A stretch of DNA of 38,460 bases from a virus (taxonomy: Duplodnaviria; Caudoviricetes): positions 1-38,460 of the IMG/VR virus record IMGVR_UViG_3300032203_000003. One strand, written 5' to 3'. The notes beneath the pieces are model-generated. The model searched no databases and was not told the origin of the DNA. It was given only the letters and a program-made list of their open reading frames with translations. Made by a program: the position numbers and the translations under genes. Positions 1-38,460 of this stretch are shown in pieces. Numbering within the stretch: position 1 is the stretch's first letter; every line of letters begins with the position of its first letter.

Positions 1-54
1 CCCTTTCCCAGACTGAAGTTAATAGCAAAAATATAAAGTATGCTGAAAGGCTCC
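1..54 (+). repeat. Exact copy of integrase bases 36285-36338 (alternative junction sequence)
   Basis: CCCTTTCCCAGACTG...GAAAGGCTCC is identical at 1-54 and 36285-36338; its last 7 nt (AGGCTCC) are also the first 7 nt of the 55-bp terminal overlap. Confidence 0.97.
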
Positions 55-102
55 ACGTTTAATGAATATTGGCCGCTATCATTCGTCACAGATTGAGATT
101 TT
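48..102 (+). repeat. 55-bp overlap with the window end (38406-38460); indicates a circular molecule of 38,358 bp
   Basis: AGGCTCCACGTTT...GATTGAGATTTT is identical at both places, and the fibre ORF reads in frame across the join. Confidence 0.95.
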
Positions 103-209
103 GCCAGATTCAGCACCGTTGACGATGTTTTCATTGATCGCATCGTAATTGTTACGCCTGTTCTGGCATCGCCATAAGGTCCTTTTAATACACCGCTAAT
201 TAAAACCAT
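48..209 (-). CDS. 5' part of the Stf-like side tail fibre gene, continuing at 38405 across the circular join
   Basis: ATG at 209 with GGAG upstream; MVLISGVLKGPYGDARTGVTITMRSMKTSSTVLNLAKSQSVTNDSGQYSLNVEP resembles the lambda Stf (prophage tail fibre) N-terminal domain and is in frame with ORF 37467..38447. Confidence 0.88.
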
Positions 210-229
210 TTTATTCTCCATTAAAATAA

Positions 230-826
230 CTAAGCAGGAAGTGAAGGCCAGTCAATATCAGGCGCGTTTGATGTTTCTACCCGACTCAGATAAACGCTGT
301 AGGCTTCCCATTGATTAAGTCTTTCCTTTTCCTCCTTCGTGGCAATGCCAAGTTTTACAGCCCTGGATAGCATGGCTATTTTAGATTCCGCATTAATCGA
401 CAGTTCTTCTTTATTTTCCTTTGCTGTATTAATGGCATTTTCTTTCACAAGAGAATCGTTAGTCACCCAATCATTACCGTCCCATTCATCAAATTTAGTT
501 GCCGGTTTTTTCAAGGTGTAGATATCGTCAAGATCACCGATGGTTTCAATAACAACTTCACTTCCTGATTCCTTTACGTAAGCACTCTTACCGCGAAAGT
601 CTGCCACATACCCCCAGCCATTCAACAAGCGAACAATCGCACATCCCTCTTTTTCTTTAGGGGGTTCATCAATATATGAGTTGGCAGGTAAGCCGCAATG
701 AATTTGAACATTAACCTTCAACTGTCCGATTAGCTCTCTGGTGTCAGGTGAACAAACATAAGCGGATATCACGCCTGAATCCAAAGCAAAACCATTCTCA
801 TCAAATCCAATCATTATTAACCTCAC
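230..826 (-). CDS. tfa: Tail fibre assembly chaperone (Tfa / Caudo_TAP); start GTG 826 or ATG 814
   Basis: GLPANSYIDEPP, KKPATKFDEWDGNDWVT and C-terminal W..Y...L.RV.....PDIDWP.LP motifs; follows a fibre gene. Confidence 0.9.
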   Translation of the reverse strand: MRLIMIGFDENGFALDSGVISAYVCSPDTRELIGQLKVNVQIHCGLPANSYIDEPPKEKEGCAIVRLLNGWGYVADFRGKSAYVKESGSEVVIETIGDLDDIYTLKKPATKFDEWDGNDWVTNDSLVKENAINTAKENKEELSINAESKIAMLSRAVKLGIATKEEKERLNQWEAYSVYLSRVETSNAPDIDWPSLPA

Positions 827-1737
827 GAAGCTCGAACAATAAAGTTTACAGCAATACTTTTTGGTGCCGTTTCATCTGCAGGCTCGTTATTGTATGTGGA
901 TTGCATATAAAACCAATCGCTATTAAATGAATCTTGCCAATTGCAAAAACTGGCGGAAGCAAAACGGTTACCTACTATGGGAAAGATTTGTTTATCATCA
1001 ATAAAGTTAGTCCCTGCCCCCACGTCGCGGATAAATGCAGCACTCGGCATGTGCTTGTGGCGTTTGAGTTTGTCGTTGATATATTGCAATAGCGCTTGGT
1101 TGGGATTTAATCCACGCCCCCGGTCATGCCCGCGCGGGAAAACGCCCCTAAAATCAGGAAGCACGCCATTGGTAAATATCTTCGCCAATTTTGGATAAAC
1201 ACTTTTATCAAATGCGCTGCCATCACAAATCTTAAATCCGTCAGGCGGCGTTGCCAGCGGCCACATGCTGATAATACCCAAAGGGATATCTATCAAATCA
1301 ACCTTACCAACCAACTTATCGTTTACGTTAGTCAAGCGCTCACTCAGCGCATTCCACGCAGGCCCTGTATATATGCTGTTGTCGGGAAGTGTTATCGTTA
1401 CATCACCGGTGCCGCTGAATACCTGCTGCCAGTTCCGCCTATCCAGCAGCATCCCCCGCAATGCCTCGGCGGTATAGGCATGCGTCTGCGCAGTGATTGA
1501 TACCATCGCTCCATAGGGGATCGGCGTCCACGCCAGACCGCTGGCAGATGGACCGTCAAAGTTACGCACCAGAGTAAGAGCAGTGCTTGATTCAACCGAC
1601 TTAACTCCGAGCGTGTATACTGTCTGGCCCACTGTCACTACAATGAAGTCGTTGGCCTTGAGTTCTGTGCTGAACGCGGTACCGGTGCCGGTAACCGCCG
1701 CCGAGTTGTTTTTTAAGGTAATAGTGCCTGCTGGCAT
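823..1737 (-). CDS. Tail fibre protein with tail collar domain
   Basis: N-terminus MPAGTITLKNNSAAVTGTGTAF; collar motif IPLGIISMWPLATPPDGFKICDG...LPDFRGVFPRGHDRGRG; C-terminal ETAPKSIAVNFIVRA. Confidence 0.9.
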   Translation of the reverse strand: MPAGTITLKNNSAAVTGTGTAFSTELKANDFIVVTVGQTVYTLGVKSVESSTALTLVRNFDGPSASGLAWTPIPYGAMVSITAQTHAYTAEALRGMLLDRRNWQQVFSGTGDVTITLPDNSIYTGPAWNALSERLTNVNDKLVGKVDLIDIPLGIISMWPLATPPDGFKICDGSAFDKSVYPKLAKIFTNGVLPDFRGVFPRGHDRGRGLNPNQALLQYINDKLKRHKHMPSAAFIRDVGAGTNFIDDKQIFPIVGNRFASASFCNWQDSFNSDWFYMQSTYNNEPADETAPKSIAVNFIVRAS

Positions 1738-1761
1738 GGTGTTCTCCTGAATTTTGGCAAC

Positions 1762-1786
1762 AAAAAACCCGGCTCGGTGGCCGGGT
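1762..1786 (-). terminator. Rho-independent terminator of the cor moron
   Basis: Minus strand ACCCGGC-CACCGA-GCCGGGT followed by a T run. Confidence 0.85.
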
Positions 1787-1806
1787 CATTTGGCATTGAT
1801 GGACTG

Positions 1807-2043
1807 CTATTTATCGCAGGTTGTGCTGATGAAGTTGTTTTTGCCAACCCAGCGCCAACCGAACGGGTCACCAGCTCTATATTGTATTTGTTCAACCTGC
1901 TTGCGAACGCCATAGATAGGAACTGATGTCTCTTGTCCCGCAATAAGCGCAGTCCCGTAACAAATAGGCTCTTGCTTTTCCAATACCCCCGCGCAACCCG
2001 TAATTGCTATTGACACTAATAATACAGCCGCTAACTTTTTCAT
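1807..2043 (-). CDS. cor: Cor superinfection-exclusion lipoprotein
   Basis: 78 aa, lipobox ITGC, PICYGTALIAGQETSVPIYGVRK...QYRAG.PF.WRWV as in phi80/N15/HK022 Cor; typical position after J and two tip genes. Confidence 0.9.
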   Translation of the reverse strand: MKKLAAVLLVSIAITGCAGVLEKQEPICYGTALIAGQETSVPIYGVRKQVEQIQYRAGDPFGWRWVGKNNFISTTCDK

Positions 2044-2075
2044 CCCTTTATTATCTCCCTTGCTGTGTTTTTCGC

Positions 2076-2150
2076 ATCATAGCATCCTAACTCGATGTTA
2101 ACAATCGTTTGCTCCGATCAATTTCACTGCTGTTGATTGGCGTTTGCATT
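2076..2150 (-). promoter_or_regulatory. cor promoter with upstream LysR/OxyR-like half-sites
   Basis: -35 TTGTTA (2104-2099), 17-nt spacer, extended -10 TGcTATGAT (2084-2076); ATCG-N7-CGAT (2104-2118) and ATTG-N7-CATT (2136-2150). Confidence 0.6.
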
Positions 2151-2160
2151 CATTAATGCG

Positions 2161-2826
2161 CTAAAACCCAGAAACATCTATAACGTATACTGAATCTCGG
2201 GTATTGGTATAAGTTATGTTTGTCGCTGCGCCCCCTGGCGTATCCCAGGCACCACTGTATATTTGAGTGTTTGCGCCGTCAAAAGAGGCAAAACTAGTAA
2301 TTGGCTGCTGAAATGGCCGTCCGCCACCACCAGTTTGAATTACCGCAGTTACATAACCGGTTGTGGCTGGAATCACCACCCAACGGCCAGCAAGAGTTGT
2401 TCTTACATTGTATCCTGATTCATCGCTCCCTGGAGTACCAAGTCTAACCGGTGCTGGCATAACCTTTGTTTCATTTGTCTGAATGCACTGTCCGCTGGCG
2501 TTAAAAATATTAATTCCGAATGGTACTGTCGGCTGTAATTGCGTTGAGAAAATATAAACTGTCAGATCGTAAGGTCCATTCCCTGTGATCATTTTTGATT
2601 GTATAGCAGTCGCTCCATCGTTGGAGCTTCTAGTAATAGACCCTATGACCTTATTATTATTTGAATGAATTCCTACAATCACGGGCTTATCATAGTTTAG
2701 CTGAATTATATCAACACCAGCACCTGACCGATTAAATACCCGTTTTTCAACAAGACTCATCGGCGTACTATCTGGTGTAGCCCATGGCACACCGTCACTA
2801 TCTACAAACATTGCCCCCCATGACAT
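2161..2826 (-). CDS. Tail tip accessory protein (N15 gp23-like by position)
   Basis: ATG 2826 after AAGGAG; MSWGAMF...FGINIFNASG pattern; lies between the J-adjacent gene and cor. Confidence 0.65.
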   Translation of the reverse strand: MSWGAMFVDSDGVPWATPDSTPMSLVEKRVFNRSGAGVDIIQLNYDKPVIVGIHSNNNKVIGSITRSSNDGATAIQSKMITGNGPYDLTVYIFSTQLQPTVPFGINIFNASGQCIQTNETKVMPAPVRLGTPGSDESGYNVRTTLAGRWVVIPATTGYVTAVIQTGGGGRPFQQPITSFASFDGANTQIYSGAWDTPGGAATNITYTNTRDSVYVIDVSGF

Positions 2827-2828
2827 AT

Positions 2829-3140
2829 TCACTCCTTTAATAAGTAGACTATTACCCATCCAGCATAAGCCGGTGCCGTTCCATTGAACCATTGCCCAGA
2901 TGCATCGAACATCTCGAGTGTATTATTATTTAGCACTCGCAGCCCCCTTCTTTCTTGAGTAAACCCAATACCATCTTGTAAGGTCATAAAGTCTATTTTA
3001 TATCCAGATGGAACAGAAAACCCCCAAACGCCTGACTTCTGGTTAAAATCAACCTTAATAGTTCCTATAGTAAAAACCTTAACTATGCCTGTGTTATTTG
3101 GGACGCCATTCGCGTCCCAAGTTTGAAACCCCCAAGCCAT
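2829..3140 (-). CDS. Small tail tip protein (N15 gp22-like)
   Basis: MAWGFQTWDANG N-terminus; immediately downstream of J. Confidence 0.7.
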   Translation of the reverse strand: MAWGFQTWDANGVPNNTGIVKVFTIGTIKVDFNQKSGVWGFSVPSGYKIDFMTLQDGIGFTQERRGLRVLNNNTLEMFDASGQWFNGTAPAYAGWVIVYLLKE

Positions 3141-3154
3141 AATATCACCTTAAA

Positions 3155-6100
3155 CTAATACTCGCCCATCGCGGCACGTAACACTCCATTTCCGTCATAA
3201 ACTCTAATGGAATTATTTTGTATCGTCATTCTCCCCCCGCTACCACTGCCGTTAATTTCAAAAACGCCAGCTTTATTAAGTTGCCATCCCATTCTGCCCG
3301 CAACATAGTCATTCGACTGGATGTAATCACCAATCATCGCGTTTTGTATCCAGCCCTTGCCGATAAACGCCTGGCTGATAAGTACCTGCCCGTCTTTGAT
3401 AACAAACGGCGAGTAATAGCTGCCGTTGCTGCCACTGATCACTACAAACTGGTTAGCGTTAACGGCTACGCGTGTGTCAACCTGCGTCCCGTTGACCGTC
3501 ACAGCAACCGCCAGACCGGCATCGTAGTTCGTTCCGTTGTACTTGATGCCTGCCTTCAACGTCCAAATCGCCGAACCACCGGAGGCGTCGGTATAGGCCG
3601 TCATTTTTTCCTGTATCGCGGCTTCCTGCTCGTTAAATTTGGACGTAACGTCAGTTTCCAACTGTGCAACCGAGCTTTGAGCGTCTGCGGCCACTTTCTG
3701 CGCCTGGATGATCCCGGCCCGGTTTTCACCATAGTTCGCCCACTGCTGGTTAGCGGTACCGTATTCCGCCAGCACGTTCTGCAAAATGGCTTCCGGGCTG
3801 GTTTTCAGCGGATCCAGCAGCGCCTTGCCGTCCTCTGAGTTCAGGTAATCATCTACCACAGAGCCGATCAGTTCGTCGGCATCAACGTTGGACATGCCCG
3901 CGACAAATGGCGTCCAGTCGCCTTTATTACCGATGCGGTCCACCAGCCGGGCACGGTACCAACGGCGCACGCCTGCCGGCATTGGGCCATGCTGATAGCT
4001 CACCCCTGGGTAGGGAACGTTAGCCAGCAACAGTGGGTTCTGTCCGTCCGCGGTGGTTGCCTGCTCTATCTCGGTGTAGGCCGTATCGCCGGAACCAGAG
4101 GGGAATCCCCAGGTAACATCAATCGCCCATACAACATTATCACTGGCCATAAGATTAACCGGCGTGCCGGGTTTACCCACTTTACCACTGAGTGTGGTCG
4201 AGTCGGCATACCCCCAGGGAGAAGATACATTGACCGCATTCATGGCGCGTATACGCACGTCGTACACCCCGGAGTAAATCCCCTGAACAGTGAAACCCTG
4301 CGCACTGGTGCGGCCTATGTTCACCCAGTCGCCCTTATCCTTGCGCCACTGGGCCAGGTAATCGATAGCGCCCTCCACACGCTCCCAGGTCACCTGCATT
4401 GAGGCCACCGTCAGCCCTTGCGCCTGGTGATCAACTTCGGCGATAACGATATTCTTCGGCACCGGCATAACGTTAGGCGGCGTGACCGAGATCGGCGGCG
4501 GGTCAATACGCACGCCGTCATCGATATAGCGGTACTTGTTGGGGTCATGCTGAACACCGGCGATCGTGAATGTGCCGTCGTCATTTGCTGAGATCGACGT
4601 CACGCGGAAATACTGGATCGCCAGTTTGTCACTGTCGATACACCACACCGCGCCCGCCACAGGCGTTTGCCGGTACGCCGTTGCGACGGTCACCGTCTTT
4701 TTGTCGGCGCTGATCGCACTGATTGTGCGACTTTGGGCGGTACCATCGGGAAGGTTTACCACCAGGCGATCGCTAATGGCATAGTCAGCCGGACGGTCAA
4801 CGGTAATTTTCAGCCCAGCAACCCGGCTGATACGGCCACCATTCTCTTTTCCTGCACGGAAGGGGTCGGCAACACCAATGATTTCTGCCGGCAGCGGGAT
4901 ATAACCATCCAGCCCAACACCAAATGAAATCGAGCCGTCTTTGGCATTGGACAAAATCGCCCAGCGCCCTCTGCGGTGCGCCTCACTTTGCGAAGTACAA
5001 CCGATCGCTGTCAGCTGCATCTGATTCGCGTTGTAACGTTCCACAAGTTCTGAATCGTATACAGACTCAATCGTATCCGAATAATGATTGATGGGGTCAG
5101 AGTAAGAAACATTGCAGGAGGTAAACCGGTTTTTATACGAGCCGCCAGCATAGGTGAAATCACCGTTAACGACGTTTGAAACGTGGTAGACATAATCAAC
5201 ATCATTTTGCGGCACATCGGCATTCACATAAATCTGGTCATTCCCCCAGAATGTGATGCCGCGAAATACCGCCGCGAGGTCACGCAATACGGTATATGCG
5301 TCCTGCTGATTTTGGATAAAAACATTACAGACAAAGCGCGGTTCTTTCCCGCCGGCACCGTTAGACACCATTTCATCGCAGTATGCAGCGATGCTGTATA
5401 GCTGCCATTTGTCGATCATGCTGGCATCGACGCGCCCACCCATGCCGTAAATTTCATCCAACACCAGATCGTAAAAAATCCAGGCAGGATTGTTGCTGTA
5501 AGCCAGCTTGAAATCGCCGAGCCACGCCCCGCTATATGTCCTTGTGCTCGGGTTATAATTGTCCGGCACGCGGATTAATTTGCCCCTTGGCCTGCAAGTT
5601 GTCTTCGGCACGCTGCCGTTAAACTGGCTGGAATCGAGTTCGACATACAACAATGCGGTGTTGGGATAACGCAGCTTGCTGTCGATGACCTCCGCAAAGG
5701 AAGCTATCTTGAACGCGTTGATGAGTTTTGTCGATGTTGAATCAGGCGTAATGCGGCGGACGCGAATAGCCCAACCCGTCGTCGATCTTGGCAAATCGAT
5801 ACGGTGATCGCGTTGATACTCTGACGTGGTTTTACCATCAAATTTACCATTAACAACGTTCTGATATGCGCCGCCATCCGTTGATAAGTCGATCGCGTAT
5901 TCAGTGACAGTGCCGACCATATCCCCATTATCTTTGTACTGATACTGGATGGGCAGACTGAGTTTAATACGTACAGCATCCAGGGTGAGGTTTGAGAAAT
6001 TCCTCACCCAGGGGGCGCTTGCCTTAACCTCAATGCCTACCGTCGATTCATTGTCTATTTCCGGCAAGCCCTGGATATACGCTTGATCTTGAGTGCCTTT

Positions 6101-6340
6101 GCGGAACTCCCATTTAACGCCGGTAAAGTTATAGTTTCCTGCATCGTCGGCAAGTGGCGTATTGTTTAGATAGATCTGCTGTGCTGTGAGGTCACCTTGA
6201 ATTTCTCCCTCAGATAGGGCTATAACCATTTTCAGCTTGGCAACCGACAGCAGGTCATCGGGTTGTTCTACCGGAGTATGTGGGCTTCCACCGCCACCTT
6301 TACGGCCGCTGATAACCGTTTGCCTTTCAAGTAGTCTCAT
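3155..6340 (-). CDS. J: Central tail tip / host specificity protein J
   Basis: 1061 aa; SEGEIQG, KLRYPNTAL, YSNNPAW, GCTSQSEAHRRGRW, Fn3-like repeats and a DUF1983-like C-terminus. Confidence 0.96.
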   Translation of the reverse strand: MRLLERQTVISGRKGGGGSPHTPVEQPDDLLSVAKLKMVIALSEGEIQGDLTAQQIYLNNTPLADDAGNYNFTGVKWEFRKGTQDQAYIQGLPEIDNESTVGIEVKASAPWVRNFSNLTLDAVRIKLSLPIQYQYKDNGDMVGTVTEYAIDLSTDGGAYQNVVNGKFDGKTTSEYQRDHRIDLPRSTTGWAIRVRRITPDSTSTKLINAFKIASFAEVIDSKLRYPNTALLYVELDSSQFNGSVPKTTCRPRGKLIRVPDNYNPSTRTYSGAWLGDFKLAYSNNPAWIFYDLVLDEIYGMGGRVDASMIDKWQLYSIAAYCDEMVSNGAGGKEPRFVCNVFIQNQQDAYTVLRDLAAVFRGITFWGNDQIYVNADVPQNDVDYVYHVSNVVNGDFTYAGGSYKNRFTSCNVSYSDPINHYSDTIESVYDSELVERYNANQMQLTAIGCTSQSEAHRRGRWAILSNAKDGSISFGVGLDGYIPLPAEIIGVADPFRAGKENGGRISRVAGLKITVDRPADYAISDRLVVNLPDGTAQSRTISAISADKKTVTVATAYRQTPVAGAVWCIDSDKLAIQYFRVTSISANDDGTFTIAGVQHDPNKYRYIDDGVRIDPPPISVTPPNVMPVPKNIVIAEVDHQAQGLTVASMQVTWERVEGAIDYLAQWRKDKGDWVNIGRTSAQGFTVQGIYSGVYDVRIRAMNAVNVSSPWGYADSTTLSGKVGKPGTPVNLMASDNVVWAIDVTWGFPSGSGDTAYTEIEQATTADGQNPLLLANVPYPGVSYQHGPMPAGVRRWYRARLVDRIGNKGDWTPFVAGMSNVDADELIGSVVDDYLNSEDGKALLDPLKTSPEAILQNVLAEYGTANQQWANYGENRAGIIQAQKVAADAQSSVAQLETDVTSKFNEQEAAIQEKMTAYTDASGGSAIWTLKAGIKYNGTNYDAGLAVAVTVNGTQVDTRVAVNANQFVVISGSNGSYYSPFVIKDGQVLISQAFIGKGWIQNAMIGDYIQSNDYVAGRMGWQLNKAGVFEINGSGSGGRMTIQNNSIRVYDGNGVLRAAMGEY

Positions 6341-6395
6341 TTTTCACCCATAAAAAAGCTGCCAAGAGGCAGCCATAAACCATTTCGATCCGTGG

Positions 6396-7013
6396 TTACT
6401 GTTGATCGCTTGAGAAAATTCCGGCACTGACAATGGCGCCGCCGATCTCCCGTTCGCCATAAAGCAGTGGTACCGGGTAACCCATTGCAACGGTATTCAC
6501 CGGCGCACCAAAAGCATAGTTAGGCTTATTGTCCGTACTGGAGGATGCGCCTATATTCATGCTTGGCTGCGGCGTCAGAAGTTGTACAACGCCCCCAAGC
6601 ATCATGCTGATACCGATCCCCGTTAATACCGATGTCGCTGAAATTGTTGCTGCTGACATTGCGGCCCCCCACGCAGCCAACGATGCGCCTGCAGTGAAGA
6701 ACGCAGCGACCAGGGCAACAGCGCCGATGACGACTTGCAGCATCCCACCACGCTTAGCGCCTTCGATTATGGGCATGATCACGAATTCACCCGCACCTTT
6801 TGCCATATCAAATTCTTCAAGGCCGATATTTTCCCGACCGCTGAAAAAGGCGAACCGAATACCATCGAGGTGCGCTGTTGACATGTATTTTTTAAACCCT
6901 GGAATAGTGGCGCACATGGCCCGCAACGCCTCTCGCAAATCCGTAACAGCATATTCATGGTGGCGGCCGAATTTCTTGCCCATCGCCCCTCTGAGCGTGA
7001 TTTTTTTACGCAT
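6396..7013 (-). CDS. I: Tail assembly protein I
   Basis: ATG 7013 overlapping the end of K; GAKRGG...GGVVQLLTPQP...GYPVPLLYGEREIGGAIVSAG. Confidence 0.93.
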   Translation of the reverse strand: MRKKITLRGAMGKKFGRHHEYAVTDLREALRAMCATIPGFKKYMSTAHLDGIRFAFFSGRENIGLEEFDMAKGAGEFVIMPIIEGAKRGGMLQVVIGAVALVAAFFTAGASLAAWGAAMSAATISATSVLTGIGISMMLGGVVQLLTPQPSMNIGASSSTDNKPNYAFGAPVNTVAMGYPVPLLYGEREIGGAIVSAGIFSSDQQ

Positions 7014-7731
7014 GGAAGAGATCCTTATGTCGAACAATCCGAACGGTGCGATCACGATAATATTTACCGTAAGGCACCCTCGCCGACAGGTTGCCGAAAT
7101 TGTGGTGCAGGATGGCATTATCTCCGAGATAAATAGCGGCATGATTGGTCACCGGGGCGCTGATCTGCATCATGACCATATCCCCGGGGCGAATGGCGTC
7201 GCGGGAGACTTCAACAAACCCTTCGGTCTGCCAGTTGTCGTCATAGATTTTTTCTTTGCCGTCGATCCACCATTCGCGCGGCACAGAGTAATTTTTCAAG
7301 GTGATGCCGTGATGCTGGCGGAAATAATCCATGATGAGCGTCCAGCAGTCGGCATAACCCAACACCCAACGACGGCCGACAAGCTCGCGCTCACCTCTCG
7401 GTGATACCGCGCAAAAATCACCGTCTGGCCAGGACATTATCCCCCACTCAATACCCGAATGATCGCACTGTATCCTGTCAAATTCTGACGGGATCAGCTG
7501 TACGACATCCGGGTGAGAATGCACAATCATTATGATTTCGCCCTGCTCTTCAGCTACAGCATAATCAGCAGGCGAAAGCGTAAAGTTCTCGGTAGGTTTT
7601 TCTGAGATATTGCGGCATGGGATATAACGCTGGTTTCGCCCGGTATCAATGATGACTCCGCAAGCCTCGTTGGGATACTCCGCCTCAACATGCTGCCGTA
7701 TGGCATCCATCAATTTTTTTCGCATAATCAT
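7006..7731 (-). CDS. K: Tail assembly protein K (JAB + NlpC/P60)
   Basis: EACG, VHSHPD, DCWTLI and NHAAIYLG motifs. Confidence 0.95.
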   Translation of the reverse strand: MIMRKKLMDAIRQHVEAEYPNEACGVIIDTGRNQRYIPCRNISEKPTENFTLSPADYAVAEEQGEIIMIVHSHPDVVQLIPSEFDRIQCDHSGIEWGIMSWPDGDFCAVSPRGERELVGRRWVLGYADCWTLIMDYFRQHHGITLKNYSVPREWWIDGKEKIYDDNWQTEGFVEVSRDAIRPGDMVMMQISAPVTNHAAIYLGDNAILHHNFGNLSARVPYGKYYRDRTVRIVRHKDLFHA

Positions 7732-8465
7732 TTCCCTTGCAAATTTGCTGCGGGGAACCCCCCGTAGGGCAATGGGTTTTCTTTGCCATGCCTGTCTTCA
7801 CAGTCCCGCATGCGACCCCCGCAAACATCCTTTGAAGGATCATCCGTCGGTGTACCGTCTTTCAGGAAATACCGCGTGCCGTTGTAATCGCACCCCGTAC
7901 CTGTGCGGTACCAACCACGCATACACCAGGTACAAACCGGGGTGATCTGCCGCGTTGGCAATTGCAAATTCTGAATATCGAAAGGGGTACACAGTTCAAA
8001 ATCAACCTGACCACGCGTCTCTGCTTTTTTGGCGTTAATGTAGTAAAGCTGCACCCGTTCTTCAGTCGGCATGGCGCCTGGGTTGCCTGCTTTCCAGTTG
8101 GCGGCATCGAGATACTTCGCCATCGTGGTACGGATACGCACCTTTGCTTGCACCATATCGTCGTAGGCCAGGCATAGCGATGTAACGTAGTTGCCGACGT
8201 TGCCGATCGACAGCGTAGGCGTCGGCTGTGAGCCGGTACTCGTCAACTCGGAGCCTTTGAACTCATAAGGGTGTGGGTCGTATTCATTCCCCTGCCAGAT
8301 GATCGACGGCATATTCTCTTTAGCGAACGATGCCCAGCCGTCAACCGGTATATTGTGCGCATGGAAGCGCAGCACCCGGTCCATACCAAAAGCAGTGCCA
8401 TCGACTTCGATTAACTGGATTAACTCGCCGGGCTCCAAAGACTGCAAGTCTTGCGTTAAGCTCAT
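7728..8465 (-). CDS. L: Minor tail protein L
   Basis: IIWQGNEY; Cys motif CTW...YR...CDYNG...DVCGG...C...PYGGFP. Confidence 0.95.
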   Translation of the reverse strand: MSLTQDLQSLEPGELIQLIEVDGTAFGMDRVLRFHAHNIPVDGWASFAKENMPSIIWQGNEYDPHPYEFKGSELTSTGSQPTPTLSIGNVGNYVTSLCLAYDDMVQAKVRIRTTMAKYLDAANWKAGNPGAMPTEERVQLYYINAKKAETRGQVDFELCTPFDIQNLQLPTRQITPVCTWCMRGWYRTGTGCDYNGTRYFLKDGTPTDDPSKDVCGGRMRDCEDRHGKENPLPYGGFPAANLQGK

Positions 8466-8476
8466 ATTCCCCCCAC

Positions 8477-8500
8477 AAAAAAACCACCTTTCGGTGGTTT
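8477..8500 (-). terminator. Rho-independent terminator between M and L
   Basis: Minus strand AAACCACC-GAAA-GGTGGTTT-TTTT. Confidence 0.8.
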
Positions 8501-8531
8501 CTCTATTTTTGGTGATGCAGTTACAGCACTA

Positions 8532-8873
8532 TTAAGGTGCAAAAGCCTGTTCAAACGCAAATGTAATATCAACGAACATGCCATTAATAAACTTGGGTTT
8601 TATAGAATCAGACTTCACTCGGTAAAGTTTTTTCTCACCCCACGGATTCGTCCACCAAAAAGACTGAATAGTATGGGATTTTAAAAAATCTCTCACAACT
8701 GAAATATTGATACTTTCACCATTACAGGATAATGACCATGTTTCCACCGCCGCATTTAGCCCTGAACTGGCCACTTGCTTATAACCATCACCAAACTGAA
8801 CCTGGATTATTGAAATATTAATATCTTCACTGGCTTGAAGCCTCACAGGCCAATTAAACGTATCAATAGTCAT
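8532..8873 (-). CDS. M: Minor tail protein M (distal tail)
   Basis: TFNW, QFGDGYKQ, GLN, SFWWTNPWG, FEQAF. Confidence 0.93.
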   Translation of the reverse strand: MTIDTFNWPVRLQASEDINISIIQVQFGDGYKQVASSGLNAAVETWSLSCNGESINISVVRDFLKSHTIQSFWWTNPWGEKKLYRVKSDSIKPKFINGMFVDITFAFEQAFAP

Positions 8874-8885
8874 GCGTCACCATTA

Positions 8886-11800
8886 TTAACGATAGAGTAA
8901 CCCACCGGGCGATATTTCCTTTTTAAGACGTTCTGAAATTGTTGTTTGGATAATTGACTGTAACAACCTCGCCGTGTTCCCTGTATTGGCGTTGTTAGTG
9001 TCGCCGGATGAAACCTCCTGTGTAATCGATACCGGCGCATTAACTTCTATGGTCGTCGTTCCAGAGCGAGAAGATTCAGACGGTAAAGCACGCACACCCA
9101 GTGAACCATCCGCACCACGCTTGAGCGGCATGATAGCTTCTGGCCCCGCTTCGCCCATCAGCCCAGCTCCTTTGGCAAACGCAAACGTTGTGGGTTGGCT
9201 TACCACCTGGCCGCTGTAGGCACTCAGGGAAGGCGAGGAATAAACGCCGCCTTTTGCATTCGCGAACATTGGAACGGCCCCAGGATTGTTGCCGCCACCT
9301 GCTGTTCCCCCGCCAAAACTCATAAATGACGAGAGAATAGTTTTTGTCAGTAGCGCCTGAACCGCCATCTCAATCAGGTTTTGAACAATGGACTGCGTGA
9401 GGGAGGAAAACAGCCCCACCATGCTGTCTTTAAAGGTTTGGGTACCGGTAAGTAATCCGGTCAGCATGTTGGTTGAGCGTTCCCTCATCGTGTCCACCAG
9501 CCCGAGTTGCAGCTTATTAAGCTGGCTCTGCCCGGCATACAGGTTCATTGCGTGCTGATATTGTGCGTCAGTTGATTCCCGTGTTGCCGCCTGCATCAAC
9601 TGCTCATAACGCTGCTTGTCGATGTACCCTTGCTGGTAGTACGCCTGATATTGAGCCTGCTGCTGCGCCAGTTGGTTGCTCAGTTGAACAGAGGGATCTA
9701 CGTCGCCGGCGATGTTCTGCCGTGGTGCCGCAATGGCATCCGCCTCAGCCTTTAACCTCTCGCGGGCCATATCCTGCTGCAGGGTATGCCGGGCGACCAA
9801 GTAATCACGTTCCGTCAGCAAACGTCCGTCATACAACGCTTTCAGCTCCCTGCTGGTTTCCTGCTCCTTACGTACTGTCGCCTGACCCGACGCATACTGT
9901 TCAGCCAGTTCTAACCGTTGTCGCTGGTAGTTCTCGGCATTCAGAGACATGACGCGTTGCACATCTGCCTGACTGGCACCGGCGGCTTTGGCCGTGGCGA
10001 TCAGCTTGGCTTGCGAGTTCCGTTCTTCCAGGTCAATTTTGGCAAGGCTGGTCGAGTGAGCAACCTCAATTTCCTGCCGCAACTGTTGATATTGCTTCAG
10101 CGTCTGCTGACCTTTTTTATCTGCCTTAGCCGGGTCTTCACCACCCCAAGGGCTTTCAACCGACGAACCTGCAGCACCCACTCTCGCAATAGCATTGTTA
10201 ACCACATTAGCGTCAGCAATACCACTCAGCATCATCTCGCTGAACCCGGATTTAACATAGTCCTGAGCAGCTTTTACTCGCCCCATAGAATCAGTAAGTG
10301 CTACTAGTCCAGCCTGGGCATTCTCCAGATCTGCAACCGCTCGTTTACGGTTGCCTTCAACACCTTGCGCTTGCCCGAAAGGGTCAAATCCTTTGAGGCT
10401 ACTCAGCCGACTGTCTGCGTCAATGATTTCCTTTTTCAGCTGGTTAACCTGGGTAACCTGGTTTTTGTACTGGTCATCCAAATCGAGCGCTTTCACATCC
10501 AGCTGCTTTGACGACATCGCCACAAGCGCCTGTGTTGTTTCCTGAACGGCGTCCTTCAAATTTAATGCAGATTGGCGAGCCTGCACATTCCTTTGGTGAA
10601 AATCAAAGATGGCCAGTGCTGCCAATGTTGCCGCGCCGACTGGACCACCAATTAATCCTAATGCTCCACGGGCAAGACCGGAAGCCACCGATACTGCGCG
10701 GGCTGACACTGACAGGCGTTTATTTGCAGCATCCAACTGCGTTTTGCCAACGGTGGCCGCGCGCGTGGCTTCAGTTTCCTCCCGGATCAACCGATTATAA
10801 TCAGCGGTATAACTGACGTTCAGGCCGTATTGCTTGGCCGTTTTTTCCATCGCACGAACGCGGCCGAATTCGGCGTTATTTTGCAGCAGGGTGGCATTAG
10901 CAGCGTCGATCGTCTTCTGCGCAATACTAGCCTGAGCCAGCGCGGCGGACTTAACAGCGGCCTGCTGGTCCCTCCAGGCCCCAATACTTTCACGAATGCC
11001 GCCGGTCAATTTGTTGGTCATAACAGGTAGCAGCGTATACAACGCCACGCTGGCCACCATGTTGAAGTTATCCGCCAGGCCGTTAATAGCTTCGGTCACA
11101 CTCTGTACGCCGGTACGCAATGGGCCGCCGCTGGCTTGCCCGACTTTGATGATCAACCCTTCAAAAGCACTGGTCAGCCCCATCAGATCGCCGTTCAGGT
11201 TGTTGACGCGCGTCGCGGCCTGTTCGTGCGCTGTCTGGGTACCGGTCAGGGACTTTGTCAGGTCATCCAGCTTGCTGCGGTTACTCACCAGAATCGACGC
11301 GGCGTTAATATTCTCCAGGCCAAACAGCTTGACCGCCTGCGCCGTGGAGAGGTTTTTCTTCGACAGGTTTTCCAGCGCGGTGCTTAGCCCCACAACGGAA
11401 GGTTTGAGCGTTTTATCCGTGCCTTTTTCAAGGTTGAGGATAACGTTACGCAACCCGGTGCCTGCCTCACCGCCTTTAATTTCACGCTCTGCCAATACCT
11501 GGATCGCTGCGTTCAACTGCTCAAAGCCGATCCCGGCCTGCGCCGCTGCCACACCACCATTCTTTATCGCGGCTGCCGTATCGGCAATTTCAGACGAGCC
11601 ATACTTAGCCCCAGCGGCCAAAACGTTAATGTAGCGGTCTGCCTGGCTGGCGCTGGCGCCAAACTGGTTAAGCGAAAGGGCCAACGTCTTTGTCGCATCC
11701 GGCAACGTGGTACCCGCCGCCTGTGCCAAAATCAGCGCACTGTTGGTCGCAGTAGTCAGCCCGTCCGCCGTTTTCAGCAGTTCCGGCTTGGCACTGGCCA

Positions 11801-12200
11801 TCAGCTTTAACGCTTCCGCCGCCTGGCTGGCACTGTACTCGGTGGTGCGCCCCATCTGCTGCGCGGCTTCATCGAATTGTTTCAGCTGCGCACCGGTAGC
11901 ACCGGTGATCGCGGAAAGGTCAGACAGTGCCTGACCATACTGCCGGGTGGTGGTAATAATGCTTCCCAGCGAGAACCCCAGGCCTGCAACGCCAGCCAAA
12001 CCCGCCAGTGTCCCTTTCAGGCTGCTGACTGTTTGGCCGACACGCTGATAGGCCTCGTCGGTCTTTTTCGCATCCTGCTGGGCTTGACGGTTAAACTTAC
12101 CGGATTGATCACCGGCAGTGCGGTACGCCGCCACCAGCTTGTTTCTAAAATTGGCGTCATTCAGGTACAACCCGACCGCCAACGATGCTACATCAGCCAT
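8886..12200 (-). CDS. H: Tape measure protein H
   Basis: About 1104 aa, Ala/Gln-rich helical; ATG 12200; C-terminal FAKGAGLMGEAGPEAIMPL and PGGLLYR. Confidence 0.95.
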   Translation of the reverse strand: MADVASLAVGLYLNDANFRNKLVAAYRTAGDQSGKFNRQAQQDAKKTDEAYQRVGQTVSSLKGTLAGLAGVAGLGFSLGSIITTTRQYGQALSDLSAITGATGAQLKQFDEAAQQMGRTTEYSASQAAEALKLMASAKPELLKTADGLTTATNSALILAQAAGTTLPDATKTLALSLNQFGASASQADRYINVLAAGAKYGSSEIADTAAAIKNGGVAAAQAGIGFEQLNAAIQVLAEREIKGGEAGTGLRNVILNLEKGTDKTLKPSVVGLSTALENLSKKNLSTAQAVKLFGLENINAASILVSNRSKLDDLTKSLTGTQTAHEQAATRVNNLNGDLMGLTSAFEGLIIKVGQASGGPLRTGVQSVTEAINGLADNFNMVASVALYTLLPVMTNKLTGGIRESIGAWRDQQAAVKSAALAQASIAQKTIDAANATLLQNNAEFGRVRAMEKTAKQYGLNVSYTADYNRLIREETEATRAATVGKTQLDAANKRLSVSARAVSVASGLARGALGLIGGPVGAATLAALAIFDFHQRNVQARQSALNLKDAVQETTQALVAMSSKQLDVKALDLDDQYKNQVTQVNQLKKEIIDADSRLSSLKGFDPFGQAQGVEGNRKRAVADLENAQAGLVALTDSMGRVKAAQDYVKSGFSEMMLSGIADANVVNNAIARVGAAGSSVESPWGGEDPAKADKKGQQTLKQYQQLRQEIEVAHSTSLAKIDLEERNSQAKLIATAKAAGASQADVQRVMSLNAENYQRQRLELAEQYASGQATVRKEQETSRELKALYDGRLLTERDYLVARHTLQQDMARERLKAEADAIAAPRQNIAGDVDPSVQLSNQLAQQQAQYQAYYQQGYIDKQRYEQLMQAATRESTDAQYQHAMNLYAGQSQLNKLQLGLVDTMRERSTNMLTGLLTGTQTFKDSMVGLFSSLTQSIVQNLIEMAVQALLTKTILSSFMSFGGGTAGGGNNPGAVPMFANAKGGVYSSPSLSAYSGQVVSQPTTFAFAKGAGLMGEAGPEAIMPLKRGADGSLGVRALPSESSRSGTTTIEVNAPVSITQEVSSGDTNNANTGNTARLLQSIIQTTISERLKKEISPGGLLYR

Positions 12201-12435
12201 TTCCAAGCACTCGCATAACGTCAGCACACTGCGCATCAAAGGTACTTTGCACAGGCTGAGCGGGTTGAGGAACAGGGGCATCCTCCGCAGGATCAGCAGT
12301 AATGCCCTGCAGCTTGAAGTATGCCCGCCAATGATTCAGAACTTGCGCCGGCAACGCGGCGATTTTGCGAGGGTCAGACTCACCCCAACGATCGGCCAGT
12401 TGAAAAATCAGCATCAGCCAGGGTGAGTCAGTCAG
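12193..12435 (-). CDS. T: T part of the tail assembly chaperone G-T, reached by -1 frameshift
   Basis: The -1 frame is open from the slippery A AAA AAC (12441-12435): LTDSPWLMLIFQLADRWGESDPRKI... Confidence 0.85.
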   Translation of the reverse strand: MTDSPWLMLIFQLADRWGESDPRKIAALPAQVLNHWRAYFKLQGITADPAEDAPVPQPAQPVQSTFDAQCADVMRVLGNG

Positions 12436-12797
12436 TTTTTTTCCGCGTCTTCCAGTGTGCCGACGGCATGACGTTTGACGGTACTGATTGCTTCAACCAG
12501 TGTTGGGTTATCGTGCGCCTTCAGCAGTTCATCCACGCTGGGCAACGCACTCGGCGGGATCCGCTTACCGTCCGGCGTCATAAAACAGGACAGCAGCAAC
12601 TCAACATTGAGGCGTGCTGCCTTATTCATATCACCGGCCTCGATGGCGTCTTTCATGCCATCTTCATTATCCTGCAGCTCGGATGCCTTCAGGCGGCGGA
12701 TGAAGGTTTTAGCACCAAACATCGGCACTTCAAGCACGTGGTCGTCAGATTTCAGCAGTGCTGCCTTAAGCGCCTTCAGATCGTATTTCTCGGTCAT
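12432..12797 (-). CDS. G: Tail assembly chaperone G
   Basis: Between tail tube and TMP; ends GAA AAA AAC TGA (EKN*). Confidence 0.88.
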   Translation of the reverse strand: MTEKYDLKALKAALLKSDDHVLEVPMFGAKTFIRRLKASELQDNEDGMKDAIEAGDMNKAARLNVELLLSCFMTPDGKRIPPSALPSVDELLKAHDNPTLVEAISTVKRHAVGTLEDAEKN

Positions 12798-12806
12798 CGA
12801 TTTTCC

Positions 12807-13073
12807 TTACTTAACGGTTACAGTAGCTGCTGCGCTGTTGAGAGTGTCAGCACGTTCTGCGGACAACACCACGCGATACGTACCGGCATCAGCCGCCACA
12901 ACTGAGTTTTTGGTGTAAGTAGCAGCGGTGGCGCCGTTGATGTTGGTGCCGTTCTTTTGCCATTGGAATTTAACGGGCTTGCCGTTACTGGAGGTAGCCG
13001 CAACAGTCAGGGACAAATTGCCCCCGACCGCCAAATCAGCGTTTTTCGGCTGGGTAGTCACGCTGATCACACC
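12807..13073 (-). CDS. Ig-like domain, probably a -1 frameshift extension of the tail tube protein
   Basis: TTQP...LSLTVAA...FQWQKNGTNINGAT...DAGTYRV I-set Ig pattern; C CCA AAG slippery heptamer at 13079-13073 leads into this frame. Confidence 0.85.
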   Translation of the reverse strand, partial: GVISVTTQPKNADLAVGGNLSLTVAATSSNGKPVKFQWQKNGTNINGATAATYTKNSVVAADAGTYRVVLSAERADTLNSAAATVTVK

Positions 13074-13522
13074 TTTGGGGCCACGGCTCCCCAGGTGTTG
13101 TTGTTCTGCTTGCCTTGCACCGCGATCTGAATGACTTCGCTCGCTGGCGCGGTGATCTCATTCATTTTCCAGCCAGACAACGAAAGAATGGAAGTTGAGG
13201 TACGCCCGTTCGGCAGCTCAACATAGAACTGGACGGTTTCTCGGTTGTCTGCGGCTGTAAGGAATGCCGCAAAATCTTCATTGGACGGGTCATCGATAAA
13301 CCCGATCGACTTCTCCGCACCTTCGGGCAGATCAGAAATAAACTGCTTTGTAGTGTCGATCAGGGTGGTGCAGTCAACAAAACTGCCGGTCTGCCCCATT
13401 TCACCCACCGCTTTACAGTTGACCAGCGCCTTCATGGTAGCGACAGCAGCGCCCACTGCGCCCCATTTCACAATGGTACCCGCCGGCAGCATGGCGTACT
13501 CTGGCGAAGTTTTATCAGCCAT
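13067..13522 (-). CDS. Major tail tube protein
   Basis: 151 aa; GQTGSFVDCTTLIDTTKQFISDLPEG; position before the chaperones. Confidence 0.88.
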   Translation of the reverse strand: MADKTSPEYAMLPAGTIVKWGAVGAAVATMKALVNCKAVGEMGQTGSFVDCTTLIDTTKQFISDLPEGAEKSIGFIDDPSNEDFAAFLTAADNRETVQFYVELPNGRTSTSILSLSGWKMNEITAPASEVIQIAVQGKQNNNTWGAVAPKV

Positions 13523-13556
13523 AATTTCTCTCTCTTAATGATTGTGGCAGCGGTCG

Positions 13557-13949
13557 CTACCGGTTTTCGATGCCGTAGCGGATTTCTGCCGCCAGGATGC
13601 GTAATAATTGGGTTTTGTTGTAATCCAGGGCTGGACGGATGAACGGGTCGGCAACTTGTTTCACCGTGCCGAATTCCTGCGCCAACGCCTTCATCTGGTG
13701 TGCCTTGCTGGGACCGACTCGCAGTGTGACCTGCGCACGACCCCGGGTGGTCGAACGGATCGTAATGCTGTCACGCATATGCGGGCCGGAGGCCGTTTCG
13801 TCATATCCAGCGTGCTGCTGCATATCCTCCAACACCGGCGCCAGGGCGGCGCGACCAGCATCACGCAGAATTTTTGTTGAGACGTCCCGGCCCAGGGCTT
13901 CTAACTGACGAGCCAATGCATCCATGCCCGTGATATTGATACCTATCAT
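13557..13949 (-). CDS. HK97 gp10-family tail completion protein
   Basis: ATG 13949; ITGMDAL...HMRDSI...QEFGTVKQVADPFIRPALD. Confidence 0.88.
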   Translation of the reverse strand: MIGINITGMDALARQLEALGRDVSTKILRDAGRAALAPVLEDMQQHAGYDETASGPHMRDSITIRSTTRGRAQVTLRVGPSKAHQMKALAQEFGTVKQVADPFIRPALDYNKTQLLRILAAEIRYGIENR

Positions 13950-14335
13950 GCGGCGTCCTCCGGGTAACAGATGATGTAATCGCGCACCAGTCGGTACTGG
14001 ATGCTGTTGTTGGTCAGCGTAGTCGCACCTTGCAACATTGTGCCGCGTGTCACCGTCTGAACCGGCCAGCGGCCAATGTGCCCGTGTTGAATGCCTTCCC
14101 AATCGGCGCAGATGGCCTTATCCAACTCAAGTAGGCGGGCGTAATCATCGATGACGTACAGCGAAACCTGGAAGCGGCCTTGCACCAGCGCGGTGCTGGC
14201 TAGCCCGGTATCAAATTTCGGGTCCGTGATTTTCTGATACGTCACCCCTTCCTGCTCTGGATCGGGCAACAATAGCGGGTACGCCGGCAGGCTGCTTAAT
14301 GCCTCCAGCGCCGCTTTGATTTCATACTCGATCAT
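13946..14335 (-). CDS. Putative tail terminator / neck protein
   Basis: 129 aa; GVTYQKIT...RFQVSLY pattern; neck module position. Confidence 0.65.
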   Translation of the reverse strand: MIEYEIKAALEALSSLPAYPLLLPDPEQEGVTYQKITDPKFDTGLASTALVQGRFQVSLYVIDDYARLLELDKAICADWEGIQHGHIGRWPVQTVTRGTMLQGATTLTNNSIQYRLVRDYIICYPEDAA

Positions 14336-14651
14336 GGCGGGTATCAGCCTCCGCTGTAATCAGTAACCGATCGGACTGCGAGCGATCTGGGGCGCGAACG
14401 GTGAACAGGCGTTCATTCCACACTATTTGCCAATCGGTTTGCACACCTTGACGCGGGCGCAGAGTAAACAAGATGGTCTCAACTACCTGCCCCTGCTCAC
14501 CGGTACGGATTTTGCGGTTGGAAATGGGCTCCGCGTCCGCCCAGACTTCCGCAACAAATTCGAAGGTTTTCACCTCACTGCCGGTGCGCTCATCCCGGAC
14601 AACGATCGGACGAAGGAGCCTGATGCGTTTATTGAGTTTTCCTGCCCTCAT
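14322..14651 (-). CDS. Head closure protein (SPP1 gp16-like)
   Basis: MRAGKLNKRIRL...VWADAEPIS. Confidence 0.88.
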   Translation of the reverse strand: MRAGKLNKRIRLLRPIVVRDERTGSEVKTFEFVAEVWADAEPISNRKIRTGEQGQVVETILFTLRPRQGVQTDWQIVWNERLFTVRAPDRSQSDRLLITAEADTRHDRV

Positions 14652-14962
14652 GTTCCCGGCCTCTTTCGTTTGCCCTTCAGCAGGTCATAGAACCCCAGTG
14701 GCGCCTGATACAATTTAGCCTCTGATGTGGTTTCCCTGTTTGCATACCAGTGCCCGACCGCCAGAATCAATGCCAGCTTAACTTTTCCTGCTATAACAAC
14801 GCCTTCATCAACGTTTTCAGGTACTAGCTCGTCATACAGCGGCAGGTTTAAAAATTCCTGAGCCAGGTCTTTTGCCGCATCCACATAGAGAGTCAACAGC
14901 CCATCCTCTGTATCGCTGTCGATCCGGCACTGAAAGCGCAGTTCATCAAGTGATGGCGTCAT
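14648..14962 (-). CDS. Head-tail connector (HK97 gp6-like)
   Basis: QCRID...EDGLLTLY...AVGHWYANRE. Confidence 0.9.
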   Translation of the reverse strand: MTPSLDELRFQCRIDSDTEDGLLTLYVDAAKDLAQEFLNLPLYDELVPENVDEGVVIAGKVKLALILAVGHWYANRETTSEAKLYQAPLGFYDLLKGKRKRPGT

Positions 14963-14973
14963 ACTGACCTCAT

Positions 14974-14996
14974 AAAAAAGGCGGACGGAGCCGCCT
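14974..14996 (-). terminator. Terminator after the major capsid gene
   Basis: Minus strand AGGCGG-CTCCGT-CCGCCT-TTTTT. Confidence 0.8.
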
Positions 14997-15003
14997 GGTT
15001 GCC

Positions 15004-16221
15004 TTATTTACCCGCTGGGGCCGCCCCCATCTTGATCAGTTTTACCGCGTTGCTGTCCACCAGCATCGACCCTACGCGTTTAGTGGTATAGAACCCCACA
15101 AACGGTTTTTTGGTGTACGGATCACGCAGCATGCGCACACCGATACGATCCAAAATGGTGAAGCAGCGTTTGAAGTTACCGAAACCGATCGGAGTCCCAC
15201 CACCGGCGATATCCGGGAACTGCTCATTTTCGGCAATGCCGTAGCTCAGCAGAGAAGACGGCTGGCCAAGCTGCAACCCGGGTTGCCACAGATAATTACC
15301 CTGGCTGTCTTTCAACGTGCGGACAGTGAACAACGTGCTGTTGTTCATCATCCAACGGGCGCCGGTACGGTAAGGCTTGCGCAGGGAATACACCAACTTA
15401 ACAATTTCATCGGCGGTGATGGCGTCCGGCTTGGCGGCCAGCAAGTGCTGCAGCTTGCCCCAGTCGCGCTCTTTGTCGTCCTTGATATCACTGCCGTAAG
15501 CCAACAGGCCTTTCGGTTTTTTGCTGCCGTCACCGTTGGTAAAGGCAATTTCTTCCTGCTCGGCGAATTCCTGCGTCAGCTCGGAAACGATGAAGTTCTC
15601 AACATCGAAAAATGCATCGTCCAGCATGGTTTGCGTCGCCATCGGGTTGCCGTAGATTTCCCCCCAAACGGGTTCAATCGTCGCCAGCTTGGAAGTTTTG
15701 GTTTCCGGACGCTCATCCGTTTCACCCACCCAGCCGCTGTTAGTGCCGCCCTGGTTCACCAACTTTTTATAGTTTGGGGTCCCCATGGCAATAACGGTAC
15801 ATTCCGATCGCATGACCACTTCATCTTTCAGCGCACTGATGATGTTGCGATCCAGCTCTTCCGGCACAGCGTAACCCCCATCCGGATCGGTGGTGGTCTG
15901 CATGGCTTTCTGCTCCAGCTCGGCCAGTCCATCATCCTTACCCTTGCGCACGAACTGGACAAACGCGGTTTTGTGTTCGGTTACCGCTTTTGACCCTTTG
16001 CCGCTGCCAGGACGCTTGGAAGCCGCCAGCTCTTCTTCCAGCTGGGATTTGAGGTTATCCAGCTCGGACAATTTGCCGTTAAGGGTTTCCACGGTTTCGG
16101 ACAGCTTGCCCTTTTCCGCTTCAATCGCGTCCAGCCGCTTATCGTTCTTTTTGGTGAACTCGTCAAAGTTACCCTTAAGCTCCTGCGCAACCTGTTCAAC
16201 GTCTTTAATATCAACTGCCAT
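15004..16221 (-). CDS. Major capsid protein, HK97 family
   Basis: Coiled-coil delta domain; DGGYAVPEE, WVGE, GDGSKKPKG, LKDSQGNYLWQP, FGNF. Confidence 0.96.
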   Translation of the reverse strand: MAVDIKDVEQVAQELKGNFDEFTKKNDKRLDAIEAEKGKLSETVETLNGKLSELDNLKSQLEEELAASKRPGSGKGSKAVTEHKTAFVQFVRKGKDDGLAELEQKAMQTTTDPDGGYAVPEELDRNIISALKDEVVMRSECTVIAMGTPNYKKLVNQGGTNSGWVGETDERPETKTSKLATIEPVWGEIYGNPMATQTMLDDAFFDVENFIVSELTQEFAEQEEIAFTNGDGSKKPKGLLAYGSDIKDDKERDWGKLQHLLAAKPDAITADEIVKLVYSLRKPYRTGARWMMNNSTLFTVRTLKDSQGNYLWQPGLQLGQPSSLLSYGIAENEQFPDIAGGGTPIGFGNFKRCFTILDRIGVRMLRDPYTKKPFVGFYTTKRVGSMLVDSNAVKLIKMGAAPAGK

Positions 16222-16238
16222 AGTGTGTTTCTCCAGAT

Positions 16239-16892
16239 TCAGAATTTTATAGATTTCAAAATGTTAATGGCGGCATCAATATCGCCAGCATCACGCTGGG
16301 ATAACGCGCCATATCCCTCGGCAATAAACGCTTTGGCCTGAGAGCGAGAAAGCCCAACGTCGCGCAGGACTCTTTCAATACTTTTCGGGGACGGGGTTTC
16401 CCCACGGGCAAACACAGATTTCACATCGCTGATGCGGGCCTCGTCGTTGGCGGGGAACGTCACGAGACTGACCTCCCAAAGGTCCAGCTCTTTGAGCATC
16501 CAGGCCTCTTTTGCCCTGTCGTATTCCCAATCTTTCAGCATGTACCCAATAGAAAGGCCGGTTATAGAACCGGCCTTCATGTGGGCATGAGCGCGTTTGG
16601 CGAGAGGGTCATCATCGATGAGCAACCGACCTTTGATGTATAAACCCACATCATCTTCCTGCATTTCGGCATAGACGCCGATCGGCTCATCCATCTTGTG
16701 TTGCCACAGCATGGCAGGCCAGGCGCCCTTTTCTTTCCATTGAGCTAGTGAATTGCTGAACGCACCGGGCACCACAATATCGTCATAACTGTCTTTCACA
16801 CCGAAAACCGAGCCATAGCCTTCAAACTCGCCAGACTCACTGACAGACTTGATTTTCAATGGAATATCCAGCCGCTGCTTAGTCATCGGCAT
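16239..16892 (-). CDS. Prohead protease, HK97 family
   Basis: FEGYGSVFG, MLWQH, GLSIGY, LWEVSLVTFPAN. Confidence 0.95.
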   Translation of the reverse strand: MPMTKQRLDIPLKIKSVSESGEFEGYGSVFGVKDSYDDIVVPGAFSNSLAQWKEKGAWPAMLWQHKMDEPIGVYAEMQEDDVGLYIKGRLLIDDDPLAKRAHAHMKAGSITGLSIGYMLKDWEYDRAKEAWMLKELDLWEVSLVTFPANDEARISDVKSVFARGETPSPKSIERVLRDVGLSRSQAKAFIAEGYGALSQRDAGDIDAAINILKSIKF

Positions 16893-18108
16893 TATTGCTT
16901 TCCTCGGTTGGTTTTTTCTTGTCACCGGCCGTCGGCTTGGTGGTCATGTTCATTGGGGTCAGGTAGACATCGCCTCCCTCTCTCGGGTTAAGCTCCTCCA
17001 GGTCACGGCACTCATTCGGTGAGTAAATACCCCAGTTGATGCCTGTGGCGTAAGCCTCAAACCGCGATTTCATGTCTCCGCGCAGCAACGCGCCGGCGTT
17101 AAACTTGGCGTAAAACTTCCCTTGAGCAGAAGGCTTGACCAGGCCCACATTGATGCGCTGTTCAATTCGGGTGAGGTATGGCACCAGGGAATAGTTGATA
17201 AACCCAATCCCCAAATTTTCGATATTGTTGAAGGTGGCCCTGTCGGTGTTTTGCACCATGTGCATCGGTACCCGGAAAATTCGGCAAATTTCTTCCAACT
17301 GAAATTTTCGAGTCTCAAGAAATTGAGCATCTTCCGCGCTGAGACTGATTTGGTTCCACTTCAGGCCCATCTCAAGGATCAGGGGTCTGTGGGCATTGGC
17401 CAGACCCTGGTGGCGAGCCTCAAAGTCATTTTTCAGCCGGTTAAACGCATCGTCAGAAAGCACATTGTCGGTCTGCAGAACGCCGCTGGTGACGGCACCA
17501 TTACCAAACAGGCGGGCGCCGTGCTCCTCCGTTGCCATCCCCAGTCCGATCGCCTGGCGGGCATACGCGATAGGACTGACACCATTCAACCCATCCAGCG
17601 TGAAAATACGAACATGCCAGATATCATCCTGCGTCAGGGTATCGCTGGTCCCATCCGGAAAGGTGACCTGGTATTCCGGGTCCCAGTTGGATCCCAACTT
17701 AGGGATCACGCTGCCGGGGTCGAGCGGCAACAGCTCTACCACCTCTCCCAATGCCTTGACTTTGTAGGCATAGAAATTGCCGCGCAGGCACAAACACCCC
17801 ACAAGCAGCTCCCAGAACTCCTGCGGGGTCATGTACCCATTGGGTTTGACCGACAGCAGTTTGTTCAGCCGTTCTTTTACTGCACGTCGGTTTCCCCGCT
17901 CAAGCTGCTCGAAAAGACCACAGGGCAACATACCCACAGATTCAGCCAATACCCGAATGCAGCTGAATACCGAGGTCAGTTGCATCGAAAGCTGGGGGCT
18001 GATCCGCCTGCCGGAGTATGTGTCGTAAGACAGCCCGACCATTTCTGCAATATCTTGCGAGGTGACCGGCTTTCCCCCCGACTTTTGAAACATTCCGGGA
18101 AAAAACAT
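16879..18108 (-). CDS. Portal protein, HK97 family
   Basis: PNGYMT, LRGNFY, GVSPI, DAQFLETRKF, IFRVP. Confidence 0.96.
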   Translation of the reverse strand: MFFPGMFQKSGGKPVTSQDIAEMVGLSYDTYSGRRISPQLSMQLTSVFSCIRVLAESVGMLPCGLFEQLERGNRRAVKERLNKLLSVKPNGYMTPQEFWELLVGCLCLRGNFYAYKVKALGEVVELLPLDPGSVIPKLGSNWDPEYQVTFPDGTSDTLTQDDIWHVRIFTLDGLNGVSPIAYARQAIGLGMATEEHGARLFGNGAVTSGVLQTDNVLSDDAFNRLKNDFEARHQGLANAHRPLILEMGLKWNQISLSAEDAQFLETRKFQLEEICRIFRVPMHMVQNTDRATFNNIENLGIGFINYSLVPYLTRIEQRINVGLVKPSAQGKFYAKFNAGALLRGDMKSRFEAYATGINWGIYSPNECRDLEELNPREGGDVYLTPMNMTTKPTAGDKKKPTEESNNADD

Positions 18109-18302
18109 CAGTCCCCCTTATCTGGTTTTATCGGGTTGTGCCCCATCATTTTGGATACCAGCCATGACCACATCAGGCACAGTAAACCAGCAACAACAAA
18201 TCCCGCCGGCGAGTAAACAAGCCAAACGCCGTATGTCAGTAACAGTGCGCCAGCCACGCCCACCAGCACCGATAGTGCAGTGATAAAATGTAATGCCCGC
18301 AT
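18108..18302 (-). CDS. Small two-TM membrane protein between terminase and portal
   Basis: ATG 18302 after GGAG; 64 aa hydrophobic; such a gene is common at this position in HK97-type head modules. Confidence 0.75.
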
Positions 18303-18315
18303 GGGGTGATCTCCG

Positions 18316-20067
18316 TTAAAGTGAGCGCAAACCGTAAGTTTCGATATGCGTAGATAGGCTATCCGTCGTTTCACCGCCGTTAACAAGTAGTCGGCTCATC
18401 GCAATAAACATTGCAACGGGACCGTCGATCTTGTTTTCTGGGGTGGATTTATTGGGGAAGATATTTTCATTTTTATCCGGTTTGACCGTGATGTTTGACA
18501 TCATCCAGGTCATAACCGGGTTGCCGTCATGGTGCAGGCGACCGGCATACACCTTCGCCTCGGCTTCCTTCATGGCCTCAGAGAGATTCTTCACTGTCTG
18601 AGCCACCTCTACGACCGGAGCACCTTCGGCCGCAACCGACAACCCGAACTGAGTCGCGCTCCACGGGTCATATGCCAGTTCGTTCATCGAGTCACCACCA
18701 GCCCAGGCTAAGGTTTCCTCTTTGATTAACGCATGGTCAACAACGTCCCCGTCGGTGAACTCCAGATAACCCGCCTCATTCCACTTTTTATACAGCTCGG
18801 CCTGCTGCCTGGAACAGGCCTCCAGTCGGCCTTCTGGGATCCAAAAGCGTGATTTGGTATAGATGTCGCCGTTTGGCGCAAGCCAAACCTTAACCGCGGC
18901 TGAAATGTCGATTTTGTTGGCCAGGTCAACACCAAGCCACATTGGCCAACTCGCTGAATCCGAACTGTCCCATGCGTCACGGCATTTTTCCCAGCGCGCC
19001 ATATCCATCCACGCCTGTTCACCCTGCACCCAGATATTGAGGTGTTTGGTGAAGAAGTTAACGCGCGCGGACACCTGCTCCTTCGCCTTTTTAGCCAAGC
19101 GGCGCATATCATCCCAGCGCTTGCAGACACCCAGGCCGGGGTTTGCTTTTGGCCAGTTGGCTTCATCAAAGGGATCGTCGTCCTTGTCGAGGGTGTAAAT
19201 CAGGGCAAAATAGCTGTCATCCTTGATGGATAGGGGGTCTGGGTTATCAAAATTCTGCAATACTTTGATCGCATAATCCCGCTGCTCGTAGCAAATGCCC
19301 TCTTTATTAAAGCCCGCTGTCGTGATAGCGAATATCAACGACTGCAAGCGGGCGCCGGTAGCCGTTTCCAACACGTCCCAAACGTCACGGGTTTTATGAG
19401 CGTGCAGCTCATCAACGATCCCACAGTGAATGTTCAGGCCATCCAGGTTGTTCGCATCGCTGGCCACCGGCTCGAATTTAGAGCCAGAACGTTCCTGGTG
19501 GATGTTCAACTTGTTGCTGCCGAACAACCGCCCTAGCGTTTTTGCCGCCAGCTTGATCATCCGTTTAGCATCATCAAACACGATACGGGCCTGATCGCGC
19601 GTTGTCGCAGCGGAATACACTTCCGCACCGCCCTCACTGTCGGCGCCGGTCATATAGAGACCAATGCCAGAGGACAGGGTTGATTTGGCGTTTTTACGTG
19701 CCACCTCGTCATAGGCGGTGCGGTACCGGCGCACGTACACCGGATCACCGTCATCGTCCAGAACGGTCTCAGACGTCAATTCGTCTATCAGCGGAATAAC
19801 AAAACCGAAGAGGTTTATCAGAATAAAAATATGCCAATCCATCAGGTCGATCGGCTTGCCGGTCAAGTGTCCCTTCACATGCGGCACGAAATTATAAAAA
19901 TCGAGAATGTGCTGTGCGCGGCCTTCATCGAAGTAAACACCGCGCTCAGGGCCGTGCTCTATATCATGAAGAAACCGCCGGCACGCCAGGCGCACCAGTT
20001 CGCCAGCAACTATTTCGCCAGATACCACGCGCTCGGCGTAGCGGAATCCATCTGCAACGGTTGCCAT
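18316..20067 (-). CDS. terL: Terminase large subunit
   Basis: Walker [10 protein letters not shown], Walker B IVDELH, ITTAG, GVDLA, KIDG. Confidence 0.96.
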
Positions 20068-20070
20068 TCA

Positions 20071-20568
20071 TCATTTGCGCTTTTTAAGGAATTCTTCCAG
20101 TGGATCAACCTCAGCCGGGCCTTTGGCACCGACCTTGGCTCGGCTTGAAGGGGTCATGCCAAACTCTGACAGCATGGCGCGAATTCTCTTCCAGGCGTCA
20201 GCCTTCATCACGGCAGCGGGGTGCGGCTTAATCATTCTGATTTCCCGCTCTTTCCCTTCGTCAGGATCATCCTCGCTGTAAACCGCGTAGGTGTAGCCCT
20301 CTCGATCGAGCGTGTCGCAGTGGTGCCGGTACTCAACATAGGCCTCGATCAACAATTCGAGGGCCTTGGCATCCAGCGTGGTCATCACGCCGACGGCATC
20401 AAGTTCCTCGCCGATCCGTTTAAACCAATACTTGCCCTGCTTATCAAAATGCTTCGGCGTTGGGGGTACCCCAGACGGCGGTTTTGGTTCGTTTTTGTTG
20501 ATCGCCCGTTTGGATGGGTTCCCCTTCACTAAAGTCAGGTGTGTCGGGGTTTTCGGTGGTCCAGGCAT
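20071..20568 (-). CDS. terS: Terminase small subunit, P27 family
   Basis: MPGPPKTPTHL..VKGNPSKR...HPA...EFGMTPSSR. Confidence 0.94.
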   Translation of the reverse strand: MPGPPKTPTHLTLVKGNPSKRAINKNEPKPPSGVPPTPKHFDKQGKYWFKRIGEELDAVGVMTTLDAKALELLIEAYVEYRHHCDTLDREGYTYAVYSEDDPDEGKEREIRMIKPHPAAVMKADAWKRIRAMLSEFGMTPSSRAKVGAKGPAEVDPLEEFLKKRK

Positions 20569-20645
20569 AATCGAAAACTCCTATTAATGACCGCATGGGG
20601 GCACCCAAAAAAAGGTTTGCTAACCTGCGGCGGTGTGAAAAGAGG

Positions 20646-20655
20646 TAAGGCGGCG
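20646..20655 (-). other. Probable cos site (3' cohesive end, HK97-type)
   Basis: CGCCGCCTTA about 80 bp upstream of terS resembles the HK97 cos CGCCGCCAAA as recalled; HNH gene nearby. Confidence 0.65.
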
Positions 20656-20792
20656 GTACTTTAGGCCGAGAGGGGTAGAGATTTGATCCCCCCCTCCCCT
20701 TGCTGATGAGAACCGATATCGTTTGATGTTTAATGATTCAACTTGCAATTAAATCACAATGCAAGTGATAGCCATTATCATTTGATGGTCAT

Positions 20793-20978
20793 TCATCCAG
20801 CCTGCTGTTGCAACTCTGCACCGACCAGCCCAATAGCAACCATCGCCTCACCGCCTGGGTAGTCGCTGAGTAGTTTCCGAATGGCATCAATGCATTGCGT
20901 CACACTCTGCTGTTGTTCTTCAGGCATAGAGGCTATCAGGCCCTTGAACAGCAATACCGTTTCATCGTCTCGTGTCAT
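20793..20978 (-). CDS. Hypothetical 61-aa protein
   Basis: ATG overlaps the HNH stop (ATGA); GGAG upstream. Confidence 0.7.
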   Translation of the reverse strand: MTRDDETVLLFKGLIASMPEEQQQSVTQCIDAIRKLLSDYPGGEAMVAIGLVGAELQQQAG

Positions 20979-21325
20979 CTCATTCTCTCCGTTGCCGTCT
21001 TGCGGCGGTGACAGGGCCAGCACAGGCCTTCAAGGTTCGAATCATCATCGGTACCCCCATGTGCTTTTGCCTTGATGTGGTCAACTGTGGTGGCCGCTAC
21101 AGCGCGACCGTTGCGCAAGCATTCCTGACACAGGTGATTATCACGCGTCAGAATGCGTGCCCGCCTGATTGTCCAGTCGTTACCATAGCCTCGCTCATGC
21201 CGGCTCTTACCCTGCTGGTGATTCTCCCAGCCTGTATTCTGGTGGTCCGTACAGTAGCCTGAGCGATCAGTTGTGGTCTTACGGCATCCATGTTTACGGC
21301 ATGCACGCGGTATTCGTGCTGGCAT
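20975..21325 (-). CDS. HNH endonuclease (HK97 gp74-like terminase cofactor)
   Basis: CQEC...VDHIK...GGTDDDSNL..LC..CH..KT; adjacent to cos/terS. Confidence 0.93.
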   Translation of the reverse strand: MPARIPRACRKHGCRKTTTDRSGYCTDHQNTGWENHQQGKSRHERGYGNDWTIRRARILTRDNHLCQECLRNGRAVAATTVDHIKAKAHGGTDDDSNLEGLCWPCHRRKTATERMR

Positions 21326-21328
21326 GGG

Positions 21329-21976
21329 TTACCTTCTGATCATGGCACTGTGAAGTTTGCCGCCAGCCTGCATCTCTCGCTCAATGATCGCCTGGACTTC
21401 ACGCTTCAGGTAATCCTGGCGTTCCTTATCCAGTTCGGAACTAAGAATACAGTTTGAAATAACTGCATCTTTGACCAACGCATCGCCAATGAATACTTGA
21501 CCAGCATTGACTGTGAAGGCCGTGCGATAAGGCTGCGCTGTAGTGCTATCAATCGGCCCCATCCTCACCCTCAAATTTCCGCCAGCGTCATAAACGTTAA
21601 TCTGATCGCCGCGTATCTCCATGCGCTCCCCTTGTTGCTGGGACTTCCGGATGCGCTCATATAGTTCAGCAATGCGCGTAAGCTGGCTCTCCAGAGCTGT
21701 GAGGCTATTCGTATCAACGTTGATACCAATGGTTATTGAGGCATCATGCTTGATAGTCTCCGACTCAGCGGTAGAGCAAGAAGAACCACCAAACGGAAAG
21801 GCGTGATCGCCCCAGAAATGCCGCTCAGCTTTCGCCTGCTGCAAAGCATTTTCCAGAGCGGCAATGATTTCATCCTGCTTGCCGTTCTTTGCATAATCGG
21901 TGCAGGCCATACCTGCACCATTCGTAACGTCACGCCACCAAATTTCAGTGCAGTTTTCTTGAATAATAATTTTCAT
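21329..21976 (-). CDS. Hypothetical 215-aa protein containing J C-terminal (DUF1983-like) and TMP-like segments
   Basis: ATG 21976 after GGAG; manual alignment to this phage's J and H (see findings). Confidence 0.75.
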   Translation of the reverse strand: MKIIIQENCTEIWWRDVTNGAGMACTDYAKNGKQDEIIAALENALQQAKAERHFWGDHAFPFGGSSCSTAESETIKHDASITIGINVDTNSLTALESQLTRIAELYERIRKSQQQGERMEIRGDQINVYDAGGNLRVRMGPIDSTTAQPYRTAFTVNAGQVFIGDALVKDAVISNCILSSELDKERQDYLKREVQAIIEREMQAGGKLHSAMIRR

Positions 21977-21978
21977 AC

Positions 21979-22227
21979 CTATCTCCCGACGGATGCCCGC
22001 CATTGGTTCAGCGTGGCCACTTGGCCGGCGCAGATTGATAATGCTGTTTGAAGTTGCAGCGTATAGCTGCCGATATCACCCCAGGTGTCACCCTGCAGCG
22101 TTGGCCGCTCACATCGCTTGAATACTGACTCAGGGGGTAACAGGATGATCGGCGCTGGTGGTTGTGGCGCTGTGCTGGCGCATGAGGTCAAGCACAGCAC
22201 CAGGAGCAGTGCGACGGGCGCACTCAT
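21979..22227 (-). CDS. o-spanin lipoprotein (Rz1-like)
   Basis: Lipobox LTSC, Pro-rich, two further Cys; overlaps the i-spanin 3' end. Confidence 0.88.
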   Translation of the reverse strand: MSAPVALLLVLCLTSCASTAPQPPAPIILLPPESVFKRCERPTLQGDTWGDIGSYTLQLQTALSICAGQVATLNQWRASVGR

Positions 22228-22516
22228 CGTTTTTGGTCGCATCCCGGTATTTCCTTTGATAGATGTCGGCCTGTTGGCGCAACTGCTGTTCTTGCTGCTG
22301 CTGGGCTGACATCAGTGCACGGTTCTGAGCATCCTGCGTTTGCAGCGTGGCGATCAATCCGGCCTGCTGCGCCAGCGTCTTCTGCTGTTCTGCAACCTGC
22401 TGGCGCGCCAACTCCAACCGATGCGACAATAGTGAGCTGTAACCACCCAGGCAGATGGACGCCACCAGCAGGAGCAGCATTCCCCCGCTGGCCAGTTTTG
22501 AGAGCCAGCCGCTCAT
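22130..22516 (-). CDS. i-spanin (Rz-like)
   Basis: N-terminal TM helix, Gln-rich coiled coil, C-terminal Cys; follows the endolysin. Confidence 0.85.
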   Translation of the reverse strand: MSGWLSKLASGGMLLLLVASICLGGYSSLLSHRLELARQQVAEQQKTLAQQAGLIATLQTQDAQNRALMSAQQQQEQQLRQQADIYQRKYRDATKNDECARRTAPGAVLDLMRQHSATTTSADHPVTP

Positions 22517-23043
22517 TTATCCAGCCCCCAGCAAGCGAGCTCTGCCTCTTGGTCTCGCCTTATAATTTGCCCATAACAGCCGTTCGAACGAATGCGGCAA
22601 TCCCGACCACCGTCAAAAATCCAGCGGCGGATCTCTCGGCATGCACCAGGGCGATCACCAGCATTCAGTTTTTTGTAGAACGTCGAAGTGAAGCATTTGC
22701 TGGGGCCGATGTTCCACGGGCAGAACGAGGCAATGCCGACTTTCTGAGGCTCAGTCAGCGTCACCTTGATGTTGCGGTCTACCCAATCGAGAGCTTTCTT
22801 CTGCTCGGCTGCGTCAATCTGCTTGCACTGATCGGCGGTCAGTCTCTGGCCCTTAACGACCTTCTGGCCGTTGACCATTGTCACCCCGCCGCAAACTGTC
22901 CAGATCCCGCCCGCATCCTGATACGCAGTTAACCGCTGCCCTTCCTTCTCGTCCTGAAACTGCGCCATCATCACCGGGGCCGATGCGCCGGCAGCAATCA
23001 ACGCCAGCATCGCGGCACTGAGTTTCGTTTTTAATGTCGCCAC
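22513..23043 (-). CDS. SAR endolysin (T4-type lysozyme, phage 21 R-like)
   Basis: Ala/Gly-rich weakly hydrophobic N-terminus; catalytic E-x8-D-x5-T in EGQRLTAYQDAGGIWT. Confidence 0.93.
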   Translation of the reverse strand: MATLKTKLSAAMLALIAAGASAPVMMAQFQDEKEGQRLTAYQDAGGIWTVCGGVTMVNGQKVVKGQRLTADQCKQIDAAEQKKALDWVDRNIKVTLTEPQKVGIASFCPWNIGPSKCFTSTFYKKLNAGDRPGACREIRRWIFDGGRDCRIRSNGCYGQIIRRDQEAELACWGLDK

Positions 23044-23306
23044 TACTCACCCCCTATCAGGTCAACATCCTGAGCGCTGATGTTCTTGGCGGAGCGGTCA
23101 ATAAGGTACATTTTGAGCAGCCTTTCTCGGCGGCATCTGAACCAGATACCGACAACACACCCGATGACGGAACAGAGGATCCCGACGAAAATCCCGATCA
23201 CCATCCACTCGCTGGGCGAAAAATAATTAATCGCCCCGAGCAGTAGGCCAGTGAGCCAACCGCCATGCGTGGCGCTATCTGCGATTTTTTCCGGCATGGA
23301 TCTCAT
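23043..23306 (-). CDS. Pinholin-type holin with dual start (antiholin ATG 23306, holin ATG 23297)
   Basis: M-R-S-M start as in phage 21 S (MKSM); two TM segments; basic C-terminal region; precedes the SAR endolysin. Confidence 0.85.
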   Translation of the reverse strand: MRSMPEKIADSATHGGWLTGLLLGAINYFSPSEWMVIGIFVGILCSVIGCVVGIWFRCRRERLLKMYLIDRSAKNISAQDVDLIGGE

Positions 23307-23353
23307 CCTTCCCCCTCGCCGGGGCATGCCCTGATCATCGGGTAATAAAAACG

Positions 23354-23376
23354 AAAAACCCGACGGCTGCCGGGTT
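23354..23376 (-). terminator. Terminator directly after mom
   Basis: Minus strand AACCCGGC-AGCC-GTCGGGTT-TTT overlapping the mom stop. Confidence 0.8.
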
Positions 23377-24097
23377 ATGGTGAACTTTCTGGTTTGGGAT
23401 ACGGCTTCGGGCTGAACAGTTTTGTATTAAGCCGCCGGCGCGCTCGCTTGTTCAAAAAGCGGATATAGCGGAATTGGTTAAATGTGTGAGCTGTCGCTCG
23501 ATGTGCATTTTCCTGCAAATAGCTGCCGCGAGTGCCAGCCTTACGCCCTTTCGTCGTCATTGCGATCTTGTGGTACCACTCACCATCGAGCTCGTAGAAC
23601 GTGGTTTGATGACTGCCGACGTAATCAAAATTGCTCGCCTGATACACGACGCCGAACCGCCCGCACCGTTCATCAGCGAACGTCTGCACCCACTCCACCG
23701 CAGGGTAGAGCAACTTGATGATTTTCAGCGCATAGCTGATGGCGCGGGATTCAGTATTGCGCGGCATCCGGTCATGAACCCAGAGCCTATTCAGCTCCAT
23801 GTATTCACGGTTGCCGGTGCCAGCAACGACGCGAGCGCCGCTGCTCGGATTCATCGCATAACCCCATTGCATAACACCCACTAGCTCGCGGCCATCATAG
23901 ATACCAAGGTGCAGATAGGAATTATTCACAACCCGCTTGCTGTAATGGAAGTGGCCGATCACTAAACGGGCCAGCCAGACAGGGATCGTCGCTACGTGTA
24001 AATCTTCACATCCGAAACCAACGGTTTCACCAGCATAGATAACTGGCGCGGGCTTCCCGCTGGCGCGTGACACATTCGTTTTATCGTGTTTTTTCAA
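23375..24097 (-). CDS. mom: Mom-family DNA adenine hypermodification enzyme (Mu Mom homolog); probable TTG start at 24097, 240 aa
   Basis: [82 protein letters not shown] and [11 protein letters not shown] closely match Mu Mom as recalled; GGAG 10 nt before TTG gives a Mu-like length. Confidence 0.93.
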
Positions 24098-24203
24098 TGT
24101 CGCAGTACTCCAATAACACTTGGTGTACTCGTGACCGCTAACAGGGTGCATCAGGCCCGGTATGTTCATCGCGTACCGGGCCACCCTCATCGAGCTAAGA
24201 ATT

Positions 24204-24277
24204 TGGAGCGTCTGGCCAGATTCGAACTGGCGTCACCTGCTTGGAAGGCAGGCGTTATACCCCTTAACTACAGACGC
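24204..24277 (-). tRNA. tRNA-Gly (anticodon TCC)
   Basis: GCGTCTG/CAGACGC acceptor stem, U73 + CCA, D stem GTTA/TAAC, anticodon arm CCTGC-CTTCCAA-GCAGG, T arm GCCAG-TTCGAAT-CTGGC. Confidence 0.95.
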
Positions 24278-24448
24278 AAAATGATTATGGTGGCCGGGAA
24301 TTCGCCGACATCGCTTCCCCTATTGGTTTTCACTTGTATCCCGGCACATCGGTGCCTGCTGTCACCACAATGAACAAACCCACCGTTTCACAACACGAGA
24401 TTTTTCCCGTCGGCGGGCTTGTCATTGTGTTCTGGAAGCCAGAAACGC

Positions 24449-24470
24449 AAAAACCCGCTGGGTGCGGGTT
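24449..24470 (-). terminator. tR'-like late terminator
   Basis: Minus strand AACCCGC-ACCCA-GCGGGTT-TTT about 40 nt after pR'. Confidence 0.85.
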
Positions 24471-24517
24471 CAGGTAATTATTCGTAGTATTCAGGCGAGA
24501 TATGCCACTATTTAAAG

Positions 24518-24546
24518 AATCTACGCCAAGTTTATGCAAAATGCAA
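24518..24546 (-). promoter_or_regulatory. Late promoter pR'
   Basis: -35 TTGCAT (24546-24541), 17 nt, -10 TAGATT (24523-24518), just downstream of Q. Confidence 0.8.
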
Positions 24547-24587
24547 TACTTTGGTTAAAAAATGTCGGCATCCGTGCCGAACGTTCA

Positions 24588-25370
24588 TCACTTGGTTATT
24601 TTTTGGAACTCAGTAGCGGCCACGCCTTCCTCAATATCGCATTTCGCCACCAGCGACTCATAGAAGGGCTTCCAGTTACGTGACCATGATGATTGTGTCA
24701 GTTCAGGCAGTAGCGCTGTAATTGCCCTGTGGGCTACGGATGAAGGCATGCGGCTAAAACCTTTGCTGCCGCACCGCTCGCAATCCTTAATGACGGGTGT
24801 ACCTGCTGCCTTGGTTGCCTCACGGTCGAGCGCCTTGCCGGTTCCCTTGCAGTTCCGGCAACGCTTGTGGATCTTCCCTTTGCCGTTGCAGGTCTGGCAC
24901 ATCTCGCGCACCAGCTGGCGTTTCGTCGTTGGCGCGATTTTCTCTTCGCCGTCCATACCGATGTATCCAGGGTAAGTCACAACATCACGCTCGATATCCA
25001 CCAGCCCTTTTCCGTGACAACCGTGACAGGTCACACTGGCACCTGCTGATTGTGAATAATCCTCATAGGCCAACGATGCCAAAATCTGCATACAGCGGGC
25101 CATGCGGCGACCGGCGACTTTACCGACGTGCTTCGGTGCCTTCTTCATCGCGTATAAAGTAAGCTCTGCGATAGCTCTCTCCCGGTCTTCGCTGCTGATG
25201 CCGGTTTTACCCAGAAATGCCGCCATGCCGAAACGAGCCTTTGCCTCGACCATTCCGAGAGCAGCCATAACGTCAGTACCGGTAACACGATCCGCTGAGG
25301 TGCCGTTCGGGGCATCAGTAATGGTCAGCCCCTGTGCGCTGAAGTGCTTCAATGCTGACTCAAGTTTCAT
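24588..25370 (-). CDS. Q: Late antitermination protein Q (zinc-finger type)
   Basis: MKLESALKHF, TGTDVMAALG, four CxxCxGxG motifs, SWSRNWKPFYE; position before pR'. Confidence 0.92.
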   Translation of the reverse strand: MKLESALKHFSAQGLTITDAPNGTSADRVTGTDVMAALGMVEAKARFGMAAFLGKTGISSEDRERAIAELTLYAMKKAPKHVGKVAGRRMARCMQILASLAYEDYSQSAGASVTCHGCHGKGLVDIERDVVTYPGYIGMDGEEKIAPTTKRQLVREMCQTCNGKGKIHKRCRNCKGTGKALDREATKAAGTPVIKDCERCGSKGFSRMPSSVAHRAITALLPELTQSSWSRNWKPFYESLVAKCDIEEGVAATEFQKITK

Positions 25371-25552
25371 TGTGATGCCCTCTTTGATTCGTGCCACGCC
25401 TTAGCCGTGTACGCTTTTGCTGCAAGTTCGCTATATGGCATGTGAAGTTCAACAAGCCTTTCCATCCAGATCACCACCGGCCCCGTATATCCGCCACGCG
25501 CAACGCGGATGTACTGGGTGATCGTATGTTCGTCTTCGCGGGTTAGTTTCAC
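25367..25552 (-). CDS. Hypothetical 61-aa protein
   Basis: Overlaps both the dnaB stop and the Q start. Confidence 0.6.
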   Translation of the reverse strand: MKLTREDEHTITQYIRVARGGYTGPVVIWMERLVELHMPYSELAAKAYTAKAWHESKRASQ

Positions 25553-26904
25553 TATGCTTTCCCCCTGCCGTAGCGCCGCTCTTTCTGTTCTGGCTGCTGT
25601 TTGCTGAGCCGCTCTGCCTCGACCTGGTCAATCGGCAAAAAGTGGCCATATCGGAACTGGCGGTAAACCGTACCCAGCGGCCCGTGACGGTTTTTGGTGA
25701 CATTGACCTCGGCAATCCCTTTGGCTGGGCTGTTCTCGTTATAAAGTTCGTCACGGTAAAGCATCATGATCAGGTCGGCGTCCGCCTCAATGCTGCCTGA
25801 GTCTTTCAGGTCAGCGTTGACCGGGCGCTTGTTGGGGCGCTGCTCAACACCTCGGGAAAGCTGGCTCAGCGCCACCACGGGGGTTTTGTTACGCATAGCC
25901 AGCCGCTTGAGGCTTCGGGATACCTCACCAACAGCGAGATCATGCCGCTGCCGTTCGTTGACCTTGATTAATCCGAGATAATCAACAAACACGGCTGCCA
26001 GCTCTGGATGCTCTGACTTCATGCGCTCCGCGTCCTGACAAATTTGCTCTACCGTCAAATTGTTGGCGTCGATAATCCAGATGGGGCGATCTGTCATGCG
26101 TCCAAGACCGTCTGAAATTCGCGCCCAGTCCTCGTCATCCAGCTCCTGCGGGTTCTTAAGTTTGCTCGTTGAGAACCCACCAGCACCGGCTATTTGCCGC
26201 TCAGCAATCTGAATGGCAGACATTTCCATGCTGAACATCAGCACCCCACCACCCTGATCGGTAATTTTCTCGATGAGGTTTAAGGCGAATTCGGTTTTCC
26301 CCACTGAGGGACGAGCGGCCAACAAGACCAGATTGGTCGGCTCGAAACCGTTGGTAATTTTGTCCAACTCTTCGATACCCGTCAGGATATTGCGCGCTTC
26401 GTCGGTACCGGTCATGCGTGCGTCCATGCGATCGGTGACACCGGCCAAGAGGTCGTTGATATGCACTGCAACCCGGCCGCTGTCGCCGATATTCAGCTGT
26501 TGAATGCTCCCCTGTAGTTGCTGGATCGCGCCAATGGCGTCATCGCCAGAGCGTGCGGTTTTTATCCCTTCTAGCGTGTCAGCTATGAGGTGTTCAGCCT
26601 GACGAACAAAGTGATTGCGGCCCACCATTTCCGCATAAGTTTTCAGCCCTGCACGCGCCCACGCCTGACTTGATGCCGCGACTGCAATAGCTTCGTACCC
26701 GGCCCCCAGCTTGTCAGCCACGACGAACGGCGTAACTGTACCGCCGGACACGGCCAGCTGTTTGATGACCTGATACATCTCACGGTACTGACGGGTGGCA
26801 AATGCTTCCGGGGCCAGCGTCGCCAACACATCGAACGTGAGTGGCCCAGCTTCGTTCAGCAGCAGGCCCCCAATAACTGCGCTTTCGGCTTCTTCGTGGG
26901 TCAT
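25552..26904 (-). CDS. dnaB: Replicative helicase, DnaB family
   Basis: EAESAVIGGLL, AARPSVGKT, FSMEMS, VDYLGL, LSQLSR, DLKDSGSIEADAD, KNRHG. Confidence 0.95.
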   Translation of the reverse strand: MTHEEAESAVIGGLLLNEAGPLTFDVLATLAPEAFATRQYREMYQVIKQLAVSGGTVTPFVVADKLGAGYEAIAVAASSQAWARAGLKTYAEMVGRNHFVRQAEHLIADTLEGIKTARSGDDAIGAIQQLQGSIQQLNIGDSGRVAVHINDLLAGVTDRMDARMTGTDEARNILTGIEELDKITNGFEPTNLVLLAARPSVGKTEFALNLIEKITDQGGGVLMFSMEMSAIQIAERQIAGAGGFSTSKLKNPQELDDEDWARISDGLGRMTDRPIWIIDANNLTVEQICQDAERMKSEHPELAAVFVDYLGLIKVNERQRHDLAVGEVSRSLKRLAMRNKTPVVALSQLSRGVEQRPNKRPVNADLKDSGSIEADADLIMMLYRDELYNENSPAKGIAEVNVTKNRHGPLGTVYRQFRYGHFLPIDQVEAERLSKQQPEQKERRYGRGKA

Positions 26905-27785
26905 GCTGCGACACCGCCCTTGTTGCTGCGGTAGCTCGGCCAATCGAACACCAGACGATTACTGCCGCCGTCAGTGACGCGATCGACAATGCGGTCACCG
27001 ACAAACGCCTTCAACTGGTCAAACGTCAGATTGCTGATCAGGATGGTTGGCAGAATATTTTCATACCGGGCGTTGACGATCTCCTGCAGGATGGCCAGCT
27101 CCGCCGGTGTACCGAACTGCACACCAACCTCGTCAATAATGAGCAGATCCAGCGTTGCGTAGTGGTTCAAAACCTCGGTTTCCGTGCGCTCTGCCCCATT
27201 CCGCCAGGTGCTTTTCACTTCGCGGGTCAGGCGCATTACGTCCGTAATTTCTACGTCAGCCAGGTGGTCCCGGATGATCCGCTTTGTCATCGATACCGCC
27301 AGGTGGTTTTTGCCGGTACCGCAACTGCCGGTCATCACAAGCCCTGTCCCGGCCTTGAGGATTGCTTCCCAGTTCTGGGCGTAACGCTCGCAGTTAGCCA
27401 GATTCTTCGCCGCTGTCGCGTTAACCGGGTGGTAGTTGGCAAACTCGCAATACTGGAAGCGTGGCGCGATACCGGCGTCATCAAGCAGGCTCTCAACGCT
27501 GAGCTGCCGCAATGCCAATTCAATATCGCTCTGTTCCGCACGCAGGCACTCCGGGCACTGGGAGGTTTTACGCCCCGGCCTTCCCAGGAACTCTGGCCCG
27601 ATCAGCGTGATTTGCTGGTATTGGCCGTGAGTTTCACACGTCGCCGCCTGAGTCTGCTTTTCCCAGTTCGCGTAGTGTGGCGGGATCCGCCCGTCCAGAG
27701 CAAAATCCAACTCGTCCGCCAGCTCTTGGCTGCGACGCTTCAGTTCCAGCCGATTTTTGTTTTGTTCAAAATTAAACATGGTCAC
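26901..27785 (-). CDS. DnaC/IstB-like AAA+ helicase loader
   Basis: GSCGTGKNHLA, LLIIDEVG, PTILISN, DRIVDR. Confidence 0.92.
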   Translation of the reverse strand: MTMFNFEQNKNRLELKRRSQELADELDFALDGRIPPHYANWEKQTQAATCETHGQYQQITLIGPEFLGRPGRKTSQCPECLRAEQSDIELALRQLSVESLLDDAGIAPRFQYCEFANYHPVNATAAKNLANCERYAQNWEAILKAGTGLVMTGSCGTGKNHLAVSMTKRIIRDHLADVEITDVMRLTREVKSTWRNGAERTETEVLNHYATLDLLIIDEVGVQFGTPAELAILQEIVNARYENILPTILISNLTFDQLKAFVGDRIVDRVTDGGSNRLVFDWPSYRSNKGGVAA

Positions 27786-27791
27786 CTCGTA

Positions 27792-28664
27792 TCACCAATT
27801 ACACCCAGATTCGCCGTAGTTCAGCCCCTCAAACCCCGATACCGGCGGCTGGGTATGCCGTGCACCGCCAGACACGGCTGGCGCTTGCCAGGTTTCTTCG
27901 AAGTGACGGTCAGGGCCGAAGAACGTGGCGGCCTGCTTGACGTACTCAGACCCCAGTTTGCCAGTGGCCACCACGAATGCCGCATAGCGCTTCACGCCTG
28001 CCAGCAGGGTTTCAGGGGTAACCCCTTCGTGCAGACGGGCATTCCAGGCTTTGTAGGCTGAGGGCTTGGGATTGCCACCAGCGCGTTTAGGGTAGGCCAG
28101 CCAGGCAGTTTCAAACTCAGGTGAATATTCCCGCTTGGCAGAGCGTGTCGGTGTGCTGGCGTCAGCCCGTGCACCAAGGGTTTTATTCTCTGTAGTAGTC
28201 TCTGTGTAATCTACTGTATGAATGGATGCGGGATTTCCACATGCCGGCTTGGGACAAACCCCCATACCTGCTTGCTGGTTTTCCGCATCACTGGTTGCGT
28301 AATTTCCGCATCCTTGGTTGTGGAAATCCCCCTCACTTGGTTGCACTTGAATTTCAGGCCAAAGGAGAGCCTGTAAAGCTGCTTCATTCACCCGGAAATA
28401 CAGCTTGGCCGGGATGCCTTTTTTCACTTCTTCAAGCACCCCAGCGATCAATAATTTCTTGCGGGCACCTTCTTGCTCATAGCGAGTTAGCCCTGTTTCC
28501 TCTTCCAGCTCTGCCTGCGTTTTATAGAACCAGTTGCCGTCAGTGCGGTTATGCCAATACACCATCTGCGACAGCAGAAGAGCACCAGTAACACCCACCC
28601 CCAAACGGACAAAGGAACGTTGAAAAGCAACAGGCCGATCCATTAACTGCAACAGCTGGCTCAT
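27792..28664 (-). CDS. Replication initiator (O-like)
   Basis: N-terminal HTH-like region; internal iterons; FETAWLAYPKR and YVKQAATFFGP C-terminal domain. Confidence 0.88.
   Translation of the reverse strand: MSQLLQLMDRPVAFQRSFVRLGVGVTGALLLSQMVYWHNRTDGNWFYKTQAELEEETGLTRYEQEGARKKLLIAGVLEEVKKGIPAKLYFRVNEAALQALLWPEIQVQPSEGDFHNQGCGNYATSDAENQQAGMGVCPKPACGNPASIHTVDYTETTTENKTLGARADASTPTRSAKREYSPEFETAWLAYPKRAGGNPKPSAYKAWNARLHEGVTPETLLAGVKRYAAFVVATGKLGSEYVKQAATFFGPDRHFEETWQAPAVSGGARHTQPPVSGFEGLNYGESGCNW
28224..28338. repeat. Replication origin: five tandem 23-bp degenerate iterons
   Basis: GGATGCGGGATTTCCACATGCCG / GCTTGGGACAAACCCCCATACCT / GCTTGCTGGTTTTCCGCATCACT / GGTTGCGTAATTTCCGCATCCTT / GGTTGTGGAAATCCCCCTCACTT inside the initiator gene. 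Confidence 0.85.
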
Positions 28665-28842
28665 ACATCAACCCTCGTAAAATGTTTCTCTACCTGCCAC
28701 AGAGGCAGCATGCATTCATGCTCATACCCAGGGCGCATAAACTAACTTCCTGCTTTAACCGGTCATAGCCAATGACATGCACCACTACGCCGCGTTTATC
28801 GCGATAGTGGCGGTCGAGTTGAACGATTGGATCACGGCTCAT
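28661..28842 (-). pseudogene. DUF4222-like gene with a 1-nt deletion near 28742
   Basis: MSRDPIVQLDRHYRDKRGVVVHVIGYDRLKQEV continues in another frame as FMRPGYEHECMLPLWQVEKHFTRVDV*; ATGA overlaps at both ends; span is 182 nt. Confidence 0.75.
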
Positions 28843-29663
28843 GCGGCAACAGTCCAGCCTTTGACGTGAGTAAACTCGCCATCCCAGACCTTCTTCATTG
28901 GCAGTCGCCCCTTGAGGTACTGGCGATAAAGCCAAACCCCGCCCTTGTGCAGTAGGATTGGCTTGAAGGTGTCAATGAAACTGCCATCGTCCTGCTCATA
29001 CTTCCCAGGGCGCTCGGTCAGATAGTTGTCACGGGCATAATGCCCAACACGCCAGCGCGGGCTTTTGGACTCAGGGCGATCATCAAACAGCCAGTTATGG
29101 TCTTCCAAAAACGCATTAATCTGGCGCACATTGACGCCATTAAATTGCTTGCAGAATTCGTATGGTGAAATACCACCAGCAATGAGGTTTTCCAGGTGGT
29201 CGATGTACTGAGCCTGACGATTCACATAACCGATCGCTTTATTTTTAGCTTCGTACTCATCAGCCCAAGCCCGCGCAGCCGAGGCTGGATCGCCGAAATC
29301 TGGAAGGTCATTAGCTGGCGCAAGGCTGTACGAACCAGTAGCACGGATGGCTGGCAGAACTTCGGCGGTAACCCATCGTTTAAAGCGCTTCGCTTGAGCC
29401 TTTCGGCTTTTGATGATCAGCGAGTACAGACCGGATTCGTTGACCAGTAGAGGCTTGCGACCCGAACCGGAATAATCTTCCTGTTCGCGTTTATCTTCAT
29501 CATCAACGGCATTAAGTGCCTTATGGGTGTGGGACAGACCGAGAGCCTCACACACATCGACGGCAAAAAACCACGGAGCCTGCTCGATCAGCACACTACG
29601 CACCGATGCCAGTAGCTCGCCAGCGCTTGATTTAAAATCGAAGGTTCTGATATGGTTATTCAC
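28839..29663 (-). CDS. Bro-N domain antirepressor-like protein
   Basis: PWFFAVDVCEALG, VNESGLYSLI..SRK..AKRFKRWVT.EVLPAIR.TGSY, LPDF.DPA.AARAWA. Confidence 0.88.
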   Translation of the reverse strand: MNNHIRTFDFKSSAGELLASVRSVLIEQAPWFFAVDVCEALGLSHTHKALNAVDDEDKREQEDYSGSGRKPLLVNESGLYSLIIKSRKAQAKRFKRWVTAEVLPAIRATGSYSLAPANDLPDFGDPASAARAWADEYEAKNKAIGYVNRQAQYIDHLENLIAGGISPYEFCKQFNGVNVRQINAFLEDHNWLFDDRPESKSPRWRVGHYARDNYLTERPGKYEQDDGSFIDTFKPILLHKGGVWLYRQYLKGRLPMKKVWDGEFTHVKGWTVAA

Positions 29664-29728
29664 GGTTTATCTCTCCTATAAATCAAAACAGGCCGGGTTT
29701 AGTCCCCACTTTCCCGGCTTTTTCTTTT
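29627..29728 (+). ncRNA. Candidate antisense RNA gene over the antirepressor RBS (promoter + ~65-nt RNA + terminator)
   Basis: -35 TTGATT 29627, TGaTATGGT 29648-29656, hairpin GCCGGG...CCCGGC 29692-29718 followed by TTTTTCTTTT. Confidence 0.45.
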
Positions 29729-29811
29729 CTGCTTTTCACCCGGTGAAAGTTCCCTCCCCACAACTCCGTTAGTAGGTGTTGCGATATCACACCCCCGCGA
29801 ACTCTTGGCGT

Positions 29812-30027
29812 TCATTGGTTTGGCGTAGTATTTGAAATACCATGCAGAAGCCATTTAGGTGAGCACTCGAGCGCATCGGAAATTTCAAGCAGATGCCTTG
29901 GGTGACGCGAACCGCCAGACTCAATGCGTTGAACTGTTTGTTGCTTGATTCCCGCCAGCAAAGCCAATTGCTGCTGCGTTAGTCCAAGCTCGATCCTGCG
30001 CTCCTTAAGGCGGACAGAAATACTCAT
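29812..30027 (-). CDS. cro: Cro-like HTH repressor
   Basis: 71-aa XRE HTH (LTQQQLA..AGIKQQTVQRIESG), divergent from cI. Confidence 0.9.
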   Translation of the reverse strand: MSISVRLKERRIELGLTQQQLALLAGIKQQTVQRIESGGSRHPRHLLEISDALECSPKWLLHGISNTTPNQ

Positions 30028-30040
30028 ACAACCCCCGATT

Positions 30041-30101
30041 AAACAAATTTTGTTGTATTAGAATACTCATTTTGTTGTTTGTCAATTACAACGAGTGTTT
30101 T
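30041..30101. promoter_or_regulatory. Right operator region OR with pR/pRM
   Basis: ATACTCATTTTGTTGTTT (30063-30080) is the exact reverse complement of 30914-30931; related sites flank it; minus-strand TTGACA at 30085-30080. Confidence 0.75.
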
Positions 30102-30130
30102 ATCATTGTTGACACTACATGGAGGGGTTT

Positions 30131-30763
30131 ATGAATTTAGCTGATCGTGTTAGACAAAAACGCTTAGAGCTTGGACTGACGCAGGCGCAACTCGCCGATA
30201 AGATAGGCACAAGCCAGCAAGGGATCGTTTCAGTTGAAACAGGTAGAACTGTACGCCCCAGATACCTACCCGAGTTAGCGAAAGCCTTGGAGTGTGATAT
30301 CGATTGGCTACTTACCGGCGCAAACTCCAGTAACGTAAGCTATGCGGGGCCATATGAACCAGGTAAGCGCTACCCGGTTCTAAGTAAAGTTCAGGCGGGA
30401 TCATGGGCGGAAGCTGTTGAGGCATATAACCTGAAAGACATTGATCTATGGTTGGAATCCAGCGCCCATATTCAAGGAGAGGGGTTCTGGTTAGAAGTTG
30501 ATGGCGATTCCATGACGGCCCCAATGGGTCTGAGTATTCCTGAAGGAACCTACGTTCTTTTTGACACGGGAAGGGAAGCCTTCAATGGTAACTTGGTCAT
30601 CGCTAAACTCTCAGATTCAAACGAAGCAACATTCAAGAGATTAGTGATAGATGGCGGCCAAAAGTACCTGAAAGGGTTAAATCCAGCATGGCCGATGATA
30701 CCTATCAATGGAAATTGTAAAATTATTGGAGTAGCCATCCAAACGATGATGAAACTGCTTTAG
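30131..30763 (+). CDS. cI: CI repressor (HTH + S24 peptidase, RecA-cleavable)
   Basis: HTH; VQAG cleavage site; GDSM catalytic Ser; ATFKRL catalytic Lys. Confidence 0.95.
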   Translation: MNLADRVRQKRLELGLTQAQLADKIGTSQQGIVSVETGRTVRPRYLPELAKALECDIDWLLTGANSSNVSYAGPYEPGKRYPVLSKVQAGSWAEAVEAYNLKDIDLWLESSAHIQGEGFWLEVDGDSMTAPMGLSIPEGTYVLFDTGREAFNGNLVIAKLSDSNEATFKRLVIDGGQKYLKGLNPAWPMIPINGNCKIIGVAIQTMMKLL

Positions 30764-30788
30764 CCCCCTCTTCCCCCCCCTCCATCCT

Positions 30789-30812
30789 AAGCCGCTTATG
30801 CGGTTTTTTTTT
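30789..30812 (+). terminator. Terminator after cI
   Basis: GCCGC-TTAT-GCGGT followed by a long T run. Confidence 0.85.
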
Positions 30813-30858
30813 GTTCCGAAGCAGCGAACACAACAAAAATAAATATTTATAACTTTAA

Positions 30859-30934
30859 AATACAACAAATTGGGTTATTAAACGAAATAAATACTCATTT
30901 CGTGGTTTACACAAAACAACAAAATGAGTATCTT
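30859..30934 (+). promoter_or_regulatory. Left operator region OL and pL
   Basis: Operator copies at 30891-30908 (16/18) and 30914-30931 (18/18, inverted); -35 TTTACA 30906, 17 nt, -10 TATCTT 30929. Confidence 0.78.
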
Positions 30935-30965
30935 TGGCTCAACAGCAATCAACGGAGCCATTGAG

Positions 30966-31301
30966 ATGAAAACCATCCAAGAAGCAACGCAAGTAACAAC
31001 AGCAGAAAATAACAAGCCCTTTTGTATTCATGAAAAACTGAAGTCTGAAAAATCGCACTGGTCGTATGCATTTTCGGTAGCACAAATACATGGCGATGCA
31101 AAAGCACAGTTGAATACATGCCTGCTGGATAAGCCTGAATTCGCTGTATATGAACGAGTGGGTAATTATTTTGTGCTTGTGGATTTCGCCAATGATTATT
31201 GGTCATTGAATGACAATGCAAAAAAAATCATCGATAAAAATCCAAAAGCTAAAGCATCAATTCTTGGCTGGGAAAATCACTACTCGTCATTAAGTGAATA
31301 A
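30966..31301 (+). CDS. Hypothetical protein, first gene of the pL operon
   Basis: ATG 30966 after GGAG; AT-rich; 111 aa. Confidence 0.7.
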   Translation: MKTIQEATQVTTAENNKPFCIHEKLKSEKSHWSYAFSVAQIHGDAKAQLNTCLLDKPEFAVYERVGNYFVLVDFANDYWSLNDNAKKIIDKNPKAKASILGWENHYSSLSE

Positions 31302-31379
31302 CAAGCGGCTCTGACGACGACGCCAATCAAACGCCAGAGCCTAACCCCACCAAACCTGAATAAATTTAACGAGGCTGAT

Positions 31380-31706
31380 ATGAACAATACCATGCCAAAA
31401 ACCAAAGAAGCAATAAAGCCTGCGCTAATTGATGGAGGCAAGCTGCGTAAAGCACAGCGTTTAATAAAATCCGACACCAGTTCTTGGATGTGGAAACTGA
31501 GCATGCATATGGTGAAGCAGGCTTATGGTATCGAGTGCGAAGAACCATTACCGGAAATCGGTGAGCGTAACGGTAATTATATTTGCGCTTATGTGAACGC
31601 AGAAACCGGTGAATATGCTTTTATTCGTGATCGCAGCCTATTGAATCACGCCGTTAAGGTCTGCCAACAATGCAATGAAAAGGGATTCATATATGTTGCC
31701 AGCTAA
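31380..31706 (+). CDS. Hypothetical protein
   Basis: GAGG RBS; operon context. Confidence 0.7.
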   Translation: MNNTMPKTKEAIKPALIDGGKLRKAQRLIKSDTSSWMWKLSMHMVKQAYGIECEEPLPEIGERNGNYICAYVNAETGEYAFIRDRSLLNHAVKVCQQCNEKGFIYVAS

Positions 31707-32055
31707 CGTCGGACACAAAGATAAAACGCGCACAGTAAATGGCTCACTGCTGCATGACAAGGAAGGAATTCTGTACAAGGAGCCTGAAGGTTTCCAGGCC
31801 ACCGAATTTCCTAACGGTAACCCTGAGACGCCTACCCAGCGCTTGGCTCAGACCACCAGTCATGTTAATCGCTATGTTATGCAGTTGGATGAATTGTATA
31901 GAACGCTTCTCGAATCCAGCCTCAGATCTGCCGATGCTCAAGTTGCAGGCCGTTTTAATGGCTTATTGAGTGAGCTTTATCTTCTCACTGGCGTCAATAA
32001 AAGCCGGGTAGAGTCCCTGATGAAAGAAGAAATATCTCAGGGGGGGGCTAAATAA
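31693..32055 (+). CDS. Hypothetical protein
   Basis: Overlaps its neighbours in the operon; start uncertain. Confidence 0.6.
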   Translation: MLPANVGHKDKTRTVNGSLLHDKEGILYKEPEGFQATEFPNGNPETPTQRLAQTTSHVNRYVMQLDELYRTLLESSLRSADAQVAGRFNGLLSELYLLTGVNKSRVESLMKEEISQGGAK

Positions 32056-32273
32056 TGACCACCATCCTGAGGCAAGCAACAAAGGCGCTACTGAATGAAG
32101 TCGTCATTAATGTTGCGCCAGATTTTAGCGGACGCTTGACCGTTTATGTTGAGAACGGTGAGTTAAAGGCATACCGCCCATATTCACCAGAAGAATTCAC
32201 ATGCACTCTCGGAACGTTCATTGAACTAGCAGAGCGGGCAGGTTGGAAGGTTACTCCACCGGAGGAAAAATAA
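32055..32273 (+). CDS. Hypothetical protein
   Basis: TAATG coupling at both ends. Confidence 0.7.
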   Translation: MTTILRQATKALLNEVVINVAPDFSGRLTVYVENGELKAYRPYSPEEFTCTLGTFIELAERAGWKVTPPEEK

Positions 32274-32659
32274 TGCAACAGAATAAAATTGAACACAGCG
32301 GCATTGCTGATGCATTTCAATTAAAGCCATTACCTGTATATGTCGTGACACGTCACGGCCGTAGTAAGAAATGTTTTAGCCGTGAAACTGCAATCAGTCG
32401 ATTGTGTCATTTTATGGTTCAGAAAACCTTTGACCGAGCACGAATTGAAACGCACGAGAACGCCAACTATCAAGAAAACAATGGTTGTATAACCTATCAA
32501 CGTGGTGAACCAACTATTGACTATTGGCAGGCTCATTATCGCTGTGTAAGACGTGTTCGTAAATTATTAGCCCGTAGATGTGAAAAGATAAAGTGGCAAC
32601 AGGAGCATGACGATTGGGCAAGCAAGTACGATGATTTAATGAAGCGACGCCCATTTTAA
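32273..32659 (+). CDS. Hypothetical basic protein
   Basis: GGAGG RBS; TAATG coupling. Confidence 0.7.
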   Translation: MQQNKIEHSGIADAFQLKPLPVYVVTRHGRSKKCFSRETAISRLCHFMVQKTFDRARIETHENANYQENNGCITYQRGEPTIDYWQAHYRCVRRVRKLLARRCEKIKWQQEHDDWASKYDDLMKRRPF

Positions 32660-32743
32660 TTAAGTAAATTGCAGCCAAATTTCAATTACAGCTTTCTGGC
32701 TGGGGGAACACTCGGCCTGAATAAAGACAGAGGGTTATTAGTA

Positions 32744-33115
32744 ATGTCAACGAGCATTAAAACAATTGAATTAAATCGCAGCCGTATCGCCCTCGCCTAT
32801 CTGGATCATTGCCAGCGCTACTACGGCGGAAAATGGGCAGATGTGGTTATCACCAAGCGTAAAGGCGTCCGTGTTGACCTCACCCAGGAAAGCATTGAAG
32901 CGCTGATGAAGGAATTCATCGAAAACATGGTTCGTGCTGAATTTGGTATTGCCGCTGGCCAGCAGCAAATTGCCAATTCCTACGATGCGATGCTGAGCAA
33001 AGACCGCAGCCGGCTCACCCCGCTCGGCAAGTCGGCAATGGAGGAAGCCATGATCGACGCAGTGGCCTACAAGCTCAACAACCCGAGCAGCCAACTGCTG
33101 CAGGTGGTGCCGTGA
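32744..33115 (+). CDS. Hypothetical protein
   Basis: ATG 32744 after GAGGG; GTGA overlap with the next gene. Confidence 0.7.
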   Translation: MSTSIKTIELNRSRIALAYLDHCQRYYGGKWADVVITKRKGVRVDLTQESIEALMKEFIENMVRAEFGIAAGQQQIANSYDAMLSKDRSRLTPLGKSAMEEAMIDAVAYKLNNPSSQLLQVVP

Positions 33116-33312
33116 TGAACGATGAAATCACCTTAGAGCAGGCGGCTGAAAAGGCTGCTCAGGCTGAGACCGTGTTGGCGCTGATTGAGTCCTATCCGCA
33201 CCAACTTGAGGATTCCGAAATATCCGCACTATCAACGCTCTTGCGTTCGCTGATTGGGAACGCCTGTATCTGGCTGAACGAAGAGCAAGCACGACGGAGT
33301 GGGGCCAAATGA
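33112..33312 (+). CDS. Hypothetical helical protein
   Basis: Overlap-coupled at both ends. Confidence 0.65.
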   Translation: MMNDEITLEQAAEKAAQAETVLALIESYPHQLEDSEISALSTLLRSLIGNACIWLNEEQARRSGAK

Positions 33313-33503
33313 AAATGAGCCTTTATTTCCGAATTGTTATCTCGCTGGTGATAGCCGCCAGCGTTTACGGCCTGTTTGTACCGGCGCTCATATCTATGAA
33401 AGACACGATCGCCGTTATCTCCGGGTTGGCATTGGCAGTTCTGACCCCGCCATGCCTGTACGCCATTTATATGGGTCTGTTTTCCATTAAGGATAAGAAA
33501 TGA
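33309..33503 (+). CDS. Small two-TM membrane protein coupled to the SPFH gene
   Basis: Two hydrophobic segments; ATGA overlaps. Confidence 0.75.
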   Translation: MKMSLYFRIVISLVIAASVYGLFVPALISMKDTIAVISGLALAVLTPPCLYAIYMGLFSIKDKK

Positions 33504-34327
33504 AAAAAGTAATTATGGCTTCAATCATCGCTCTGTCAGCTGTCGGCCTTGTCGGCTGTGATCGTGTTGAGCCGGGTAACGTTGGCATCAAAGTGAACAA
33601 GCTGGGCGACGACAAAGGCGTTGGTGAAGTCGTGGGCGTTGGTCGCTATTGGACTGGCTGGAATACTGAGGTTTACATCTTCCCTACCTTCAAGCAAATG
33701 AAGACCTACGAAGATGCATTCAGCTTCCAGATGAGCGACGGCACGACAATCGGCTACCACATCGGCGTCGCCTACAAGGTTGATCCAACCAAAGTGACAA
33801 CCATTTTCCAGACCTACCGCAAAGGTGTGGAAGACATCACTGACACCGACCTGCGTCAGAAAATAGCTGACGCCCTTAACCGTCTGGCAAGCCGCATGAG
33901 TACCGATCGCTTTATCGACGGTGGCAAAGCTGACTTGCTTTCCAATGCACTCAATGAGCTTCGGGACGATATGGGGCCAATCGGAATTCAAGTCGTCAGC
34001 CTGTCATGGGTTGGTAAACCAGAATATCCGCCAACGGTGATCGACAGCATCAACGCTAAGGTGACCGCCAACCAGAAAACGCTGCAGCGTGAGCAGGAAG
34101 TGAAGCAACGTGAGGCTGAGGCCAACATGTTGCGAGCCGAAGCCAATGGCCAGGCAGACGCAAAACTGAAGCTGGCAGAGGCAGAAGCCAAGTCAATCCG
34201 TATCCGTGGTGATGCACTTCGCCAAAACCCGGAAGTCATGCAACTGGAAGCGATCAATAAGTGGAATGGCACGCTCCCACAGTACATGACCAGCGGCGCA
34301 GGTACGCCATTCATTCAGGTGAAGTAA
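33500..34327 (+). CDS. SPFH / band-7 domain lipoprotein
   Basis: Lipobox LVGC; RVEPGNVGIKV; EAEA coiled coil; INKWNGTLP. Confidence 0.9.
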   Translation: MKKVIMASIIALSAVGLVGCDRVEPGNVGIKVNKLGDDKGVGEVVGVGRYWTGWNTEVYIFPTFKQMKTYEDAFSFQMSDGTTIGYHIGVAYKVDPTKVTTIFQTYRKGVEDITDTDLRQKIADALNRLASRMSTDRFIDGGKADLLSNALNELRDDMGPIGIQVVSLSWVGKPEYPPTVIDSINAKVTANQKTLQREQEVKQREAEANMLRAEANGQADAKLKLAEAEAKSIRIRGDALRQNPEVMQLEAINKWNGTLPQYMTSGAGTPFIQVK

Positions 34328-34399
34328 TCCACTAAGCCGACGACGGCGTATGTCGGTTGAGCGGCATACGCCATTAAGTAAGTAATCCGGGGAGACAAA

Positions 34400-34705
34400 G
34401 TGAAAAAGATTCCGTACAGCGAAGCAGCCCAGAGGGCAATTAATCACGAAAAGGCCGAAGAATTCGCACAGGCGGCCACGTTCTGGCGCATCGCAGAATC
34501 ATTAGCGGTGAAGCCGATTAACCAGCAGTGGGCAGCCATACGCGCCGAACTGTGCGAAAAGCGCCATAGCTTAGCTGCGCGCCTGGATCAGTGGAGCGAA
34601 GAAACCAACCGACGCCTGCAGTTAGCTGCAGAGACTAAGGCCAGGAATAAGCTTGCCGAATCGCTAGAGGCACACATGAACAAAACCACCAGCGGGGAGG
34701 TGTAG
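34400..34705 (+). CDS. ANR/PerC-like small regulator
   Basis: Y..AA..A...E....F..AA..W..A......NQQWA..RAELC pattern. Confidence 0.65.
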   Translation: MKKIPYSEAAQRAINHEKAEEFAQAATFWRIAESLAVKPINQQWAAIRAELCEKRHSLAARLDQWSEETNRRLQLAAETKARNKLAESLEAHMNKTTSGEV

Positions 34706-34707
34706 CT

Positions 34708-34989
34708 ATGGGCTGCCATAACACACCTCATGCATTTGGCGTGACGTCGATCAGTAAAGAATCACGTATCACCCACAACAGGCGTCAAGCGCCGAAGCTG
34801 ACACCTGAACAGTTTCTCGCACTGCCTATGGTTAAAACCTACATAGAGCAGCACCCGGATAGCGTACGTCGTGATCCAGAGACTGGTGAAGTTTGGACAA
34901 ACAAGCCGCTGACAATGATTTATCTCGACGTATGTCAAGCAAAAAAACTGAAGAAAGCACTCACTAAAGCGTTGAGTAATATCCAATAA
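34708..34989 (+). CDS. Hypothetical protein
   Basis: GGAGG RBS; operon context. Confidence 0.65.
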   Translation: MGCHNTPHAFGVTSISKESRITHNRRQAPKLTPEQFLALPMVKTYIEQHPDSVRRDPETGEVWTNKPLTMIYLDVCQAKKLKKALTKALSNIQ

Positions 34990-35009
34990 ATTTTGGAGAT
35001 TGGGAAAAA

Positions 35010-35483
35010 ATGAGCATTCAAATAAACCAAATTCAACTGGTGGCGGCCATCACTATAGAGATCGAGCGCCAGCACCCGGGAACCGGCGTAGAGAGTCGCC
35101 ATTTTAACGCCATCATCCGCGCGGCAAATATCGTCAGTGAGGAGCTTTCTAAGCCGGTCGTAAAGGCGTCGGAAAGTATGGGCCTGACCGCATGGCTTGC
35201 CAGCGATGATACCGGCGCGAGCAGCCTCTATATGGCTTCCGTTCTTACTGGTGAATTCATCGCGGAAAATCATTACCCACGCGATCCGGCAGACTTCGGA
35301 CGATGCCTACGCCTGGTCGAAGCGGTACCGGAACTGGAAAGCAAAATTCGTGACATGTCACAGCACGGTAAGAAATGGTCGGTGGTCGCCGCTCATTGGC
35401 ATGAATGGGCTGAGGTGTACCGTGCAGATGATGGCCAGCGCCTGTATCGCCTGATGCGGCTTTGCTATGAGGGAGGTGAATGA
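35010..35483 (+). CDS. Conserved phage hypothetical protein
   Basis: WLASDDTGASS...YPRDPADFGRCLRLVEAVPE motif recalled from other phage early regions. Confidence 0.75.
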   Translation: MSIQINQIQLVAAITIEIERQHPGTGVESRHFNAIIRAANIVSEELSKPVVKASESMGLTAWLASDDTGASSLYMASVLTGEFIAENHYPRDPADFGRCLRLVEAVPELESKIRDMSQHGKKWSVVAAHWHEWAEVYRADDGQRLYRLMRLCYEGGE

Positions 35484-36013
35484 TGGGAAACCGAATTGAT
35501 GTAGATAGCCTGTCCACCATTACTGACCACTTAAAAGCACTGGCAGAGATCAATGATTCAATTGCCGACATCCGTTACCAACTCGATTACAGCAACGGTG
35601 GTGATGGCTGGCGCCGGCGGGCCGGAATGGCGCTGCATAAATGCAAGAGCATTCGAACAGCGATTCAAGGGCGGCTGGCCATTCTACGCCAAAAGGCGAA
35701 AGTACAGAACGTGGAGCTGCATGTCCGCACAAACGATCTGTTAGTGAAAGAACTTAAGAAACATGTATCAGAGAGCGTATTTAAAGCCTGTGAACTGATG
35801 GCCTGGGCAGGAACGGCTACTGAATATTTAACGCCACCGGTTGAAGACCAAACGGATGAATTTGCCGATCAGGTTATCGGCACAAAGACCCAAATAGTCC
35901 GTTTGCCGCCAACGGTACCTCTGTTTTCTTCCAGGGCATTTATGGATGCCGATGCTCTAATCAAATTCGTTGAGGCTCAGGGATACATTGTGGAGGTGAC
36001 AAATGAACCTTGA
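35480..36013 (+). CDS. Hypothetical protein
   Basis: GGAGG RBS; overlaps its neighbours. Confidence 0.7.
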   Translation: MMGNRIDVDSLSTITDHLKALAEINDSIADIRYQLDYSNGGDGWRRRAGMALHKCKSIRTAIQGRLAILRQKAKVQNVELHVRTNDLLVKELKKHVSESVFKACELMAWAGTATEYLTPPVEDQTDEFADQVIGTKTQIVRLPPTVPLFSSRAFMDADALIKFVEAQGYIVEVTNEP

Positions 36014-36212
36014 TTGCGTACCCATTTCTAGTTACTGCCGTGAAGCGGGAGAAACGGTAGAAGCCATTAACAAACGGATACAAAGGGGAGTATGGCTTGA
36101 GGGGGTTCATGTATTAAAAGTCGATGGCGTAAAAGAAAGGTGGATTGACTTAACAGAGGTTTCAAAATGGGCAAGAAAGAACAAGGATCGCCTTCACTCC
36201 CAAGAGGAATAA
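36003..36212 (+). CDS. xis: Excisionase
   Basis: 69 aa, DCVPIS.YC...GET.EAI.KRIQRGVW; overlaps the integrase start. Confidence 0.85.
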   Translation: MNLDCVPISSYCREAGETVEAINKRIQRGVWLEGVHVLKVDGVKERWIDLTEVSKWARKNKDRLHSQEE

Positions 36213-37375
36213 CAATCCGGGAGCACAAAACAGGAAGTACGCTGGTTATCACCTTCACCTATAAAGGGGTTCTCTGTCGGGAATCCCTTTCCCAGACTGA
36301 AGTTAATAGCAAAAATATAAAGTATGCTGAAAGGCTCCTGGGTGAAATCCAGAACAAGATCGGCACGGGAGAATTCGTTTATGCGGAACAATTCCCCAAG
36401 TCGAAAAAGCTGGCATTGTTTGGCAACGTAAAGCGCACTCGAACCATAAAAGAGTACCTTGATGAATACCTGGTTATCTGTGAAAAACGCAACCTGTCGC
36501 CGTCGAGTATTGTCGGATATCAAAAATGTAAATCGGCACTGTCAGCACTGCATAAACTACCAGTAACCGAACTGACGCCGGCAATATTAAAAAATTGGAT
36601 AACCCAACAGAAAACAACGCTAAAAACCATCAGGAACCGATTGTCGTTCCTGCGCAGCGCGATTGACGAAGGCGTGACTGATGGCCTCATCAGCGTAAAC
36701 CCAGTAACGCTTGTCAGTGCCTCAAGATACCGAACAGAGGCACCAGGTACCGGCTCAGAATATGAAGTTGATCCGCTGTCTCCGCTAGAGGTAGAGGCCT
36801 TGTATAAAGGTGCCAAATATCAGCAATGGGAAAATCTGTTTCGCTTCGCTTTGCATACTGGAATGCGAAGTTCTGAGTTATGCGCCCTAAGCTGGGATGA
36901 TATCGATTTTGTTGGGAATGTGGCTCATGTGAAATCAGCCAGTGTATCAGGGGTGATAAAGGGAACTAAAACCAAGGCAGGTAAGCGCGGAATTGAATTG
37001 GATAGCGAGGCGTTAAGGGCTCTTGCTGAACAGAAGGAATTTACGTTCCTGTTGGGTGGTTGCGTTTTCCATGATCCAAAAACTGGCAAGCCGTGGGCTG
37101 GCGCTGACGCCATACGTAAAAAGGCTTGGGTGCCAACACTGAAAAAATCAGGGGTTCGGTACCGTAACGCATACCAAACGCGCCACACCTACGCCACGCG
37201 GTTGATCAGCCAGGGAGCTAACCTTTTCTGGCTTTCTGGACAAATGGGCCACAAGGGGCTGGAGATGCTATTCCGTCATTATGGTTCCTACCTTGCCGAA
37301 TATGACGGTAACGCCGGACGCCAGTTCAGTTCCCTCACAGGCAGTGGCCAACCAATGCCGGTAACAAAATGTTAA
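36167..37375 (+). CDS. int: Tyrosine integrase with DUF3596-type arm-binding domain
   Basis: LPRGITIR...ITFTYKG..CRE; TGMRSSE, TKTK, YQTRHTYAT, QMGH, RHYG. Confidence 0.96.
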   Translation: MGKKEQGSPSLPRGITIREHKTGSTLVITFTYKGVLCRESLSQTEVNSKNIKYAERLLGEIQNKIGTGEFVYAEQFPKSKKLALFGNVKRTRTIKEYLDEYLVICEKRNLSPSSIVGYQKCKSALSALHKLPVTELTPAILKNWITQQKTTLKTIRNRLSFLRSAIDEGVTDGLISVNPVTLVSASRYRTEAPGTGSEYEVDPLSPLEVEALYKGAKYQQWENLFRFALHTGMRSSELCALSWDDIDFVGNVAHVKSASVSGVIKGTKTKAGKRGIELDSEALRALAEQKEFTFLLGGCVFHDPKTGKPWAGADAIRKKAWVPTLKKSGVRYRNAYQTRHTYATRLISQGANLFWLSGQMGHKGLEMLFRHYGSYLAEYDGNAGRQFSSLTGSGQPMPVTKC

Positions 37376-37415
37376 TAGAAACAAGACCAAGAAGAGACAA
37401 CGCAAGGACAATGGA

Positions 37416-37498
37416 ATGCACTTATTATGCACACCAGCAAATATTGGAAATAATAAATGTTTAATATCAGTATATTACAGAAAGGAACGGAGCGGGTT
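37416..37498 (+). other. One arm of the att site (arm repeats, IHF site, partial core)
   Basis: ATGCAC direct repeats 37416 and 37427 (11-bp period); TATCAGTATATTA 37465-37477 fits IHF WATCARNNNNTTR; CGGA-GCGGGTT 37488-37498 resembles the tmRNA/tRNA T-arm sequence. Confidence 0.6.
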
Positions 37499-38460
37499 TG
37501 TAGACCCCGACAGAAACCCGTTCAGCTGATACCCTTTCGGCTTCACCGTTCACTGCAACGCAGCCGGAAAGTGTGAAGCCGCCCAGGTAATCATCTGGCA
37601 TCTTTTCAGGCGCACCAGACAACCTGGCGATCGGTGATGCTGCTTTCAAGAATCCGTTTGCATCAACCGTTACGTTATAGTCAGTAAAGACCCGGCTTTC
37701 TTTAACTGTAGTGAGTCCACTAGGGCCTGTTTTCTGCCATGTCGTATCTTTCACAATATCAATGCCAAACATTGCAGTTGGTGAACTGCTAGCAAGGACC
37801 GTTATCGATGGCATGCTGTAAGCAGGTCCAACCATCCACAATTCCCAACGCACTATAGCTGAATTGTATATCGCTCCAAATCTTACGTCCGAACCACCTG
37901 GGCCAATACCAGCAACCATCAGGCCACGGGCATCAAGTGCTGATGATGTAGCATTACGCGCCGAGAATTGGACCAGTTTTATATCCATCCCAGGGTTTCC
38001 ATAGGTCCTGCCAGCCGTTATAAGCAAATGCACACCGGAAACCCCAGTCGTTGTCGCTGCAAGCGTGGCCAATTTTAGATACCCTTGGGCGCCGCCGATT
38101 GTATTAACAATCGCTGGGATCACAACAGCGCGCGAGCTTTCTTTTACAGCGGTAGCCAGTGTGGCTGCCGCATTGCTCTCGCTAACCTTTGCAGCAGCTG
38201 CAGATGCCGCTGATTTATCCGCTGACGCTGCCGCCTCCGCACGCATACGGTCAACGGTTTGAACAATTTCGGGCGTGACATCACTTTCACCGGGGCGGCG
38301 CAGGAAATCATTGAGCGTGCCAGAAAGAGAGTCTGTATAAACCTCTATCGTACCCACCCGCTCTGGCTGAGCACCATAGACAGAGATAATCACTTCATAC
38401 GCACCAGGCTCCACGTTTAATGAATATTGGCCGCTATCATTCGTCACAGATTGAGATTTT
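37467..38460 (-). CDS. Stf-like side tail fibre (3' part; full gene starts at 209, 366 aa), probably C-terminally truncated
   Basis: GTIEVYTDS..GTLNDFL, Ala-rich stalk, VTVDANGFLKAASPI...GVYK, after which it reads into the att arm. Confidence 0.85.
   Translation of the reverse strand, partial: KSQSVTNDSGQYSLNVEPGAYEVIISVYGAQPERVGTIEVYTDSLSGTLNDFLRRPGESDVTPEIVQTVDRMRAEAAASADKSAASAAAAKVSESNAAATLATAVKESSRAVVIPAIVNTIGGAQGYLKLATLAATTTGVSGVHLLITAGRTYGNPGMDIKLVQFSARNATSSALDARGLMVAGIGPGGSDVRFGAIYNSAIVRWELWMVGPAYSMPSITVLASSSPTAMFGIDIVKDTTWQKTGPSGLTTVKESRVFTDYNVTVDANGFLKAASPIARLSGAPEKMPDDYLGGFTLSGCVAVNGEAERVSAERVSVGVYKPAPFLSVIY

Follow-up and report, generated by a model that had tools for sequence, protein, structure and literature searches.

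This locus raises a question about phage tRNA genes. Does the single tRNA of this phage, a tRNA-Gly lying just ahead of a gene for a Mom enzyme, serve translation, supply glycine to the enzyme, or do both? Mom of phage Mu is reported to move glycine from Gly-tRNA-Gly onto N6 of deoxyadenosine, giving 6-NcmdA and blocking restriction (PMC13219725, Nat Commun 2026); an acetyl-CoA/iron mechanism had been proposed earlier (PMC7261163). As the 2026 mechanism paper describes it, Mom scavenges host Gly-tRNA, all three E. coli tRNA-Gly isoacceptors serve it, and Mu modifies its own DNA with host tRNA alone (PMC13219725). The donor named in an earlier note on this DNA is a published one. A neighbouring or phage-encoded tRNA goes unmentioned in the main text and searchable supplement text of that paper and in the main text of its preprint, and we found no published proposal of a phage-supplied Mom donor in the searched literature, which leaves most subscription journals outside its coverage.

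The Mom enzyme and its donor are already known, and the pairing of mom with tRNA-Gly has one published precedent, which was left uninterpreted. What is new is the lambdoid Q-tRNA-mom arrangement, together with a family of tRNA-Gly look-alikes at the 3' end of mom that is tightly linked to Mom in the RNA-first direction. If phages supply their own carrier, this would show how an enzyme that modifies DNA can compete for aminoacyl-tRNA against EF-Tu and ribosomes. It would also bear on a long-standing question, by giving some phage tRNA genes a purpose outside translation. From sequence comparison, we lean towards reading the tRNA studied here as an optional, dual-use top-up of the charged glycine tRNA used by Mom.

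A tRNA-Gly gene and mom in a lambdoid late region

The window, by which we mean the whole stretch of 38,460 nt that was analysed, is a single virus record. Pfam matches to integrase, a CI-type repressor, DnaB, Q, holin, lysozyme, terminases, portal, capsid and tail-tip J identify a temperate lambdoid phage, and the closest named homologs are from Serratia (91%). Many public runs contain DNA near-identical to the window, which is therefore no assembly quirk. An SPFH/Band 7 domain gene (PF01145) lies in the early leftward region at 33500-34327 on the plus strand. From Q to the lysis genes, the late region contains the following features:

24588..25370, minus strand: antitermination protein Q (PF03589, E 3e-46)
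24518..24546, minus strand: candidate late promoter pR', TTGCAT-17 nt-TAGATT, chosen by eye and by its expected position after Q
24451..24471, minus strand: intrinsic terminator at the tR' position, its putative role as tR' taken from lambdoid gene order
24278..24450, minus strand: structured spacer from tR' to the tRNA (MFE -59 kcal/mol, a value without shuffle control)
24204..24277, minus strand: tRNA-Gly(UCC), 74 nt (ARAGORN, Rfam RF00005)
24098..24203, minus strand: two-hairpin mom leader (fold z -3.3)
23375..24097, minus strand: mom, 240 aa from TTG (PF25680)
23357..23376, minus strand: intrinsic terminator closing the tRNA-mom cassette before the holin (terminator scan)
22513..23327, minus strand: holin (P21 S type) and lysozyme, the downstream boundary (PF04971, PF00959)

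The earlier note had placed the pair after pR' and tR' and ahead of a terminator that precedes the holin. The terminator-like site at 23357-23376 confirms the closing boundary, and the terminator at 24451-24471 supports a position after tR'. The promoter pR' stands as a by-eye candidate; a consensus scan found 0 promoters and missed this one too. The description of a non-Mu, Q-controlled lambdoid phage also held, with Q upstream, the holin downstream and no Com-like zinc finger in the window, whose sole CxxC...CxRC motif sits in Q. The spacer at 24278..24450 matched no Rfam family. Hairpins of the form TGTGGTG...CCAC, akin by eye to those of the spacer, were seen in L001, L016 and L017, and a small zinc-finger-like ORF (Ogr/Delta-like by eye) lies between tR' and the tRNA in L001 (~2600-2790) and L046 (~2660-2850).

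The single tRNA that ARAGORN called in the whole window is Gly(TCC), on the minus strand at 24204-24277; it scored 71 bits against Rfam RF00005. The claim that this is a complete tRNA-Gly(UCC) and the sole tRNA of the window is thus borne out. It folds as a canonical cloverleaf with its CCA encoded in DNA and ends 106 nt before the likely TTG start of the co-oriented Mu Mom homolog, in line with the ~105 nt first estimated. The features related to ribosome use are intact (G18G19, U33, a 7-nt loop and TTCGA). Loss of the conserved D-loop GG or T-loop TTC is a feature of non-proteinogenic tRNA-Gly; both are kept here. Every GlyRS identity element listed in the earlier note (G1-C72, C2-G71, G3-C70, U73 and C35C36) was found in the sequence, and the identity set given in PMC9976931 comprises G1-C72, C2-G71, U73, C35 and C36. 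The tRNA has the features of a bacterial tRNA-Gly and is predicted to be charged by GlyRS. It can probably decode as well as donate, which would make it dual-use.

The neighbouring protein belongs to the Mom family PF25680 (E 5e-74, 248.8 bits against a curated cut-off of 27.1), a family for which a search of representative proteins returned 3,233 clusters at E 0.001. It is 67.7% identical to Mu Mom and matches PDB 8bv8 at E 8e-107, in an alignment that spans residues 38-266 with one gap and includes the HTH-like insertion region. Nine Mu residues reported as active-site or important (PMC13219725), W48, H58, Y59, R111, S124, D149, R151, Y159 and W181, correspond to W72, H82, Y83, R135, S148, D173, R175, Y183 and W205 of the window protein P0001. 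Glycyl-transfer chemistry is predicted from the 68% identity and these nine kept residues. The start is likely TTG 24097, because both the alignment of homologs and an SD-like GGAG point there. ATG 24190 is an unlikely start, as most homologs begin near residue 31-40.

Com controls Mu mom. The window has a structured leader, the second hairpin of which pairs part of the SD-like GGAG. When the leaders of 15 relatives were aligned to a structure set by hand, 82% of cells were paired and 15 double changes were seen; RNAalifold recovered just 3 pairs in the leader. The leader at 24098-24203 had no Rfam match, and it is kept in lambdoid mom genes with or without a tRNA. The good fold (z -3.3) and the compensatory changes in the SD-covering hairpin suggest that it limits mom translation, and we regard it as a likely candidate for Com-independent translational control.

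The window Mom resembles Mu Mom in its late-region position, the nine residues and the predicted Gly-tRNA-dependent chemistry. The window mom is flanked by Q/tR' and the holin in a lambdoid phage whose head is of the HK97 type, whereas Mu mom lies at the right end of Mu. Mu has Com; the window mom has conserved leader hairpins instead. Neither hallmark of the Mu com-mom operon, a Com gene upstream and the end of a transposable phage, was found in the window. Finally, the window Mom is preceded by its own tRNA-Gly, whereas Mu Mom is described as using host tRNA (PMC13219725).

The dual-use reading can be set out as a series of steps. Q lets transcription read through tR', and on this gene order such read-through would transcribe the tRNA and mom together, late. 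Host enzymes would excise the tRNA, and host GlyRS would charge it through the identity elements present in its sequence. By analogy with Mu, Mom would then transfer the glycyl group from Gly-tRNA-Gly to N6 of dA in double-stranded DNA, where rearrangement to 6-NcmdA would block restriction. The window has ~4,469 SAS adenines among 18,596 adenines, and these would be the Mom targets if the specificity of Mu holds. The extra tRNA would enlarge the donor pool and restock the GGA-reading isoacceptor for which Mom and ribosomes would compete. The leader hairpin over the ribosome-binding site would damp mom translation in place of Com.

tRNA-Gly beside mom and in mom-less late regions

We surveyed the relatives of this locus. 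ARAGORN found seven tRNAs in 48 viral mom loci, every one Gly(UCC). Six stand alone directly upstream of mom and one is a glyT-like copy 794 nt after a partial mom; no other isotype lies directly upstream of mom in the 48 loci. Omitting three loci of Mu type and two that lack usable DNA upstream gave a lambdoid set of 43, with Q upstream confirmed by Pfam in nine and the others grouped by tree and leader. Seven of these 43 loci have an intact tRNA (one called at a relaxed score only), five have remnants (recognized by a profile built from the intact copies) and 31 have neither. Intact or decayed copies are spread over several subclades and three acceptor-stem types, which suggests an old tRNA-mom association with frequent loss. 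The 31 close relatives with neither form indicate that the tRNA is not obligatory for Mom. The isolated phage pAEv1818, by annotation, has neither tRNA nor remnant at mom. The two-part module put forward in the earlier note is supported as a recurrent pairing of mom with a Gly-type tRNA, far beyond chance and clearest for the deformed look-alike of distant Moms (below), but it is not an obligatory one.

The acceptor-type pattern of the window tRNA had six viral matches, five of which adjoin mom; the sixth belongs to a tRNA array in a 167-kb phage with a complete genome, in which mom was not found. In L027, L034 and L044 (~2770-2830), the tRNA slot before mom holds a hairpin, GCCGG-loop-CCGGC followed by TTCA or TCCA, that is not a full cloverleaf. 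An RNA-library contig from a relative ~90% identical to the window spans both tRNA and mom; as an assembled contig it is uninformative on strand or expression.

A different explanation is that the tRNA is a codon aid or a hitchhiker: a normal tRNA of the late region that reads GGA/GGG codons, or insures against the loss of host tRNAs, and shares with mom the insertion slot after tR'. This slot is a tRNA hot spot. Among 80 loci with the same Q family, 74 are without mom within 2.5 kb. Of these, 14 carry tRNAs and 11 carry Gly(UCC), the commonest tRNA of mom-less late regions. Lambdoid prophages have clusters of late tRNAs (Met/Ile-CAT, Arg, Gly, Asn, Thr) in the same slot and with the same UCC anticodon. 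The canonical structure of the window tRNA, the loss of the tRNA by most relatives and a related tRNA of GCATCC type in L461 (a 55% complete record in which mom was not found) are also what a codon aid would predict. However, ten of the 11 mom-less Gly(UCC) copies sit in mixed clusters and are mostly glyT-like with G51-C63, whereas those linked to mom stand alone and differ from them in sequence type.

Gly(UCC) occurs in five of six mom-bearing Q loci vs 11 of 74 mom-less ones (Fisher p 0.001, for phages that are related and with the same five positive contigs as in the 48-locus set). We rejected isotype enrichment alone as proof of a donor role, since late regions without mom have Gly(UCC) as their commonest tRNA as well. 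A survey of the tRNAs beside mom had been proposed as a check, and in the 48 loci it returned Gly(UCC) only.

Codon use cuts both ways. With Serratia as a stand-in host, GGA makes up 11.9% of 616 late-gene Gly codons vs 6.6% of 2,346 (60 ORFs), a 1.8-fold enrichment that fits a codon aid. AGG (3.9x), ACA (4.3x) and ATA (2.3x) are enriched more strongly, yet the window has no tRNA for any of them. With Gly the sole isotype directly upstream of mom as a further point against it, we consider the codon-aid or hitchhiker explanation unlikely, if far from negligible. The GGA enrichment and the lead of Gly(UCC) in mom-less late regions nevertheless leave unsupported the original wording that the tRNA supplies substrate rather than aiding codon reading, and it is the dual-use reading that we carry forward.

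The T stem and EF-Tu

Staphylococcus provides a model for a stricter kind of donor. Its non-proteinogenic tRNA-Gly(UCC) molecules serve as donors to the enzymes that build peptidoglycan bridges (PMC3239215, PMC9976931); as in the window, an additional tRNA-Gly accompanies glycyl transfer of the GNAT type. If the window tRNA were a dedicated non-proteinogenic donor of this type, it would escape EF-Tu and be reserved for Mom, as the staphylococcal tRNA-Gly is for Fem enzymes. The T stem was the reason to consider this. Its sequence, GCCAG/CTGGC, was correctly given in the earlier note; the host sequence given there, GCGGG/CCCGC, did not hold for the Serratia stand-in, whose tRNA-Gly(UCC), a member of a Thr-Tyr-Gly-Thr cluster, has GTGGG/CCCAC.

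We calculated EF-Tu T-stem energies with the values and the 1.3 kcal/mol outlier limit of PMC3239215, taking EF-Tu rules also from PMC11231383. The predicted energy of the window tRNA is -10.2 kcal/mol, against a class mean of -10.8. The Serratia tRNA-Gly genes gave -10.5 (UCC), -11.0 and -11.2 kcal/mol. Copies from late regions without mom ranged from -10.5 to -10.7, and the tRNAs upstream of mom in relatives from -9.6 to -10.2 where computable (L035 has a 49-65 mismatch). Binding of the window tRNA to EF-Tu is thus predicted to be 0.3-0.6 kcal/mol weaker than that of its comparators, which is short of the criterion of at least 1.3 below the class mean. The staphylococcal donor binds weakly (-9.5 kcal/mol, calculated; PMC3239215), whereas the window tRNA is near normal and looks competent for decoding.

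One feature does set the mom-linked tRNAs apart and would suit a dedicated donor: position 51 is a pyrimidine in the window tRNA and in all seven mom-upstream relatives, vs G51-C63 in 11 of 11 mom-less late copies. Against this, the T-stem class of the window tRNA was found at 119 viral loci, with mom detected beside two. That scan took in 31 of the 64 parts that make up the viral collection, with flanks of 1.5 kb for 80 loci and 300 nt for 39, and its Mom profile detects distant Moms less well than Pfam does. A T stem of so common a class is no mark of specialization, and we rejected an EF-Tu-evading T stem as a signature of this tRNA. Evasion of EF-Tu, hinted at in the earlier note, is not supported by -10.2 kcal/mol vs -10.5 for the stand-in UCC tRNA and -10.8 for the class. 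With its ribosome-related features all intact as well, we consider a dedicated donor improbable in the window.

A tRNA-Gly look-alike at distant mom genes

Relaxed scans of mom loci in genomes and metagenomes uncovered a second kind of RNA, a tRNA-Gly look-alike of 68-73 nt at or after the 3' end of mom. The RNA combines a Gly acceptor stem and U73-CCA with a minimal D arm, an anticodon loop of 4-6 nt that includes CC and, in most copies, a TG-type T loop. Examples defined by model R1 and alignment A3 are as follows:

L205, 3693-3762: look-alike
L187, 3782-3849: look-alike
L589-L614: look-alike loci

In an alignment of 18 look-alikes, 94% of cells were paired (100% in the acceptor and T stems) with 56 double changes; none of 500 shuffles did as well, and slid controls reached at most 50% paired. 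One pattern matched 34 distinct copies. All of them share two features that the pattern did not demand, an initial GCG and CC within the anticodon-like loop, and 29 of the 34 have lost TTC. Rfam gave no match in 11 loci at E 0.5, nor in five at the gathering score. ARAGORN called none of 26 look-alikes, and it did call two variants, L375 and L378. The deformed look-alike is likely unable to decode. The window tRNA is excluded from the family, because R1 scores it at 35.9 bits, within the 28-47 of ordinary tRNA-Gly, vs 67-91 for members.

The link to Mom holds when the RNA is the starting point. A same-strand Mom ORF lay just upstream in 4 of 4 cases in one RNA-first test and for 25 of 26 viral matches (23 distinct RNAs) in another; the patterns were derived from mom-linked copies, and some matches repeat seeds. 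Of those 25 ORFs, 19 are close Moms and six are distant ones above the Pfam cut-off, and the lone match without Mom is a 5.5-kb fragment. R1 had three matches across 151 genomes from the family of G001, each beside a strong Mom. Among 401 genomes, the look-alike was present at 4 of 4 strong Moms (two match seeds) and at 0 of 15 weak Mom-family loci. These weak GNATs (L542-L556, family of G001, E 1e-20 to 1e-27) had no R1 match within 1.5 kb and may work with a different donor or target. The family of G002 (151 genomes) gave two strong matches, which correspond to seeds, and nine weak ones, which are ordinary tRNA-Gly; 43 further genomes of the order of G003 gave nothing new, and BLAST of one look-alike hit no GenBank phage.

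Starting from mom, 17 of 80 genome loci carry a look-alike (16 intact, one IS-split), most of them model seeds. Among 208 distinct Moms, 26 have the look-alike, eight an upstream tRNA, one a remnant label and 173 neither RNA nearby. The look-alike Moms appear in several separate places in a midpoint-rooted FastTree, read for its topology alone. Opposite-strand tRNAs of many isotypes lie 150-650 nt after many distant moms; we took these as host attachment-site tRNAs and did not count them. We rejected the idea that the look-alikes are themselves att remnants, because both acceptor strands covary and because L178 and L386 have a separate host-type tRNA-Gly 3' half further downstream.

The tRNA, and those look-alikes that overlap the 3' end of mom, could instead be control elements that mark where RNA is processed or that act, uncharged, as a decoy to hold back a toxic Mom. 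Of 25 look-alikes, 13 overlap the end of the mom ORF, where excision would cut the mRNA (seven others lie within 120 nt and five at 260-483 nt), and a Com-like motif upstream is absent from 17 of the 26 look-alike-bearing Moms. It is present in the other nine, however, and the invariant CC corresponds to C35C36, GlyRS determinants that a processing site would not need (PMC9976931). We regard a control element as highly improbable.

We think it fairly probable that many Mom systems consist of the enzyme and its own glycyl-carrier RNA. The window would hold a little-changed, dual-use form, and the unannotated 70-nt look-alike of proteobacterial prophages, often placed in the last codons of mom, would be charged by host GlyRS, unusable by ribosomes and thus a private donor for DNA hypermodification. 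The look-alike family supports the donor principle more than the window tRNA does. It lies downstream of other Mom clades and may be unrelated to the window tRNA. The distant Moms are the specialized end of the same arrangement, and the window tRNA is the weakest example of specialization. The family offers a natural minimal substrate for what GlyRS and Mom recognize, and a sequence marker for distant Mom enzymes.

The published precedent comes from Dehalococcoides, where a mom homolog in 16 ssrA islands is described as holding a conserved 76-bp tRNA-Gly-like "pseudo-tRNA", with no function given (PMC3146451). As in the window, a mom homolog is physically paired with a Gly-type tRNA structure. 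By its description, the pseudo-tRNA lies inside the first 150 bp of mom and has the anticodon DCC, whereas the window tRNA is separate, canonical and upstream. That element, again by description, sits within the beginning of mom, whereas the look-alike family lies at or after its 3' end (PMC3146451). Mom has also been noted in jumbo phages, in an account that draws no tRNA link (PMC7824862).

Several loci depart from the common look-alike pattern. In L160 (3670-5132), a Mutator/IS256-type element, accompanied by a short target duplication, interrupts the anticodon arm, and in L213 (3655-3724, minus strand) the look-alike is convergent with mom, the sole one on the opposite strand. Other Moms are followed by RNAs in which the D stem is longer, at 5 bp, and the anticodon loop deviates (L334 1447-1521, L337 969-1044, L338 696-771 and L378 2001-2075, the last on the minus strand), which may form a separate subfamily. 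L588 encodes a distant Mom with four in-frame TGA codons (~1400-2127), possibly a recoded genetic code; after this gene comes a further Gly-type tRNA-like sequence with TCCA at its end.
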